A stretch of 64,000 bases of DNA. Origin: Terracidiphilus sp. (GTDB taxonomy: Bacteria > Acidobacteriota > Terriglobia > Terriglobales > Acidobacteriaceae). The notes below the pieces were generated by a model. The model saw only the letters and a list, made by a program, of their open reading frames with translations. It did no database searches and was not told the DNA's origin. The stretch spans positions 47,550-111,549 of the forward strand of contig JBEKNY010000005.1 of NCBI GenBank assembly GCA_049522315.1. Reading direction: 5' to 3'. Of this stretch, positions 1 through 64,000 are shown piece after piece. A program made the translations under genes and the position numbers. Every line of letters begins with the position of its first letter. Positions within the stretch are counted from its first letter, which is position 1.

Positions 1-1
1 C

Positions 2-727
2 ACAGATATCTCTGGCGCGCGTGCGCTCGCCGTCCTCGGCGACTCCGTGACGACCGATCACATCTCGCCCGCCGGCTCCATCAAAGCCAATGGACCGGCC
101 GGCCAGTATCTATCCGCCCACGGCGTCAAGCCCGCAGACTTCAACTCCTACGGTTCGCGCCGCGGCAACCACGAAGTCATGGTCCGCGGCGCCTTCGCCA
201 ATGTGCGCCTGCGCAACAAGCTCGCGCCCGGCACGGAAGGCGGCGTCACCCGCCTGCTTCCCGAAGGCGAGCCGATGTCCATCTTCGATGCCAGCGTGAA
301 GTATGCCGAGCGCGGCGTTCCGCTCATCATTCTCGCCGGCAAAGAGTACGGCTCCGGCTCCTCGCGCGACTGGGCTGCCAAGGGCCCAAAGCTCCTCGGC
401 GTCCGCGCCGTCATCGCCGAAAGCTTCGAGCGCATTCACCGCTCCAATCTCGTCGGCATGGGCATCCTTCCTCTGCAATTCGCAGCAGGCGAAAACGTCG
501 AGTCCCTCGGCCTCACCGGCGAGGAGGTCTACGACTTTCCCGGCCTCACCACGCTCCTCAAGGACCGCTTCGCCAACGGCCGCACGCTCCGCGTCAAAGC
601 CGCCGGCAGCGACGGCAAGGTCAGCGAGTTCTACACAACGGTGCGTATCGATACGCCGCGGGAGATCGAGTACTACCGGCACGGCGGCATCCTGCAGTAC
701 GTCCTGCGCCAGTTGGCGGCAAAATAG
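2..727 (+). CDS. acnA: Aconitate hydratase A, C-terminal part (5' end lies outside the window)
   Basis: The frame is open from base 2 ([25 protein letters not shown]). It contains [17 protein letters not shown] and [17 protein letters not shown] and ends [11 protein letters not shown], all typical of the AcnA swivel domain. Confidence 0.97.
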
Positions 728-875
728 GGTTGGCGAGCTAACGCATTTCTCCCAATGGTGTATAGGGGTTCAAGACCGCAAAGTTGACGCGAACCCCAGT
801 GAGCGGCAACCTTCGAACCATTGAGCACTTTACAGGATTGGGAGAAATGCCTTAAGCCGCTCGGCGCCTGACCCT
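728..875. ncRNA. Candidate structured RNA or long hairpin element (unassigned)
   Basis: Perfect 14-bp inverted repeat (743-756 / 837-850) enclosing a GGGGTTC/GAACCCC hairpin (765-771 / 791-797). Imperfect outer pairing of 728-738 with 858-875. Confidence 0.35.
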
Positions 876-987
876 GTAGCGGGTCTCCTGCAGGTATAGA
901 CCAAGGCACAATCGCTAAGTGGCTTTTCATCAGAAAAAGCTGCCTTAACTACAGTCAATATGGCCATAGTTGCAGGAGGCGGTCGTA
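875..987 (+). mobile_element. MITE-like ~118-bp element, copy 1 (diverged)
   Basis: TAGCGGGTCTCCTGCA...CAAGGCACAATCGCTAAGTGGCTTTT...TGCAGGAGGCGGTCGTA, homologous to the copies at 7878, 22459 and 38701. Confidence 0.75.
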
Positions 988-1089
988 GGAGTCCCGGGTC
1001 GCTCGTACCTTCCTCTGGCCGGCGGACCGCCTTAACTCAGTGTGGCCGTTGGTTTTACTTTGTGCTGGGCCGCACTTGTATCGTGTGCG

Positions 1090-1215
1090 GGCCCAAGTTA
1101 TCTTCTAGTTAGTAACTGCCGATTACTTACTTTAGCCCATTGTCCCTCCGTAACTTGATTCTTCCGCCAATACTCCGCATTTCCCTTGACACTTGTGCAA
1201 ATTGTGACCTATAGC
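1090..1215 (+). promoter_or_regulatory. Duplicated upstream block with a sigma70-like promoter (TTGACA 1186-1191, TATAGC 1210-1215)
   Basis: About 110 bp nearly identical to 6585-6695. Canonical -35 with an 18-nt spacer to a -10-like hexamer. Confidence 0.55.
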
Positions 1216-1598
1216 CATTGCAGCAAGACGCCGTCATGCTTCCCGCGGTTGCAAAATTGCCTGAGGGCGCTTTCCCTGTCTCTTTGAGGTTTTTCCCAGC
1301 CCCTCTGCGGTATTTCTGGAGCAGTTTATTTGCGGCATTGCTGGAGTTGCGCCATGTGGCTTTTTCTTGAGAGAAAGCCGCATTGGGAAGCATGACAGGG
1401 ATAGCACGATCAGCTGAATCGCAACAGTATCGCTCACCTCACCCAGGCGCCCGCCGGGCTGGGTGGGGTGAGCCGCCGGCTGGCAGGCGCGTATCACCTG
1501 CCCTCCGGCTGTGCAGCCCGATGGCCCTGTTGATGCACGCAGGAATACGGAATGCAAGAATGCAAGAAAATTCGCGCCGGAACAAGGAGAATTGGCAA

Positions 1599-4500
1599 AT
1601 GAAAATCACCCGTATCTTTTCGCTATTCGTCACGTTGACGATTCTTGCGTGGAGCCCGTTCGCCATGGGCTCATGCGTCACAACCGTCGCTACAGGCTCC
1701 TGTCCAGCAAGCGGGGCGTACCCCCAGAGCTCGAGTTTCACCGAGAGCAATGGCTATAACACCTACGTCGACAATGGCGTAACGGGCGGGTATGGCGTCA
1801 CCCCTGAAACTCAGACGCTGACCGCCAACAGCGGCTCGAGCTGGTCCGTGTTGTCCGATTTTGGGGCCAGCACGCACCAGTTGGCTTTCCCCATCACCGA
1901 GCAAGCCTACAACGCCGAGACGGTGGACAACTTCACCAACATCGTCGCGACCGCCAATGATACCATTCCCAGCAACTCCGGCACCGGGGTAGAGGCGGGC
2001 CTCCTGATCTATCTCGATAGTTGGGGCAAACAGATCGAGATCCAGCACTACGTAGAGAACGAGTCGACCTGCAACGGCACCACCCCGGTAAAGACAAGCA
2101 TCCAATTTGGCGGGTCCTACGGCGTCCCGACCAATTCCTGGGACCTGTGCTACACCGGATCGATGTACTACTGGCAGATCGTCGGCAGCGGCAGCTCCTG
2201 GGGCTTCACCAGCGGCAGCATGGAGCTCGTCTCCATGATCAAGTACCTGGAGACCAACGGGTACCTGCCGACCAGCAGCACGCTCAACGACATGAGATAC
2301 GGCTTCATGATCTACACCACCACTTCGACACAAGAGACCTTCACGCTCAACAACCTCTCGATCCTCCACAACGTTTCTTCGGGCAGCCCGACCATCGCGC
2401 TTTCTCCCACCAGCCTCAACTTCAGCGCAACGGTGGGAGGAGGGAATCCATCCGCGCAGAATGTCACCGTGAGCAACTCCGGCGGCGGCACGCTGGCGTC
2501 CCCGACCACCTCGATCAACTACAGCCAGGGCAGCGGCTGGCTCAGCGTGAACTGCACGGGCAGCTCAGCTCCCTATACGTGCGCCACGCAGCCGGCTACC
2601 GGCAGCCTCGCGGCCGGAACCTACAACGCCACGGTGAGCGTCGCGAGTTCGGGAGCGACCAACACGCCGCAGACCTATACGGTCGCGTTTACCGTGAATG
2701 CGGCGCCGCCGGCCATCTCGCTTTCTCCCACCAGCCTGAGCTTCAGCGCCACGCAGGGCGGCGGGAACCCGTCCGCGCAGAACGTTACTGTGAGCAACTC
2801 CGGCGGCGGCACGCTGGCGGTTCCGACAACCTCGATCACCTACCACAGCGGAAGCGGCTGGCTCACTGTGACCGAACAGGGCAGTTCGGCCCCCTATACA
2901 TTGGTCACCCAGCCGGCTACCGGGAGCCTCGCCGCCGGGACCTACACCGCCACGGTGAACGTCTCCAGTGCGGGAGCGAGCAACTCGCCGCAGAGCTATA
3001 CGGTCTCGTTTACCGTGAATGCGGCGTCGCCGGCCATCGCGCTTTCTCCCACCAGCCTCAACTTCAGCGCAACGGTGGGAGGAGGGAATCCATCCGCGCA
3101 GAATGTCACCGTGAGCAACTCCGGCGGCGGCACGCTGGCGTCTCCCACCACCTCGATCAACTACAGCCAGGGAAGCGGATGGCTCAGCGTGAACTGCACG
3201 GGCAGCTCGGCCCCCTATACGTGTTCCACCCAGCCGACTACCGGCAGCCTCGCGGCCGGAACCTACAACGCCACGGTGCAGGTCTCGAGCGCAGGAGCGA
3301 GCAACTCGCCGCAGAGCTATACGGTCGCCTTTACCGTGAATTCGGGATCGGCGGCGATCGCATTTGTGCAGGTCAACGCCGCGACCGTCAGTAGCGCCAA
3401 CACCGAGACGCTCGCCTTTGCATCCAACACCACAGCGGGCGACATGATCCTGGTAGGGTTCGATATGGCCAGCGGCTCGCCTACCTCAGTTACCGACACG
3501 CAAGGGAACACGTTCGTCCAGGTCGGCAGTACGCTGACTAACCCGAATGGGCACCTGGCCGCGCTCTACTACGCCGCCAACATCAAAGGAGGCGCCGACT
3601 CGGTGACCGTTAACATTTCGGCCACCGCCAACTTCCTTCAGGAGTACCTGACGGAATACTCGGGCGTGGCCACAAGCAGTCCGATCGATGTACAGGCCGG
3701 CGCTGTAGGCAGCTCCAGCACGGTTTCCAGCGGCAATGCAACTACGACCGTCGCCAACGACCTGATCTTTGGCTACATGGACAACGGCGGCAGCGGTTCG
3801 GCGGGATCGGGCTTCATGCTCCGCTCCAACTTCAGCGGCAACGTGGTCGAGGATGAGGCAGCCGGCGCCCCCGGTTCTTATGCCGCCACCGGAACCGCCA
3901 ACGCCTCCTGGACGATGCAGATGGCCGCGCTCAAACCGGCGTCTACGGGCGGCGGGTCGCCGACCATCTCGCTGTCTCCCACCAGCCTGAGCTTCAGCGC
4001 CACGCAGGGCGGCGGGAACCCGTCCGCGAAGAACGTTACCGTCAGCAACTCCGGCGGCGGCACGCTGGCGTCTCCCACCACCTCGATCAACTACAGCCAG
4101 GGCAGCGGCTGGCTCAGTGTGAACTGCACGGGCAGCCAGGCCCCCTATACCTGCTCCACGCAGCCAACGACCGGCAGCCTCTCGTCGGGAACCTACAACG
4201 CCACGGTGAGCGTCGCGAGCACGGGAGCGACCAACACGCCGCAGACCTATACGGTTGCGTTTACCGTGAATCCGGTATCGTCGCCGACCATCTCGCTATC
4301 CCCAACCAGCCTCACCTTTACCGCCACGGCGGGCGGCGGGAACCCGTCCTCGCAGAATGTCACCGTGAGCAACTCCGGCGGCGGCACTCTGGCGGTCCCG
4401 ACCACCTCGACCACCTACCACAGCGGAAGCGGCTGGCTCAGCGTTCAGGTTCAGGGCAGTTCGGCCCCCTATACGTTGGTCAATCAGCCGACTACCGGGA

Positions 4501-5387
4501 GCCTTTCGGCCGGAACCTACACCGCCACGGTGAGCGTCGCGAGCACGGGAGCGACCAACACGCCGCAGACCTATAGCGTCACCTTTACCGTGAATTCGGG
4601 ATCGGTGTGCACCATAACCGCCGCGCTTGGCGTGTGTCCGTCGAGCGGGTTGTACTACGACACAGGGCTCAGCCCGACTACGTGGGGGCAAATCACGCAA
4701 AACGACGTGTGGAGCCCGCCTTCCACGTGGAGCCAGACGATGTATACGACCAACCCCGGGAACTGGTATATCGTAGCCAACTTCCCGACGGACAGCTCGG
4801 GAGCTATCCACTCTTACCCCAGCGCAGCGATTCAGTACTACGAGTCTGGACAGACTAGCGATCCCAACCCGACGCTGGACAGCTTCAGCGAAATCGTCGG
4901 CACGTTCTCGGAGACGGCCCCCAGTGCGTCGACGGGTGTAGTCAGCGATATTGGCTACGACATGTGGTTCAACAATTGGGCCAGCGAGATCATGATCCAG
5001 CACCAGAACATCAACACCGACGTGTGCACGGACTGGACCACCGTCATCGCCACCAACGTCCAATTCGGCGGGTCGAACGGCGTCCCGACACAGACCTGGA
5101 ACCTATGTCAAAACGGCACCTTTGGCTCGTCGAATCCGGAGCTCATCTGGCAGTACTATACGACTGCCGGCAGCAAGACTTTTGGCGAGAGCTCCTCGAG
5201 CGTGGACATCTACGCCATGCTCAAGTACCTGGAGGGCCACGCCATATGCAAGACCTCGAGTGGTACTACGGCCTGCCTGCCGTCGGGTAGCACGCTCACC
5301 CAGTTCGGCTATGGCTTTGAAATCAGCACCACGGACGGGGTAAACCAGACATTTACGGTGAACAGCTTGACACAGACCGCCCAATAG
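1599..5387 (+). CDS. Large secreted protein: signal peptide, degenerate GH12-like domain, five Ig/BACON-like repeats with one inserted beta-domain, C-terminal GH12-like domain
   Basis: AAGGAG RBS before ATG 1599, so the ORF-track start at 1383 is probably too early. Signal MKITRIFSLFVTLTILAWSPFAMG. ~107-aa repeats (LSPTSLxFSAT...GWLSV...GTYxATVxV). C-terminal YDMWF..EIMIQ and YGFEI resemble GH12 catalytic motifs. Confidence 0.8.
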   Translation: MKITRIFSLFVTLTILAWSPFAMGSCVTTVATGSCPASGAYPQSSSFTESNGYNTYVDNGVTGGYGVTPETQTLTANSGSSWSVLSDFGASTHQLAFPITEQAYNAETVDNFTNIVATANDTIPSNSGTGVEAGLLIYLDSWGKQIEIQHYVENESTCNGTTPVKTSIQFGGSYGVPTNSWDLCYTGSMYYWQIVGSGSSWGFTSGSMELVSMIKYLETNGYLPTSSTLNDMRYGFMIYTTTSTQETFTLNNLSILHNVSSGSPTIALSPTSLNFSATVGGGNPSAQNVTVSNSGGGTLASPTTSINYSQGSGWLSVNCTGSSAPYTCATQPATGSLAAGTYNATVSVASSGATNTPQTYTVAFTVNAAPPAISLSPTSLSFSATQGGGNPSAQNVTVSNSGGGTLAVPTTSITYHSGSGWLTVTEQGSSAPYTLVTQPATGSLAAGTYTATVNVSSAGASNSPQSYTVSFTVNAASPAIALSPTSLNFSATVGGGNPSAQNVTVSNSGGGTLASPTTSINYSQGSGWLSVNCTGSSAPYTCSTQPTTGSLAAGTYNATVQVSSAGASNSPQSYTVAFTVNSGSAAIAFVQVNAATVSSANTETLAFASNTTAGDMILVGFDMASGSPTSVTDTQGNTFVQVGSTLTNPNGHLAALYYAANIKGGADSVTVNISATANFLQEYLTEYSGVATSSPIDVQAGAVGSSSTVSSGNATTTVANDLIFGYMDNGGSGSAGSGFMLRSNFSGNVVEDEAAGAPGSYAATGTANASWTMQMAALKPASTGGGSPTISLSPTSLSFSATQGGGNPSAKNVTVSNSGGGTLASPTTSINYSQGSGWLSVNCTGSQAPYTCSTQPTTGSLSSGTYNATVSVASTGATNTPQTYTVAFTVNPVSSPTISLSPTSLTFTATAGGGNPSSQNVTVSNSGGGTLAVPTTSTTYHSGSGWLSVQVQGSSAPYTLVNQPTTGSLSAGTYTATVSVASTGATNTPQTYSVTFTVNSGSVCTITAALGVCPSSGLYYDTGLSPTTWGQITQNDVWSPPSTWSQTMYTTNPGNWYIVANFPTDSSGAIHSYPSAAIQYYESGQTSDPNPTLDSFSEIVGTFSETAPSASTGVVSDIGYDMWFNNWASEIMIQHQNINTDVCTDWTTVIATNVQFGGSNGVPTQTWNLCQNGTFGSSNPELIWQYYTTAGSKTFGESSSSVDIYAMLKYLEGHAICKTSSGTTACLPSGSTLTQFGYGFEISTTDGVNQTFTVNSLTQTAQ
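2390..4600 (+). repeat. Intragenic ~321-bp repeats (5 units) encoding Ig/BACON-like domains
   Basis: Units start near 2393, 2714, 3035, 3964 and 4288 and are highly similar at the DNA level. Confidence 0.9.
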
Positions 5388-5393
5388 TTGAAC

Positions 5394-5440
5394 GAGAGCG
5401 GGAGAAGCAAATCATCTTCTCCCGCTCTCACCCCTTTTTG
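5394..5440 (+). terminator. Rho-independent terminator after the large secreted protein gene
   Basis: Perfect 14-bp stem GAGAGCGGGAGAAG-caaatcat-CTTCTCCCGCTCTC followed by ACCCCTTTTTG. Confidence 0.8.
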
Positions 5441-5591
5441 TCCCAGTAGCATTCTGGGACCCCCGAGAAAACACCATTGCCGTCCCTTCCACGCGTTCCG
5501 GCAAAGCAATAGCAGCTCCATTGCGTACTGCGGAATGCACGGTGAAACGACTTAGCCGCGTGCTTCCGCAGGCGCATGAAAAGGAGAATCT

Positions 5592-6371
5592 ATGCAACAC
5601 CGGACAATTTCCCAAACCCTGTCATGGTTCGCCGTCGCATCCCTGGCGCTGGCGATTGTATTCTCGCCAGCCCGCGCCAACGCCTCGGGGGAATTCTGCA
5701 ACTCGTGGCTCTCGCCACTGACGACCGGCGGCTGGACCAGTTTGACGCTTGTGGTCGTAGGCGATATATCGCTGGACGACATCCAAGCCTCTCTGGCCCC
5801 TGGGCTCGATCCGTTCTATGCGTACAACCCGTCCACCGCCAAGGTCAGCATGTCGTACAACCCAGCCACAGGCAAGACAACAATCACATTCACTGGAGGC
5901 CCGCTTCCACAGGGCTTCACGAATATTCCGGGGCATGACCCGCATGTCGGTATTGCCAACATCACCAACGGAGGTTGGTGTAGCCTTATTACCTATACAT
6001 GGGGCAAGGCCGGCCCCCCGACAACCCAAAGTGGGCCCGCGGTCGGCGTCGAAAACAATAACGGCTTTCCGGCTAATCCAACGGGCTACTATATCCTCTA
6101 CCTCCAGTACACACAGGGCAGCCCAGCCACTGCAGGCGGCACATGGGCAGAAATCCCTTACAGCGGAAGCCTCCCGACGTGGACCCTCGTCACGGGCAAG
6201 GCCTCACCCTCCAACCCGGTTACCTTCAATAATGCCGGCTACTGGACCAGCACCACCGAGATTCCGCTGGACGAACTCAATTATGGCTATATGAATCCAG
6301 GCAGCCCGGCCTTTGGGAACGCGTGGCACCAGTTGGCCGATCCGCCCCCGCTCACTACGCAGGTGCCCTGA
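5592..6371 (+). CDS. Secreted protein of PEP-CTERM-like type; its sorting tail lies beyond the stop codon
   Basis: AAGGAG RBS. Signal peptide MQHRTISQTLSWFAVASLALAIVFSPARA. Ends ...TTQVP-TGA, followed in frame by SLVPEGGSGWRYLLLAGAVCCGALLF. Confidence 0.8.
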   Translation: MQHRTISQTLSWFAVASLALAIVFSPARANASGEFCNSWLSPLTTGGWTSLTLVVVGDISLDDIQASLAPGLDPFYAYNPSTAKVSMSYNPATGKTTITFTGGPLPQGFTNIPGHDPHVGIANITNGGWCSLITYTWGKAGPPTTQSGPAVGVENNNGFPANPTGYYILYLQYTQGSPATAGGTWAEIPYSGSLPTWTLVTGKASPSNPVTFNNAGYWTSTTEIPLDELNYGYMNPGSPAFGNAWHQLADPPPLTTQVP

Positions 6372-6460
6372 TCTCTTGTGCCCGAAGGCGGCTCGGGGTG
6401 GAGGTACCTGCTCCTGGCCGGGGCTGTGTGTTGCGGGGCGCTGCTCTTCGCGCCTCGCAG
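6372..6460 (+). other. In-frame VPEGG (PEP-CTERM-like) sorting signal and transmembrane helix after a UGA
   Basis: GTG CCC GAA GGC GGC at 6378-6392 is in the same frame as 5592..6371 and is followed by a hydrophobic helix and PR. Confidence 0.65.
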
Positions 6461-6584
6461 CGTTTTTGTCCCAGTAGTAGTATTCTGGAACTTCCGAGGA
6501 AACGCTTCTTCGAGCAGCCCGGCCATCTCGCTTGTCTCCTCATCTTCTCTAGACATTTATGAGGTGGGTTCTGGTATTGTGCAG

Positions 6585-6705
6585 GCCCCAGTTATCTTCG
6601 AGTTACTAACCTCCGATTACTTACCTTAGCCCATTGTCCCTCCGTAACTTGATTCTTCCGTCAATACTCCGCATTTCCCTTGACACTTGTGTCAATGGCG
6701 ATCTA
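6585..6705 (+). promoter_or_regulatory. Second copy of the upstream block; palindrome TTGACAC-TT-GTGTCAA overlaps the -35
   Basis: Near-identical to 1090-1200. Perfect 7-bp inverted repeat at 6680-6695. Confidence 0.55.
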
Positions 6706-6755
6706 GAGGTTGAAGACTGTAAGCAAATCCCCAATGACGAAAAGGAGGTTTCTCT

Positions 6756-7571
6756 GTGAGAAACAACTCTGTTTTCTCTCTCACCGTGCTAGTGGCGCTG
6801 GTTATTCTCGCTTCTAGCTCGTTCGCTATGGGCCAATATGTTTGCTCCACTTCCTCCGCGAGCGGCATCTGCGGACCGTACAACGACACGGATGTCACCG
6901 ATAATGGCGGCGGCAACTCCAATGTCCAGAACGACGTCTGGAACCCTCAAACCGGATGGTCGGAGACGCTGTACACGGTCTCCGAGGGGAGATGGTGGGT
7001 GGCGGCCAAGATGGCCTCGGGCTATACGGGCGTGCAATCGTACCCCGACACGGACATCCTGTTCAGCAGTTGGTTGCCGAGCGCCAATCCCAAAATCAAC
7101 AGCTTCTCCTACATGTACTCCTCGTTTGTGAGCACAGTACCCACCAGCTCTGGTACCATCGAAGACTCCGGCTACGACATGTGGTTCAACAGTTACGGCA
7201 ACGAGGTGATGATCCAGAACCAGGTCGTCAACCGCAGCGCGTGTACCCAATACATGACCGTACTGGCCACCAACCTCACCTTTGGCGGGACGCACGGCGT
7301 CCCATCAAATAAATGGAACCTGTGTCGGAACGGCGGTGCGGGTTCGGAACTCGTCTTCCAGTGGGTCCCGCCGACGGGCACCTCTACGAATTTTGGCGTC
7401 TCTTCCGGGACCGTGGACATCTACGGCATGCTCTCGTACCTGGGGACCAACGGGTACTTGGCGTCGACCTCCACGATTACCGCGATCCAATACGGTTTCG
7501 AAATTGGCAGCACGGGCGGCACAACCGAGAACTTCTACGTGGACGCCTTCTCGCTTACCGCCAGTCACTAA
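6756..7571 (+). CDS. Secreted GH12-like glycoside hydrolase (single domain)
   Basis: AGGAGG RBS and GTG start. Signal peptide. Motifs NDVWN, VQSYP, SGYDMWF..EVMIQ and YGFEI. Paralogous to the C-terminal domain of 1599..5387. Confidence 0.8.
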   Translation: MRNNSVFSLTVLVALVILASSSFAMGQYVCSTSSASGICGPYNDTDVTDNGGGNSNVQNDVWNPQTGWSETLYTVSEGRWWVAAKMASGYTGVQSYPDTDILFSSWLPSANPKINSFSYMYSSFVSTVPTSSGTIEDSGYDMWFNSYGNEVMIQNQVVNRSACTQYMTVLATNLTFGGTHGVPSNKWNLCRNGGAGSELVFQWVPPTGTSTNFGVSSGTVDIYGMLSYLGTNGYLASTSTITAIQYGFEIGSTGGTTENFYVDAFSLTASH

Positions 7572-7582
7572 GCGGGCAGGCA

Positions 7583-7603
7583 CTGTCAGCGCCTTGCTGA
7601 CAG
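7583..7603 (+). terminator. Hairpin downstream of the GH12-like gene (weak terminator candidate)
   Basis: CTGTCAGC-gcctt-GCTGACAG with no clear U-tract. Confidence 0.35.
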
Positions 7604-7700
7604 CGGCTTCCAGCTTCACCTGCACTGCGCGATCTGCCGGGAGCTTGGTCTGGAATACCACAGGGTGCGCTTCCGCACCACGGGCTAACGGCAGATCATT

Positions 7701-7744
7701 GAGGTGCACCTTCTGTTTCCTGGAGGTGCACCTCCTGTTTCCTT
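7701..7744. repeat. Two tandem 22-bp units, each containing the palindrome AGGTGCACCT
   Basis: GAGGTGCACCTTCTGTTTCCTG followed by GAGGTGCACCTCCTGTTTCCTT. Confidence 0.8.
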
Positions 7745-7877
7745 GCAGCATGAGGTTAGGCGAGGCCTACCGGCTGGCGGCACTGGTTGAAGGGCGGCTG
7801 GCGCGCGGTCTGGAGATACCGAACGGCGTGACGAGTAAGCGTCCTAAGTTCCCCTCTAACATAGCCATCGGGGAACT

Positions 7878-7995
7878 TATAGCGGGTCTCCTGCGAGTGT
7901 AGACCAGGGCACAATCGCTAAGTGGCTTTTTCATCAAGAAAAAGCTGCCTTGAATACTGTCCGAAATGGCTCATAGCTGCAGGAGAACCGCCGTA
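7878..7995 (+). mobile_element. MITE-like 118-bp element, copy 2
   Basis: TA-TAGCGGGTCTCCTGC ... TGCAGGAGAACCGCCG-TA. Imperfect terminal inverted repeats with TA at both ends. Confidence 0.8.
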
Positions 7996-8112
7996 AAACT
8001 CTTATAACCTTCCCAAGTTCCGAGAAAGACCGAAACTGCGAAAAACTCTGGACACTACCGGATCGGGAAGCGGCGCGAGCGGGGCTCACTCATTTCCTGC
8101 GGAGCGGTCAGG

Positions 8113-9183
8113 CTACGGCAAGGGCTGGGCGCCCTCCGATACATCCCGCGCTGAATGCGGCTGAGTGCGATGCCCTTGACAGCGTTTGTACAGTTCCAGA
8201 CCTAGACGAGAAGGAGTGATGTCAAAGCTTTCCGTGGGAATGTAAGACGTGAAATCGAAAACTTTTTCAAGTAATTCCGAATTAAATAAATATGCGATAT
8301 CCACAGCAAGCCTGGACAGATCGTAGATACCAGTAAGTCGAACCATCTCTTCTGGCGTAAAGATGATTCGAACCGAGGGAAGATCCCGAGTTTCAGACAT
8401 TACCTCCATTACCTTCTTGCATGCAGTAACGAAGATCCGGCTCTGGATCGGTGTAACATGCACGAGAAGATCGACATAGACGTTATTGGAATCGTCCGGC
8501 GCTTCGACAGTGCAAGATGAGGCCAGTAGACCTACCCATAACTGCTTGGTCAAATCGTCGTGCGCCCATGACCCATATTTAAGTAAGCTGGCGACAACGC
8601 GCGGATGAGCGCGCATCCTGTCGGCGCCGGGTTCGGAAGCCAGGAGCTTTTCCGCACCGAGCGCAATCTCCAAAGCGTTCTCGGTTCTGGGCTGATCCAG
8701 TTCTTCGCCAAGCAAGAGAATGGCTTCCTTGGCTTCGGCCCCGCATAGCCGGTACAGAAACAGGGTCGTCCGGAGCATCCTGAACGTATATAAGGCGTCT
8801 TTCGGATCCGTAAGAACGATTACGTTCCTGAGCAGAACATCCCAAAGGTCTGTATCCACGCCTGACGGCAAAACAAACGATAACCCGATGCCATCTTCGC
8901 CATGCCAAACAACCCGCGCCTGCACTGCAATCTGATACTCGGAACTTTTCTCCGGCGAACCTTCCACTTCCAGCGTCAACGGGATCAGCTCACCAAGGGG
9001 CCAGCGTTCTTCGGTAAGCAAATAAAGCCCACCCGAGCCGATATTTCTTATGGTGAATGGCTTTGAAGCCGGGTTGCTCGCCTGCCGGGCTGCAAACCCA
9101 GACGGGATTCGTCTTTCAGCCCGCGGCTGCTCCGGATACCCGATCCTCCGGAGCCAGCGCTTCCATTCATTCACTTTGGTCAT
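8113..9183 (-). CDS. PilZ domain protein with an Abi-alpha (DUF4393)-like C-terminal region
   Basis: N-terminal RAERR and NIGSGG (PilZ RxxxR and D/NxSxxG-like motifs). C-terminal PRVVASLLKYGSWAHDDLTKQLWVGLLASS...YVDLLVHVTPIQSRIF. Confidence 0.7.
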   Translation of the reverse strand: MTKVNEWKRWLRRIGYPEQPRAERRIPSGFAARQASNPASKPFTIRNIGSGGLYLLTEERWPLGELIPLTLEVEGSPEKSSEYQIAVQARVVWHGEDGIGLSFVLPSGVDTDLWDVLLRNVIVLTDPKDALYTFRMLRTTLFLYRLCGAEAKEAILLLGEELDQPRTENALEIALGAEKLLASEPGADRMRAHPRVVASLLKYGSWAHDDLTKQLWVGLLASSCTVEAPDDSNNVYVDLLVHVTPIQSRIFVTACKKVMEVMSETRDLPSVRIIFTPEEMVRLTGIYDLSRLAVDIAYLFNSELLEKVFDFTSYIPTESFDITPSRLGLELYKRCQGHRTQPHSARDVSEGAQPLP

Positions 9184-9857
9184 TTCTTCAAAGTTCCCAC
9201 TTCATTTCGGAGTCCGGGTGTGGCCGTTGTCCTGGAAACTTGGGGCCGCACGGCCGGTAGTGTAGCCCCGCCCTGAATGCCTTTATTGATGGACATGATA
9301 CTACGCAGACAGTTGAACCTCACAGACGCCTTTGTGGCTCCAAGCCGCCGACGCCCATAAGTAGCCACCCGTCTTCCATTTCCCTATTCGGCGCCTGCCG
9401 GCGACCCGTAGTAGGCCCAAAACCCGATTGGCGGCGAATAGCCGGTAATGCGTCAGCCGCGGCAAATTACGCGCAAGTCACAGCTGCTACTCCACTGGAA
9501 GCGCCATGCACGCTCAGGAAGGATTGCCGGGCAGTACCGGCCCTCGACTGCGGCGCCAAAAGCAACTCCATCCGGCCACAGCGAACTAACGCTGGTTCGC
9601 GCGATTTGCACAGTTTCCAGTGCAAATCCTCGAAAAAAACGCCAGAACCACTTTATTGTGAAGATTTTGTTCGATCAGCCATTTGTTCTATTAGGTTAAA
9701 GCAAATGATCGAGGGTGCAAGTCACTGAATAAGACCACTTAACCACAAAAAGTGGCTGGGGGTAACGATCCACCGAGAAGTCATACGGCCCTGGGCGCGT
9801 TTTAACCGCTTGAGTTTTCAATTCGGAAAACCCGGTAGACCTGTTTTTCCCTAGTCC

Positions 9858-10175
9858 CTAGTCTTTCTCCAGTACCTCGTCCAGCAATCCGCGCAGGTTG
9901 GCGGCGCGCGCGTGGCCCAGTTGCAGATCGGCCGACGTGGCCTGCGACAGCTCATCGGCCAGGTTCAGTGCGGCCAGCACGGCCACGCGCAGCGAATCCG
10001 CTGTCCGTCCCTGCGCCGCCACGGCGCGCATCTTGGCGTCGACCACCGCCGCCAGTTCGCGGATGTGTACCGTGTCCTGTCCGGAAAGATGGTAGAGCTG
10101 GTCGTAGATCTCCACCGTCACGTAGTTGCCCGGATTGTTGCGCGCCGGATTGTTGCGTGTCTGTTCGGCCATCAT
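9858..10175 (-). CDS. zapA: Cell division protein ZapA
   Basis: VTVEIYDQLYHL...LAAVVDAKMR...DSLRVAVLAALNLADEL; lies downstream of pheT. Confidence 0.92.
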   Translation of the reverse strand: MMAEQTRNNPARNNPGNYVTVEIYDQLYHLSGQDTVHIRELAAVVDAKMRAVAAQGRTADSLRVAVLAALNLADELSQATSADLQLGHARAANLRGLLDEVLEKD

Positions 10176-10181
10176 TGTGCC

Positions 10182-10520
10182 TCACAGTTCCAGCGCATCC
10201 AGCTGCTTCAGCAGCCGCTCCACCCGCTGCCGCACCTGGTCGCGTTCCGCGCGCAGCACGCCCAACTCGCGCTGCAGTTGCTCTATCGCCGGCGACTGCT
10301 CACGCAGTTGCCCTTCGGCCATCGTAGCGCGCTCCTCGGCGGCGGCCCGCGCCTGCCGCTCCCGCTTCACCAGCTCCACGGCACGCCGCACCCGCTCTTC
10401 CAGCGCCGAAAAATCGTCCACGCTCACAGCCAGCGCTCCCGGCTCCTCGCGCGTCTCCTGCGGCTGTTCCCCGCCCTGTGTTTCCACAGCGGTCTCAGGC
10501 TCAAAAAACGACTTGCCCAT
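10182..10520 (-). CDS. zapB: Coiled-coil protein, ZapB-like
   Basis: FSALEERVRRAVELVKRER...VRQRVERLLKQLDALEL; directly upstream of zapA. Confidence 0.7.
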   Translation of the reverse strand: MGKSFFEPETAVETQGGEQPQETREEPGALAVSVDDFSALEERVRRAVELVKRERQARAAAEERATMAEGQLREQSPAIEQLQRELGVLRAERDQVRQRVERLLKQLDALEL

Positions 10521-10589
10521 CGATCCAACCTCCGCCGAACAGGTCCCATTTGCGTTCGAGTATAGCGCCGATCGTGCGCGCGGTTTTGC

Positions 10590-12764
10590 TCAGGCTCGCA
10601 GCCGCGCTCCTGCCTTGCCAACAGCCTCCGCCACGCGCGCCTGGAAGCTCTGCAACTCCTCCTCGCGCAGCGTGCGGTCCGGCGCCTGGAAGGTCGCGCC
10701 CAGCAGCAGCGCATACTCACCCTTACCCAGCCGCGTGTCGCGGAACACCTCGCGCACGCGCCACTCCACGAGCTCCGGAATCCCGATCTCCGCCATGGCG
10801 CGATCGATCGTCTCCCACGGGATGCTCTCGTCGAGCACCAGCGAGAAGTCCCGCCGCACTGGCTGATACCGCGAGATCTCCCGCGCCGCGGGTTTGCGAA
10901 GGGAGAGCTTGTAGAGCCGGTCGAGATACAGCTCGCCCACCAGCACAGCCTCTTTGATCTTGCGCGCCGCCGCCTCGCGCGGATGCAGTTGCCCGAACCA
11001 CCCCACCGTCATCCCATCGGCCACCGCGCGCGCCGCGCGATATGGATGCAGCCATTCGGGCGTCAATCCAGCCTCCGCAGGAAAACGGTCGAAGTAAAGC
11101 GCTCGCGTCTCGAACCGCGCCAGCACCTGCTCCACAACGCCCTTCACGTCGTGGAATTCGATCGTCCGCCCCGCGTGCAGCGCGCTCTCCTCGGGCAAGC
11201 TGCCCACGGCGCCAAACGCCAGCGCCGGCCGCTCCTCTACCTTGTCTGTCGTGCCGCCGAACGCCGTGCCCAGCTCAAACAGCCGTACGTCGTCCACGTC
11301 CCGGTTCAGGTTGCCCGCGATCATCGTTAACATGCCCGGCACAAGCGACGGCCGCAGCACGCCCGCCTCTTCGCTGAGCGGATTGCCCAGCGGAACCACC
11401 TGCCCGGGTTGCGGCGCGGTCAGTGCTGCCTCGGCCCCAGAGCAGAAGGTGCTCCCAATTGCCTCGTGGAATCCGGCCGCCAGCAGCGTGCCGCGCGCCG
11501 CCGCCTCCTTCTCCGCCCATGGCAGCGCCTGCACTCCCCCACCGAACGCCGGCAGCGTGTTGGCGAACCGGTTGTACCCGTATACCCGCGCGACCTCTTC
11601 AATCAGGTCGATCTCCCGCTCAAGGTCCAGCCGCCAGCTTGGCAGCGTCACCTGCCACGAATCCTGTTCAAAGGTCTGCCCCACCGCAGGTGGCTGACTC
11701 GCTGACTCGTCCGCCGCGGCGGACTGACTTGCTAGCTCACATCCCAGCGCCTCGAGCACGCCCTCAACCATCGCCGCGGTAATTCCTTCTTCGTCCACTG
11801 TCGCGCCCAGGATCCGCTGGACCTGGTTCAACGCGAGTGCAATGGGCCTGCGCCGCGCGGTCCGATCCTCGATTGCAGGCACACGTACATCCACCAGCTC
11901 GCCCTCTGCCCATCCGCCGTTCGCCAGCAGAATCGCGCTCACCAGCGCCGATGCTACCGGCGCGGCGTTAAAGTCCGCCCCGCGCTCGAAGCGATGGCTC
12001 GCGTCGGTGTGCAACCCATGCCGCCGCGCCGTTTGCCGCACTGCCATGGGATCGAACCATGCCGCCTCGACGAGCACGTTCTTCGTCTCCGGCGTGATCA
12101 TCGTGTCCCATCCGCCCATCACCCCGGCCAGCGCCAGCGCCTTGCTGTGATCGGCCACTACCAGGTCGTCCGCGTCCAGCACGCGCTCCATACCGTCCAG
12201 CGTCTTCAGCCGCTCGCCCTTGCGCGCCCGCCGCACGATGATCCCGCCCTCGACCTTGTCCAGATCGAAGACGTGCGTCGGCTGGCCCATCGCCAGCCAG
12301 GCAAAGTTGGTCGCGTCCACGGCGTTCGAGATCGTCTTTTGATCGAGCAGCCCAAAGTAGGTGGCCACCTCGGCGCCCTTGAACCAGTCCTTCGATTCGC
12401 CGATGGTCACATCGCGCAAAACACGCGCCGTAAACCGTCCGCACGCATCCTCCGCCTCGATGCGCACTGCATACGGCATTTTCGCCGGCCGCGCCGAGGG
12501 CAGCGCGAAATCCAGCGCCGGCAACGCGATCCCATAAATCGCCGCCGCCTCGCGCGCCACGCCGTAGTGGTTCATTGCATCTACGCGGTTGGTGGTGATG
12601 TCCATTTCGTAGATTGAGCCATCGCCGATCGAGCCGTTCCGCTCGCCCAGCGGATAATTCCCTTCAACCGCAATCCCGCGCAGCGTCAAATCCTCAGCCA
12701 GTTGCGCATCGTCAACCGCCAGCCCAGGCAAATAAGCTCGCAGCCATTTGGTTAGTATCTTCAT
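10590..12764 (-). CDS. pheT: Phenylalanine-tRNA ligase beta subunit
   Basis: MKILTKWL, ITTNRVDAMNHYGVARE, TDASHRFERG, DLEREIDLIEEVARVYGY and the FDX-ACB tail. No N-terminal tRNA-binding OB domain is evident. Confidence 0.97.
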   Translation of the reverse strand: MKILTKWLRAYLPGLAVDDAQLAEDLTLRGIAVEGNYPLGERNGSIGDGSIYEMDITTNRVDAMNHYGVAREAAAIYGIALPALDFALPSARPAKMPYAVRIEAEDACGRFTARVLRDVTIGESKDWFKGAEVATYFGLLDQKTISNAVDATNFAWLAMGQPTHVFDLDKVEGGIIVRRARKGERLKTLDGMERVLDADDLVVADHSKALALAGVMGGWDTMITPETKNVLVEAAWFDPMAVRQTARRHGLHTDASHRFERGADFNAAPVASALVSAILLANGGWAEGELVDVRVPAIEDRTARRRPIALALNQVQRILGATVDEEGITAAMVEGVLEALGCELASQSAAADESASQPPAVGQTFEQDSWQVTLPSWRLDLEREIDLIEEVARVYGYNRFANTLPAFGGGVQALPWAEKEAAARGTLLAAGFHEAIGSTFCSGAEAALTAPQPGQVVPLGNPLSEEAGVLRPSLVPGMLTMIAGNLNRDVDDVRLFELGTAFGGTTDKVEERPALAFGAVGSLPEESALHAGRTIEFHDVKGVVEQVLARFETRALYFDRFPAEAGLTPEWLHPYRAARAVADGMTVGWFGQLHPREAAARKIKEAVLVGELYLDRLYKLSLRKPAAREISRYQPVRRDFSLVLDESIPWETIDRAMAEIGIPELVEWRVREVFRDTRLGKGEYALLLGATFQAPDRTLREEELQSFQARVAEAVGKAGARLRA

Positions 12765-12820
12765 GACGTCTCGTTCTGCAAGCTAGCGTCCGCTTGCGCG
12801 GACGTTTGCTGGTTAGCAAG

Positions 12821-13222
12821 TTAGTGGATCCGTGATGACAACCGAGGTTTCAATACTCCCAACAGCCCGTTAATGAGCTTAGCTACATTGGTTGCCTTTT
12901 CGAGCAATTGTTGGCCGGATTCCTGATTGAAGAAGCTTAGATCGCAGGCCAGCGCAATCTGCGTTTGCAACTCGTACAGCGACCCACGCGCCATCCCCAG
13001 AAAATTCTCCAACTGTGCGTCTGTTAGCCGTCCGTGGCCTTCGGCGATGTTGCTCGCTACTGAAACCGCAGATCGTCTCATCTGCATCCGCAATCCAAAC
13101 GTCTCGGACTTTGGGAACTTTTCCGTCAGCAAATAAACTTCGCGGGCCAACTTCATTGCCTCTTGCCAAGCAAGCAAATCCCGAAAATGCCTTGTCCTTG
13201 CCACAACCTTGCGTCCTTCCAT
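12821..13222 (-). CDS. Four-helix-bundle protein (23S rRNA IVP-like family)
   Basis: FRDLLAWQEAM...FPKSETFGLRMQMRRSAVSVASNIAEG...ARGSLYELQTQ. Confidence 0.92.
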   Translation of the reverse strand: MEGRKVVARTRHFRDLLAWQEAMKLAREVYLLTEKFPKSETFGLRMQMRRSAVSVASNIAEGHGRLTDAQLENFLGMARGSLYELQTQIALACDLSFFNQESGQQLLEKATNVAKLINGLLGVLKPRLSSRIH

Positions 13223-13282
13223 TACTGCCGCTAACTCGCTAACTTGCTAAGGTGCGCGCAGCGCACGCCAACTCGCCGTCTT

Positions 13283-14401
13283 TCAAACGAACTGCCCCAG
13301 GAACCGCATATCCCCGGCAAAAAATTGCCCGATCTCGCTGATTCCGTACTTCATCATCGCGATGCGCTCCACGCCCATGCCGAAGGCGAAGCCGGAGATT
13401 TTCTTCGGATCGTAGGCCGGCTGCTTTTCCGCCGCGAAGGCAAAGACCGCGGGGTCCACCATGCCGCATCCGAGCAGCTCGATCCAGCCAGAATCCTTAC
13501 ATTTGCGGCAGCCCTTGCCGCCACAGAAGATACAACTGATCTGCACGTCGGCGCTGGGCTCGGTGAACGGGAAAAACGACGGGAAGAAGCGCGTCTTCAC
13601 TGCCGAGCCGAAGAGCGCCTTCATGGCGTAGTCCAGCGTGCCCTTCAAGTCGCTGAAGGTGATGTTCTCGTCCACGCACAGCCCTTCGACCTGATGGAAG
13701 ATCGGTGAGTGCGTGGCGTCGGCGGCGTCGTTGCGGTGCACCTTTCCGGGAATCACAATGCGCACCGGCGGCGGTTGCTGTTCCATGGTCCGCATCTGCA
13801 CCGGCGAGGTATGCGTGCGCAGCAACAGCCGGTCGCGCAGCGGCCGCCGCTCCTGGTTGGCGACCACCAGCGTGTCCTGTGTGTCGCGCGCCGGATGCCC
13901 AGGCGGAAAATTCATGCTCTCGAAGTTGTAGTAGTCGGTCTCAACCTCGGGTCCCACGCCCACCGAGTAGCCCAGCGCCGCAAACACCGCCACAATCTCG
14001 TTCATTGTGCGCGGTATCGGATGCTCGGCCCCGGTCAGCCGCCGCGTTCCCGGCAGCGTGATGTCGATGGCCTCGGCCTTGAGCGCCGCCCCCCGCGAAG
14101 AGTCGCTCGGGCCCCCTGTCAGCGCTGCGTCCAAAAGGCCTTCAACCACGGCCTTCAGCGCGTTGAACCGCACGCCCAGCGCCTTCTTCGCATCAGGCGG
14201 AGCAGCCTTCAACCACCGGCCGGAAACTTCGTTGAGCCGCCCCTGCTTGCGCCCCAGCCATTCCAGGCGGAACGCCTCCACGGCCGCCTCGCCGTCGAGC
14301 CCAGCGGCAGCCTCGCGCGCCTGCGCCTCCAGCGCGGCAAATGCCTTGTCCAGCGCAGCTTCGTCAAACGCCGTCAGATTCGGTATCGCTTCGTTCGCCA
14401 T
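13283..14401 (-). CDS. pheS: Phenylalanine-tRNA ligase alpha subunit
   Basis: HPARDTQDT, LLRTHTSPVQ, FHQVEG, FPFTEPS, GFAFGMGVERIAM. Confidence 0.98.
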   Translation of the reverse strand: MANEAIPNLTAFDEAALDKAFAALEAQAREAAAGLDGEAAVEAFRLEWLGRKQGRLNEVSGRWLKAAPPDAKKALGVRFNALKAVVEGLLDAALTGGPSDSSRGAALKAEAIDITLPGTRRLTGAEHPIPRTMNEIVAVFAALGYSVGVGPEVETDYYNFESMNFPPGHPARDTQDTLVVANQERRPLRDRLLLRTHTSPVQMRTMEQQPPPVRIVIPGKVHRNDAADATHSPIFHQVEGLCVDENITFSDLKGTLDYAMKALFGSAVKTRFFPSFFPFTEPSADVQISCIFCGGKGCRKCKDSGWIELLGCGMVDPAVFAFAAEKQPAYDPKKISGFAFGMGVERIAMMKYGISEIGQFFAGDMRFLGQFV

Positions 14402-14587
14402 GGGTTAACAGCAGGATAAAGCATTGCATGAGGCAGATGTGCGTTCACTCGCGCCTGAGGGGTTTTCCAGTGCCACATTTTCCCCTCGTGCCGCGGCAGT
14501 GGAATCTGAAGATCCCGGCAAACGCACCACGGCCCGGAGTCCTTTCGAACCCCGGGCCGCTTTGTCCGCCAGTCAATAGTTTTGTTC

Positions 14588-14962
14588 TTACGCGGCTTTG
14601 GCCTTGGCCGCCAGCGCTCCCTTGGCCTGCTCCACGAGCTTCGTGAAGCCCGCCGGATCTTTCACCGCGATCTCCGCCAGAACCTTGCGGTCGAGCTCGA
14701 TGCCGGCCTTCTTCAATCCATTGATGAACTGCGAGTAGCTGGTCCCGTTCAACTTGGCCGCGGCGGCGATGCGCACGATCCACAGCGAGCGGAACTGGCG
14801 TTTCTTCTCGCGCCGGCCGCGGTAGGCAAACTTCAGGCCGCGCTCCACGGCCTCCTGGGCCGCTTGGTAGAGCTTCGATTTCGTCAGGAAATAACCGCTG
14901 GCGCGCTTCAGGATCTTCTTGCGGCGGTCACTCCGCTTGGTGCCACGTTTTACGCGGGGCAT
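14588..14962 (-). CDS. rplT: 50S ribosomal protein L20
   Basis: MPRVKRG...FRSLWIVRI...[19 protein letters not shown] before ATG 14962. Confidence 0.98.
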
Positions 14963-15239
14963 GTTTTTCTCCTTTTTTGGATCCCGCCGATTCACTTCCG
15001 TTCGTCGCGGAGAATCGCGGAATCCGGTTCAAGCACGTCGAGCTAAAAGCTAAGGGCTAATAGCTAACGGCTGGTTTTACGCGGCTGGAGGCAGGAGGCC
15101 TTCACGCCGGGGCGCTAAGGCTGTCAACCTCTTCACTCGCTCTGGTCAAGCCTGATCTCTCGCCGTTTCCGGCGGGGGCCATGCATCGGCCCGTCTGCAT
15201 CTGTACGGAACCCCTCCAAAGGGCTGCCGCACGCAGTGC

Positions 15240-15437
15240 TCAGGCGTAGGGGATCATGCGCGCCACCTTCGCGTAGTCGCCATCGGAAACCAGCAGGATT
15301 CTTCCCAGCTTCCGCTTGGTCTTTGGCGCCTTCGACGTAAGGATGTGCCGCGTCTTCGTCTGGCCCCGCTTGATTTTGCCGGTGCCGGTCTTGCTGAAGC
15401 GCTTGGCCGCGCCCGTATGGGTCTTCAACTTAGGCAT
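15240..15437 (-). CDS. rpmI: 50S ribosomal protein L35
   Basis: [24 protein letters not shown]...HILTSK. Confidence 0.97.
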
Positions 15438-15529
15438 GTTGTCTCGTTTTTCTGGTCCTTGCACGGGCGGGGACCGCCCGGCCACCGGCCTCAAGGACAG
15501 GAATTCCTGTTTCTCTCGAAGCTTCTCTA

Positions 15530-15539
15530 AGTATACAAT
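15530..15539. promoter_or_regulatory. Overlapping divergent -10 elements (AGTATACAAT) between rpmI and bfr
   Basis: Minus-strand TATACT (15530-15535) and plus-strand TACAAT (15534-15539). The bfr ATG is 8 nt downstream with no SD. Confidence 0.5.
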
Positions 15540-15547
15540 GGCCTTCC

Positions 15548-16021
15548 ATGAAGGGAAACTCCAAAGTCCTCGACAAGCTGAATCAGGCCCTCCGCGACGA
15601 GTTGACGGCGATCAACCAGTATTTCGTTCACGCGGAGATGTGTGAGAACTGGCGTTACGAGCGGCTCGCCGATTTCATCAAGAAGCAGTCGATCGACGAG
15701 ATGAAGCATGCCGAAAAGCTCTTGGAGCGCATTTTGTTCCTCGACGGCACGCCGAACATGGACCATCTTGCGCTCACCATCGGCGCCGATGTCCGCGAAA
15801 TGATCCAATCCGACCTGAAGCTCGAACTCGGCGCCGTAGCGTCGTATAACGAGTCCATCCGAACCTGCGTCGAAAATCGCGACAATGGTTCCAGAGACCT
15901 CTTCGTCAGTCTGCTGAAGGACGAAGAAGGCCACGTGGACTGGCTTGAGGCCCAGCTCCATCAGATCAAGGAGCTCGGTTACGAGCGCTACCTGAGCATG
16001 CAGATGGAGGAGGACGAGTAG
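15548..16021 (+). CDS. bfr: Bacterioferritin
   Basis: [12 protein letters not shown]...[11 protein letters not shown]...DEMKHA...ERILFLDG...[10 protein letters not shown]. Confidence 0.97.
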
Positions 16022-16023
16022 CC

Positions 16024-16953
16024 TTACTCCGACGGATCCTCCGCCGTGAACGGCGACCAGCTCGGTTTCACGGTCGCGTGGAAGTCCATCAGCTCGATGC
16101 GCGTGGCGTCGGGATCGAAGAGGTTGAACTGGTACTTCCCGTCCCCGCCGATCTTTGGCGCCGTATCGTGTATCCCCTCGAGCCGGTTGCCTTTCACGAG
16201 CACCTGATACGCATCCGGAACCGAGACCTCGCCGATCGACAGGTGGTCCACGCCGCCAAGGGATCTTTGCGTCAAGGTGGCCGGAGTTCCCTTGTCCGGC
16301 TTGGACTCAATCATGTACTCCAGCCACTCGTGCCCGTCGGGACATTGCTGGCTCACCCAGTTGACCTCGCCCTCTTTCATTCCGCCCCACCAATACGGCC
16401 GGAACCCCAGCAGGCCGCGGTAGAACGCGTCCTCGGCCTCGCGGCTGTGAACCCTGAAGCCGAAGTGAATGATCTGATCCCCGATCACGTTCGGCGCGTC
16501 CACCGGCTTCGGGTGCGCGGGCGGCTCCACAAACTGCACCTTGTTGCCTTCGGGATCGAGCACCGTGAACCACCGGCTGCCGTCCACGCCGCGCTCCACG
16601 TGCGGCGGCGTCTTCCATCCCTTCGCCGCCAGGTACTTCCGCATCCCTTCGGCGCTCTCCGTGTTCCACGCCGTATGGTCCATCCGCCGGATTCCTGCGC
16701 CGGCGGGCAGCGGCAGCACTTCGATAAACTGTGTGGCGCTCAGCGCATAGCGCACGCCCCGCGGATTCTCGGGATCGGGCAGCTTCGCCGCGCCCACAAC
16801 CACGGTGTAGAAGTGCTCGGCGGCCGCCGCATCCGACGTGTACACGGCCATGTGCGAAATGCTGGTGATCTTGGGCCGCGGCGCGCTTTGAGCCGCGGCA
16901 GCGGTCGCAAATGAAGCTGCGACTAGAGCGACAACAAAAAACCTGGTTTGCAT
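16024..16953 (-). CDS. Exported VOC/glyoxalase-family protein (two VOC domains)
   Basis: Signal peptide, then ISHMAVYT...DPEGNKVQF and IIHFGFRV...DPDATRIELM. Confidence 0.85.
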   Translation of the reverse strand: MQTRFFVVALVAASFATAAAAQSAPRPKITSISHMAVYTSDAAAAEHFYTVVVGAAKLPDPENPRGVRYALSATQFIEVLPLPAGAGIRRMDHTAWNTESAEGMRKYLAAKGWKTPPHVERGVDGSRWFTVLDPEGNKVQFVEPPAHPKPVDAPNVIGDQIIHFGFRVHSREAEDAFYRGLLGFRPYWWGGMKEGEVNWVSQQCPDGHEWLEYMIESKPDKGTPATLTQRSLGGVDHLSIGEVSVPDAYQVLVKGNRLEGIHDTAPKIGGDGKYQFNLFDPDATRIELMDFHATVKPSWSPFTAEDPSE

Positions 16954-17265
16954 CCGAATTCCCCCACGTTTCCTCAAGCCACTTAACCATAAATCGATTG
17001 GCAGCCGCGCGCAAACGGGGACGAAGCAGCAACTCGCCGAGTCAGCAATCTGGCGGCACGCCCAGGAACCCTGCCCCCGCTACCCCCGAACCCTGATCCC
17101 TGACCCCTGCTTCTCCGTTGTCAATCCCCCAGCCCTCCAAAGAACCACCTCCAAACCCAACCTAATTCCTTGCCCTTCTAGCCCCTGCGCCCCAGTCCAA
17201 AATTTTTTCTGGTTTGCAGATTAATTCTTCCGAGTCGCTAGCCTTGAAGATAAAGGAGCTTCTTC

Positions 17266-17600
17266 ATGGCAGACCCTGCCGTTTCCACCGATACCGCCCC
17301 ATGCGCACCTGAAGGCACGAGCGTACACGCCGACACGACCGCGCCCAAAGACGACACTGCAAACAAGGCCATCGTCCGCTGCATGCGCGCCTGGAACTAC
17401 GCCTACAAAAAGAAGGCTGCCGACGAGGACTCGACCGGCTACCAGGCCGAAAAGGCCGGCAACGAAGCCTATCTCAAAGCCACGCCTCCCCTCGTCGGCT
17501 ACAAAAACATCTGCGACTTCATCGCCTGCATCAACTTCGCGTCCATGACCGGAATCATTACTCGCAGCGAAGCGACGCACTACCTCGCCATCGCCAGTCG
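17266..17600 (+). pseudogene. Hypothetical protein, apparently 3'-truncated; the frame runs on into unrelated antisense sequence to 17886
   Basis: AAAGGAG RBS. RCMRAWNYAY...AYLKATPPLVGYKNICDFIACI resembles a recurrent acidobacterial hypothetical family (recognised from memory). After HYLAIA the sequence corresponds to an opposite-strand gene start. Confidence 0.5.
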
Positions 17601-17672
17601 CGCGGCATCGAACAGTTCCTCGATCGAGTATTCCTCTACGACCCGGGCGGTTGTTGCATCCATCGGCGCCAT
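17580..17672 (-). pseudogene. 30-codon gene start with a strong RBS, possibly a truncated cytidine deaminase 5' end
   Basis: GAAGGAG RBS followed by MAPMDATTARVVEEYSIEELFDAARLAMAR*, 43 nt downstream of the aminotransferase stop. Confidence 0.3.
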
Positions 17673-17715
17673 GGCTGCTCTCCTTCACGCTGCAGACGTG
17701 TTCGGCCCCTTGCCG

Positions 17716-18918
<1,203 letters not shown>

Positions 18919-19119
18919 TCCATTCCTCTGCCGTAGCCGGCGCGAGATGAGGGTCCATAAGCGTAATGGCCGGTCTCAGTCCGGATGGCATTATACCGCC
19001 GGGTCAAATTGGCGAAAAGTGATGGCCGTCGCTTCCACCTCGGATGGGATTGTTATTTACACAGCCACACCGCCTCTCGCCGGCCTGTAGAATGTCGAAA
19101 GCGTACCGCCAACTCCCGT

Positions 19120-19977
19120 ATGACTTACTACGACCAGGTCGCAGAGGCTGTCGCATTCCTCAAAGGTCGGCTAGGTTCGCTGGAGCCGCACCTGGGCATC
19201 GTGCTGGGATCCGGACTGGGCGCTGTCGCCAATGCGATCCAGTATCCGGTCATCGTTCCGTACAGCGAAATTCCCAACTTCCCGCAATCCACGGTCGAGG
19301 GCCATTCCGGGCGCATAGTGGCGGGGCTCCTCGGCGGCGCGCCGGTCATTATCATGCAGGGGCGCGTCCACTTCTACGAGGGCTACTCGCCGCTTCAGGT
19401 CACCTTTCCCATGCGCGTGCTGGGCGCGCTGGGCATCCACGCTGTGGTGTTGACCAATGCGGCTGGCGCAATCCAGGCCAGTCTCCACGTAGGCCAACTC
19501 GTTGTGTTGACCGACCACATCAACCTGATGGGCTGGAACCCGCTCAACGGCCCCAATGACCCACGCTTCGGCTTGCGCCCCGGTGCGGGGCTGCGCTTCT
19601 TTGACATGACGGAGGCGTACAGCAAGAGGCTACGCGCTCTGGCAAAAGAGGCCGCGATCGAAGAAGGATTCGCGTTGGAAGAAGGCATTTATCTGGCCAC
19701 ACCGGGGCCGAGCTTTGAAACGCCCGCGGAGATTCACGCCTTCCGCGCCTTGGGCGCGGCGCTGGTGGGTATGTCCACCGTACCCGAGACCATCGTAGCG
19801 CGGCATATGGGACTTGAGGTTTTGGGCATCTCATGCGTCACCAATCTGGCCGCGGGGTTGGGCGCCAAACCTCTCACCCACGAAGAGGTAAACGAAACCG
19901 GCCGCTGGGTGGAGAGCCGTCTTGCCGGATTGCTCCAGCGGCTGGCGCCAAGAATCGCAGCAAGCGCGGAAATGTAA
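19120..19977 (+). CDS. punA: Purine nucleoside phosphorylase (trimeric PNP family)
   Basis: GIVLGSGLG, STVEGHSG, QGRVHFYEG, GPSFETPAE, VGMSTVPE, ISCVTN. Confidence 0.96.
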   Translation: MTYYDQVAEAVAFLKGRLGSLEPHLGIVLGSGLGAVANAIQYPVIVPYSEIPNFPQSTVEGHSGRIVAGLLGGAPVIIMQGRVHFYEGYSPLQVTFPMRVLGALGIHAVVLTNAAGAIQASLHVGQLVVLTDHINLMGWNPLNGPNDPRFGLRPGAGLRFFDMTEAYSKRLRALAKEAAIEEGFALEEGIYLATPGPSFETPAEIHAFRALGAALVGMSTVPETIVARHMGLEVLGISCVTNLAAGLGAKPLTHEEVNETGRWVESRLAGLLQRLAPRIAASAEM

Positions 19978-20120
19978 CCGTGAGCCGGGTTGCCTGCTCC
20001 AGGGTTGCAGGCGAGGTTGGAAGGTGGAGCGGGTGATGACGGAGATGCGCAAGCGCGGGCTGCTGGCGGGGGCGGCGTAGAAAGCAGGCGGACCGCTCTT
20101 CCCGTTGCGGACTCAATATG

Positions 20121-20135
20121 GTATAACTGTTATAC
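20121..20135. promoter_or_regulatory. Palindromic operator overlapping an extended -10 of the toxin-antitoxin operon
   Basis: GTATAAC-T-GTTATAC, a perfect inverted repeat 2 nt before ATG 20138; TG-N-TATAAC. Confidence 0.65.
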
Positions 20136-20137
20136 AG

Positions 20138-20414
20138 ATGCGGTTTGACTTCGATCCACGCAAGAGCCAGAGATTGAGGGAGAATCCGCGGCGGGGCATT
20201 GGCTTTGAAGAGGCCCAGGAGATCTTCACCCGCCCCTACTATCTTGATCGACGGTCCGACGTGCCCGAACAATACATCGCAATTGGCTGGGTGGGCCAGC
20301 GCCTGTATTCGCTCGTATGAGATGCGCGAGGACGAAGAAGGCGAGATTTACCACCTGGTCACGCTTTGGAAATCTACCCGTGAAGAAGAGGAACTCTATG
20401 CCGAAAACACTTGA
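20138..20414 (+). pseudogene. BrnT-family toxin with a frameshift near 20315-20318
   Basis: MRFDFDPRKSQRL...GIGFEEAQEIF...AIGWVGQRLYSLV* continues in another frame as YEMREDEEGEIYHLVTLWKST. Confidence 0.8.
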
Positions 20415-20664
20415 ATCCCCCAAGCCGCCGACCGCCGATGAGATCGCGGAAATGGCCGATAGAGGCGAGAACATCTCGCGCTTTTTCACCGGAAAGGGCA
20501 AGATGATGCCGCCCATTCAGCGCGTGAATGTGGATTTTACAGCTCCGATGCTGAACGAGTTGGACGACGAGGCGCGCGCGCTCAATATCAGCCGCCAGGC
20601 GGTGATTAAATCGCTGCTGCGCCAGGCGCTGGATCGGCAGCGTTTAGCGCGCAGGGCGCGGTGA
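20398..20664 (+). CDS. CopG/BrnA-like ribbon-helix-helix antitoxin
   Basis: TADEIAEMADRGENISRFF...QRVNVDF...LDDEARALNISRQAVIK; overlaps the 3' end of the toxin. Confidence 0.85.
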   Translation: MPKTLESPKPPTADEIAEMADRGENISRFFTGKGKMMPPIQRVNVDFTAPMLNELDDEARALNISRQAVIKSLLRQALDRQRLARRAR

Positions 20665-20723
20665 TTCGATCGGCCGGACCAAGGATCTTGTCGCCGTTTT
20701 GAAGAAGAAGGGACAAAGACCGG

Positions 20724-21194
20724 CTACCTCCCCGCCGTCAGCGCCTCGACCGGCGCCAGCATATCTTCCTTGCGCATCACCAGATTCGTGGCATTGAGCG
20801 TGGCCAGTTCGAAGCCGTGGCCGTGCGTGATGGCGTCAGTGGGGCAGGCCTCAACGCAATAGCCGCAGAAGATACAGCGGTTGTAGTCGATGTTATAGAC
20901 CTTGGCGTACCGTTCCGACGAGGAGATACGGTTCTCCGCGGTATTCTCGGCGGCCTCGATGTAAATGCAGTTGGCCGGGCAGGCCGCTGCGCACAGGAAA
21001 CACGCCACGCACTTCTCCAGCCCGTTTTCATCGCGCTCGAGCACGTGCGCGCCGCGGAAGCGCGGCTCCAGAACCGCTCCGCGCAGCGGGCCCTTACCGT
21101 CAGGGTAATTCTCGACCTCTGTGGGCGCGAACGTCTCGCGCAGGGTGATGCTCATGCCCTTGGCGATGCCGGCGACGTTGCGCACGATCGACAT
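20724..21194 (-). CDS. nuoI: NADH-quinone oxidoreductase subunit I (stand-alone)
   Basis: KCVACFLCAAACP and RCIFCGYCVEACP 4Fe-4S motifs; FRGAHVL. Confidence 0.95.
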   Translation of the reverse strand: MSIVRNVAGIAKGMSITLRETFAPTEVENYPDGKGPLRGAVLEPRFRGAHVLERDENGLEKCVACFLCAAACPANCIYIEAAENTAENRISSSERYAKVYNIDYNRCIFCGYCVEACPTDAITHGHGFELATLNATNLVMRKEDMLAPVEALTAGR

Positions 21195-21200
21195 GCCCGT

Positions 21201-21210
21201 AGTATACGAT
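21201..21210. promoter_or_regulatory. Overlapping divergent -10 elements (AGTATACGAT); nuoI is probably leaderless
   Basis: Minus-strand TATACT is 6 nt from the nuoI ATG. Plus-strand TACGAT precedes the GAGGA RBS of 21230. Confidence 0.5.
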
Positions 21211-21229
21211 GTTCCGCGAGGACATATTT

Positions 21230-21856
21230 ATGAAGAACCGTTGCGCAGAATGTATGCTTGCGATCTCCACCGTTGCATTCTTCGTGGGCTTGAGCCCTGT
21301 TCTGACAGCCCAAGCCGAGCCGGAATCTGATGCTTTGGTGCCTTATGTGAGTTGCCAGTTCTCTGATGGACTCCAGATTGTCGAAACCGACCCACTCGCT
21401 CCAGGCATTACCTCACGCGAAGTGGATACAGACTCCGGCTCGCGCAGAATAGATATGAAAGCAGGTGTTCGCGTGATGTTTGCTTACCCGGACACCGATT
21501 TCTACGCAAACGTCAAGGCGGAGCTGCTGCCAGCCGCAAATTATCCGCAACTCAAACAGTTTTTGCTCGATAACTTCCAGTATCTTGCGCACGGCAACAT
21601 CGTGAACAGCTCGTTACACTCTCCTCTCAACGGTTTTGAAGCTCACGGTTTGGACCGGGAGAAGCTGGAGGGAGGCGTACTTGGCATTTATCTTCTCTTC
21701 GACAACTCCGCTCATGTGGTGACCACAATTTATCTTCTCAATCAGGAGCCGCAGAGCCGAAAATTCCAGACAATTGAGGAGTACCGTCAATTGCGCGACC
21801 GTTTCCTCGTCTCTTATTCAGCCTGCGTGCGGAAGAATCAGCAGAGCGGGCAATAG
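21230..21856 (+). CDS. Exported hypothetical protein
   Basis: GAGGA RBS, signal-like N terminus and a long open frame. Confidence 0.75.
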   Translation: MKNRCAECMLAISTVAFFVGLSPVLTAQAEPESDALVPYVSCQFSDGLQIVETDPLAPGITSREVDTDSGSRRIDMKAGVRVMFAYPDTDFYANVKAELLPAANYPQLKQFLLDNFQYLAHGNIVNSSLHSPLNGFEAHGLDREKLEGGVLGIYLLFDNSAHVVTTIYLLNQEPQSRKFQTIEEYRQLRDRFLVSYSACVRKNQQSGQ

Positions 21857-21880
21857 CAGAACCGCAGAGAGTTAATCTGA

Positions 21881-22426
21881 ATGTCTAGGAAACTTGCTTT
21901 AGTCAGCATCGCCCTTGCGGCCGCGCTGGTCGCTGCGCATCCTCAAACACAAAGTCAGGAGTCGTCCATGCCCATGGGGCAGATGGGCGAGATGCACAAG
22001 CCCGCACCGCCCGCCGGGCCACTCGAGATCGAGTTCGGCGACAAAGCAGCCACCTGGACGCCCGCCACGCTGGCCAGCCTGCCGCACGTCACAGTTACCG
22101 TCCACAACCAGCACACCAAAGCCGATGACACGTACTCAGGCGTTTCGCTCATGGATCTGCTCACGCCGCTCGGCGTTCCGGCAGCTCCGCATGGCGCGGG
22201 TGTGCGGCTTTATCTTGTGGCCGAGGGTTCCGACGGCTACAAAGCGGTTTACTCTTTGGGCGAGGTGAACCCCGCTCTCCATGACGCCGCTGTGATTGTG
22301 GCCGACAGCGAGAACGGAAAACCGCTGACAGGCGATGGGCCGATGAAGTTGATTGCGACGCGCGAAAAGCATCCGGCGCGCTGGGTGCGGAATCTGGTAG
22401 CCATTCGCGTGCTGACGGTCGAGTGA
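21881..22426 (+). CDS. Exported molybdopterin-dependent oxidoreductase-like protein
   Basis: Signal peptide; YSGVSLMDLL...GSDGYKAVYSLGE...GPMKLI...RWVRNL. Confidence 0.75.
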   Translation: MSRKLALVSIALAAALVAAHPQTQSQESSMPMGQMGEMHKPAPPAGPLEIEFGDKAATWTPATLASLPHVTVTVHNQHTKADDTYSGVSLMDLLTPLGVPAAPHGAGVRLYLVAEGSDGYKAVYSLGEVNPALHDAAVIVADSENGKPLTGDGPMKLIATREKHPARWVRNLVAIRVLTVE

Positions 22427-22458
22427 ACACACGCCGGCCCCCGCCGGCATCGGGCTCT

Positions 22459-22576
22459 TATAGCGGGTCTCCTGCAGGTGGTGACCAAGGCACAATCGCT
22501 AAGTGGCTTTTTCATCAAGAAAACGCCACCTTGAATTCTGTCCGAAATGTCTCATAGTTGCAGGAGAACCGCCGTA
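22459..22576 (+). mobile_element. MITE-like 118-bp element, copy 3
   Basis: Same terminal inverted repeats and core as the other copies; TA at both ends. Confidence 0.8.
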
Positions 22577-22676
22577 AGATTTCCGCGAGCGGGACGGAAG
22601 GGCCGCGCGCCTCAGGTGTGTGATGGCCTGAAGCGCGCGAACCCGCGCAATGGCAGCTCAAACGAGCCGCGCGGCC

Positions 22677-23771
22677 TTAGCGATGATGCTGTCCCTGCTG
22701 CCCGCCATGGTTCTGCCCGCCATGGTTCTGCCCGCCCTGTTGCCCGCCGTGACTCTGATTCGACGTCGTGGACCTCGAGCTGTGATCGGCCGGCAACGGC
22801 CGGCTGACGGCCGGTGTGGCAGGCCTGCCGTGATTTTGCGACGCATATTGCCCGCGAACTGCGCCGTAGGTTTGCGCGTGTTGCGCTTGCGTGTTCATGC
22901 GCGGAGCAGTCGGTTCGCGCGCTGCTGCCGCTTCAGATGGCCCAGGCCGAGCCTGGACGCCGGCTCCGCCACGGAAGCTGGGGCGAGAATTGTTGTTGTT
23001 GCGGTTGTTATTGTAGTTGTTGTTTCCGCGATTGAAGGATCCGCGATTGTCGGAGCCGCGATTGTCGGAGCCGCGATTACCGGAGCCGCGATTGCCGGCG
23101 TTATAGCTGTACACGTTGTGCACGACGCGCGTGTTCAGGTGGTTGTACACGCGGTTGTAAAAGAAGTGGCCGGAATTCCAATAGCCCCCTTCGTAGCCGA
23201 AGCCTCTATAGCCAAAGCCGTAGTTGATGCCGCCGTAGAAGCCCATGTGCATGCCCCAGTGGCCGGGATAGAACAGGTAGCGGCTGCCGTAGAAGCCCCA
23301 ATAGCCCGGCGTCCAGAGAGCGCCCATGTAGGGTGGCTCGACCCATGCACCCGGTACCCAGTAATAGCCGTTCGGGCCCCAGGCCCAATAGCCCGGTGTC
23401 CAAATGTAGCCATCGCCAGGTGCGGGCGGCTGATCGTAGTCGGGAAGCGGTGGCGGCGGCTCCGACGCCTGCTCTGTCGGCAGCTCAGAGTAACCCGCGT
23501 CATCGGGAGGCTGGCCCGGCGCGGCCGACTGGTCGGGAGGCGGCGCAGTTTGAGTTGTGTACGACGGACCAGAGGGAGCCAAGTTAGCGTCGGCGGGGTC
23601 GGACCCTTGGTCCGGGGGGCCTTGGTCCGGGGGGGCCTGGTCCTGCGTGCCCGCGACCGCGGCGCTGACGGTGGGAACGATGGGGATCAGACGCTGGTGA
23701 CAGACTGCCGCAAAAACGGCAGCTGCAAGAGCGAACAAGATCCACGGCGCAATCCGAGGAAGACGGTTCAT
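22677..23771 (-). CDS. Secreted YXWGXW-repeat protein with a low-complexity N/G/R/Q tail
   Basis: AGGAG RBS; signal; YIWTPGYWAW, YYWVPGAW, LWTPGYW; NRGS and HGGQ tandem repeats. Confidence 0.88.
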   Translation of the reverse strand: MNRLPRIAPWILFALAAAVFAAVCHQRLIPIVPTVSAAVAGTQDQAPPDQGPPDQGSDPADANLAPSGPSYTTQTAPPPDQSAAPGQPPDDAGYSELPTEQASEPPPPLPDYDQPPAPGDGYIWTPGYWAWGPNGYYWVPGAWVEPPYMGALWTPGYWGFYGSRYLFYPGHWGMHMGFYGGINYGFGYRGFGYEGGYWNSGHFFYNRVYNHLNTRVVHNVYSYNAGNRGSGNRGSDNRGSDNRGSFNRGNNNYNNNRNNNNSRPSFRGGAGVQARPGPSEAAAAREPTAPRMNTQAQHAQTYGAVRGQYASQNHGRPATPAVSRPLPADHSSRSTTSNQSHGGQQGGQNHGGQNHGGQQGQHHR

Positions 23772-23900
23772 AGCACGCTCCTAGTCATCGGATATTATCC
23801 GAGGTTCCTAAGTCTAGCGCAGCAGGGTGCGGAAAGGCTATTCGAAGCGCGAAATCCGTGTGCGAAAACCGGGAGGTGCGTACATGCTCGGCGAGAGGCG

Positions 23901-24782
23901 TCAATGCCGGACCGCGGGCGGCACGGACCGGCCGCGGTTGTTGGCTGGCGGCGTAGTCACCGGCTTGCGCTGCGGCTGCGCATTCAGCAGTTGCTGGCAG
24001 AGCGCCGAGTCCTGCCCGCGAGACAGGCCCTGCACGGCATCCTGACCGCGGCACATGCGCAGCTCCATGGCGTCGGCATCGTCGCGAGTCAGCTCGACGG
24101 TTCGCTCCAGCTCGCTGGCAGGGTCCACGTCGTAGCGGAAGAGCGTGTCGCTGGGCCCTCTCACCTTTCCGTATTCGAAGTGGTTCCAGGTAACGAGAAA
24201 GGCGCGGCCATCGGGGCCGGCCATCACGGCGTAAAGCTGCGTCCAGACGATGCCGCTGGCGCTGGGCCCCACCGCATTCCACACCAGCACTCCCTGGCCG
24301 CCGCGCACCCAGCGCGCCGCCCACATGTGATGCGAGACATCGTAGTAGAAGGAGGTGAGGTAGGTACTGGCCGAACAGTCGTGGCAGTTGTCGTAGAGAA
24401 CGGTCAGTTCCTCGGGCGCATTCTCGGCAAAGTGCTCCCAGTCGAACCAGCGCAGGTTCACGCCGCTGAGCAGCGGCGCCACCACGTGACTGGTGAGCGA
24501 GACGTTCCAGATGGTGAACGTGTCATCGCTGGGCGGCGATTGCGGCCCGGAGCGGTCGGCGGTAACGACCAGCGCCGCGTCGTAGACCACGCCGATCTCG
24601 CGAATCGCCGTCCATTTCTCAACCTGCAGCGAGCGCGTGACCCAGGCGACGATATTTTGATCCTTTGGGTTGTGAAAATCGATCCAGCGAAAGGAGCCCG
24701 AAGTCTGTTGGGCGCCGAGGGAAGCGGAAAGGGCCAGCGCTGCGGCAACAGCGATGAGGCGCCTGGAAAGGTCCACCTGCAT
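23901..24782 (-). CDS. Exported hypothetical protein
   Basis: MQVDLSRRLIAVAAALALSASLGAQ signal peptide and a long open frame. Confidence 0.75.
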   Translation of the reverse strand: MQVDLSRRLIAVAAALALSASLGAQQTSGSFRWIDFHNPKDQNIVAWVTRSLQVEKWTAIREIGVVYDAALVVTADRSGPQSPPSDDTFTIWNVSLTSHVVAPLLSGVNLRWFDWEHFAENAPEELTVLYDNCHDCSASTYLTSFYYDVSHHMWAARWVRGGQGVLVWNAVGPSASGIVWTQLYAVMAGPDGRAFLVTWNHFEYGKVRGPSDTLFRYDVDPASELERTVELTRDDADAMELRMCRGQDAVQGLSRGQDSALCQQLLNAQPQRKPVTTPPANNRGRSVPPAVRH

Positions 24783-24913
24783 GGGTCTAGATATAGCAGA
24801 GCGGACCATGCTGCCGCATGGCATGTACGGTTCGCGCCGGCAGGCTGCGCGCTGATTGGCGAGCGGCCAAACGCTCCCTTTCGCGCCGTCGATCGCGCGC
24901 GCCGCGAGCGAAT

Positions 24914-25804
24914 CTATTTTTGTGGCATGACAGGCGCTTTGGGCGCGGGCTTGATGTCTCGCGCGAAATCCCGCGGCAGCGTGTCCTGCGCCGCCGTCCC
25001 CGCTACGATCGCATCCCAGCCATCGTCGGCGCCGTGGTAGCTCGCATACTTTGCCTTGCAGTAGCTCACCATGCCGCTCGCGTTCTGCGGCATGGCAGCG
25101 GTTTGAGCGAGATGAATCGCTCGCGCGCAGTACCAGAAACCGTTGGCGTCAGCCGGGGCCGTCTCCAGGTCGGCAATGGCAAGCTGATATAAGTCCTGCA
25201 CATTCGCGGGATCGATCTGGATCGCCCGCGTCAGCCAGTCCTTCGCCTGCGAGTAGTCCTTCTCCTCGACCGCGCAATAACCCTCCGCGCCGACGAAAAT
25301 ATCACTCATCAGTTTGCTCAATGAGACAAACTCGGCGTCTGTCATGTTCGCCGGCTTGCGCCACATGGGAACCGCGCGCATGCCGCCGGTCGCGTCGATG
25401 CACATCTCGTTGAGCGCCTCTGTGTCCCCTTGCATGGCGCTCACCCGGTCGAGCGCCACGACAATGCCGAGCAGGCGAACGTTGCCGGAATCCACGACCA
25501 GCAGGCGCTTGGCCACCTTACCAACCTGAGCCGAATCGCCGGCCGCCTGCCAAGCCGCCATCTCCTGTTCCTGTGCATCGACCAAGACCACGCTTCGAGG
25601 GTACTGCTGCACAAAAGACTCCAGCGCCGCTGCCCGCGCGCTGGCATCCTGCGTGTTCAGAGCGGCCATGTAGGCGTTGTATTCGGCTTGGTCCTTGATG
25701 ATCTTTTGCCCCGAAGGCGGTTGCTGCGCGGGCGCGGCGAGAGTCAGAAGCAGAGTGAGCGCGCAGAGCGGGCGGCGGGCGAGATGGAATCGCAGGCGGT
25801 GCAC
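24914..25804 (-). CDS. Exported TPR-like protein (start uncertain)
   Basis: IIKDQAEYNAYMAA..., KDYSQAKDWLTRAIQIDP, FWYCARA helical repeats. Confidence 0.75.
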   Translation of the reverse strand: MHRLRFHLARRPLCALTLLLTLAAPAQQPPSGQKIIKDQAEYNAYMAALNTQDASARAAALESFVQQYPRSVVLVDAQEQEMAAWQAAGDSAQVGKVAKRLLVVDSGNVRLLGIVVALDRVSAMQGDTEALNEMCIDATGGMRAVPMWRKPANMTDAEFVSLSKLMSDIFVGAEGYCAVEEKDYSQAKDWLTRAIQIDPANVQDLYQLAIADLETAPADANGFWYCARAIHLAQTAAMPQNASGMVSYCKAKYASYHGADDGWDAIVAGTAAQDTLPRDFARDIKPAPKAPVMPQK

Positions 25805-25875
25805 AAGGGAAGCGTAGCACACGCGAGGAGAGCGGCTGGAAGGCCCGTGTCGAGTCTTTTCTTGCCGATTTTGGT

Positions 25876-26529
25876 TCAGCTTTCGCGCGGCTCCGGCGCG
25901 GCCTTGTCTCCGGGCCACCCGGTTGCGACCAGGTACGAAATCTCGTCTACGACGCGCTTCAGTTCGCCGACCATACGAATCTTCAGGCGAGCTTGAAAGA
26001 TCTCGAGCAGCGAATGGAAATACCAGAGCTGTTCCTTCGGGCCGCGCTTGAATCGATCCCAGACCGCCGGGCCGATCTCCCTCAAGTCGTCTAGAATGGC
26101 CTTCGCGTTGTAGAGCTTGTCGGCGGCGGAGATGAGCAGAACGGATTCGGGCTCGGTCTTCAGGCGAGCGAGATAGGCGATCTTGCGCTCCTCCCAGCCT
26201 TCTTTCTTGTCGTGATCCCCGGCGAGCGTGTCTGAGAGCCCTTCCACCATGCGCGCGACATTGGCGCCGAATTCCTTCTCGACGTCATCGAGTCGCGGCT
26301 TGCCGCCGTGGTCCTCGACCGTGTCGTGCAGGATTGCGGCAATCGCCATGTCTTCCGTGACGGGAATTTGGCCGCCGGCTTCTCCCATGACCAGCGAGGC
26401 GACGCCGAGCAGGTGCGCCATGTAGGGGATTCGAGTCCCCTTGCGGAACTCCGTGTGAAGTGTGCGCGCGTAATCGACGGCGCGGGTGAAGCGGTCGGTC
26501 AGGATGAAGGGTTGTGTGGGGTTCTTCAT
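25876..26529 (-). CDS. HD-domain phosphohydrolase (RelA/SpoT HD, Mesh1-like)
   Basis: RKGTRIPYMAHLLGV, AAILHDTVED, SAADKLYN. Confidence 0.9.
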   Translation of the reverse strand: MKNPTQPFILTDRFTRAVDYARTLHTEFRKGTRIPYMAHLLGVASLVMGEAGGQIPVTEDMAIAAILHDTVEDHGGKPRLDDVEKEFGANVARMVEGLSDTLAGDHDKKEGWEERKIAYLARLKTEPESVLLISAADKLYNAKAILDDLREIGPAVWDRFKRGPKEQLWYFHSLLEIFQARLKIRMVGELKRVVDEISYLVATGWPGDKAAPEPRES

Positions 26530-26597
26530 CTTTTAGTACCTCACCCGATGAGCAAGTGGTAGAAATTGCACTGGCTTGATTGTCCCGGCGCTTCGCG

Positions 26598-28286
26598 TCA
26601 CAGCCCCAGCTTCTCCCACATCGCGTCGACCTTCGCCTTCGTCGCGCGGTCCATCTCGATCATCGCCGGCCACGGCCGCTCGAAGCCTTCGGCCTTCCAC
26701 TTGCGCGTGGCGTCCACTCCCATTTTCGATCCGTAGTTGGGCAGGCGGCTCGCATGGTCGAGCGAATCGATGGGGCCAAGAGTAAATTGAATGTCGCGCT
26801 CGGGATCGATGTTATTCGCCACGCGCAGGACGACCTCGGGAATGTTCTGCACGTCGCAGTCCTCATCAACCACGATGATGCACTTGGTGAACATGGCCTG
26901 GCCCAGCGACCAGATGGCGTGCATCACCTTGCGCGCGTGGCCCGGATAACTTTTTCGGATCGATACGATCATCAGGTTGTGAAAGACGGCCTCAACGGGC
27001 AGATGAATATCCACCAGCTCGGGAATCGTCATCTTCATCGCGGGCAGAAAGATACGCTCCACGGCCTTGCCCATCCATGCGTCCTCCATTGGCGGCTTGC
27101 CGACAATAGTCGCGGCGTAGATGGGATCTTTACGATGTGTGACGCAGGTGAGGTGAAAGACCGGGTACTCGTCCTCAAGCGTGTAGAAGCCCGTGTGGTC
27201 GCCGAAGGGACCTTCCGCGCGCAGCTCGCCCAGCTCCACGTAGCCCTCGAGAACAATCTCCGCGTGCGCCGGGACCTCAAGGTCGACGGTCTCGCACTTC
27301 ACGATTTCGACAGGTTTGCCGCGCAAAAAACCCGCAATCAAGAACTCCTCGACCTCGGGCGGAGCCGGCACAACGGCCGCGAACGTCGTTGCCGGATCGG
27401 TGCCGATGGCTACGGCGACTTCAAGCCGCGAGCCTTTGAGAGCGCCAACGGAGACCTGCGGCGTGCCAGCGAGAGGGCCATCGGGAATGCTGACCGCGCC
27501 GCCGGCCGATTCGGCCATGATGGCTACGCGCGCGGCTTCGGCGCTCTGCGTGGGATCGGCCGACGCCGCAGCGGCGTTGCGCAGCGCCTCGCGGTAGTGT
27601 TCGGCGGCGACCTTCTGCCGCTGCCAGTGCATGCCCGTGGTCTGGCCGTCGTACACCTGCATGCGATACATACCCATGTTGCGTTTGCCGGCGCCTCCGC
27701 CTCTTCCAGGGTCGCGCGTGTGCACGCAGGGCAGCGTGATGAAACGCCCGCCGTCCTGCGGCCAGCATTTGAGAATCGGAAAATAGTTGAGGTTGAACTT
27801 CTCTCGCCGGATCATTTCCTTGCACGGCGCGTCTTTGGCGTTCACGATTTTCGGGAACGCGTTGGAGAACTCTCCCAGTTGCGGCAGCATTTTGAGTTTG
27901 TCGAGCAGACCTTCAGGCGCCTTCACGTTCATCAGGCCCCCGATCTGAGAATTGATGCGCGCGGCAATCTCGTCGAGCCGGTCGACACCCAATGCCAGCG
28001 CCATGCGCCGCTCGCTGCCGAACTGGTTGATGAGAACCTTGTGGCCGGGATGGCCCTTGACGTTTTCGAACAGCAGCGCTGGCCCGCCGGGAGCATATTT
28101 CGTTTCGGAAGCGTAGGCCGGGCCTTTGATCCCTGACCCCTGACCCCTGACCCCTGTCTTCGACACGCGGTCGGTAATCTCGGTGATCTCGAGCTCGGGC
28201 GAAACCTCTTCGCGGATGCGGCGGAGCTCACCATGTTTTTCGAGCGTTTTGATCCAGTCGCGCAGATCGTCGTAGGCCAAGGGCAT
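26598..28286 (-). CDS. ubiD: UbiD-family decarboxylase (probably menaquinone biosynthesis)
   Basis: YDDLRDWI, GGPALLFEN, EGPFGDHTGFY, GKPPMED, DHAS...GSKMGVDATRK. Confidence 0.93.
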   Translation of the reverse strand: MPLAYDDLRDWIKTLEKHGELRRIREEVSPELEITEITDRVSKTGVRGQGSGIKGPAYASETKYAPGGPALLFENVKGHPGHKVLINQFGSERRMALALGVDRLDEIAARINSQIGGLMNVKAPEGLLDKLKMLPQLGEFSNAFPKIVNAKDAPCKEMIRREKFNLNYFPILKCWPQDGGRFITLPCVHTRDPGRGGGAGKRNMGMYRMQVYDGQTTGMHWQRQKVAAEHYREALRNAAAASADPTQSAEAARVAIMAESAGGAVSIPDGPLAGTPQVSVGALKGSRLEVAVAIGTDPATTFAAVVPAPPEVEEFLIAGFLRGKPVEIVKCETVDLEVPAHAEIVLEGYVELGELRAEGPFGDHTGFYTLEDEYPVFHLTCVTHRKDPIYAATIVGKPPMEDAWMGKAVERIFLPAMKMTIPELVDIHLPVEAVFHNLMIVSIRKSYPGHARKVMHAIWSLGQAMFTKCIIVVDEDCDVQNIPEVVLRVANNIDPERDIQFTLGPIDSLDHASRLPNYGSKMGVDATRKWKAEGFERPWPAMIEMDRATKAKVDAMWEKLGL

Positions 28287-28323
28287 GCTCCCCGGCGGTA
28301 ATGGCCGCCTTCAACCCTTTAGC

Positions 28324-29295
28324 TTATAGCGTCGCTACGGCCGTTGGCGCGGAATCCGCCGGCGGAATCGCGTCCAGCGGGAAGCCCAGTCGCTTCCACT
28401 CGTCGAAGCCGCCGCGCAGCGGGCGCACGCGATCGATGCCCAGCTTGTGCAGCTCCATGGCGGTTTTGGCTGCGGTGGCCTCGCTGGGGCAGGTGCAGTA
28501 GAGCACCACGTCGCGGTCGCGGGGAATCTCCTGGTGGCGCGCGGCCAGAGCCTCAGGCGAAAGATGCACGGCGCCGGGCAACGTGAACGGGTCGGGCACG
28601 AGTTCGAGCGGGTGGCGCAGGTCCACGATGAAAACCTCCTCGCCAGCCTCGAGCTGCCGCTTCAGTTCTTCCGGCTCCAGGCGCGAGGCGGCGAGCTTTT
28701 TCAGCACCACGCGGCGGCGATAAATGCGCGCCACGAGGAATCCCACGACTCCCAGAATGAGCAGTGCGCCGGAAAATCGGCCCGCCCAGTCGAGCAGGCT
28801 CGGATCACGCTTCAGCAGGTCGCCAAAACATCTGCCGCAGGCCAGCAGCACGCCCACCCAGAGCGACGAGCCGATGGCGTCGTAGAGCAGAAACGGGCCA
28901 AACTCCATGCCATTCTGCCCTGCCACCGGCGGCGCCAGCGTAGACAAGCCAGGTACGAACTTGGCAAACAGGAGCATCGTGCCGCGGCGCCGGCCAAACG
29001 AGTCCTGGGTGCGGCGGACGCAGGTGGTCGGCTCCAGCGAAAGTTTGCAGAGCAGGCGCAGCACGTGATGCCCGTGCCTGCGCCCGATAAGGAACCATAC
29101 GCTATCGGCGGTAAGCGCGGCAGCCACCCCAACCGCCAGCGCCAGGGGAAAACTGATCTGCCTCTCGGCTGAAAGCGCTCCGGCGGCCAGCAGCACCGGC
29201 GTAGCCGGTAGGGGAAGGCCAAGCTGCTCCATCAGGACCCAGGCAAAGAGCAGCAGGTAGCCGTACATCAACAGAATGTCGGTTGGCAGCGCCAT
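28324..29295 (-). CDS. DedA/VTT membrane protein fused to a rhodanese domain
   Basis: EQLGLPLPATPVLLAAGAL, FAKFVPG; C-terminal VVLYCTCPSE...LRGGFDEW. Confidence 0.92.
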   Translation of the reverse strand: MALPTDILLMYGYLLLFAWVLMEQLGLPLPATPVLLAAGALSAERQISFPLALAVGVAAALTADSVWFLIGRRHGHHVLRLLCKLSLEPTTCVRRTQDSFGRRRGTMLLFAKFVPGLSTLAPPVAGQNGMEFGPFLLYDAIGSSLWVGVLLACGRCFGDLLKRDPSLLDWAGRFSGALLILGVVGFLVARIYRRRVVLKKLAASRLEPEELKRQLEAGEEVFIVDLRHPLELVPDPFTLPGAVHLSPEALAARHQEIPRDRDVVLYCTCPSEATAAKTAMELHKLGIDRVRPLRGGFDEWKRLGFPLDAIPPADSAPTAVATL

Positions 29296-29435
29296 GGGAG
29301 GTCCTGTGTGCCGGCGTGGGAAATCAGGCCGCCTGGTTCAGGCTTTTACTTGGAAGAAAAGACGGCTTCATCTTATGGGATGAAGCTCGGTGAAATTCGT
29401 TGCAAAGGCGCGGAGAAAAATGCGGCCGGCGGGGG

Positions 29436-30389
29436 TCAGGTGGGCTTGGTCTGCGAAGAAACCACCTGCTCGATGGTCCAGTCGACCCAACTGCCCTGCT
29501 CTGCTGGGCAGGTCAGGAGGCCTGGGTCATTAGCCAGCACGGAATCGACGAAGTTCTCCACGATGGGATAGTGGAGATTCGCGTGCGGAGGCAGCATCTC
29601 CACGCGGCCGGCAACATGCAGCTCCGGCCCGTTCAGCGGGTCGAGGCCGATCTCGCCGTCCTCGCCGATAATGCGAAATTGGTCGCGCGCCACGCGCGAG
29701 TTCCAGCGCACATCCACAACGGCGTGCACGCCGCCGGCAAACTGCATCAACACGGTCGCGGAGTCCTCCACGGCGATACGATGCACGGCGTTCGACAGCA
29801 GGCCGCAGGCGCGCTCCGGCTTGCCGAAGAGAAAGTTCAATGCGTCGATGCGATGCGAGGCGATGTCGTAGAGCGGGCCGCCGCCAGACAGCGCCGGATC
29901 GCTGAGCCATTCGCGCCCCTCGATCTCAAGCCAACTGTGGCAATTGGCCTCCGCCAGCAGTGGGCGGCCAATGGCGCCCTCGGCGATGAGTTGCCGTGTA
30001 CGGATCAGTTTGGGATAGAGCCGGCGATAATACGAGACGCCGAACAGGCGCTCGGACGCGCGGCCCTCCGCGACCATGCGCTGCGCCTCGGCAAAGTTCA
30101 TTGCCATCGGCTTCTCGCAGAGCACGTGCTTGCCCGCGCGCAGCGCCGTAATCGCGGCATCCGCATGTAGCGCCACGGGTAGTGCGATGTAAACGGCATC
30201 GACTGCCGGATCGGCAACCGCCTGTTCGACTGTCGGCCACGTCCGCGTGCCAGGATACGCCGCGGCCTTGGCCGGATCGCGCGTGACAAAGCCGCATAGC
30301 ACGCTTCGTGGTTCGGCTTGAATGGCGGGAATCACTCGCTTTCGCGCGACGTCGCCGATTCCTGCGACAACCCAGTTGACAGTGTTCAT
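29436..30389 (-). CDS. Gfo/Idh/MocA-family oxidoreductase
   Basis: AGIGDVA, DAVYIALP, GKHVLCEKP, GGGPLYDIASH. Confidence 0.92.
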   Translation of the reverse strand: MNTVNWVVAGIGDVARKRVIPAIQAEPRSVLCGFVTRDPAKAAAYPGTRTWPTVEQAVADPAVDAVYIALPVALHADAAITALRAGKHVLCEKPMAMNFAEAQRMVAEGRASERLFGVSYYRRLYPKLIRTRQLIAEGAIGRPLLAEANCHSWLEIEGREWLSDPALSGGGPLYDIASHRIDALNFLFGKPERACGLLSNAVHRIAVEDSATVLMQFAGGVHAVVDVRWNSRVARDQFRIIGEDGEIGLDPLNGPELHVAGRVEMLPPHANLHYPIVENFVDSVLANDPGLLTCPAEQGSWVDWTIEQVVSSQTKPT

Positions 30390-30483
30390 GCTTCCGCCAG
30401 AATAAATTGCTTCCACTGCGTCGGCGCAAAAAAGCAGCCCGGAGGCGGCTTCCATGTGCTTTGAATGTGGGAGGGCTGCGGGG

Positions 30484-31944
30484 TTATTGCTCGGGGGCTA
30501 CTGGATCGTACGTAGGCGTCGATGGAGACACGGTACCTTGTGCAGGGACTCGAGCCGGCGACGATTGGGCTTCCTGGTTCTTTACCGCGAAATAGTCGTG
30601 GTCCCACAAATCCTGGTAGAACGCGCCCGTCAGCTCGGCGGCGCGGGGGCCGAAGGTGGCCCTGCCTCCCTCGAGGAAGAAGACGGTCACCAGTCCGCCC
30701 TGCGGCGACTCGGAATAGGAGGCGAACCAGCCGAAGCGTGTTCCGTCGTCGGAGCAGGTTCCGGTCTTGCCGAAGACCGGAAGCTCGCGGAAGTTGGCGC
30801 GCAGGCTGCGCGCGGTTCCGTACTCCACGGCGCCGGCCATCCCGTCCTCGAGGTCGGGAATAAACTTGGCGATATCGAGCGTGCGCTTGATCTTCGGCTG
30901 GAATGCGGCGGCTTCCTCCGGCGTGGTGGGATGCTGCAGATAGTAGAGTGTTCCGCCGTTGGCGATGGCCGCGACAAACGCGCCCAGCTGCAGCGGAGTG
31001 AGCGACACGCCCTGGCCGAAGCTGCACATGCGGCCCACGCCTCCCTCCGATTCGGGAACCGGCTGATCAGGATAGACGCCTAACTGCTCGCCGGGAATGT
31101 TGTAGCCGGCCAGCTCGCCCAGGCCGAACTGCGTGGCGTAGTGGCGCACGCGCTCGAAGCCAAGCTCCCGGCCCATCTCTTCAAAGTAGAGGTTGTTACT
31201 CTTGGCCAGCGCCTGGGTCATGTTCATGCGGAAGCCGGGGAGCCGAACCATGGTGTCGCTGGTCACCAGATTTTCTGAGAGTGCGGCCAACGCCACCGTG
31301 AGCTTGATCGTCGAGCAAGGTTCGGCGCCCGGCGAAAGCGCCAGCTTCTGGTTGACCATGGCAAGGATGCGGCCGTTCGCGGGATCGATCACCACGGCGG
31401 TGCCGTTCATGTCGCCCAGGGCTTCGATGGCGGCCTGCCGCACCACCGGATCCTCGCCGGCTGTTACATCGCCCGCGCCTATCTCGCCCTGGAGATACGA
31501 ACTGGCCGTGAACCGCTCGTAGTACCTATGGCGGCGGTGATAGGAGGTCCGTCGTACGTGCGCTTTCGACGTGGTTGCGGTGCGCCTCGGCGCGGTGGCT
31601 TTTGCCGTGACGCGCGCCGTGGACCCATGCGTGGACGCGGAACGCGCCGTAGAAGCACGATGCGGCGTGGTGTGCGCCGCGGATGTGCGGGAAACAGGCG
31701 TTTGCGTATTCGCAGTGGTGGATGCGGCTGTGTGTCGAGCGGCAGAGTGGGTCGCGGTTGCGGCAGCCATGTGCGCTGCGCCGCGATGCGCGACCGTACG
31801 ATGCGTTTCCGAGACGTGCGATGCCGGCTTCGATTTCGAATGATGCAGCGTGCTTTGCGGAGCGTCGAAAGCTCTCGCGCATGCGGCGCCGATGCCGAAA
31901 AGAATCAAAATCGAGCCAAGCGATGCAACGCGGGGCAGCTTCAT
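30484..31944 (-). CDS. Penicillin-binding transpeptidase-domain protein with a low-complexity N-terminal arm
   Basis: DPANGRILAMV, SxxK (CSTIK), SxN (KSNN) and KTG (GKTGT); H/A/T/S-rich stretch after the signal peptide. Confidence 0.88.
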   Translation of the reverse strand: MKLPRVASLGSILILFGIGAACARAFDAPQSTLHHSKSKPASHVSETHRTVAHRGAAHMAAATATHSAARHTAASTTANTQTPVSRTSAAHTTPHRASTARSASTHGSTARVTAKATAPRRTATTSKAHVRRTSYHRRHRYYERFTASSYLQGEIGAGDVTAGEDPVVRQAAIEALGDMNGTAVVIDPANGRILAMVNQKLALSPGAEPCSTIKLTVALAALSENLVTSDTMVRLPGFRMNMTQALAKSNNLYFEEMGRELGFERVRHYATQFGLGELAGYNIPGEQLGVYPDQPVPESEGGVGRMCSFGQGVSLTPLQLGAFVAAIANGGTLYYLQHPTTPEEAAAFQPKIKRTLDIAKFIPDLEDGMAGAVEYGTARSLRANFRELPVFGKTGTCSDDGTRFGWFASYSESPQGGLVTVFFLEGGRATFGPRAAELTGAFYQDLWDHDYFAVKNQEAQSSPARVPAQGTVSPSTPTYDPVAPEQ

Positions 31945-32283
31945 CCAGCCAACAACCTCTCTACATGAATTTCGCGCCACGCTTTCGCTCGTAAGCGGCG
32001 CACTTCGTACTATTCAACCGGTAACGCGCCCAGCTTTCTTTAGCTGCAGGTCCGGCGAAATTCTCTTACCGAACCCGCGCTATCCGACAACCCAACTGCG
32101 CGATCGACAACGGTTCCACCCGCCGGCCATTGCCCGCTTCCACAATAGCCTTGAGCCAGTATTTTCCCTCGCTCGGCGATCGCACCACATACAACTTTCG
32201 GGGCGTTCTGTTTACTATAACCCCTCAGCGCCCATTTTGGAACCGCTCCCGCCCAAGCCCAAGCCGGTGAACCAGATGGGAAT

Positions 32284-33774
32284 CTAAAACTTCAACCGGC
32301 GCAGAAACGTGGGCACATCCAGATCGCGCTCTGGTTGCTCATTGGGCTCGGTGTAGAGCGACGCCGACTGTTGCGTACCGGCCTCTACTGTTTCCATTAC
32401 GCCCTGCGGAGTCTCTGCGAAATCCGCGGCATAGTCCCTGGGCGGGGGCGCGGGCCGGGATCCCGTCTCTATCCCCTCGAATCGCGGCTCCGGCGCAGCG
32501 GCCACGCTCTCGCGTTTCGATCCAGACTCCCCCGCATGTTCCGCAGCCGCTTTCTCCTGCGGAGCGGCTACGGTTACTGTGGTCGCCACGCCCGGCGCAG
32601 CCGAGGCAAAAAAGAACCCGTTATCCGCGCTCTCCGTCGCTGCTTCCTCTTCCTCGCTTAGAAAGCGCGCCGGCGCAGAGACAGGCTCCGGTTCGCTTTC
32701 GCGCATCCAGTTGTTGGGCGCGACCACCGGCACTGAAACCACCGGCGTCTCCTCCACGTTCAGCATGCGCGCGCGCCGCTCCGGCATCTGGTCGCGGAAG
32801 CCGGTGGCGATCACGGTGATCTTCACCTCTTCATTCATCTTTTCGTCGAGCACGGCGCCGAAGATGATGTTTGCGTCTTCGTGCGCGGCCGATTGAATCA
32901 GCGATGATGCTTCATTCACCTCCGAGAGCTTCAGCGAAGTCGATCCGGTGATGTTGATGAGGATGCCGCGCGCCCCGTCGATGGCGCCCGCTTCGAGCAA
33001 AGGCGAAGCCATCGCCGCCTGCGCCGCTTCCACGGCGCGGTTGGCGCCCGAGCGCACCGCCGTGCCCATCACTGCGTGGCCCATTCCTGCCATGGTTGTC
33101 TTCACGTCGGCAAAGTCGCGATTGATGATGCCGGGGATGGTGATGATGTCGCTGATTCCCTGCACTCCCTGCCGCAGCACGTCGTCGGCGATGCGGAAGC
33201 TCTCGAAGAATCCCGCATCCTTGGCTACGACCAGCAGTTTTTCGTTGGGGATCACGATCATCGTGTCCACGCTCTCTACCAGCTCTTTCAGCCCGCGCTC
33301 GGCCTGCGTGAGGCGGCGCTTGCCCTCAAACGCAAACGGCCGCGTGACCACGGCCACGGTCAATATGCCCATCTCGCTGGCCAGCGAGGCGATCACCGGC
33401 GCGGCCCCGGTGCCCGTGCCGCCGCCCAGGCCTGCCGTCACAAACACCATGTCGGCGCCTTCAAGCGCTTCGATGATCTTCTCCGAGTCCTCCAGCGCGG
33501 CGCGGCGGCCTATGTCGGGATTCGAGCCCGCGCCCAGCCCCGAAGTGAGCCGGACTCCCAGTTGCAGCTTCACCGGCGCCTGCGAAAGCTTGAGCGCCTG
33601 CACATCGGTATTCGCGGCGATAAACTCCACGCCTTCCAGGTGCGCCTGGATCATGCGGTTCACGGCATTGCTGCCGCCGCCGCCCACGCCGATCACCTTG
33701 ATATGTGCGTCGCGCATTGTCTCTTCGTGGAATTGAATGCGCATCTCTCCGGCTTCATTCTTTGGCTGTTCCAT
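32284..33774 (-). CDS. ftsZ: Cell division protein FtsZ with a long acidic C-terminal linker
   Basis: [23 protein letters not shown] and the C-terminal core DVPTFLRR. Confidence 0.98.
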
Positions 33775-33877
33775 TGGGGCTCCGCTCTCCTCGTCTTGAA
33801 TCCGTTTTTCCAACGTTGTTCCCCTCGCTCCGCCACCGTTTTTCTGATCCCTGATCCCTGAAACCTGTTCCCTGTTT

Positions 33878-35098
33878 CTAAAAGCTCGCTGCAAACATGG
33901 CGCGTAACTTGTTGCGCAAACTGCTGTTGTTATCCTCGGCCGCGCGCGTCATTCTGGTTCGGTTCGCATAGAGAACCATGCCGATGGCCACGGCCCAGGC
34001 AGGGTGATTCAGTTCCTGCGGCATGTGCGACAGGCGCACAGGCAAACCCATGCGAGCCGGCGCGCGCAACTGGCTCTCAGCAACGTCGAGCATACCGGGT
34101 AACATGGCCCCGCCGCCGGTGAGCACGCAGCCCGCGCCCAGCGCATCCACCACCCCGCCATAGCGCAGGCTTTCTTTCACGTAGTACATCAGCTCGCGCG
34201 CCCGCGGCTCCAGGATCTCCGCCATGGTGCGCAGCGGCAGCGCGGCCGGCGCGCCCTGCGATGTGGTGATTTCGATCTCCGCCAATTGCGGAACCGCCGT
34301 CACCACCGCATTCCCATACTGCCGCTTCAGCTCTTCCGCCTGTGACACCGGCAATTGCAGTCCAATGGCGAGGTCGTTGGTGAAGTGCGCTCCGCCGATG
34401 GGAACCGACGCGGTATATGCAACCGCACCCTCGAAAAAGACCGCAAGATCGCTCGAGTGCGCGCCAATATCGAGCAGGCATACGCCCAACTCGCGTTCGT
34501 CGGCTGAGAGCGTGCACTCGGCTGCAGCCAGCGACTCCAGCACCGCTTCCGAAACCTCCAGCCCCGCGCGGTTGGCGCAAGTGACCGTACTTTGCAGCGC
34601 GCTGCCCGAGCACGTGGCGATGTGCAGCTCCACTTCCAGCCGCGCGCCCACCATCCCCACCGGATCGAAGATGCCCGGCTGCTCGTCGAGGATGAACTGC
34701 CGCGGCAGCAGGTGCAGAATCTCGCGGTCTGCGGGGATCTCGATGGCGCGCGCCCGGCCAATGGCGGCACGCACGTCCTCGCCGGTAATCTCGCGCATGC
34801 CGCGGCTCAACTGGAATCCGCCGTTGCTGTTCAGCCCGCGAATGTGCGGCCCGCCCACGCCCGCAACGCACCCATCGATATTGATGTGGGCCACTCGCTC
34901 GGCCTGCTCGTTGGCCGCGCGCACCGCCTTTGCCGCGGGCGCGAGCTCCCCCACGAGACCCTTGCGCATCCCGGCCGACGGCGCAGCGCCATGGCCGAGA
35001 TAGCGCAGCACTCCATCGTTCACATCGGCCGCCAGCACGCGTGTCCATGCACTGCCGATGTCGAGCACCACAATCGGGTTGTCCTGCCTCTGGCCCAT
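33878..35098 (-). CDS. ftsA: Cell division protein FtsA
   Basis: [34 protein letters not shown]; amphipathic C terminus. Confidence 0.97.
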
Positions 35099-35104
35099 TC
35101 TTTT

Positions 35105-36448
35105 TCACCCGCCCTGCGCGCCGGCAGCATCTTGAATTCTTAGGAAGCGGTCTTTACTTCTTAGCGTGTTGTCTGCGGCCGGACGGGATGTTGTGGCGGA
35201 GTTCCGCCGTGTTACGTTCTGCGCGGCCGCCCTTTTAGCGGGAGCCGTGTGCTTCTTGTCTTTAGCGGGCTTGTTCTTCCTGGCTGTGGGCGCACCGGAA
35301 CCGGAAGCACGCGCAGACGGCTTCGCCGCTCCATTCCCATGCGCGCTCGGAGCCGCTGCATTGCCGGCTGCCTGCGACGCCGCGCTTGGGCTTGCTGCGT
35401 CGCTCACTGACGGTTCCGAGGTCTCCTTCCCCGACGCCATCTCCAGCACCACCTGGTTGTCGTAGCGCAGATCCACTGCCGCCAGGTTTGGATATTGCTG
35501 GCGCCACTCCGCAATGTGCGCCTTGTATCGCTGGTAGCGCTCCAGGAAATGATCCTCGCCAAAATGCGCCAGAATGTCGGCGCCCTGCTCAGGCATCAGC
35601 ACGCGCGCATCTTCGGGATCGGTCAGGTCAATCTCCGAGACCTGCTCGGAGTTGTGCTTCCCATCGGCGTCCAGATCCGTCATAAGCCGCAGATACAACG
35701 CGACACGCGCCTGGCGGGAGCCCGCCGGGTCGCCGGGATCGATGCCCGTCAACACCGGAAACGAGTAGTGGCGCTTGGCCATCGTCGCCGGCGCCATGGA
35801 GAGCAAGACGCCGCTCGCGTCCACCAGTCCGATCTGCTGTCCGTGCCGCGTGAACGCCACCGGCTGCCTCTCGACAACTGCAACGCGAATCTGATCGGGC
35901 AGCAGGCGCGTCACCGTCGCCCGCTCGATCCAGGGGATCTGTTCGAGTTGTCTCCGTCTTTCGCTCAGTGAGACAAAAAAAACGTTGCGCCCGATGTCTT
36001 CGCCGAAGACGGGCAGCATCTCGGCGCGGCTCACTTCGGTGAGGCCGGTGGCCTGAATATTTTCGGTTCCCGCGATGCGGAAACGCGCATCGCGCTCCAG
36101 GTAGTGTTTGAGCGTCAGGCCGGCCGTCGTGAAGCCGCCGAGCACCAGGACTACGCCGGCGGTGAGGAACACGCGGCCAACGGTGCTCGCCGGCCGCCAC
36201 CAGGGCCGTTTAGGCTCGCCAAAGCGCCCCGCGGTGGAGCGCGGCACGCCATCATCGTCCGGATCGTCAAACTCCAGCGGCATGCCCGGGCTGCGCCTGC
36301 CCGCCGCTGCGGGGCGAAACTGCCCCGGCAGGGACGAATCTTCCCGCGTACGCCGCGCACGAATCTCCACGGGCGGTTCGTCTTCCCACAACAGGGGCCG
36401 GTTTGTGGTATTCCCTAGATTCGTCACGCCTGAGCAGGGTCGTGACAA
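35105..36448 (-). CDS. ftsQ: Cell division protein FtsQ/DivIB (start uncertain)
   Basis: Transmembrane helix, POTRA (LEQIPWIERATVTRLLPDQIRV), AVDLRY; upstream of ftsA. Confidence 0.92.
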   Translation of the reverse strand: MSRPCSGVTNLGNTTNRPLLWEDEPPVEIRARRTREDSSLPGQFRPAAAGRRSPGMPLEFDDPDDDGVPRSTAGRFGEPKRPWWRPASTVGRVFLTAGVVLVLGGFTTAGLTLKHYLERDARFRIAGTENIQATGLTEVSRAEMLPVFGEDIGRNVFFVSLSERRRQLEQIPWIERATVTRLLPDQIRVAVVERQPVAFTRHGQQIGLVDASGVLLSMAPATMAKRHYSFPVLTGIDPGDPAGSRQARVALYLRLMTDLDADGKHNSEQVSEIDLTDPEDARVLMPEQGADILAHFGEDHFLERYQRYKAHIAEWRQQYPNLAAVDLRYDNQVVLEMASGKETSEPSVSDAASPSAASQAAGNAAAPSAHGNGAAKPSARASGSGAPTARKNKPAKDKKHTAPAKRAAAQNVTRRNSATTSRPAADNTLRSKDRFLRIQDAAGAQGG

Positions 36449-36561
36449 TCGCCAGATTTCACTATAGCCCGCGCTGAGATGTGAGTTTTCAGTGAGATGG
36501 CCGGGGGTATCCGTGGGGTTACGGGGTAAACAAATAGATCACGGAGGCGAGGGCCCAGAGA

Positions 36562-37959
<1,398 letters not shown>

Positions 37960-38305
37960 GGAAGGTGAATCTCCACTGTAGCAGCGAAGAACAGCTTGTG
38001 GACGCTGGAAACGTCGTGGTGGTGTTCCGGAAGCCGCATTTCGGAGTCTCCGAAGCGACATTTTTTGCGCCGAAAGCAGACGTCATAAACCCGATTCGCA
38101 CGGAAAGTCGCGCAAATTTGTTTGCGCTTCGCTCCCGCAACCTTTTGATCCGCTGGTGTTTGCATTGGACAGAACCGGCCAGCCCCAAGGTGGTGGGCCA
38201 GCCGGGGTCCCCACGGACGGGTGGCTCGAAGAGCCGGGGTCCGTGGGGTGGGAGCCGGGGCGGACCAAAAGATGGCCCGCCTGGATTGGAGGGAATATGG
38301 GCAGC

Positions 38306-38614
38306 ATGAAGCAGTGGATGTTGGGAGCAGCTTTGACAGCCGGAGCTCTGGGCTTGAGCGCAATGCCCGCCCAGGCAGCTCGCGTAGGGATCTACGTCGG
38401 CGCGCCGGCAGCGTACATTCCCCCATGCCCCGGAGCGGGCTATGTGTGGGTGGCCGGCTACTGGAATAACGGCTACTGGATGCCCGGCTACTGGAACTTC
38501 GTGGGCGTCGGCCCCCGCGTCGTGGTTCGCGGCGGTTTTGGCTGGGGCCACGGACCGGTCGTTTCTCACCGCGACTTCGACCGTCATTTTGCCACTGAGC
38601 GTTTTCGCAGGTAG
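38306..38614 (+). CDS. Small secreted protein with a YXWGXW-like repeat
   Basis: Signal peptide; PPCPGAGYVWVAGYW...YWMPGYW. Confidence 0.8.
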   Translation: MKQWMLGAALTAGALGLSAMPAQAARVGIYVGAPAAYIPPCPGAGYVWVAGYWNNGYWMPGYWNFVGVGPRVVVRGGFGWGHGPVVSHRDFDRHFATERFRR

Positions 38615-38700
38615 TTTCGCCTTCTGCTGCCTGCACCATGCGGCCTCTCCAAACTGGAGGGGCCGCTTTTTGGGGCAGTTTCGCGATTTGAAACGTCTCT

Positions 38701-38818
38701 TATAGCGGGTCTCCTGCAGGTGTAGACCAAGGCACAATCGCTAAGTGGCTTTTTCATCAAGAAAAAGCCACCTTGAATTTTGTTAGAAATGGCTCATAGT
38801 TGCAGGAGAACCGCCGTA
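38701..38818 (+). mobile_element. MITE-like 118-bp element, copy 4
   Basis: TA-TAGCGGGTCTCCTGCA...TGCAGGAGAACCGCCG-TA. Confidence 0.8.
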
Positions 38819-39059
38819 GAGTGTGGCGTAACTCCCTTTGGGGTAATGGCCAAGGCAATGCAAGGAGGAAAGTTCTTGCTCTTTTGGGCGGGGTGACGGA
38901 TTCTTTCACCGGACCGCAACAAAAGGGCGAAAATGTTGTTTAAGGAATTGAAGGCCGGCCGCAAGAGGAAATGAGAGAGGCCGGGTGGTGCTGAGGCCGG
39001 AGGCGACTCCGGGTCCCAGTCCGGGCAAGGCAAGGATCGGGCAGCACAAGGAGGGTGTT

Positions 39060-39704
39060 ATGAAACAACTCCGTTTGGTTTTGCTGGCAATGCTTGTGGT
39101 TCTGCCGTTCGCCTTTGTATCGCAAGCGAACGCTCAGGTCGGGGTAGGAATCGGCGTAGGCCCCGCAGTGGTGGATCCCGGATATTACGGCGATTACGGC
39201 CCCCCGGATTGCGAATGGGGCTACTACTCGTATTACCCCTATGCCTGCGCCCCTTACGGCTACTACGGACCTGACTGGTTCTACAGCGGTGTCTTCATCG
39301 GCGCTGGGCCGTGGTACGGATGGGGCCGTCACGGCTGGGGCCGCGGCGGATATGGCTACGGCGGCCGCGGCAGATATGCCTACGGTGGACGCGGCGGATA
39401 CGGCTATGGTGGGCGTGGCGGATACGGCTACGGCGGCCGTGGCGCCTATGCCGGCCGCGGCTATGCCGGTGGTGCGCGCGGATACGCGGGCGGTACAGCA
39501 CGCGGATACACCGGTGGCGGAGCAGCGCGTGGATATAGCGGCAGCGCTCGCGGTGGATTCAGTGGCGGCGCGCGCGGCGGATTCAGCGGTGGTGGCGGCC
39601 ACGGCGGTGGCGGCGGTGGCGGCGGCTTCCATGGTGGAGGTGGTGGCGGAGGCGGCCACAGCGGTGGTGGAGGCGGCGGCCACGGCGGTGGCGGACACCG
39701 GTAA
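39060..39704 (+). CDS. Secreted Gly/Tyr/Arg-rich protein
   Basis: GGAGG RBS; signal; PPDCEWGYYSYYPYACAPYGYYGPDWF core; GGRG repeats and a poly-G tail. Confidence 0.85.
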   Translation: MKQLRLVLLAMLVVLPFAFVSQANAQVGVGIGVGPAVVDPGYYGDYGPPDCEWGYYSYYPYACAPYGYYGPDWFYSGVFIGAGPWYGWGRHGWGRGGYGYGGRGRYAYGGRGGYGYGGRGGYGYGGRGAYAGRGYAGGARGYAGGTARGYTGGGAARGYSGSARGGFSGGARGGFSGGGGHGGGGGGGGFHGGGGGGGGHSGGGGGGHGGGGHR

Positions 39705-39748
39705 TCCCGGCTTACGGCGGAAGCTTGAAATTCCGCTGATTGATGACA

Positions 39749-39784
39749 AAAGGCCCGCTTGCTTCGGCAGGCGGGCTTTTCTTT
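39749..39784 (+). terminator. Rho-independent terminator
   Basis: GCCCGCTTGC-TTCG-GCAGGCGGGC followed by TTTTCTTT. Confidence 0.85.
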
Positions 39785-39858
39785 GCGTCCCGCCTCAAGA
39801 CCTGTTCCGTCTATCGAACTACCACGTCTCGGCGTTCGGCGGTCCTTGCCCCTCGTCT

Positions 39859-40959
39859 CTATGTAGTCGGCACGAGGCTGGCAAACGCCATCTCCGCCAG
39901 CCGATCCGCTATCCTCTCTGCCGCGCCCGGATGCGCCTGCGTGCGCGCAGCAACGGCCATGGCGGCCAGCCGTGCGGGATCGTTCAGTAGATGGATGAGC
40001 GTTTCGAGCAGCATGCCGGGAATGTCGAGGTCCGTCTCCTCGAGCATCACGGCTGCCCCGGCTGAGACCATCGCCTCGGCGTTGCGGCGCTGGTGCTCGT
40101 CGGTTGCGGCGGCAAAGGGAACCAGCAGCGCGGGCTTGCCGGCCGCCGCTTCCTCAGCCACGGTCGAAGCTCCGCTGCGCGACAGCACCAGATTCGCCCG
40201 GCCGACGCGCGCCGCCATATCGTCGAGGAACGGCCGCACATCCCAGCGCGAGGGGTCCGCGCAACTCGCCGCATAGGCCGCTTCGGTCGCCTCGGTGTGG
40301 CGCGTTCCGCTCTGGTGCATGACCGTCAGCCCTGGAACCGCATCCAGCAGCGGCTTGATGATTTGCGGCAGATGGATGTTGAAGATCCGCGCGCCCTGCG
40401 ATCCTCCGAAGACCAGCAGGTGCGGAGCGCCAGTGGGTGGCTGCAGCGCGAAGAACTCCGGCCGCACCGGAACGCCCGTGATCTCGGCGTTGCGGAACCA
40501 TTTGGCCGCAGCAGGAAAGTTGATAGCCGCCGCCTGCACCCGCTTGCCTACCAGCCGGTTGGCCAGGCCGGGCATGGCGTTCGGCTCGAAGGCCATGGCG
40601 GGAATCCTGAGCCACAGCGCCGCAATCATCGCCGGACCGGACGCGTAACCTCCCACGCCCAGCACCGCGCACGGCCGGAACTCGCGCATCAGCCGCTTGC
40701 AATCGAAGACACTGCATGGCAGCCGCGAAAGAGTCCGCAGCCGGGTCATCAGCGAAACGCTTTTCAGCGGGCCCACGTCGATCAGCCGCAGCGGGAATCC
40801 CGCCTCCGGAACCAGCCGCGACTCCAACCCGCGCGCCGTGCCGACCAGCAGAACGTCAGCCCCGTGCCGCTCGACCAGCGCATGCGCCACGGCCAGCGCG
40901 GGAATGATGTGCCCGCCCGTTCCGCCGCCGGCGATGAGAATTCGTAGTTCAGAGTTCAC
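39859..40959 (-). CDS. murG: Undecaprenyl-PP-MurNAc-pentapeptide GlcNAc transferase
   Basis: AGGGTGGHIIP, GGYAS, GGSQGA, RSGASTVAE, HQRRNA. Confidence 0.98.
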   Translation of the reverse strand: MNSELRILIAGGGTGGHIIPALAVAHALVERHGADVLLVGTARGLESRLVPEAGFPLRLIDVGPLKSVSLMTRLRTLSRLPCSVFDCKRLMREFRPCAVLGVGGYASGPAMIAALWLRIPAMAFEPNAMPGLANRLVGKRVQAAAINFPAAAKWFRNAEITGVPVRPEFFALQPPTGAPHLLVFGGSQGARIFNIHLPQIIKPLLDAVPGLTVMHQSGTRHTEATEAAYAASCADPSRWDVRPFLDDMAARVGRANLVLSRSGASTVAEEAAAGKPALLVPFAAATDEHQRRNAEAMVSAGAAVMLEETDLDIPGMLLETLIHLLNDPARLAAMAVAARTQAHPGAAERIADRLAEMAFASLVPTT

Positions 40960-41011
40960 AGTTCGCAGCTTTCAGCGCCTTGGTCCCTCGGTCTCTTGGT
41001 CCCTGCTCTTC

Positions 41012-42106
41012 TCACTCCGCCTGCCGGCTAATGTTGAGCAGAATCCCGATGCTCGCCAGCGTGCAGAAAAGCGATGTGCCTCCGTGCGAGATCAGCGGCA
41101 ACGGAATGCCTTTGTTGGGAACCAGCGACAGCACCACGCTGATGTTGAAGAAGGCCTGCAACAGAATCGTGGTCGTGATGCCAAACGCTGCCAGCCGCGC
41201 GAAGGGATCGGTACAGCGAAACGCCGTGCGCAGCCCGCGCACGCCAAACACGACAAACAGCACCACGATGAACATGGCGCCGATGAAGCCCAGTTCCTCG
41301 GCGATGTTGGCAAAGATGAAGTCCGTCGAGGCCTCGGGCAGATAAAACAGCTTCTGCATCCCTTCCATATAGCCGCGGCCGGTCAGCCCGCCGGTGCCCA
41401 CGGCGATCAGCGATTGGTAAATGTGGTAGCCGGCGCCCATCGGATCGGCTTCGGGATTGAGAAAAACCAGCATGCGCGCGCGCCGCCACGGGACCAACAG
41501 CAACAGCGCGGCCAGCGCAGGCAACGCGGCGGCGGCGGCGCCCAGCAGAGCCTTCCACTCCATCCCCGCCAGCACCAGCACCATGGCGGTCACGCCCGCC
41601 AGCACCAGCGCCGTGCCCAGGTCGGGCTGGACCACCACGAGCACGATGAACAGCCCCGGAATGAGCGCCGCCGGCACGAGCGTATGCTTCCAGTCGCGCA
41701 TGGCGCCCAGCCGCGTGTGCAAAAACCACGCCAGAAAAAGCACCAGCACAGGTTTCGCAATCTCCGAGGGCTGAAAAGTGAAGAAATCGCCAAAGCGAAT
41801 CCAGCGATGCGTGTGGTGCGAGCCGGGCATCAGGAAAACCAGCACCAGCAGCACCGTGGTAACGCACAGCGCGGGATAGATGAACCGTGGCGAATTGTAG
41901 TGGCTCACGTCCACGTGCATCAGCACCAGCAGAGTGAGCACGCCCACCGCGGCCCACACGGCCTGGGTGAGGATGAAGGTGTACGCCGAGTGGTACCTTT
42001 CCTGATCGACCACGGCCGAAGCGGAGAAGACCATCACCAGCCCGGTGACCACCAGCACCAGCGTGGTGAAGAACAGCCATTTGTCGACGCCGACTCGCTT
42101 CGCCAT
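41012..42106 (-). CDS. ftsW: SEDS family protein FtsW
   Basis: FQPSEIAK, QPDLGT, STDFIFA..EELG, LPLISHGGTS; located between murD and murG. Confidence 0.96.
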   Translation of the reverse strand: MAKRVGVDKWLFFTTLVLVVTGLVMVFSASAVVDQERYHSAYTFILTQAVWAAVGVLTLLVLMHVDVSHYNSPRFIYPALCVTTVLLVLVFLMPGSHHTHRWIRFGDFFTFQPSEIAKPVLVLFLAWFLHTRLGAMRDWKHTLVPAALIPGLFIVLVVVQPDLGTALVLAGVTAMVLVLAGMEWKALLGAAAAALPALAALLLLVPWRRARMLVFLNPEADPMGAGYHIYQSLIAVGTGGLTGRGYMEGMQKLFYLPEASTDFIFANIAEELGFIGAMFIVVLFVVFGVRGLRTAFRCTDPFARLAAFGITTTILLQAFFNISVVLSLVPNKGIPLPLISHGGTSLFCTLASIGILLNISRQAE

Positions 42107-42112
42107 AGATCT

Positions 42113-43495
42113 CTACGCGTTCTGCTTTGCCTTCCAATCCTGCTGATCCGCCACAAGCTGCTTGAAGACACGGCCGCGGTGCTCGTAATTCTCGAACTGA
42201 TCGTAGCTGGAGCAGGCCGGCGCCAGCAGCACCACGTCGCCGCGCCGCGCGGCCGCCGCTGCGGCGCTCACCGCCTTGGCCAGCGTCTCGCAGGAGTGGA
42301 TGGGAACCATCCCGCGCAGTTGCAACTCAATCTTGGCCGCCGCCGCGCCGATTGTATACACGGCGCGCACCCGCTCGCGCAGCAGCGGCGAGAGTGGCGT
42401 ATAGGGCGCGCCTTTGTCTTTGCCGCCGAGAATCAGATGAATGCCGCCGCGAAACGCGGCCACGGCCTTCGCCGTCGCGTCCACGTTGGTGGCCTTCGAG
42501 TCGTTGTAGAACTCGACGCCATGGATGGTGGCCACGTACTCCAGACGATGCTCCACCGCCTGGAACTTCTCGATGGCCCGGGCAATCGCATGACCCGGCG
42601 CGCCGGCCAGCCGCGCCGCGCACACCGCCGCCAGCACGTTCTCCACGTTGTGCTCGCCCTTCAGCGAAATCTTCGCCAGCGGCAGAATAGTCTCGCTCGC
42701 CACCCCCGGCGCGGAGCGATAGACCACATGTTCGTTCTCCACCCACGCGCCCTGCTCGACTTCGTGCCTGGCTGAAAACCAGTAGACCGGAGCTTTCGAC
42801 CGCGCCGCAGCCTCGGCGGCGCGCGCGTTGTCGGCGTTCAGCACCAGGCTGTCGCTTGCGTCCTGCGCGGCGAAGATGCGCTCCTTGGCCAGCGCATAGT
42901 CCTCGAAGGTGCCATGGCGGTCCAGATGATCGGGCGTAATGTTCAGGATCGCCGCAATCTTCGGGTGGAACTGCTCCGTGCTCTCAAGCTGGAAGCTCGA
43001 CACCTCCAGCACCGACCATGTGTCGTCTGCGCTCTCTTCGATCAGGCCCGCAACCGCCACGCCGATGTTGCCGGCAACCAGAGTCGGATAGCCAGCCTCC
43101 TTCAGAATCTCGCCCGCGAGAGTCGTCGTTGTCGTCTTCCCGTTCGACCCGGTGATGGCCAGAATTTTGCCCTTCAGGAATCGCGCCGCCAATTCCAACT
43201 CGCCGATCACCGGGCGGCCGAAGTTTTTGGCCTGCACCAGCTCCGGCGTATCCAGCGGCACGCCGGGGCTCACCACAATCAGGTCCTGGCGGCGGAAGGT
43301 CAGCAGTCCGTGCCCGCCGGCCTCCACCATGATCCCTTCCTCGAGCAGCGCCGGAATCTCCTTGGCCAGCGACTCGGCGCTCCGGATATCGGAAACCGTC
43401 ACCTGCGCGCCTTGGTGGCGTAAAAACAGCGCCGCCGCAAGCCCTGACTTCCCCAGGCCTACAACCAGAACCTTCTTGCCCTTCAATTCCACCAT
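42113..43495 (-). CDS. murD: UDP-MurNAc-L-Ala-D-Glu ligase
   Basis: VVGLGKSG, ITGSNGKTTT, EVSSFQLE, NDSKATN, PACSSYDQF. Confidence 0.98.
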   Translation of the reverse strand: MVELKGKKVLVVGLGKSGLAAALFLRHQGAQVTVSDIRSAESLAKEIPALLEEGIMVEAGGHGLLTFRRQDLIVVSPGVPLDTPELVQAKNFGRPVIGELELAARFLKGKILAITGSNGKTTTTTLAGEILKEAGYPTLVAGNIGVAVAGLIEESADDTWSVLEVSSFQLESTEQFHPKIAAILNITPDHLDRHGTFEDYALAKERIFAAQDASDSLVLNADNARAAEAAARSKAPVYWFSARHEVEQGAWVENEHVVYRSAPGVASETILPLAKISLKGEHNVENVLAAVCAARLAGAPGHAIARAIEKFQAVEHRLEYVATIHGVEFYNDSKATNVDATAKAVAAFRGGIHLILGGKDKGAPYTPLSPLLRERVRAVYTIGAAAAKIELQLRGMVPIHSCETLAKAVSAAAAAARRGDVVLLAPACSSYDQFENYEHRGRVFKQLVADQQDWKAKQNA

Positions 43496-43563
43496 TTCGA
43501 CCGATCCTCAGGCTGCCGCGACAACTTTATTGTGCACCGCGCGCCCTCTGGTGCGGGCTGTCT

Positions 43564-44700
43564 CTAGCGCAATTTCAGGGTGGTGAGTGCAAACAATGCA
43601 AACACCAGGGCGCCGATCCAGAAGCGCGCGATCACCTTTGACTCGCTCCAGCCCAACTGCTCGAAGTGGTGGTGCAGCGGCGCCATCTTGAAGATACGCT
43701 TCTTGCGCAGCTTGTAGCTGCCCACCTGCAGGACCACCGAAACCGCTTCAAGGATAAACACGCCGCCGATGAACGGCAGCAGCAATTCCTGCCGGATCAT
43801 GATGGCCACGGTGCCGATGGCCCCGCCCAGCGCCAGCGAGCCCACGTCGCCCATGAAAATCTCCGCCGGGTGCGCGTTGTACCACAGGAAGCCGATCGAT
43901 GCGCCGACCATCGACCCGCAAAACACCGTCAGCTCGCCCACCAACGGCATGCGCTGCAGCTCCAGATAGTCGGCGAAGACCACGTGGCCGCTGATGTAAG
44001 TGAGCACCGCCAGCGCCCCGGCGGCGATGATGGTGCAGCCGATCGCCAGCCCGTCCAGTCCGTCCGTCAGGTTCACGGCGTTCGATGTGCCCACCAGCCA
44101 CAGCACCACCCACAACACGAACGGCACAAACGCAAACAGGGCCAGATGCGGAACCGTACTAGGCCACCCATGCCACAGCAGATCGGGCCGCAGGCTCTTG
44201 ATAAACGGCACGGAAAGCCGCGTCGAAAACACCTTAAACTCGTCCAGCACCACCAGCGCTACGGCCACCATCGCTCCGGCCAGCCCCTGCCACAGCAGTT
44301 TCGCCCGCGCCGTCAAGCCCAGGCTGCGCCGCTGCACCACCTTGATGTAGTCATCGGCAAAGCCGATCGCCCCGAACGCCAACGTGGAGAAGACCACGAT
44401 CCACACAAACGGATTCGCCGGGTCCGACCACAGCACCGTGGGCAGCAGAATGGCGATGCAGATCAGCACGCCGCCCATGGTCGGCGTCCCCGTCTTCTTC
44501 AGGTGCGATTGCGGCCCGTCCTCGCGCACAAACTGCCCAATCTGGAACTCCCTCAGCTTCTGGATCACGTACGGCCCGATGAAGAGCGCAATCAGCAGCG
44601 CCGTGAGCGAGGCAAACGCGGTGCGGAACGTGAGGTAGCGGAAGATCCGGAACGGGTGAAAAAACGGAAACAGCTTTTCGTACAGCAGCCAGTAAAGCAA
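43564..44700 (-). CDS. mraY: Phospho-N-acetylmuramoyl-pentapeptide transferase
   Basis: KTGTPTMGG, DDY, NAVNLTDGLDGL, FMGDVGS, APLHHHFE. GGAGG RBS before TTG 44700. Confidence 0.98.
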   Translation of the reverse strand: MLYWLLYEKLFPFFHPFRIFRYLTFRTAFASLTALLIALFIGPYVIQKLREFQIGQFVREDGPQSHLKKTGTPTMGGVLICIAILLPTVLWSDPANPFVWIVVFSTLAFGAIGFADDYIKVVQRRSLGLTARAKLLWQGLAGAMVAVALVVLDEFKVFSTRLSVPFIKSLRPDLLWHGWPSTVPHLALFAFVPFVLWVVLWLVGTSNAVNLTDGLDGLAIGCTIIAAGALAVLTYISGHVVFADYLELQRMPLVGELTVFCGSMVGASIGFLWYNAHPAEIFMGDVGSLALGGAIGTVAIMIRQELLLPFIGGVFILEAVSVVLQVGSYKLRKKRIFKMAPLHHHFEQLGWSESKVIARFWIGALVFALFALTTLKLR

Positions 44701-44739
44701 GTTGCCTCCCAAGCCGGGTTGAGGCGGAGTTTCAGCTTG

Positions 44740-44747
44740 ATTCTACA
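44740..44747 (-). promoter_or_regulatory. -10 element upstream of mraY
   Basis: Minus-strand TG-TAGAAT about 40 nt upstream of the mraY start. Confidence 0.45.
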
Positions 44748-44834
44748 GGCTTAGGGGGTTGGCCGAGCGGCGGGCCACGTGACGAACTCGATTCACTTCC
44801 AGCCGCGTGCACCGCTACGCGCCAAAAACACATC

Positions 44835-45100
44835 TGTCATCCTGAGCGACCGAGCAAGCCGGTACGGCGCAGCGAAGGAGCCGAAGGATCTGCGGTTGCT
44901 CTTCGTTTCGTGTCAGGACGCAAGTTCACTTCTGCCACAACCGGATGTCATCTTGAGCGACTGGAGCGCAGCGGAAGGAGTCGAAAGATCTGCGGTTGCT
45001 CTTCGTTTCGTGTCAGGACGCGAGTTCACTTCTGCCACAATCGCATGTCATCTTGAGCGACTGGAGCGCAGCGGAAGGAGTCGAAAGATCTGCGGTTGCT
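44835..45100. repeat. Tandem array of ~100-bp REP/BIME-like units (TGTCATCYTGAGCGA...GATCTGCGGTTGCT)
   Basis: Units start at 44835, 44946 and 45046; the last two are 100 bp apart and nearly identical. Confidence 0.9.
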
Positions 45101-45149
45101 TTTAAACGAACCCGCGAGCCTGCGAAGCCGCTGCCTTGCAGGCTTCTTT

Positions 45150-45196
45150 GTAGCGCCGGTCTCCAGACCGGCTGTCGTGCGGGTCTCCAGACCCGC
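45150..45196. repeat. GTAG-type REP-like palindrome doublet
   Basis: GTAG-C-GCCGGTCT-cc-AGACCGGC, then GCGGGTCT-cc-AGACCCGC. Confidence 0.75.
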
Positions 45197-45287
45197 ACCC
45201 GCGAGACACCACACCGGACAGACCGACTCGGAACCCACGTTTCCTGCAACACTTTGATCGAAACAGGTCTAACATAATCCCATCTGC

Positions 45288-45571
45288 ATGAAGAAACCAA
45301 TTCCTAAGTTCAGGAGCGAATCCGAGGTGTTCGCGTTCTGGTCCTCGACCGGGCCGGGAGCGGATTCGACAAAGTATATTGACTGGTCTCAAGCCAAGCG
45401 CGCGAAATTTCCCAATCTGCGGCGCAGCTGCGCACCATCTCCGTGCACTTACCGGTGGCAATGACCGAGGACCTGAAAATTCTGGCTAACCAGCGCGCTG
45501 TGCCGTATCAGTCGCTGCTCAAGGTATTTCTGGCAGAAAGGCTGGTAGCGAAGCGGGGCGGAAGCCGGTAG
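45288..45571 (+). pseudogene. BrnA/CopG-family antitoxin, frameshifted, with no cognate toxin upstream
   Basis: MKKPIPKFRSESEVFAFW...YIDWSQAKRAKFPNLR, then after a 1-nt shift near 45420: LRTISVHLP...LKILANQRAVPYQSLLKVFLAER. Confidence 0.8.
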
Positions 45572-45644
45572 AGCAACTCCGGGAAATCGCGAACTGTGAG
45601 GATTTTCTAATCTTCAGACAGCAAAATAGTACCGAGTTTTCCAG

Positions 45645-45890
45645 TTGACGTGTTTCATCGATGGTAGTAGGTTTTCTTCAGTTGTTGTACTAAGCTGTGC
45701 CCGAATCGCCTCAGTCCGACTTCAAATGGCGCTGAGTTTTGATGATGCTGCCATACCGGATCAAGTTCGCTGAGTTTGATCTGGACCGATGCGTAGCTAG
45801 CGGCACAGCTAGATATATTTCGCGGTGCCGTCGGCTCATCCCTTGAAATTCAACTCGAAGGCTTCTGAGCCTTCAGGAAAGGGTAAGCGA
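45645..45890 (+). ncRNA. Candidate promoter plus structured leader or ncRNA upstream of the HNH gene
   Basis: TTGACG-17-TAGGTT. Stems at 45693-45701/45802-45810, 45756-45768/45772-45784 and 45857-45863/45868-45874. Confidence 0.4.
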
Positions 45891-45891
45891 A

Positions 45892-46209
45892 ATGAACACC
45901 ACGGCAACAAGTACTCAATATGACGAATGGACCCTAACCCGGATATGGTTCAAGGCTCCAACTGCACCGGGGACCAATGACTGCGACGTTCGCGTGGATC
46001 GTTTTGGGAATTGGATACGATGGAGTGAGTATGGCCAAACTAGCGCAATGGGGTGGGAGGTTGATCATATCGTTCCTCGCTCTGAAGGAGGATCAGACGA
46101 CATCGAAAACCTTGAGCCTCTGCACTGGAAAGCTAATCGGCAAAAGGGCGACCGAGCCATCGGCCAATTTGAACGAAGCTTGGGAAGTAGTTTAATAGCA
46201 AGCGCTTAA
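45892..46209 (+). CDS. Small stand-alone HNH endonuclease
   Basis: DRFGNWIRWSEYG...GWEVDHIVPRSEGGSDDIENLEPLHWKANRQKGD. Confidence 0.9.
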   Translation: MNTTATSTQYDEWTLTRIWFKAPTAPGTNDCDVRVDRFGNWIRWSEYGQTSAMGWEVDHIVPRSEGGSDDIENLEPLHWKANRQKGDRAIGQFERSLGSSLIASA

Positions 46210-46260
46210 GAAGCAGCCTCCAGCTAGAAGCTAGGAGCTAGTAGCTAGAGGCTGTCGTTC

Positions 46261-47313
<1,053 letters not shown>

Positions 47314-47401
47314 TCAGATACTGATGTTGAAAATCCGTCCGCCGCATGTTGCGCGGAACCTCTTGCGCGTCATTCTCCGGTGCGGACGCGAGCCGAATCC
47401 G

Positions 47402-47977
47402 CTACTGAACCTCGTTCGCCGCGCCTTCGTCCGCGGACACGTCTTCCTCGACGGCCGCTTCGCCCACGCCCATGGCCTTGACCACGCTGCTCACGTGATG
47501 GCCGCGCCGCATGGTCATCTTGCCGCTGCGGCAAATCTCGAGGATCCGTCCATCGTCTTCGCGCAGAATTTCGATGAGCCCTTCGATCTTGCTTTCGACG
47601 CCCGTCATCTCGATAATGAGCGACTCGGAGGTGAGATCGACGATACGCGCGCGGAAGACCTCGGCCAGATCGAAGATCTGCGCGCGATTGCGCGGCGACG
47701 CGGCCACCTTGATTAACGCCAGTTCGCGCGTGACGCTCGGCGCCTGGGCGATGTCGTCCACATCCACGACATTCTCCAGTTTAAACAGGCTGGCGCGGAT
47801 GCGATGTCCGGCTTCGGCCGACGCCTCGCACACCAGCGTGAGCCGCGACAGCCCCGGCCGCTCGCTGCGCCCTACGGTCAGCGAGTTGATGTTGATGTTC
47901 AGCCGCCGGAACAGCGACGCCACGCGCGTCAGCACGCCCGGCCGGTCTTCAACGTATGCAACGAATGTATGCAGCAT
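47402..47977 (-). CDS. ilvN: Acetolactate synthase small (regulatory) subunit
   Basis: VEDRPGVLTRVASLFRR.NINI.SLTVG, RELALIKV. Confidence 0.96.
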   Translation of the reverse strand: MLHTFVAYVEDRPGVLTRVASLFRRLNININSLTVGRSERPGLSRLTLVCEASAEAGHRIRASLFKLENVVDVDDIAQAPSVTRELALIKVAASPRNRAQIFDLAEVFRARIVDLTSESLIIEMTGVESKIEGLIEILREDDGRILEICRSGKMTMRRGHHVSSVVKAMGVGEAAVEEDVSADEGAANEVQ

Positions 47978-47993
47978 GGTCTAGCTCACTTTC

Positions 47994-49835
47994 CTACTTG
48001 TCATCGGCCCGCTCTTCCAGCGGATCCTTCTCCGGCCGCCGAATCATCTCGTGCAGCGCGCTGCCGGCTGGAATCATCGGGTACACGGAATCTTCCTTCT
48101 CCACCATAAAGTTGAGCAAGTACGCGCCCGTCGCCGAGCGCGCCTTCTTCACCGCCTCTTCCACTTCGCTGCGCTTGCGCACCGCGCGCCCCGGAATGCC
48201 GTGCGCATCGGCCAGCTTCACGAAGTCCGGGCTCACCAGCGGCGTGGCCTCGTAGTTCCGCTCGTAGAAGAACTCCTGCCACTGCCGCACCATGCCCAGA
48301 TAGCCGTTGTTGATGATGGCGATGTTGATCTTGATCTTTTCCTGCACAATGGTCGCCAGCTCCGCCGCCGTCATCTGGAATCCGCCGTCGCCCACCACCA
48401 CCCAGACCTCTTTCTCGGGACAAGCCACCTTGGCGCCGATGGCCGCGGGCAGCGCGAACCCCATCGTGCCCAGTCCGCCGCTGGTGATAAGCGTGCGCGG
48501 CTGCTCATGGCGGAAGTACTGCGCCTCCCACATCTGGTGCTGGCCCACGTCGGTAACGACGATCGCGTTGCCGCCGGTCATGCGCCACAGGTCGTGGATC
48601 ACGTGCGCCGCATACAGATGCCCGGAGTCGGGCAGGTTCTTGATGTCGCGCACGGCCACCGCGCCCTTGCTCGCCTCGATGGTCTTGAGCCACGCGGAAC
48701 CGTCGCGGCCGGAAATTCGCGGCAGCAATTGCTCGAGCACTTCGCGCAGGTCGCCTACCAGCGCCACGTCCACCTTCACGTTCTTGTTGATCTCCGCCGG
48801 ATCCACCTCGATGTGAATCTTCTTCGCCTTGAGCGCGTATTCCGCGAGCTTGCCCGTCACGCGATCGTCGAATCTCATGCCGCACGCGATCAACAAGTCG
48901 GCTTCTTGAATCGCGTGATTCACCCACGACTCGCCGTGCATGCCCATCATGCCCAGGCACAGCGGATGCGACGCCGGAAATCCGCCCAGTCCCAGCAGCG
49001 TAAGCCCCACGGGAATCTGCGCGCGCTCGGCCAGCGTGCGCACCTGCTCCATCGCGCCGGACTCCATCACGCCGTGGCCGGCCAGAATCACCGGCCGCTT
49101 CGAATTGCGAATCAGCTCTGCCGCCTGCGCCAGACCCGAGTCGTCCACGTGCAGCATCGGATGCGGACGGTAGGGCCGCGGCTTGGCCGCCTCGAAATCG
49201 AACTCCGCCGTCGCCTGCTCCGCGTCCTTGGTAATGTCCACCAGCACCGGACCGGGACGGCCCGAACGCGCGATCTGAAATGCATGGCGCAGCGTCGGCG
49301 CGATGTCCTCCGCGCGATTCACCAGAAAATTATGCTTGGTCACCGGCAGCGTGATGCCGGTAATGTCCACTTCCTGAAACGCGTCGGTGCCCAGCAGCTT
49401 GCTCGACACGTTGGCCGTGATGCAGACGATGGGAATCGAATCCAGCATTGCTGTTGCGATGCCGGTGACCAGGTTGGTCGAGCCGGGGCCGCTGGTGGCG
49501 ATAGCCACCCCCACCTTGCCCGAGGCGCGCGAGTAGCCGTCGGCCATGTGCGCCGCGCCCTGCTCGTGGCGAACCAGTATGTGCCGCACGGGAAACTTGC
49601 GCAGAGCATCGTACGCCGGAAGAATCGTCCCTCCGGGGTAACCGAAGACGGTGTCCACGCCCTCGCCGACCAGCGTAGCCCAGATGATCTCCGCGCCCGT
49701 CAACTTCGCCGGCGGCGTCAGATGCGCATGCGAACCCGATGCGCTTGCGCTCGGCGCAGTTGTGTTCGGCGCAGTTGTGCTTCCGTTCGATGCGTTTGCG
49801 TTCGCTTTCGTGTTGGCGTTTCCCTTGTGTCCCAT
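47994..49835 (-). CDS. ilvB: Acetolactate synthase large subunit
   Basis: FGYPGG, RHEQGA, TSGPG, DVGQHQMW, GDGGFQM, NNGYLGMVRQWQ. Confidence 0.98.
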   Translation of the reverse strand: MGHKGNANTKANANASNGSTTAPNTTAPSASASGSHAHLTPPAKLTGAEIIWATLVGEGVDTVFGYPGGTILPAYDALRKFPVRHILVRHEQGAAHMADGYSRASGKVGVAIATSGPGSTNLVTGIATAMLDSIPIVCITANVSSKLLGTDAFQEVDITGITLPVTKHNFLVNRAEDIAPTLRHAFQIARSGRPGPVLVDITKDAEQATAEFDFEAAKPRPYRPHPMLHVDDSGLAQAAELIRNSKRPVILAGHGVMESGAMEQVRTLAERAQIPVGLTLLGLGGFPASHPLCLGMMGMHGESWVNHAIQEADLLIACGMRFDDRVTGKLAEYALKAKKIHIEVDPAEINKNVKVDVALVGDLREVLEQLLPRISGRDGSAWLKTIEASKGAVAVRDIKNLPDSGHLYAAHVIHDLWRMTGGNAIVVTDVGQHQMWEAQYFRHEQPRTLITSGGLGTMGFALPAAIGAKVACPEKEVWVVVGDGGFQMTAAELATIVQEKIKINIAIINNGYLGMVRQWQEFFYERNYEATPLVSPDFVKLADAHGIPGRAVRKRSEVEEAVKKARSATGAYLLNFMVEKEDSVYPMIPAGSALHEMIRRPEKDPLEERADDK

Positions 49836-49909
49836 AGGTCAACTCCTTGAGCGCTGATGTCGCCGATTGCCTCTAGTCCCTACGTCCCTAGTCCCTTAGT
49901 CCCTGCTTC

Positions 49910-51583
49910 TTACGTCGTTGCCCCTTCTGACGCCGAGCTCACGCGATCCACATACTTCCGAAACACGCCCTTCGGCCAGCGCAGCGCCGGCGGCTTGAAG
50001 TTCTTGAGCCGCGCGGCCATCTCTTCTTTACTGATTTCGACGTCGAGCGTTCGCTTGGCAACGTCAAAATGAATCATGTCGCCCTCACGCACCGCAGCAA
50101 TCGGCCCACCGACAAACGCCTCGGGCGCAACATGGCCCGCCGTGAATCCGCGCGTCGCGCCGCTGAATCGCCCGTCGGTGAGCAGCGCCACCTGCGCGCT
50201 CAATTCCGCGTTCGAGCTGATCGCCGCAGTCACCTGCAGCATCTCGCGCATGCCGGGCCCGCCCTTCGGCCCTTCGTAGCGAATCACCACCACGTCGCCG
50301 GGCTTGATGCCGCCTGCCTGGACGACTTTGAAGCAATCCTCTTCGCAATCGAACACGCGCGCCGGGCCGCGATGATCGTACTTGCCCGCCGCGGCGATTT
50401 TCATCACGCAGCCTTCCGGCGCCAGATTGCCCTTGAGAATCACCAGCCCGCCGTTCGGCTTGATGGGCTTCTCGAAAGTGTGGATGACATCCTGCCCCGG
50501 AGTCTCTTCGGCGAGCGCGGCTTCCTCGGCCAGCGTTTTACCGCTGATGGTTAGCGCAGATCCGTCCGCGTGCCCCGCGTCGATCATGCGTTTTGCCAGC
50601 AGCCGCGAGCCGCCTGCTGCCTGATAGTGCCATGCCAAGTATTTTCCGGCTGGCGTCAGGCTACAGATATACGGCGTGCGCTTCGAGATGGCGTCAAAAT
50701 CGTCGATGCTCAGCGGGATGCCCAACTCGCGCGCGATAGCCAGCAGATGCAGAACGGCATTGGTCGAGCCGCCGCTTGCGGCCACGCTGGCAATGGTGTT
50801 TTCGATGGATTTGCGTGTAATGATCTGCGAGGGGCGGCGATTGGCGCGCACCGCGTCCATCAACATGCGGCCCGCCGCGCGTGTCGCGTCGAGTTTGCCG
50901 GGGGCGGTGGCGGGAACGCCCGAAAGCTCAATCGGCGAGATGCCGAGAATTTCGCCGCTCATGGCCATGGTGTTGGCCGTGAACTGGCCGCCGCATGCGC
51001 CCGCGCCGGGACAGGCGTTGGCTTCGAGGGCTTCCAATCCGGCATCGTCGATGCGCCCCGCGGCGTGCGCACCGATGCCTTCGAATACATCCTGAATCGA
51101 AATGTCCATGCCGTTCAGCTTGCCCGGCGCGATCGATCCGCCGTAAAGCATCATGCCGGGAATGTCGAGCCGGCACAGCGCCATAATGATGCCCGGCATG
51201 TTCTTGTCGCATCCGCCGATGCCCACGAGTCCGTCGAAGAGATTGCCGCGCGCGACCAGTTCGATGGAGTCGGCGATCACCTCTCGGCTCACCAGCGACG
51301 CCTTCATGCCCTGCGTGCCCATGGTGAGGCCGTCGTGAATGGTGATGGTGTTGAACTCCATCGGCGTGCCGCCGGCCTCGCGAATGCCCTCCTTCAGCGC
51401 CTCCGCGATCCCGCGCAGGTGCACGTTGCAGGTGCCGATCTCCGTCCACGTGTTGGCGACCCCGATGATCGGCTTGTGCAGATCTTCTTTCTTGAACCCT
51501 GCTCCCCGGAAATACGACCGCGCCGCCGCGCGGCTCGGCCCCTCGGTCAACGGAATGCTCTGTCGCTTGCCTTCTGTAGTCAT
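49910..51583 (-). CDS. ilvD: Dihydroxy-acid dehydratase
   Basis: [46 protein letters not shown]. Confidence 0.97.
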
Positions 51584-51616
51584 TGTTCCCCTTGCTTTCT
51601 TTTTGTTCGAACGCGG

Positions 51617-52228
51617 TTACTTCGCTTTTAACCATGTCGCCGCATCGTGCGCGGCTTCAAACTTGTCCAGCGCCGCGGCGTGCCGCAGCGTCAGGCCGAT
51701 ATCGTCCAGTCCCTCGAGCAGGCAAAACTTCCTGAAGGGATCGATCTCGAACTTCGCCGTGAATCCGCGGCCGTCGGTCACCGTCTGCGCCTCGAGCGAA
51801 ACGGTGAGCTGATAATTCGGAATTTCCTGCGCGTTTTCGAGCAGCGCGGCAACCTCTTCCTCGCTCAGCCGCGCCAGTACGATGCCGTTTTTGCCCGCAT
51901 TCGAGAAGAAGATGTCCGCAAAAGTCGGCGCAATCACCGCGCGGAAGCCGTAGTCGCTCAGCGCCCATGCGGCATGTTCTCGGCTCGATCCGCAGCCAAA
52001 GTTCTTGCCCGCGATCAAAATCTTCGCGCCCTTGTAGCGCGGGTCGTTGAGAACGAATCCGGCGACCGGCTTGCCCTCGGGCGTTTGCCGCCAGTCAAAA
52101 AATAAAAAATCGCCGTAGCCGGTGCGCTCGATCCGCTTCAAAAACTGCTTGGGAATGATCTGGTCGGTGTCTACGTTGGCGCGATCCAGCGGCGCGACCA
52201 GCGCGGTCAATGTGCGAAACGGTTCCAT
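51617..52228 (-). CDS. leuD: 3-isopropylmalate dehydratase small subunit
   Basis: NVDTDQIIPKQFL, NFGCGSSREHA, LDDIGLTL. Confidence 0.98.
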   Translation of the reverse strand: MEPFRTLTALVAPLDRANVDTDQIIPKQFLKRIERTGYGDFLFFDWRQTPEGKPVAGFVLNDPRYKGAKILIAGKNFGCGSSREHAAWALSDYGFRAVIAPTFADIFFSNAGKNGIVLARLSEEEVAALLENAQEIPNYQLTVSLEAQTVTDGRGFTAKFEIDPFRKFCLLEGLDDIGLTLRHAAALDKFEAAHDAATWLKAK

Positions 52229-53673
52229 CAGGCCGTTACCTCCTCGCGGGCAGATTCACGAACTGGCCAGTTACGAATGTCCACAAAGTGTCCGGCAATC
52301 GCTGCCGCCGCGGCCATCTCCGGCGACACCAGGTGCGTGCGCCCGCCGCGTCCCTGCCGGCCTTCAAAGTTACGGTTGCTCGTCGAAGCGCAGCGCTCGC
52401 CCGGCAACAGAATGTCGGGGTTCATGCCCAGGCACATCGAGCAGCCTGGCTCGCGCCATTCGAACCCCGCCACGCGAAAAACACGATCCAGGCCTTCCGC
52501 CTCAGCCTGCGCCTTCACCTGTTGCGAGCCGGGAACCACCATCGCATTCACCCTCGCCGAAACCTTGTAGCCGCGCGCGATGCGGGCCGCCGCCCGCAGA
52601 TCTTCGATGCGCCCGTTGGTGCAGGAGCCGATGAAAACGCGGTCGATGGGAATCTCTTCAAGACGTGTTCCCGCCCTCAGCCCCATGTATTCGAGCGCAC
52701 GCTCGAAGCCCTTGCGCTCGATCTCCGTCTCCGCTGCCGCCGGATTGGGCACCGTGTCCGTGACGGGCGCAACCATTCCCGGGCTCGTTCCCCAGCTCAC
52801 ATATGGAACCAGTGTCGCCGCGTCGATCTTGAGCTCGCGGTCGAACTTCGCTCCGGGATCGGACGGCAGCTTGCTCCACTCGGCCACTGCTTTGTCCCAA
52901 TCCGCCCCCGCAGGCGAGAAGCGGCGGCCCTTCAGGTACGCAAACGTCGTCTCGTCCGGTGCGATCATGCCCGCGCGCGCGCCCGCTTCGATGCTCATGT
53001 TGCAGACGGTCATGCGGCCTTCCATCGAGAGCGATCGAATGGCCGAGCCCGCGTACTCGATCACGCAGCCCGTCGCGCCGTCGGTTCCGATCTTGCCGAT
53101 GATGGCCAGGATCACGTCCTTTGCCGTCACGCCGAGCGGCAGCTTGCCCTCGACGGCGATGCGGAATGTCTTCGGCTTCGACTGCGGCAGCGTCTGCGTG
53201 GCCAGCACGTGCTCCACCTCGCTGGTGCCGATTCCGAACGCCAGCGCGCCGAACGCGCCGTGCGTCGAAGTGTGCGAGTCGCCGCATACGATCGTCATGC
53301 CCGGCTTGGTCAACCCCAGCTCCGGCCCGATCACGTGCACAATGCCCTGCTCGCGCGAATTCACGTCGTAGAGCTCGACGCCGAAGTCGGCGCAGTTCTT
53401 GCGCAGCGTGGCGATTTGCGTCGCCGAAATCGGGTCCACGATATTCAGCCGGCCCTCGATGGTCGTGGGCACGTTGTGGTCTACGGTAGCAACGGTGCGG
53501 TCAGGCCGGTGCACCTTGCGCCCCGTCAGCCGCAGCCCCTCAAATGCCTGCGGCGAGGTCACCTCGTGCACCAACTGCAGATCGATGTAGAGTAGCGTCG
53601 GTTCGCCCTTCGGCTCAACCACCACATGCTGCTCCCACACCTTCTCGAATAATGTTTTCGGATCGCTACTCAT
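52228..53673 (-). CDS. leuC: 3-isopropylmalate dehydratase large subunit
   Basis: [49 protein letters not shown]. Confidence 0.98.
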
Positions 53674-53817
53674 GAAGCTCCTAAGCGCCAGCTTTCAGCC
53701 TTTCTCTATCAGCCCTCAGCTTGGTTCTTGCCGATTGAAACTTTCTTGCTCGTGCCGAAAACCGGTTCCTGTTTGGCTTTCGAAAATGCCCCTCGCTCAA
53801 ACACGATGAGCTGAAAG

Positions 53818-54915
53818 CTAAGAACTGACGGCTGAAAGCTGCTCTTTCACCGTCTCCCGCACCTTCGCCCCCATCTCGCGGGTTCCCAGCACGGTCAATC
53901 CCTCTGGATTGGTGCGCGCCAGGTCCTGCGTGCGGAAGCCCTGCTCCAGCACCTTGCGCACAGCCTTCACAATCGCATCGGCCTCCGCGTCGAGCCCGAA
54001 GGAGTGGCGCAAAAGCATCGCGCCGGTCAGGATCGTGGCCAGCGGATTGGCGATGTTCTTGCCCGCATGCTTGGGCGCGGAGCCGTGGGCCGGCTCATAC
54101 AAATTGATCTTGCCGCCGACGGTCGCCGAAGGCAACATGCCCAGCGAGCCGGTAATCACCGAGGCCTCGTCGGTCAGAATGTCGCCAAACGTGTTCTCCG
54201 TAACGATCACGTCGAAGTCGCGCGGCCGCTTCATCAGGTGCATCGACATGGCGTCGACGAACTGGTGTTCCAGCGTCACATCGGGGAACTCCTTGGCTAC
54301 CTCGGTCACCGTGTCGCGCCAAAGCTGCGAGACTTCGAGCACGTTGGCCTTGTCCACGCTGGTGACTAGCTTGCGGCGCTTCTGCGCCAACTGAAAGGAG
54401 GTGCGGGCTACGCGCGCCACTTCGTCGCGGGTGTAGTACATCGTGTTGAAGGCTTCGCCCTTTTCCTTGTTCCACTCCCGCGGCTTGCCGTAGTAGAGGC
54501 CGCCGAGCAACTCGCGGACAAACAGGATGTCGGTCCCGTCGATGATCTCGGGCCGCAAGGGGCTGTTGACCGTCAGCTCTTTAAAGGCGAAGACGGGGCG
54601 CAGATTGGCGAAGCCGCCCAGCGCGGCGCGCAGTCCGAGCAGGCCCGCCTCGGGGCGCTTGCTCGTGGGGAGAGCATTGAACTTGTCGTCACCCACGGCG
54701 CCCAAAAAAACCGCCTCGGAATCCAATGCGGCAGCAAGGGTGTCGGCGGGCAGAGGTGTGCCGTCCCGCTCAATCGCCACGCCGCCAATGCGCTTGAAAT
54801 CCAGTTCCAGTGTGTGGCCGCTCGCAGCCGCCGCTTCCTGCAATACCGCGATGGCCTGCTCGGTGATTTCCGGGCCGATGCCGTCGCCGGGGGTAACCAG
54901 AATCTTCAGCTTCAT
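53818..54915 (-). CDS. leuB: 3-isopropylmalate dehydrogenase
   Basis: PGDGIGPE, FANLRP, VDKANVLE, NTFGDILTD, EPAHGSAP. Confidence 0.98.
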   Translation of the reverse strand: MKLKILVTPGDGIGPEITEQAIAVLQEAAAASGHTLELDFKRIGGVAIERDGTPLPADTLAAALDSEAVFLGAVGDDKFNALPTSKRPEAGLLGLRAALGGFANLRPVFAFKELTVNSPLRPEIIDGTDILFVRELLGGLYYGKPREWNKEKGEAFNTMYYTRDEVARVARTSFQLAQKRRKLVTSVDKANVLEVSQLWRDTVTEVAKEFPDVTLEHQFVDAMSMHLMKRPRDFDVIVTENTFGDILTDEASVITGSLGMLPSATVGGKINLYEPAHGSAPKHAGKNIANPLATILTGAMLLRHSFGLDAEADAIVKAVRKVLEQGFRTQDLARTNPEGLTVLGTREMGAKVRETVKEQLSAVSS

Positions 54916-54994
54916 TCTTGTCTTCTTCTCCTCATCGTCGATTGTTCAAAGAAACTTGCACTTCATTCAGGTGGAGCGAACCAATCGCCATCGC

Positions 54995-55105
54995 TCAGTG
55001 CCGGATTCGCTGCCGGCGCGCCGCCATCTTCAACACGGCTACGCTTTCGTTGGTCGCTTCCGGGCCGATGCCGTCACCGGCCATCACTAGAATCTTCAGC
55101 TTCAT
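54995..55105 (-). pseudogene. Truncated second leuB 5' end (36 codons)
   Basis: MKLKILVMAGDGIGPEATNESVAVLK versus the intact MKLKILVTPGDGIGPEITEQAIAVLQ; stops at 54995. Confidence 0.8.
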
Positions 55106-55156
55106 GCGCGCTTGTCCCAGCTTCTGTCTTGATCTCTGTTCTCTGATCTCTGGCGC

Positions 55157-56353
55157 TCAATCCAGTTCCGACACCGGCTCGCTGCGCCTTTCGCGAATGT
55201 TGTCCGGCAGCAATCCGATCAAATCCTGATCGTAAATATTCTTCTTGCGGTCGGCCAGGGCCACAAAACGGTAGTAGACGTGCTGCAGCTCGTCGCGGCT
55301 CACCGTGAAGCCGAGTTGCTCCAGGCGATGGCGCAGTGCGGCGCGTCCGGAGTGCTTGCCCAGCACCAGGTGCGTCTTGGCCACGCCCACCAGTTGCGGC
55401 GTCATGATCTCGTAGCACAGGGGGTTGGCCAGCATACCGTGCTGGTGAATGCCCGACTCGTGCGCGAACGCATTGGCGCCCACCACGGCCTTGTTCGGAG
55501 AAGGACGGAAGGTGATGAGCTGGCCCAGCACCTCGCTGGTGGGATAAAGCTGGTCGAGTTTTATGCTTGTCGACACGCCGAAATGGTCTCCGCGCACGTA
55601 AAGCGCCGCGGCAATCTCCTCGAGCGCCGCGTTGCCCGCCCGCTCGCCGATTCCGTTGATGGTGCACTCCACCTGCCGCACGCCGGCCTGGATGGCCGCC
55701 AGCGAGTTAGCCACGGCCAGTCCCAGATCGTCGTGGCAGTGCGCCGAAAGCACGATGCCCTTCTCGTCGATCGCGGGAACCCGCTCGCGCACCTCGCGGA
55801 ACATCTGCCCATACTCCTCCGGCGTGACGTAGCCGACGGTGTCAGGCATGTTGATTGTGGTAGCGCCCGCTTCCACCGCAACACGCACCATCTCCACCAG
55901 AAAGTCGCGATCCGATCGTGTCGCATCCTCGGGCGAAAACTCCACGTCGTCGGCCAGCGACCGCGCCAGCCGCACCGACTCACCGCACTGCTCCAGCGCC
56001 TCCGCGCGGCTCATCTTCAATTTGTATTCCAGATGCAGGTCGCTCGACGCCAGAAACACATGGATGCGCGCCCGATCGGCAAACTGCAGCGCCCGCGCCG
56101 CCATCTCGATGTCCTCGGTCTTTGCCCGAGCCAATGACGCGATGCGCGGCTTGCGAATAGCCTGCGTGATGGTCGCAATGGCCGCAAAGTCGCCCTCCGA
56201 CGCCATGGCAAAGCCGGCTTCGATGATGTCCACTCCCAGGTCCTCGAGGGCGTGGGCCATAGTGAGCTTCTCCTGCGTGGTCATGCTGCAACCGGGCGAC
56301 TGCTCGCCGTCGCGCAGGGTGGTGTCGAAGAAAACTACACGATCGCTGCTCAT
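55157..56353 (-). CDS. leuA: 2-isopropylmalate synthase lacking the C-terminal regulatory domain
   Basis: FDTTLRDGEQ, HCHDDLG, NGIGERAGNA, HESGIHQHG, LGKHSGR; only 398 aa. Confidence 0.95.
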   Translation of the reverse strand: MSSDRVVFFDTTLRDGEQSPGCSMTTQEKLTMAHALEDLGVDIIEAGFAMASEGDFAAIATITQAIRKPRIASLARAKTEDIEMAARALQFADRARIHVFLASSDLHLEYKLKMSRAEALEQCGESVRLARSLADDVEFSPEDATRSDRDFLVEMVRVAVEAGATTINMPDTVGYVTPEEYGQMFREVRERVPAIDEKGIVLSAHCHDDLGLAVANSLAAIQAGVRQVECTINGIGERAGNAALEEIAAALYVRGDHFGVSTSIKLDQLYPTSEVLGQLITFRPSPNKAVVGANAFAHESGIHQHGMLANPLCYEIMTPQLVGVAKTHLVLGKHSGRAALRHRLEQLGFTVSRDELQHVYYRFVALADRKKNIYDQDLIGLLPDNIRERRSEPVSELD

Positions 56354-56415
56354 CTGTGTGCCTGCTGGAAAAACTTGCCTCGTCCGGACATTTCATTGTC
56401 GCCCATCCTGGCTGT

Positions 56416-56461
56416 ATAAGGCAAAGTTATAATTCTTTTATAATCGATTAGAATTGCTTAT
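56416..56461. promoter_or_regulatory. LysR-type binding boxes in the leuA/lysR divergent spacer
   Basis: ATAA-N7-TTAT at 56416-56430 and ATTA-N7-TTAT at 56447-56461 in an AT-rich island. Confidence 0.6.
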
Positions 56462-56636
56462 ACTAAAACAGCTTCTAGACGCTAGCTCCTGGCCGCTAGC
56501 CTTGCTCTGCGAATGGCGTTCGATGGTGCGGTCCATTCGAATCCGTTTATCGCCCGCGAATTGAGATTTCGTGCCGGGAGGCGGCCTGAGGCGCGGTGAA
56601 GCTAGGAGCTAGAAGCTAAAAGCCAGGAGCTTACTC

Positions 56637-57560
56637 ATGGAACTCAGCCAACTCGAAACCTTTCTCGCCGTGGCCGAAGAGCGCAGCTTCTCCCGCGCCG
56701 CCCAGCGTCTGCATCGCACGCAGCCCGCCGTCAGCCAGGTCGTCCGCAAGCTCGAAGAAGCGGTAGGCGAAACTCTTCTTGACCGGGCTGCGCGCGACGG
56801 CTCGCTCACCGCCGCCGGCGCTCTGCTGCGCGACTACGCGCTGCGCCTCCTGGCCCTGCGGCGCGAGGCCTCCAGCGCCCTCGACGAGCTGAAGAACCGG
56901 GAGCGCGGCCAGCTGCAACTGGGCGCTAACGAATACACCTGCATGGTCCTGTTGCCGGCCATCGACGCCTTCCGGCGCGAGTTCCCTAACGTGGGCGTCA
57001 CCGTGCAGCGCATGTTGGCCTCGCGTATTCCCGAGGAGCTCAATCTGCGCACCTTCGAGCTGGGCGTCATCTCCTTCCGTCCCGACCCCGCGCAGATCCG
57101 CACCATTGCCGTCTATGGCGACAGCCTGGCCTTCATTGTGGGGCCGAGCCACCCGCTGGCCGGGGCAAAACGCGTCTCCATCCGCGACCTCGGCAACGAG
57201 ACCTTCATCGCTCACAACGTAGCCTCGCCGCTGCGCCGCAAGGTCATTGAGGCCTTCCAGCGCTACCGCACTCCGCTGCACATGGGCATTGAACTGCCCA
57301 CCATTGAGGCCATCAAGCGTTTTGTGGCCATGGGCAACGGCGTGGCCCTGGTTCCCCACCTTACGGTGGCGCGCGAGCTGGAAACCGGCGACCTGGTGCG
57401 CGTGCCGGTCGATGAGTTGGACGTGCGTCGTGTGCTCCGCTTGGCTCACCGCCGCCAGGCCACGCTCTCCTACGCCGCCAAGGCTTTTTTACACACGCTC
57501 AGAACCCTGGCCAAAGAGCTGGGACCGCCGTTTTACTACCACGTCGAGCGTGTCGGATGA
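56637..57560 (+). CDS. LysR-family transcriptional regulator
   Basis: QLETFLAVAEERSFSRAAQRLHRTQPAVSQ...LEE helix-turn-helix. Confidence 0.96.
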   Translation: MELSQLETFLAVAEERSFSRAAQRLHRTQPAVSQVVRKLEEAVGETLLDRAARDGSLTAAGALLRDYALRLLALRREASSALDELKNRERGQLQLGANEYTCMVLLPAIDAFRREFPNVGVTVQRMLASRIPEELNLRTFELGVISFRPDPAQIRTIAVYGDSLAFIVGPSHPLAGAKRVSIRDLGNETFIAHNVASPLRRKVIEAFQRYRTPLHMGIELPTIEAIKRFVAMGNGVALVPHLTVARELETGDLVRVPVDELDVRRVLRLAHRRQATLSYAAKAFLHTLRTLAKELGPPFYYHVERVG

Positions 57561-57770
57561 TGTGACAGGGAGCAGGAAACCAGTCCCTCTTTCCTCTTCC
57601 CGCTCCGCGCGTCTATAGCTTTAGAAGTTTCCCTGCAGGCCTTAACCCGCCCCGGCCAGTTACAATGCTGAGAGCGGGGCCCGGGACCATCCGGCGCGCC
57701 GGACCAGTGCGCGGAAATCGCTAAGCTTTTGCCAGCCGCACGGTTGTGCAGTCATGAGGATCAGGATCGA

Positions 57771-58379
57771 ATGAAGAAGATCGCTTTTTTAATCTTTCTG
57801 CTGGCCGTTGGTGTGGCCGCAGGGCGCGCTCAGGAAAGCCGCCAGGACATCAGCCTGAGCGGTATAGGGCTGATTGAGCCGTTCACGGCTTCTTCCACCA
57901 CCGTACAGGTGCATTCCACTACCGCCTATGGCGCCATGCTCAGCTACCGCTTCATGCTCACGCCGGCAAGCGCCATTGAGGCCAACTATGGCATAACCTA
58001 CCAGAACAGCCTCGGCTACCACGTTACCCCCAATCAATATAAAGTCTTGACTCGCACCCAGGAGATCTCCGCCGCTTACGTCCGCTCCTTCGTATTCAAA
58101 AATTTCAATCCCTTTGTGGAAGGGGGAGCCGGGGGATTCATCTTCTTGCCTATCCGCAACTCGGGCACCACCAATCTTGACGTTAAGCAGCAGACGCAGG
58201 TTGGCGCCATCTTCGGCGCCGGGATCGCCTACGAGGTCAGTCCCAGCTTCGATATCCGCGCGGAGTACCGTGGATGGGTCACCAAGGTGCCTACCTTCGG
58301 CGACACCCAATTCACCACCAACCGCTGGTACAGGCCCTGGATCAGCGTCCCCACCATCGGCGTGGCCTACCACTTCTAA
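57771..58379 (+). CDS. Outer-membrane beta-barrel protein (OmpA/OmpW-like)
   Basis: Signal peptide; alternating beta-strands; PFVEGGAG; terminal GVAYHF. Confidence 0.88.
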   Translation: MKKIAFLIFLLAVGVAAGRAQESRQDISLSGIGLIEPFTASSTTVQVHSTTAYGAMLSYRFMLTPASAIEANYGITYQNSLGYHVTPNQYKVLTRTQEISAAYVRSFVFKNFNPFVEGGAGGFIFLPIRNSGTTNLDVKQQTQVGAIFGAGIAYEVSPSFDIRAEYRGWVTKVPTFGDTQFTTNRWYRPWISVPTIGVAYHF

Positions 58380-58409
58380 ACGCCCGCTTCCGGGTCAAGC
58401 TCAAAGCGC

Positions 58410-58440
58410 GGGGACCGGCCAAAGCCGGTCCCCTTTTTCC
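58410..58440 (+). terminator. Rho-independent terminator
   Basis: GGGGACCGGC-caaa-GCCGGTCCCC followed by TTTTT. Confidence 0.85.
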
Positions 58441-58472
58441 CGCGCAGGAACGCCACAACAACTCGACTCCAA

Positions 58473-59309
58473 TCAGGGATTTCCGGTCTCCACGCCGCGC
58501 GCCTCGCGGTAGCGGCCCAATTCCCTCACCATGCCGCAGTGCGCGCCCAGCGCCTCAAGAGCCCGCGTTCCCTCCTCGTTTGAGCCAATCTGGTAATCCG
58601 CATAGAAGATGTACTCCCACGGCTTGCCCTGCACCGGCCGCGACTCGATCTTGGTCAGGTTGGTGCCCATCGCGCTCAGAGCGCTCAACGCCGCCACCAG
58701 CGAGCCCGCCCGATGCTCCAACGTAAAGGCCACGCTCATCTTGTTCGATGCAGGATCGGTCTCCGCCTCGCTGCTGCGCCGCACCAGAAAGAACCGCGTG
58801 TAGTTCTCCGGATCGTCCTCTATCCCACGGGCAAGAATCTCCGCGCCGTAGTACGCCGCCGCCTGCACGCTCGCAATCGCCGCCGCACGTTGATCGCCCA
58901 GACCCACCAACTGCTTCACGCTGCCCGCGGTGTCGTAAAACGCGATGGGCTTCATGCGCGGATGCTCGGCAAGAAAGCGCCGGCACTGCGCCAGCGCCAC
59001 GGAATGCGAATACACGCGGTCGATTTCGTCGATTTTGCCGCCCGCGACGGCGATCAGGTTGTGGCGAATGCGAATCAGCGTCTCCCGCACCACCCTCACG
59101 TCGTGATGGAGCAGCAAGTCAAAATGCTCCAGCACTGACCCCGCCAGGCTGTTCTCAATGGGTATCGCCGCGGCATCGGCTGATCCTGAGTCGAGCGCGG
59201 CAAACACCTCCGCCGAAAGCGCGCACGGGACAATCTCCGCGTCCGGTACGAGCTTCAGCGCCGCCTCATGGCTGAACGAGCCCGGCTCACCCTGAATTGC
59301 GATCTTCAT
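58473..59309 (-). CDS. pheA: Prephenate dehydratase with an ACT domain
   Basis: IAIQGEPGSFS, PIENSLAGSV, YSHSVALAQC, NYTRF, NLTKIESRP. Confidence 0.96.
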   Translation of the reverse strand: MKIAIQGEPGSFSHEAALKLVPDAEIVPCALSAEVFAALDSGSADAAAIPIENSLAGSVLEHFDLLLHHDVRVVRETLIRIRHNLIAVAGGKIDEIDRVYSHSVALAQCRRFLAEHPRMKPIAFYDTAGSVKQLVGLGDQRAAAIASVQAAAYYGAEILARGIEDDPENYTRFFLVRRSSEAETDPASNKMSVAFTLEHRAGSLVAALSALSAMGTNLTKIESRPVQGKPWEYIFYADYQIGSNEEGTRALEALGAHCGMVRELGRYREARGVETGNP

Positions 59310-59383
59310 GCAGTTTCTTTCTTCCTCTACATCTACAGACTGCCCGCACCCGACTGCATCCGAAGGATAAATCCTATCTTGGA

Positions 59384-59487
59384 TGTCATCCTGAGCGAAC
59401 CCGCTCGCCGCGGCGAGCGGATGAGTCGAAAGCCCGCCCTGAGCGAGGTCGCCGTGGCGACCGAGTCGAACGGGGATCTGCGGTTGC
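59384..59487. repeat. REP-like unit of the same family as 44835-45100
   Basis: TGTCATCCTGAGCGA...GAGTCGAA...GATCTGCGGTTGC with internal GC palindromes. Confidence 0.8.
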
Positions 59488-59642
59488 CTTTTCCATCTCG
59501 CACCATACCACAAGCGAGCAGCCGCGATCCCACCACGCCGAGCCCTATTGTGCTGCGGCGGCGGCGGCTTCACGTCCCACCTGCTTCACAACCACCGGGA
59601 TCGGATCGCGATCGCGGTCCAAAAGCCGCGCCGCCAGCCACT

Positions 59643-60509
59643 CTACCGCCGCATCCACACGTCCGCCGACACAAACCCCAGAAACACCATCGCAATCACG
59701 CCGTTCATGGTGAAGAACGCCGCATTCAGCCGGCGCAGGTCGCGCGGCGAGACGATGGAGTGTTCGTAACCCAGCAGCAGCCCCACGGCGCCCACGCCCA
59801 ACCAACCAGCCAGGCCAAAATCGAAGAGCCGCCCGAACCACGCCAGCAGCCCCAGCATGGCCAGGTGCATCCCGCGCGCCGTCCAGAAAGCCGCCGCCAG
59901 CCCATTCGCCTGCGGCAGGCTATGCAGCCCTGCGGCGCGGTCGTGCTCGTAGTCCTGGCAGGCATACAGCACGTCGAAGCCCCCGGCCCACAGCGTCACC
60001 GCGGCGGTCAGAACCAGGATGCGCGCGTCCAGGCTGCCGCGCACTGCAATCCACGCCGCCGTAGGCGCCAGGCCGAGCGCCAGGCCCAGCCCCAAATGCG
60101 ACCACTGCGTCACTCGCTTCAGATAGCTGTACCCCAGCAGCACCGCCAGCGCCACTGGCGCCAATTCCAGCGCCAGCCGGTTCAGCTCCGCGGCCGCCAC
60201 CAGGAACACCGCGGCGGCAACGCACGTAAACCCCAGCACGAATCGCTTCGTCAGCAACCCCGCCGGAATCGCCCGGTTCCGCGTCCGGGGATTCTCGGCG
60301 TCCAGATCCGCGTCGGCCCAGCGGTTAAAGGCCATCGCCGCCGACCGCGCCGCGACCATGGCCACTACGATCCACGCCCCTGTACGCCACCCCGGCAGCC
60401 CGCCTGCCGCCAGCAGCATCGCTGTCAGCGCAAAGGGCAGCGCAAAGATCGAGTGCTCCCACTTGATCATCTCCAGCGTCGTCCCGATCTCGTTCAGAAT
60501 GCCTGCCAT
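59643..60509 (-). CDS. ubiA: UbiA-family prenyltransferase (MqnP-like)
   Basis: IKWEHSIFALPF, AMAFNRWAD...NPRT..RAIP, FDVLYACQD. Confidence 0.92.
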   Translation of the reverse strand: MAGILNEIGTTLEMIKWEHSIFALPFALTAMLLAAGGLPGWRTGAWIVVAMVAARSAAMAFNRWADADLDAENPRTRNRAIPAGLLTKRFVLGFTCVAAAVFLVAAAELNRLALELAPVALAVLLGYSYLKRVTQWSHLGLGLALGLAPTAAWIAVRGSLDARILVLTAAVTLWAGGFDVLYACQDYEHDRAAGLHSLPQANGLAAAFWTARGMHLAMLGLLAWFGRLFDFGLAGWLGVGAVGLLLGYEHSIVSPRDLRRLNAAFFTMNGVIAMVFLGFVSADVWMRR

Positions 60510-60631
60510 GCGCTCTTCCCGTTCCCAGTCTAGCGGAGCCGGACACCCTCTCCGGCGTCACCGCCCCAGCCAGGATTGCTCCGCCGTCTCGCCCATATTC
60601 GTGCACCGCTCCGTTCTGTTGACCCGGCGAG

Positions 60632-60647
60632 CGTGACGCAGATCACA
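60632..60647. promoter_or_regulatory. CRP/FNR-family box candidate
   Basis: CGTGA-N6-TCACA about 100 nt upstream of the cNMP-domain gene. Confidence 0.5.
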
Positions 60648-60743
60648 CAATCCCGTATTTCTTCAATGTCATCATGATCTCGACGCTCGTTGCCGGTGCG
60701 CCTTGATGAAGGTTTCATCTCTCTAGTCCAGGGAAGGTTTTTT

Positions 60744-61151
60744 ATGCAGCTTGATTCAACCGCATTTGTCGGCGATCGGGAGCTGATTGAGGCGCTCGAC
60801 ACGCATTCCACTCCTGTTTCGTGCGGCTCGGACTACGTTCTTTTCCGCCAGGGCGACCCGGCCGCCGGACTCTACATCGTCCGCCAGGGCGTGGTCACGC
60901 TGAGCATGATTTCGCAGGACGGCAAATCGCTCTTTGCCGTGCATGCCCTTCCCGGCTCCCTGCTCGGACTCCCCGGCGTCATTAGCGGCCAGCCCTACTC
61001 GCTCAGCGCAACCGCCCGCGCCGGCGCGCAGATCGGCTTCGTCAGCCGCGATGAATTCACCGCGCTCATGAACGCGTATCCGCTCCTGTCGCTCAAAATG
61101 CTCAAAGTCCTCGCCGCGGAGGTCCGCAGCGCCCGCAAAGCCCTCTATTAA
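60744..61151 (+). CDS. Cyclic-nucleotide-binding domain protein without a helix-turn-helix
   Basis: LFRQGDPAAGLYIVRQG.V...PGSLLG...YSLSATA; ends after the C-helix. Confidence 0.88.
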   Translation: MQLDSTAFVGDRELIEALDTHSTPVSCGSDYVLFRQGDPAAGLYIVRQGVVTLSMISQDGKSLFAVHALPGSLLGLPGVISGQPYSLSATARAGAQIGFVSRDEFTALMNAYPLLSLKMLKVLAAEVRSARKALY

Positions 61152-61160
61152 TCTGGAAGC

Positions 61161-61937
61161 ATGTTTGCACTCGCCGTCGCGCCCTACATCGCGGGAATGC
61201 CCGGCTCGCGAGCGGCCCACGTAGCGCGGCAGCGCGCCGTCGCCGCGCACCCTCACCTGCTACACTCTCTCGTTGTGCTCCTTGCCGGTCTTGCCATCGC
61301 TGCCGCCGCCTACCTGCTCGGGTCCATCCCCACGGGATACCTGCTCGTCCGGCTTTTCCGCCGCCAGGACATTCGCTTCATAGGCAGCGGCAATATCGGC
61401 GCCACCAACGTCCTGCGCGCCGGCGGCAAAGGTCTGGGCGCCGCCACCTTTGTCCTGGATGTCCTCAAGGGCTGCGCTTCGGTCTGGGGAGTTGCTCCGC
61501 TTCTCGGCTTGCTGCTGGCCCACGGCCTGCTCGGCTTCCTGCCTGACCCAGGCACGGCGCTGCGCAACCTTCAGGCCCTCGCCGCGCTCTCAGCCGTGCT
61601 CGGCCATATGTTCCCCGTCTGGCTGCGTTTTCGCGGAGGCAAGGGAGTGGCCACCGGCTTTGGCGTTTTTCTCGTCGCCGCCCCCTCGGCTGCTCTGGCT
61701 GCCATCGGCGTCTTTGCCGTCATGTTTGCCCTTACCCGCTACGTCTCGCTCTCGTCCATCGTCGGCGCGGCCAGCTTTCCCGTCTTCGCCTGGTTCCTTG
61801 TCTCTGGGCCGCGCCCGCCTGTTTTCTTCGCCGTCCAATGCATTGTTGCCCTGCTCATCGTTGCCCGGCACCACCAGAACATCCGCCGCCTGCTCACCGG
61901 CACGGAATCCCGATTCGGAGCGAAAAAACCAGCATGA
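61161..61937 (+). CDS. plsY: Glycerol-3-phosphate acyltransferase PlsY (start uncertain)
   Basis: YLLGSIPTG, GSGNIGATN, GHMFP...GGKGVAT, RHHQNIRRL. Confidence 0.96.
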   Translation: MFALAVAPYIAGMPGSRAAHVARQRAVAAHPHLLHSLVVLLAGLAIAAAAYLLGSIPTGYLLVRLFRRQDIRFIGSGNIGATNVLRAGGKGLGAATFVLDVLKGCASVWGVAPLLGLLLAHGLLGFLPDPGTALRNLQALAALSAVLGHMFPVWLRFRGGKGVATGFGVFLVAAPSAALAAIGVFAVMFALTRYVSLSSIVGAASFPVFAWFLVSGPRPPVFFAVQCIVALLIVARHHQNIRRLLTGTESRFGAKKPA

Positions 61938-63088
61938 GCCGCATCGCCATCTTAGGTTCCGGCGCCTGGGGAACGGCCATCGCTCTCTCCCTCCACCGCC
62001 GTGGCGGCCACCAGATCATTCTCTGGGCCCACACCCCCGAGCTCGCCCACCAGATTCTTGATGCCGGTGAGAATACGCAATTTCTTCCCGGCTTTCCCAT
62101 CCCCCCCGCGATCGCCGTCACCGCTGACTGCGCCGCCATCACCGCCGCGGATATTCTGGTCTCCGCCATCCCCTCGGAGTTCCTGCGGCCCACCCTCCTC
62201 CGTATCCGCACGCATCTGCGCAACGGCCAAATCGTCCTCAGCGCGACCAAGGGCGTAGAAGACCGCACCTTCCTGCGCATGACCGAAGTCCTCGCCGATT
62301 GCCTCGGTCAACAGCAGTCGTCGCGTCAGGGCACGACGCGGCCCCCTCTGGGCCTCGTGCCGCAACCGGACGGGGAGAATTCGGGGGCTTCAGCCCCCGT
62401 CGCGCTAACTCCGCCTGCTCCGCTAACTCCGCTTTCTAGTCCCTCGTCCCTCGTCCCTAGTCCCTGTCTTCCTCCCATCGGCGCGCTCTCTGGCCCCAGT
62501 TTCGCTCTCGAAGTCGCCCAGGGCCAGCCCACCGCCGTCACCGTGGCCTTCACTGACCCGCAAGTCGCCGCCCTCGTCCAGCAGGAGTTCTCCTCCGAAT
62601 CCCTCCGCCTCTATACCTCCACCGATGTCATTGGCGTCGAGCTCGGCGGCGCGCTCAAAAACGTCATCGCCATCGCGGCCGGCATCGCCGTGGGCGTGGG
62701 CCTGGGCTCTAACTCCGCCGCCGCCCTCATCACCCGCGGCATCGTCGAGATCACGCGCCTCGCCGTGGCCTGCGGCGCGCGCCGCGAAACCCTCGCCGGC
62801 CTCTCCGGCGTGGGCGACCTGGTGCTCACCTGTACCGGCTCGCTCAGCCGCAACCGGACTGTCGGAGAACAACTCGGCCAGGGCCGCAAACTGCCGGAGA
62901 TTCTCGAATCTCTCGGCGGCAAGGTGGCGGAAGGCGTCCTCACCACCCGCGCCGCTCTCGGCCTCGCCCGCAAGCACGGCGTCGAGATGCCCATCGCCGA
63001 GCAGATGGAACTCATTCTGAATAAGGGCAAGGACCCCCGCGAAGCCATCCGCGACCTCATGCTCCGCCCCGGCAAAGAAGAGCGCTAA
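61934..63088 (+). CDS. gpsA: NAD(P)H-dependent glycerol-3-phosphate dehydrogenase with an internal ~50-aa insertion
   Basis: ILGSGAWGTA, ATKG, LSGPSFA, GGALKNVIA, GDLVLTC...SRN, AEGV. Confidence 0.96.
   Translation: MSRIAILGSGAWGTAIALSLHRRGGHQIILWAHTPELAHQILDAGENTQFLPGFPIPPAIAVTADCAAITAADILVSAIPSEFLRPTLLRIRTHLRNGQIVLSATKGVEDRTFLRMTEVLADCLGQQQSSRQGTTRPPLGLVPQPDGENSGASAPVALTPPAPLTPLSSPSSLVPSPCLPPIGALSGPSFALEVAQGQPTAVTVAFTDPQVAALVQQEFSSESLRLYTSTDVIGVELGGALKNVIAIAAGIAVGVGLGSNSAAALITRGIVEITRLAVACGARRETLAGLSGVGDLVLTCTGSLSRNRTVGEQLGQGRKLPEILESLGGKVAEGVLTTRAALGLARKHGVEMPIAEQMELILNKGKDPREAIRDLMLRPGKEER
62310..62470 (+). repeat. In-frame palindromic and heptamer repeat insertion inside gpsA
   Basis: GGCACGA..TCGTGCC and CGGGGGCT-TC-AGCCCCCG palindromes, CGCTAACTCCGC twice, and GTCCCTC/GTCCCTA heptamers. 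Confidence 0.8.
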
Positions 63089-63156
63089 ACCGCCCCCGGC
63101 AAACCCTGCGCCGAACCGCCCGCCCCCACTCCGGCACGGGCCATCGGTCCCTCTTC

Positions 63157-63202
63157 TCTGATCTCTGATCTCTGTTCCCTGTTCCCTGTTCCCTGTTCCC
63201 TG
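63157..63202. repeat. Heptamer tandem repeat (TCTCTGA/TTCCCTG), one of about 12 such arrays in the window
   Basis: CTCTGAT twice, CTCTGTT once, then CCCTGTT repeats. Confidence 0.85.
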
Positions 63203-63357
63203 AGGCGGGGCTGGAAAATGAGAGACACTGGGGCGCTTCACAGGACCTATGCTCTGAACGAGGCTCAACCTATGCTCAATGAGCGCATTGGCCTGATCGC
63301 ATCAACTGAGCCCACCACCGGCCTTGCTGCTGCAAGACCGGCGCGGACTCAACTCCA

Positions 63358-64000
63358 TTACATCGAGATGCTGATCGCAATTCCGATGCCCGGATACCTG
63401 TCGTCGTACAGGTAGTAACCGTCGTTCTCGTAAACCACGTAGACGTCGTCGGTGTCATACCAGTCATTCGACCAGTATCCCGGCCATGGGTCGAGAAGCG
63501 TAATCCAATAGCCGTTGTACTGGAAACGCGGGTATCCATTAAAGACCATGAAGGGAAGACCGTAGATCCGAAACACATTCCGCTGCCCAAAGTAGCCGCT
63601 GTACCGAGCGTCAGGAACACGGTAGCCGTTGTAGCCGCCGCGTTGTTGCCAGTTGCGGTGGTCTGACTGCCAGTTCCCTGCGCGGTGATTTTGCCAGGTG
63701 GTCTGCTCCTCACGCTGCTGTGCGTCGGTGCGCTGCGGTTGCTGTTGTTGCCGCTGCGCCTGCCTCTGGTTGTTCTGGTTCTGCTGTTGCTGGGCGCGCT
63801 GTTGCTGCTGCGCCTGTTTCTGTATGTTCTGGTTCTGCTGTTGCTGGGCGCGCTGTTGCTGCTGCGCCTGCTTCTGTGTGTTCTGGTTCTGCTGTTGCTG
63901 GGCGCGCTGTTGCTGCTGCGCCTGCTTCTGTGTGTTCTGGTTCTGCTGTTGCTGAGCGCGCTGTTGCTGCTGCGCCTGTTTCTGTGTGTTCTGGTTCTGC
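63358..64000 (-). CDS. Gln-rich repeat protein with a W/Y-rich C-terminal domain (5' end lies outside the window)
   Basis: The minus frame is open to the window edge: (QNQNTQKQAQQQQRAQQQ)n, then WQQRGGYNGYRVP...RFQYNGYWITLLDPWPGYW...DDVYVVY. Confidence 0.85.
   Translation of the reverse strand, partial: QNQNTQKQAQQQQRAQQQQNQNTQKQAQQQQRAQQQQNQNTQKQAQQQQRAQQQQNQNIQKQAQQQQRAQQQQNQNNQRQAQRQQQQPQRTDAQQREEQTTWQNHRAGNWQSDHRNWQQRGGYNGYRVPDARYSGYFGQRNVFRIYGLPFMVFNGYPRFQYNGYWITLLDPWPGYWSNDWYDTDDVYVVYENDGYYLYDDRYPGIGIAISISM
63772..64000 (-). repeat. 54-bp tandem repeat (at least 4.2 units)
   Basis: Units start at 63772, 63826, 63880, 63934 and 63988. Confidence 0.95.

Follow-up and report, generated by a model that had tools for sequence, protein, structure and literature searches.

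The PEP-CTERM sorting signal is defined by three elements at the C-terminus of a protein, namely a PEP motif, then some 14 hydrophobic residues and finally a cluster of about 5 basic ones, and the proteins that carry it usually occur several to a genome and are paired with EpsH (Haft et al. 2006, PMC1569441). In the literature we found no paper that links PEP-CTERM with stop-codon read-through, and none on the exosortase XrtJ. Two systems outside exosortase sorting also bear on the present case. In Listeria monocytogenes, premature stops in inlA deprive internalin of its LPXTG anchor, so that the truncated protein is released, and the allele is maintained in natural lineages. In phage Qbeta, the A1 protein carries an extension of the coat protein made by read-through of a UGA; this extension is conserved and closed by a defined stop, and the phage needs it to be infectious.

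The locus described here lies in a stretch of Terracidiphilus sp. DNA of 64,000 nucleotides, which we call the window. Like Qbeta A1, it has an in-frame stop followed by an open extension of plausible function; unlike Qbeta A1, the stop is mostly UAA across the lineages and stands in a strong termination context, while the extension appears decayed and has no shared end. The likeness to inlA goes further, since in both a nonsense codon 5' of a C-terminal sorting signal would turn an anchored protein into a released one. The differences are that inlA belongs to the sortase/LPXTG system of a Gram-positive bacterium, whereas the truncation in the window seems to be fixed across diverged lineages, with the remnant of the tail apparently reused as a 3'UTR. 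In our judgement the feature is very probably an ordinary gene truncation, a further instance of a known event and not regulated read-through. The parts of the locus that are needed for this argument are the following.

5581..5586, plus strand: Shine-Dalgarno sequence AAGGAG, 5 nt 5' of the ATG, read from the sequence and kept in orthologues
5592..6371 (stop codon included), plus strand: gene for a secreted protein of 259 aa, from the ORF list
6369..6371, plus strand: stop codon TGA, in a linker, three codons 5' of the V of VPEGG; TAA in 3/3 orthologue clusters
6372..6461, plus strand: remnant of a VPEGG-type exosortase sorting tail, from the translation and an HMM of intact VPEGG tails
6462..6629, plus strand: 56 further read-through codons (VFVPVVVFWNFRGN...DYLP, then TAG at 6627-6629), unlike the post-tail sequence in the orthologous loci L004 and L011

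The open reading frame starts with the ATG at 5592 and ends with the TGA at 6369-6371, both read from the sequence. Its 259-aa product begins with the signal peptide MQHRTISQTLSWFAVASLALAIVFSPARA, whose putative cleavage site after 29 residues would leave about 230 residues in the mature protein, and has no match in Pfam or NCBIfam. The body of the protein is all-beta in an AlphaFold2 model (mean pLDDT 78) and, on that model, is a beta-sandwich; a fold search of the PDB with the same model found no significant neighbour, the best match reaching E 0.012 with TM values of 0.19-0.22 among generic two-domain Ig/FnIII-like structures. The truncated gene is, to judge from its substitutions, alive and under purifying selection, because in two independent pairs the coding part has 102.5 nonsynonymous versus 74.5 synonymous differences, a nonsynonymous share of 0.58 against a neutral expectation of 0.75 (p = 3e-7).

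The original prediction held that a single in-frame TGA separates this secreted protein from a VPEGG tail, and the sequence, the ORF list and the translation all agree with it. Past the TGA the same frame continues SLVPEGGSGWRYLLLAGAVCCGALLFAPRS, the translation being S L V P E G G S G W R Y L L L A G A V C C G A L L F A P R S, with VPEGG coded at 6378-6392 and a lone Arg at 6456-6458. The earlier transcription of the tail is correct in its letters down to ...FAPR, but the end that it appeared to have there is not an end, as the tail has no stop of its own and another 56 codons follow in the same open frame (SVFVPVVVFWNFRGNASSS...DYLP). A hypothetical read-through product would thus count 345 aa and lack a basic cluster. 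The hydrophobic helix, YLLLAGAVCCGALLF, spans 15 residues (6405-6449), in keeping with the 14 or so expected of a PEP-CTERM signal. After the helix there is no arginine cluster, only APRS with its one Arg, where homologues have RRRR. The motif also departs from Pro-Glu-Pro, the third residue being Gly (V-P-E-G-G), and the tail is not at the extreme C-terminus, with the TGA 5' of it and 56 codons after the Arg.

Neither the tail alone nor the read-through product has a Pfam match at E <= 1, PF07589 included, or an NCBIfam match at E <= 10. The relation of the tail to sorting signals becomes visible with a dedicated model. From three intact VPEGG tails of other Acidobacteriaceae genomes we built an HMM of 41 positions, which matches the window's tail over VPEGGSGWRYLLLAGAVCCGALLF with E 2.1e-9 and 39.3 bits (model positions 5-33/41). 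The VPEGG-type tail is a class delineated in this analysis, and is unmatched by PF07589 or NCBIfam. In the 11 intact tails that were read it follows the pattern VPEGG-xxx-YL(L/M)LAG..C(F)GA..(L/F)-RRRRQ, with the stop about 8-12 residues further on, and it is always fused to a protein. The VPEGG variant of the exosortase signal is well defined and is missed by the current Pfam and NCBIfam models. The window's copy shares with the class the VPEGG, the three residues that follow, the YL(L/M)L and a helix with Cys-x-Gly-Ala; the RRRRQ-like cluster, the stop 8-12 residues on and the fusion to a protein, which the intact members have, are absent from it and from the tail of L004.

The origin of the tail is best seen in the more distant relatives of the 259-aa protein. 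When 1.84 billion representatives were searched in full with HMMER, 36 matches came back, the first of which is an orthologue and the others mostly proteins of 270-320 aa, 28-42% identical over the stretches that matched. Of 25 distant homologues that were read, with 23-40% identity, nearly all are single open reading frames whose C-terminus has (V/L)PEP(S/A/G) followed by a hydrophobic helix and RRRR before the stop; an example is ...TTSVPEPSSLALLGIGAVSLLARDWRRRMAKA, and VPEPSS..RRRR endings are found among these continuous frames. They are typical of PEP-CTERM/exosortase sorting (PF07589, TIGR02595), consisting of a signal peptide, a Thr/Ser/Asn-rich body without a Pfam domain, the PEP, the helix and the Arg cluster. 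In the alignment, the invariant PE of the family lines up with the PE in VPEGG of the window, and the stop maps to the variable linker immediately 5' of it. Since the distant homologues are single frames with a PEP-CTERM tail, the ancestral architecture is, on this comparison, a single frame that comprises signal peptide, body and sorting tail, so that the anchor would be ancestral and now cut off by the stop. The tail in the window goes back to a signal of this kind, although it is separated by the stop, reads PEG in place of PEP, has one Arg, does not lie at the end of a frame and is matched by no PEP-CTERM model. Its earlier identification as an exosortase-type sorting tail is upheld both by the continuous frames of the homologues and by the VPEGG HMM (E 2e-9).

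The stop codon itself was at first suspected of being a recent nonsense mutation or a sequencing error. The exact 259-aa product is found on 17 contigs, and the TGA with 290 nt around and after it is identical to the window in six independent JGI/ENA assemblies that were read (L030-L035). An error of sequencing or assembly can be rejected because the locus is the same in these six further assemblies. Among 5.8 billion proteins there are only three clusters of orthologues, with 82-88% amino-acid identity and each exactly 259 aa long, and their DNA reads CCC TAA TCT, at the same codon in 3/3 clusters, where the window reads CCC TGA TCT. The TAA version is identical across 8 loci from several samples. 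No further orthologues were found in 200 genomes of the family, and scans of metagenome and genome contigs gave known loci only; weak matches at L013 and L022 (in genome G066) were discarded, their translations looking like noise. The synonymous divergence between the lineages is 0.16-0.29, with a dN/dS of 0.4-0.6 in the coding part. A stop at the same codon in four lineages places the truncation before their split; by this comparison the stop is old and fixed, and not of recent origin. It should be pointed out that the stop has survived an A/G change (TAA versus TGA), an observation that counts against reading the locus as a simple truncation.

Two other explanations of the stop were considered and rejected. 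The original prediction had mentioned a SECIS role as a weak possibility. Selenocysteine is excluded by the TAA of the orthologues, and aragorn, run on the organism's own genome, found 42 tRNAs with none for Sec and no suppressor tRNA among them. An altered genetic code is equally untenable, as the same site holds two different stop codons.

A further alternative is stop-codon read-through, programmed or tolerated, in which minority decoding of the UGA or UAA would yield, beside a released form of the protein, one that is held in the membrane or passed to an exosortase. The conservation of the stop as a stop in four lineages speaks for it, as does the fact that the in-frame tail retains VPEGG and a hydrophobic helix. 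The nature of the stop does not: it is TAA in all but one of the four lineages, and the base that follows is T in every one. Both UGA-U and UAA-U are efficient termination contexts in E. coli. The lack of a suppressor tRNA or a tRNA-Sec weighs in the same direction. The small hairpin that had been noted, CCCGA (6381-6385) pairing with TCGGG (6393-6397), is indeed where it was described and begins 9 nt 3' of the stop; this 5-bp stem is, however, absent from the minimum-energy fold of the window's sequence and broken in L011 (CCCGA...CTGGAG), and no conserved structure is found 3' of the stop. We consider read-through of either kind very unlikely, and the evolution of the tail, to which we now turn, adds to the case against it.

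Between the window and L004, 6 of 95 tail bases differ, distributed 4/1/1 over codon positions 1/2/3. Together with the nine tail codons of L010 this makes 6 nonsynonymous changes to 1 synonymous, a nonsynonymous share of 0.86 against a neutral expectation of 0.72. With only 7 events, this share is compatible with neutrality and marginally incompatible with the constraint on the coding sequence (p = 0.07). In L004 one of the changes, in the tail SLLPEGSSGWRYLLLARAVCCGALLFTPRS, puts an Arg in place of a Gly inside the helix, which counts against read-through. The homology between the window and L004 stops at ...CGCAGCG, after ...PRS, and the two are unrelated beyond; an extension would run through 56 codons of unrelated sequence in the window and about 66 in L004, with neither an arginine cluster nor a conserved second stop. 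To judge from this pattern, the tail DNA does not look translated and would be an untranslated remnant that changes like non-coding DNA. The original prediction had looked to an alignment of orthologues for a conserved stop in front of a tail under purifying selection; the first was found, as TGA or TAA, and the second was not. Programmed read-through, one of its two proposals, therefore loses its footing, in that the tail behind the conserved stop shows no purifying selection and lacks both a basic cluster and its own stop.

Two features of the tails sit less comfortably with a truncation. The identity between the window and L004 is 93.7% in the tail versus 88.8% in the coding sequence, which counts against a truncation, although the tail does not differ significantly from the rate of the 5'UTR (p = 0.12). 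The other feature is the tail of L011. After VPEGG its nucleotides cannot be aligned, yet they read as a spacer, a hydrophobic stretch, a Lys and a stop (VPEGGWSRPSAALRYLAFAIVMLAAPAKTFMQS and WSRPSAALRYLAFAIVMLAAPAKTFMQS, each followed by the stop), so that this unrelated version of the tail is also in frame, helix-like and stop-ended, as read-through would have it. The pattern suggests that the L011 tail was replaced by that of a paralogue, through recombination at the VPEGG-coding motif that both have, in which case the frame would have been kept automatically. This presumed recombination is the only explanation that a truncation offers for the L011 tail, and the point is to be counted against it. 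Tail-like sequence in frame follows the stop in all four lineages.

The tail could also be taken for a separate small gene, with a GTG start at 6378 (TTG in L004) and a membrane peptide as its product, translationally coupled to the 259-aa gene. There is a V or L codon that could serve as a start in all four lineages (GTG in three, TTG in one), six bases after the stop; an AGGTG lies 12 nt upstream, and the peptide would contain one hydrophobic helix. GTG is, on the other hand, a common Val codon in this G+C-rich DNA, and the frames that would result differ in length (83 aa in the window, about 93 aa in L004, 33 aa in L011) and have nothing in common past ...PRS. The mostly nonsynonymous substitutions do not suit a small gene any better than they suit an extension, and the gene calls of the 14 assemblies listed place no plus-strand gene over the tail. 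The clear homology of the tail to the C-terminal tails of larger proteins also speaks for a detached end and not for a gene, and we regard a coupled small gene as extremely improbable.

A truncation leaves the question of why the DNA of the tail has stayed with the gene, and a possible answer comes from the structures that the region can form and from the extent of the sequence shared with L004.

5394..5439, plus strand: intrinsic terminator of the upstream 1334-aa gene, from a terminator scan; 14-bp stem, then ACCCC and TTTTT
5435..5472, plus strand: copy A of an element of about 40 nt, TTTTTGTCCCAG-N7-CTGGGAC-CCCCGAGAAAAC, immediately ahead of the left end of the L004 block
5468..6466, plus strand: block 89% identical in nucleotides to L004, from blastn and identity in 50-nt steps
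6428..6468, plus strand: predicted intrinsic terminator inside the tail remnant, from a terminator scan; hairpin at 6428-6463, then TTTTTG
6463..6503, plus strand: copy B of the element of about 40 nt, TTTTTGTCCCAG-N10-CTGGAAC-TTCCGAGGAAAC, starting where the homology with L004 ends

The hairpin at 6428-6463 has 14 pairs, 9 of them G-C, and an 8-nt loop, with a folding energy of -24.5 kcal/mol (z -3.6), and it likely serves, together with the T-run, as the intrinsic terminator of the gene. The layout matches that of the upstream 1334-aa gene, whose clear terminator (-27.8 kcal/mol, z -7.3) is followed by the same 40-nt element. This element has only two copies in the 3.6-Mb genome, and is also found 5' of the gene in L011. 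The sequence in common with L004 starts about 124 nt 5' of the ATG and reaches as far as the T-run behind the tail hairpin, while the genomic contexts on either side differ, and by its boundaries the block is the extent of one transcription unit. A terminator within the tail would explain why the remnant travels with the gene. It would also stand in the way of an extension: a ribosome leaking past the stop would reach the 3' end of the mRNA without meeting a stop codon.

The same truncation may, of course, have left a remnant with no function at all. The hairpin and the T-run would then be a by-product of G+C-rich Leu, Ala and Gly codons, with the true terminator at some other place. The tail is conserved between the window and L004 not significantly above the 5'UTR, as mentioned, and the T-run of L004 is degraded to CTTTGG, even if the hairpin there is kept (-24.1 kcal/mol); in L011 the tail has no comparable fold (z -0.8). 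These points keep a functionless remnant within reach as a possible, if doubtful, account. The strength of the window's hairpin, with TTTTTG directly after it, the match to the upstream terminator and its element, and the exact end of the L004-shared block at the T-run all speak against it. In reading the tail as a truncated sorting signal turned terminator, one should bear in mind that the terminator is a prediction, that its T-run is weak in L004 and that the substitutions in the tail amount to 7 events.

The sorting machinery of the window's organism and of its relatives was surveyed as well. The organism's genome, of 3.6 Mb and rated 100% complete, has a single exosortase, XrtJ (TIGR04199, 435 bits), and neither XrtA nor a further PEP-CTERM or VPEGG protein was found in it. 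A six-frame search of this genome with PF07589 gave 0 matches at E <= 1, and two custom pattern scans found no tripartite C-terminal tails in it. It compares with five related genomes as follows.

Own genome (G000): XrtJ only; 0 PEP-CTERM matches
G201 (genome of L004): XrtA, just over the NCBIfam cut-off; 7 PEP-CTERM matches over the Pfam cut-off
G186: exosortase 68% identical to the XrtA of G201; 3 PEP-CTERM matches over the Pfam cut-off
G066: exosortase 54% identical to the XrtA of G201; 3 PEP-CTERM matches over the Pfam cut-off
G062: no exosortase found; 0 PEP-CTERM matches
G006: distant exosortase homologue only, 31% identical to the XrtA of G201; 0 PEP-CTERM matches

Relatives with XrtA or a close homologue (G201, G186, G066) thus have 3-7 PF07589 matches over the cut-off, versus 0 in the organism's own genome, where the combination that marks a PEP-CTERM system, several instances together with a cognate exosortase (EpsH/XrtA), is not found. 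XrtJ was considered as the partner of the tail. VPEGG tails occur in 19 of 201 genomes of the family (the window's own remnant included) and XrtJ, over its family cut-off, in 11 of the 201, and the two sets overlap in this genome only. Such a distribution makes XrtJ an unlikely partner, and with no other co-occurrence across the 201 genomes the pairing was rejected as unsupported. These searches turned up no sorting enzyme to match the tail, and to judge from them the window's organism lacks an evident means of processing it. The presence of XrtJ in this genome and of XrtA in that of L004 could be cited in favour of read-through, but in the former there is neither an XrtA nor another substrate, and XrtJ is not associated with VPEGG tails. 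For the truncation, the XrtA in the genome of L004 is an adverse point, as the sorting enzyme is not missing in every lineage.

If stops in front of such tails were a recurrent device, one would expect to see them in other genes as well. Among the 11 intact VPEGG tails read in other genomes, none has a stop just before the motif, which speaks against read-through at the present locus, and the idea of a recurrent device was rejected on the same ground. Two short open frames, L042 and L045, turned out to be complete mini-proteins with signal peptides of their own.

A restricted form of read-through can still be imagined, in which the stop acts as a "valve" and low-level read-through, mainly in lineages with XrtA (e.g. 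the SPRUCE 413 Terracidiphilus MAG), routes a small share of the protein to an exosortase, the greater part being released. We give this only a slight chance; were it true, the tail would be a bacterial dual-localisation signal set by the efficiency of termination.

The account that in all likelihood is correct is that an old, fixed nonsense truncation removed an exosortase-type anchor, leaving a 259-aa product that is secreted without an anchor and a remnant that is not translated. The ancestors would have been secreted beta-sandwich proteins of about 270-320 aa with a PEP-CTERM/exosortase sorting tail at the C-terminus. A nonsense codon would have arisen in the linker, three codons 5' of VPEGG, in the ancestor shared by a small Terracidiphilus-like clade, and would have been kept since in the four known lineages, as TAA in three and as TGA in the window. 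The 259-aa product would be exported by its signal peptide and released, and the former tail DNA would have lost its arginine cluster and its own stop, while the G+C-rich part that once coded for the helix may now form the terminator hairpin (6428-6468). Selection against a hydrophobic extension would suffice to keep the stop in place after so old a truncation.

The truncation, taken alone, is a minor finding. Its by-products may possibly be of more use, namely the VPEGG variant of the sorting signal and a genome that has exosortase J but no recognisable substrate for it. There is also a point for annotation and for searches for read-through, in that a conserved stop followed by an open frame with a recognisable motif can be the long-lasting look of an old truncation. 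What the locus offers to the biology of the family is a clean and datable case of a surface or matrix protein that would have become freely released through the loss of its sorting tail. The truncated allele appears to have been kept under selection across several lineages of peat-soil Acidobacteriaceae, and the dead tail probably lives on as the terminator of the gene.

The VPEGG variant is a well-defined form of the exosortase sorting signal, with the consensus VPEGG-xxx-YL(L/M)LAG..C(F)GA..L-RRRRQ and a stop codon 8–12 residues past the RRRRQ. It is present in 19 of the 201 Acidobacteriaceae genomes at one to five copies per genome, and it is carried by mutually unrelated proteins, among them mini-proteins of about 80–100 aa. 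Neither PF07589, the PEP-CTERM model of Pfam, nor the NCBIfam models recognise it. The loci of other genomes where it was read are as follows.

L014, 739–1629: VPEGG-variant locus
L018, 943–1620: VPEGG-variant locus
L020, 1474–1983, minus strand: VPEGG-variant locus
L038–L047: VPEGG-variant loci

Exosortase J (XrtJ) scores over the family cut-off in 11 of the 201 genomes, and the two do not co-occur in this set, the only overlap being the genome of the window itself, where the VPEGG tail is a remnant. In that genome, which carries exosortase J, no tripartite C-terminal tail of the PEP-CTERM, VPEGG or any other type is recognisable.

Contig C10, 87463–88989 (L002, 1243–3021): exosortase J, TIGR04199, 435 bits

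The distant homologues of the 259-aa protein (P0004–P0036) belong to one PEP-CTERM protein family, with lengths of about 270–320 aa, no Pfam domain and the conserved motif ...G(Y/F)xxSxTEIPLDxLN...PPPG. Their fold is predicted to be a beta-sandwich, for which a PDB search returned no significant match. In one homologue, P0007 (373 aa), the tail was lost by another route, the sequence running on into a different domain.

In the window, the gene of the 259-aa protein lies between two genes whose products are paralogues of each other.

Window 1383–5387: 1334-aa protein gene, upstream
Window 6756–7571: 271-aa secreted protein gene, downstream

The 271-aa protein is related to both ends of the 1334-aa protein, with 42% identity to the C-terminal domain (E 1e-57) and 33% to the N-terminal domain; the larger protein additionally contains some six Ig-like repeats. 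Pfam gives no firm matches for either paralogue.

The unit has a different context in L004, an orthologue locus of the SPRUCE 413 Terracidiphilus MAG, where a full TP_methylase gene and a TP_methylase gene fragment of about 80–110 aa flank it.

L004, 1694–2590 and 3876–4109 (minus strand): TP_methylase genes, PF00590

Since this context differs from that of the window, the unit has either changed its location or been caught up in a rearrangement of the region. In the window the unit is also flanked by a pair of elements of about 40 nt that occur nowhere else in the genome, each directly 3' of the terminator of one of two neighbouring genes.

Window 5435–5472: element, first copy
Window 6463–6503: element, second copy

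The element follows the pattern TTTTTGTCCCAG..CTGGRAC..CGAGRAAAC, with a 7-bp palindrome within, and a single copy is found upstream of the orthologue in L011, a further orthologue locus. One candidate role is that of an operator; alternatively, the element may mark a duplication that arose on insertion of the 259-aa gene unit.

Follow-up and report, generated by a model that had tools for sequence, protein, structure and literature searches.

Probable origin of an in-frame GpsA loop insert from dispersed REP-type and tandem-repeat DNA in a peat-soil Terracidiphilus genome

The gene for NAD(P)H-dependent glycerol-3-phosphate dehydrogenase (gpsA; 61934-63088, plus strand; 384 amino acids plus stop) in the 64,000-nt stretch of DNA analyzed here (the window) encodes an extra loop. 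Most probably, selfish repeat DNA has entered a permissive surface loop, where it is now translated into a disordered passenger peptide, a reading to which we assign a probability of roughly 0.8. The sequence shows that a copy of a two-hairpin REP-type element of ~73 nt has joined gpsA in minus orientation, and tandem 9-mers and 7-mers of types that are found genome-wide, mainly in intergenic DNA, adjoin it and make up a quickly changing part. As inverted copies of the element family flank a RAYT gene, the likely mobilizing mechanism is RAYT/IS200-like single-strand transposition, which recognizes hairpins and makes no target duplication. Only in-frame, stop-free variants would persist, because the C-terminal catalytic domain needs the correct frame, and the pattern of selection suggests a nearly unconstrained peptide with decaying hairpins.

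GpsA is an essential enzyme of lipid synthesis, and gpsA orthologues were present in 29 of 31 related genomes. The host genome (G000) is a 33-contig MAG of a peat-soil Acidobacterium; C1 denotes one of its contigs, and L-numbers denote GpsA orthologues or genomes of relatives. The identity of the protein was confirmed by Pfam matches to both the N-terminal NAD-binding domain (NAD_Gly3P_dh_N, 9.5e-40) and the C-terminal substrate-binding domain (NAD_Gly3P_dh_C, 3.1e-54), and the structures 1z82 and 3k96 in the PDB matched with E values of ~1e-62. The GPSFA and K-N-V motifs are intact, with S186-G187-P188-F190-A191 and K242-N243 among the invariant columns, and the fold predicted by AlphaFold is confident everywhere except in the insert.

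In this protein, 55 residues separate ...ADCLG from PIGALSGPSF. Orthologue alignments place them (residues 126-180, QQQSSRQGTTRPPLGLVPQPDGENSGASAPVALTPPAPLTPLSSPSSLVPSPCLP; 62309-62473, plus strand) where 73 of 99 orthologues have a loop of ~6 residues (EPAGLL), a net gain of ~49 amino acids that agrees with the ~50 extra codons reported in the preliminary description of this locus. In the Thermotoga enzyme (1z82), a single residue lies between the positions aligned to query residues 125 and 181. The loop is located between helix 116-123 and strand 182-186, directly before the GPSFA motif. Residues 129-177 have an AlphaFold pLDDT below 50 and confident flanks, and disorder is predicted for the insert peptide.

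The 5' half of the insert is a copy of the dispersed element, and the 3' half is made of (CTAACTCCG)n nonamers and (GTCCCTN)n heptamers. A nested palindrome, a second palindrome, a 12-bp direct repeat and heptamers had all been noted here before, and each was present at its assigned place; the two palindromes are, however, not unrelated, as the covariance model described below assigns both to a single copy of a two-hairpin, RAYT-associated element. This model (R1), built from 25 other genomic copies, matched gpsA at 62320-62405 on the minus strand (cmsearch, 27.1 bits, E=3.1e-5), the top match of the whole window with filters off. The alignment runs through all model positions (1-73) and has 18 extra nt in the hairpin-2 loop, as for a diverged full-length copy. 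Judged by these scores, the element match in gpsA exceeds chance. In nhmmer searches, the copy scored 13.6 bits (E=6.9e-5) with the insert as sole search space, and its divergence is reflected in an E value of 0.19 for a search of the whole genome.

Hairpin 2 (62330-62361), defined from the sequence and from its stem at other genomic sites, has an outer stem of GGCACGA (62330-62336) followed by cgc and, after the nested stem, TCGTGCC (62355-62361). The nested stem, GGCCC (62340-62344), cctct and GGGCC (62350-62354), replaces the canonical 4-nt loop; it is perfect in this genome only and imperfect in L021-L023. The hairpin-2 stem GGCACGAC..GTCGTGCC recurs at 22 genomic sites. Hairpin 1 (62382-62399) consists of CGGGGGCT (62382-62389), TC and AGCCCCCG (62392-62399), compared with a canonical GGGGCT-AA-AGCCCC. 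The nonamer array that follows (62403-62438, plus strand; TRF and BLAST) holds ~3.5-4 units of the CGCTAACTC / CTAACTCCG type, encodes the peptide ALTPPAPLTPL and includes the 12-nt direct repeat CGCTAACTCCGC at 62403 and 62421. It is succeeded by four heptamer units, GTCCCT(C/C/A/G), encoding SSPSSLVPSP (62439-62466, plus strand; TRF). Likewise, TRF found an intergenic array of 7.9 units of the TCCCTGT type 60 nt downstream of the gpsA stop (63148-63202). The resemblance of the insert heptamers to repeats at 49874-49904 was also borne out: the array there (49873-49904, GTCCCTA type; TRF), our comparison site, is of the same type and lies in the intergenic region between ilvD and ilvB.

The preliminary description had proposed a genome-wide BLAST search with the insert. 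This search found the tandem-repeat half only, which matched at many loci; the element half was located by a stem-anchored regular expression and then by profile searches. No Rfam family was found in the whole window at gathering thresholds, and terminal inverted repeats are absent from the gpsA copy. The GTCGCG present at both ends of this copy was considered as a target-site duplication and rejected, as it is derived in G000 and L023 only, while L021, L022 and L054 retain the canonical CCTGA end.

The element has the consensus CCCTCAGGGGCTAAAGCCC-N~20-TTTRC-GGCACGRCTGAAGYCGTGCC-CTTTCAAAAC, that is, two hairpins within ~73 nt and a variable spacer of ~20 nt. At E<1e-3, the genome contains 68 copies, 56 intergenic, 8 within genes and 4 partial, according to a rough gene map. 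Its stems are maintained by compensatory changes, one pair being A-U in 14 copies and G-C in 11. Inverted copies at C1:468651-468724 (minus strand) and 469175-469245 (plus strand) flank a gene for a REP-associated tyrosine (HUH/Y1) transposase (RAYT; C1:468558-469169, minus strand), which scores 111.5 bits on NF047646 (cut-off, 80 bits) and carries HFH and YIHLNP motifs. On the basis of this flanking position, the RAYT is a candidate transposase of the element. Most copies, including that in gpsA, are singlets; some form adjacent inverted pairs (C1:468582-468629 with 468651-468724; L073 1113-1183 with 1205-1276). The strict element pattern was found only in Acidobacteriaceae. In a few intergenic cases, GGTAGTGTCTCAGTTTGA inverted repeats enclose a larger unit of which the element forms part.

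The insert, confirmed by the orthologue alignment, is not peculiar to this genome. At least four other species-level MAGs from separate projects (Stordalen fen, SPRUCE and Danish MFD bins) carry homologous inserts (L021, L022, L023 and L054). L054 falls outside the main insert clade of the GpsA tree, which is weakly resolved (a quick maximum-likelihood tree with SH-aLRT support). The element stems of the gpsA insert decay in sister species, and the copy is old, common to four to five species. A process "active here" had been proposed; because the gpsA copy is shared by four to five species and decaying, it does not demonstrate current activity. Ongoing activity of the family as a whole is nevertheless plausible, given near-identical intergenic copies and an apparently intact RAYT. 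The kind and copy number of the tandem repeats beside the element vary among sister species, and this part of the insert therefore changes fast by repeat gain and loss.

L064 (E=1e-12) and L070 (E=1.5e-9), two other Terracidiphilus species of a separate clade whose sister species lack the element there, have near-canonical element copies in the same gpsA loop and orientation. Four further orthologues (L024, L025, L051 and L061) have repeat-only inserts at this loop, and a class B insert (NLEVFTE..VSSSGIAPAP) occupies it in L056, L067, L071, L076 and L095. Class B was considered as another dispersed repeat and rejected, being single-copy in two of its own genomes and without a match to the L067 query in the L095 genome. 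The insert classes occupy different clades of the GpsA tree. Together, near-canonical copies in a separate clade and repeat-only or unrelated inserts elsewhere indicate that the loop is a repeatedly used permissive site, and as it tolerates insertions, different lineages of the genus have filled it independently.

The 14 distinct insert lengths among the orthologues are all in frame and stop-free, and from this conservation of frame we infer that the insert is translated as part of GpsA. The ratio dN/dS is 0.55-0.83 in the insert and 0.14-0.18 in the remainder of gpsA, so that the insert evolves almost neutrally. Such values, near 1, argue against the improbable alternative that the insert has been kept for its usefulness, either as a flexible docking or regulatory loop or as an mRNA hairpin slowing translation between domains. 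In its favor, the insert has persisted through several speciation events, and dS between G000 and L023 is 0.075 in the insert compared with 0.212 elsewhere in the gene, a value that reflects only three synonymous differences. However, the stems decay in sister species, length and composition vary freely among species, and 73 of 99 orthologues do without any insert. The RNA fold of the insert region was no better than that of shuffled sequences (minimum free energy [MFE], -46.4 kcal/mol; z=-1.3) and gave no support for a selected RNA structure. Also improbable, and already disfavored, is low-complexity expansion by replication slippage only, with a coincidental likeness of the palindromes to the element. 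The 3' half of the insert is indeed tandem-repeat DNA changing by unit gain and loss, the repeat-only inserts of L024, L025, L051 and L061 fit such a process, and nhmmer scores the gpsA copy low. Slippage alone leaves unexplained a covariance match (E=3e-5 in the window) over all 73 positions, which takes in both hairpins, the TTGC junction and the length of the spacer, the canonical ...CCTGA... end retained in L021 and L022, and the near-canonical copies at the same site in L064 and L070.

It is very improbable that the segment is excised after transcription or translation, in the manner of an intron or intein, leaving a normal loop in mature GpsA. Its strong structure as a single strand (MFE, -46 kcal/mol) would suit excision, a point that is not direct evidence. 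On the other side, the window has no Rfam match and hence no group I or II intron, 165 nt is far below intein size, intein motifs are absent, and 14 insert lengths that are all multiples of three and stop-free would lack a reason. We give hardly any credence to an assembly artifact, in which repeats would have induced a chimeric joining within gpsA: although a repeat-built insert in a MAG of 33 contigs invites this suspicion, homologous in-frame inserts are found in independent MAGs from different projects (L021, L022, L023 and L054), and their substitutions are phylogenetically consistent. The combination that the preliminary description had named as counterevidence to a repeat origin, a segment without other genomic copies and conserved in distant relatives, was not observed; copies exist elsewhere in the genome, and most relatives lack the insert.

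The insertion of selfish repeat DNA is not confined to gpsA. The same element lies in frame within Pfam domains of MnmG, ArgS, CarB, RecN and UvrC, and in these proteins, as in GpsA, Pfam domains lie on either side of the insert or span it. For two further in-frame copies, in ComEC and a putative mannosidase ORF, the judgment comes from the coding-potential score alone. The ArgS copy is missing from 12 of 14 same-genus genomes. These cases uphold the earlier proposal that otherwise mostly intergenic repeats insert in frame, as in Rickettsia, and that other conserved genes were struck by the same process. Heptamers, too, are in frame in LeuS, TrmD, DusB, LarC, GcvPB and a UbiD-family gene (26601-28310, minus strand). 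The last had been named as a further case, and rightly: its in-frame array (28127-28156, minus strand; peptide GVRGQGSGIKG) splits Pfam UbiD_N into two stretches. The same had been suggested for pheT (10593-12782, minus strand) but is not supported there: we found neither an element match nor a family-type tandem array, and the gene's tandem repeats are confined to an 8-mer (2.1 copies) and a 6-mer (2.5 copies). FtsZ was rejected as a heptamer case, as its array (33844-33874) lies upstream of the likely start codon and outside the protein.

REP/REPIN sequences with their RAYTs ("REPtrons") are known from E. coli and Pseudomonas (Di Nocera et al. 2013, PMC3733652; Bertels & Rainey 2011, PMC3116915), whereas the host of the present element belongs to the Acidobacteriaceae. 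Like them, it is short, forms hairpins and occurs in tens of copies that are mostly extragenic; the stems show compensatory changes, there are some inverted doublets, and inverted copies flank one gene recognized by the REP-associated tyrosine transposase model. Occasional copies are intragenic, here in recN and uvrC; many intragenic REPs sit in replication and repair genes, as reported by Di Nocera et al. (PMC3733652). In contrast to a REP, a single palindrome of 20-40 nt, the element comprises two different hairpins and a spacer of ~20 nt. It also lacks the conserved tag of the Di Nocera superfamilies: neither GTAG nor CGTC was conserved at the palindrome end in 36 copies, where the five bases preceding hairpin 2 are mostly TTTAC, TTAGC or TTTGC (GTAGC in 1 of 36), and we therefore did not file it in the GTAG or CGTC superfamily. 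Acidobacterial "TIRYT" transposases with flanking TIRs are described in the REP/tyrosine-transposase section of PMC3733652, and that section mentions neither this element nor in-frame copies in Acidobacteria.

In-frame palindromic repeats within proteins are known as Rickettsia palindromic elements (RPE; Ogata et al. 2000, 2002, as cited in PMC3733652). As with RPE and the protein-coding palindromes of Wolbachia, in-frame palindromic selfish repeats occur here in many unrelated housekeeping genes, and as there they are tolerated in surface loops, presumably translated, with no evident function. Unlike RPE, they reside in a soil bacterium that is free-living, not an obligate intracellular host, a candidate transposase is identifiable, and the gpsA insert adds tandem 7- and 9-mers. 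We claim that the element behaves like RPE, not that it is one; presumably it belongs to a different sequence family. Small nonautonomous repeats that add peptides to proteins also include Coxiella burnetii MITEs and enterobacterial RU/ERIC-type sequences (PMC5896051, PMC2759123), which are TIR bounded, unlike the gpsA copy with neither terminal inverted repeats nor a target-site duplication. The gpsA case is thus a known kind of event, REP/RPE-type in-frame insertion, apparently undescribed so far in this bacterial group.

In-frame insertion of palindromic selfish DNA, first described in Rickettsia, is not limited to reduced intracellular genomes; free-living soil Acidobacteriaceae show it together with a candidate RAYT and two tandem-repeat classes. 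The inserts also matter for annotation: domain matches in housekeeping proteins become inflated and split, and spurious "hypothetical" peptides arise, ...KGHDFSRA... and ...GTAEAVPFQN... among them. The independent fillings of one GpsA loop across the genus amount to a natural map of tolerance for 40-60 disordered residues, and the loop variants are a natural set in which the conversion of selfish DNA into protein sequence can be studied.

The nonamers and heptamers are tandem-repeat classes separate from the element. A composite unit, in which element and heptamers travel together, was rejected: around the 56 intergenic elements, arrays lay within 30, 60 and 100 nt in 0, 3 and 4 cases, compared with 2.4, 3.1 and 3.8 for random intergenic controls. 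Heptamer arrays are known as cyanobacterial STRR, as TAACTGA in Beggiatoaceae (PMC4679880), and from Xanthomonas and Nostoc (PMC4692102). As with STRR and TAACTGA, the present genome has hundreds of mostly intergenic 7-nt arrays with several related units (CCCTNNT, CTAGCTN and others) and an unexplained origin; the unit sequences differ, however, a minority is in frame in conserved enzymes, and there is a companion nonamer family. It is possible, although we consider it doubtful, that the 7-mers and 9-mers are more than passive products of slippage and form a repeat system of their own, found across the genus, which reaches new sites through an undescribed copying process and repeatedly makes hypervariable disordered linkers in essential enzymes (GpsA, LeuS, TrmD, DusB, LarC and UbiD). 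In that case, the gpsA loop would be a coding "microsatellite" that varies in length from population to population and perhaps also inside a population; such a system would make linkers within enzymes because none of its units contains a stop codon in the frames used. The heptamers number 327 arrays of at least 21 nt, of which 265 (~81%) are fully intergenic in a genome with ~19% non-coding DNA, and the minority within conserved enzymes yields peptides of the GIRDQGS- or SLVPSP-type. The nonamer of the gpsA insert forms ~38 arrays genome-wide, and (CCCTNNT)4 occurs in 24 of 25 same-genus genomes.

In the source genome (G000), a metagenome-assembled genome of 3.6 Mb and 61% G+C in which the window corresponds to C5:47550-111549, gpsA occupies window positions 61934-63088 on the forward strand (Pfam NAD_Gly3P_dh_N, 9.5e-40; NAD_Gly3P_dh_C, 3.1e-54). 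Its nearest public relatives, which originate from peat, fen, and bog, bear the label Terracidiphilus sp. or Acidobacteriaceae. The encoded GpsA carries 55 residues (126-180; nt 62309-62473) between ...VLADCLG and PIGALSGPSF, and a check of the sequence located every palindrome and repeat named for this insert in the preliminary description. The same loop comprises about 6 residues (EPAGLL) in 73 of 99 GpsA orthologues collected from related genomes and 11 to 60 residues in 26, while in the Thermotoga structure 1z82 only one residue lies between the aligned flanks. An AlphaFold2 model based on an input alignment of 39 sequences yielded a confident GpsA fold. As pLDDT fell below 50 at residues 129-177, between helix 116-123 and strand 182-186, the insert is predicted to form a disordered surface loop directly before the GPSFA motif.

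When the insert was searched against G000 with BLAST, additional copies were detected of its 3' half only. The outer stem of the 5' half, GGCACGA...TCGTGCC, occurs at 22 sites in the genome, mostly as GGCACGAC-TGAA-GTCGTGCC followed by CTTTCAA. Alignment of the flanks of these sites revealed a unit of about 73 nt with two hairpins, arranged as atCCCTCAGGGGCTAAAGCCC, some 20 variable nt with a TTTRC end, GGCACG(A/G)CTGAAG(T/C)CGTGCC, and CTTTCAAAAC. With an HMM trained on 19 copies, 68 copies were retrieved in G000 at E<1e-3, of which 56 were intergenic, 8 lay within genes, and 4 were partial according to our own rough gene map. Compensatory changes maintain the stems: 14 sequences have A-U at pair 56-63 and 11 have G-C, and G-C to C-G swaps are present in hairpin 1. 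Near-identical spacers within subfamilies (e.g., at least 8 copies of ...CCCGTATTTTCCTGCATTTTTCGGCCCGGCTAAAGCCGTGCCCTTGTTACAA) suggest recent amplification. The strict hairpin-2 plus CTTTCAA pattern was present in 8 of 23 Acidobacteriaceae genomes sampled and absent from all of the approximately 275 other Acidobacteriota examined. Three copies (C1:366378-366450, C1:608306-608378, and C12:43729-43800) sit in a larger unit with inverted-repeat ends (GGTAGTGTCTCAGTTTGA / TCAAACTGAGACACTACC), suggestive of a MITE-like unit carrying the REP.

A covariance model of 25 element copies, none of them from gpsA, was used to search the window with filters off. It matched positions 62320-62405 on the minus strand over all 73 model positions (27.1 bits; E=3.1e-5 for the window), and the second-best match in the window had an E value of 0.36. 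The sole irregularity is the replacement of the 4-nt hairpin-2 loop by 18 nt, which create the "nested" GGCCC/GGGCC stem. The nhmmer match covers only the part from hairpin 1 to the stem (13.6 bits), with E values of 0.19 genome-wide and 6.9e-5 with the insert as the only target. Judged by sequence, the palindromic half of the gpsA insert is a copy of the dispersed element, which is associated with a REP-associated tyrosine transposase (RAYT).

Two Y1 (HUH/Y1 tyrosine) transposase genes were identified in G000. The RAYT gene (C1:468558-469169, minus strand) scored 111.5 bits (cut-off, 80) against NCBIfam NF047646, "REP-associated tyrosine transposase," and encodes HFH and YIHLNP motifs. One element copy lies upstream (C1:469175-469245, plus strand) and an inverted copy overlaps the 3' end of the gene (C1:468651-468724, minus strand), an arrangement corresponding to the REPtrons of PMC3733652. 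The likely start codon of this open reading frame (ORF) is TTG; it has no stop before the downstream element copy and reads through it, ending ...IPQGLKPANFDGPVGGTAEAVPFQN..NGHDFSRAA.... The other gene, an ordinary IS200-like TnpA (region C2:180500-181800), scored 50.3 bits against NF033573, below the 55-bit cut-off, and 69.8 bits against Pfam Y1_Tnp, above the cut-off. It is flanked on both sides by a directly oriented repeat of about 90 nt (CGTCCCTACGGGACTCGAAGCCGT...CCCACGTTRAAACGCGGGGCTAACAACCATCGCGCCTACGGCGC), which is unrelated to the element and represents a second transposase-associated repeat family in G000.

The 3' half of the insert consists of about four units of the nonamer CTAACTCCG (62403-62438; translated ALTPPAPLTPL) and four units of the heptamer GTCCCTN (62439-62466; translated SSPSSLVPSP). 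The nonamer forms approximately 38 arrays in G000. Period-7 repeats were reported in 445 TRF rows, which merged into 327 arrays of at least 21 nt and include the families GATCCCT, CTAGCTT, CCCTGTT, CAGGGGT, and CCCTAGT. On our own gene map, 265 of the 327 arrays (81%) were fully intergenic, compared with about 19% of the genome being noncoding. The array at 49873-49904, to which the gpsA heptamers had been likened, lies between ilvD and ilvB, and another (63148-63202) begins 60 nt past the gpsA stop codon. Of 25 same-genus genomes, 24 contain (CCCTNNT)4 arrays, which are only sporadic in the neighbouring family; intergenic heptamer arrays dispersed over many sites have been described in cyanobacteria and Beggiatoaceae (PMC4679880, PMC4692102). 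As no positional association of elements with heptamer arrays was detected elsewhere in G000, the gpsA loop combines three independent repeat classes. A CTGATCC-type array (33844-33874) lies upstream of the likely ftsZ start (ORF 32287-33948, minus strand), in the probable 5' untranslated region. A 54-nt tandem repeat (63746-64000; 4.7 copies, 95% matches) runs past the window end, and its minus strand encodes a Q/N-rich repeat (QNQNTQKQAQQQQRAQQQ).

The enlarged loops of relatives (loci numbered L) fall into several classes. Class A, with element and heptamers, comprises G000, L023, L021, L022, and, more distantly, L054; nonamers also occur in G000 and L023. In class C (L064 and L070), the loop contains an equally oriented, near-canonical element (nhmmer E=1e-12 and 1.5e-9) and is 87 nt longer than in the sister species L091, L010, and L098. 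Class B (L056, L067, L071, L076, and L095), from a Terracidiphilus clade other than that of class A, has an unrelated conserved insert of 46 to 59 residues (..NPDTNLEVFTE..APEVSSSGIAPAP..), which is single-copy in two of its genomes; the L067 query found no match in the L095 genome. Tandem repeats without a recognisable element fill the loops of L024 and L061 (nonamers) and L025 and L051 (heptamers). In a quick maximum-likelihood GpsA tree with the loop masked, class A and L024 formed one clade (SH-aLRT, 99), class C was nested in a different clade (98), five of six rows labelled B, a label that there included L081, fell in a third (87), and L054 paired with L025 elsewhere (86). Given these separate clades, the element entered the loop at least twice, and the loop as a whole was filled on several independent occasions; for some loops, the alternative is that alleles were transferred between species. 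The L024 loop, in which ...CAGGGC is followed by TCGTCCCCAAC and then TCCGCTAAC..., looks like a class A sequence minus the stem-loop and hairpin-1 segment. The element may therefore have been present before L024 diverged, with partial loss in L024 afterwards.

The inserts come in 14 distinct lengths, each divisible by three, and none contains a stop codon. This is expected of a segment that is translated by ribosomes but not of one that is excised from the RNA. For class A, dN/dS was 0.55 to 0.83 in the insert versus 0.14 to 0.18 in the remaining gpsA. The nested stem is perfect in G000 only, L023 has a mismatch in the outer stem, and most pairing is gone in L054. The predicted RNA fold of the insert region was no better than that of shuffles (z=-1.3). 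Together, these observations indicate a tolerated passenger peptide that is nearly neutral, with selection acting on frame and openness only.

In-frame insertion of palindromic repeats is a known phenomenon, established for Rickettsia RPEs and in Wolbachia (cited in PMC3733652), for Coxiella MITEs (PMC5896051), and for enterobacterial RU elements (PMC2759123); the G000 element is another instance. In PMC3733652, a sharply defined acidobacterial Y1 transposase group, the "TIRYTs," is described as flanked by terminal inverted repeats. Neither in the REP/tyrosine-transposase section of that paper nor in term searches was a description of the two-hairpin element or its in-frame copies in Acidobacteria found, and a full-text literature search for the characteristic element peptides returned no paper. 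The earlier proposal of an intergenic-type palindromic repeat inserted in frame in gpsA, as in Rickettsia, holds at its core, but details required correction: the element is RAYT associated, and nothing comparable was seen in pheT, which had been listed as a further case. The UbiD-family gene, also listed, does contain an in-frame heptamer array (28127-28156). Most unusual are that one enzyme loop has been filled repeatedly across a genus and that tandem repeats of 7 and 9 nt contribute to coding sequence.

The element also lies in frame in long G000 ORFs with coding signal on either side. Pfam domains are intact around or across the insert in five proteins: MnmG (between GIDA_C_1st and SAM_GIDA_C), ArgS (DALR_1 envelope of 154 residues versus a 117-position model), CarB (preATP-grasp domain split), RecN (several copies), and UvrC (RNase H domain of 234 residues versus 159 positions). 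The ArgS insert is absent in 12 of 14 same-genus genomes. For ComEC and a putative mannosidase ORF, in-frame copies were assigned by coding-potential score only. Depending on orientation and frame, element peptides read either ...LKGHDFSRA..GALAPE... or ...PQGLKP..GTAEAVPFQN..., and the gpsA copy is read in a third frame (GTT..VPQ..SGASAP). Heptamer arrays are in frame within the Pfam envelopes of LeuS (editing domain), TrmD, Dus, LarC, and GcvPB, and a GIRDQGS-type run of 54 residues occupies the linker of an AMP-binding/ACP/acyltransferase fusion.

Besides the heptamer insert in UbiD_N, the UbiD-family protein (26601-28310, minus strand) has a second lineage-specific stretch of about 70 residues in the UbiD Rift-related domain, which is matched as two Pfam stretches. 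In addition to its REP copy, uvrC (C1:259440-261659) encodes two copies of EPVILS..(K/R)(G/R)VEGSAVA(F/L)PEP, probably another family of in-frame repeats. The recN gene (C10:49680-51842) encodes three element-derived peptides in a row, partial or complete: ..GLVKGHGGAPSG.., ..SVLKGHDGAP.., and ..GLVKGHGFSRA..GALAPEG. A second extra segment in the GIDA domain of mnmG (C8:104313-106484), ESGPTNDESGAPGPSPLGTRDSSAADPPEIPRPIRPHRR, includes a heptamer-type PLGTRD motif.
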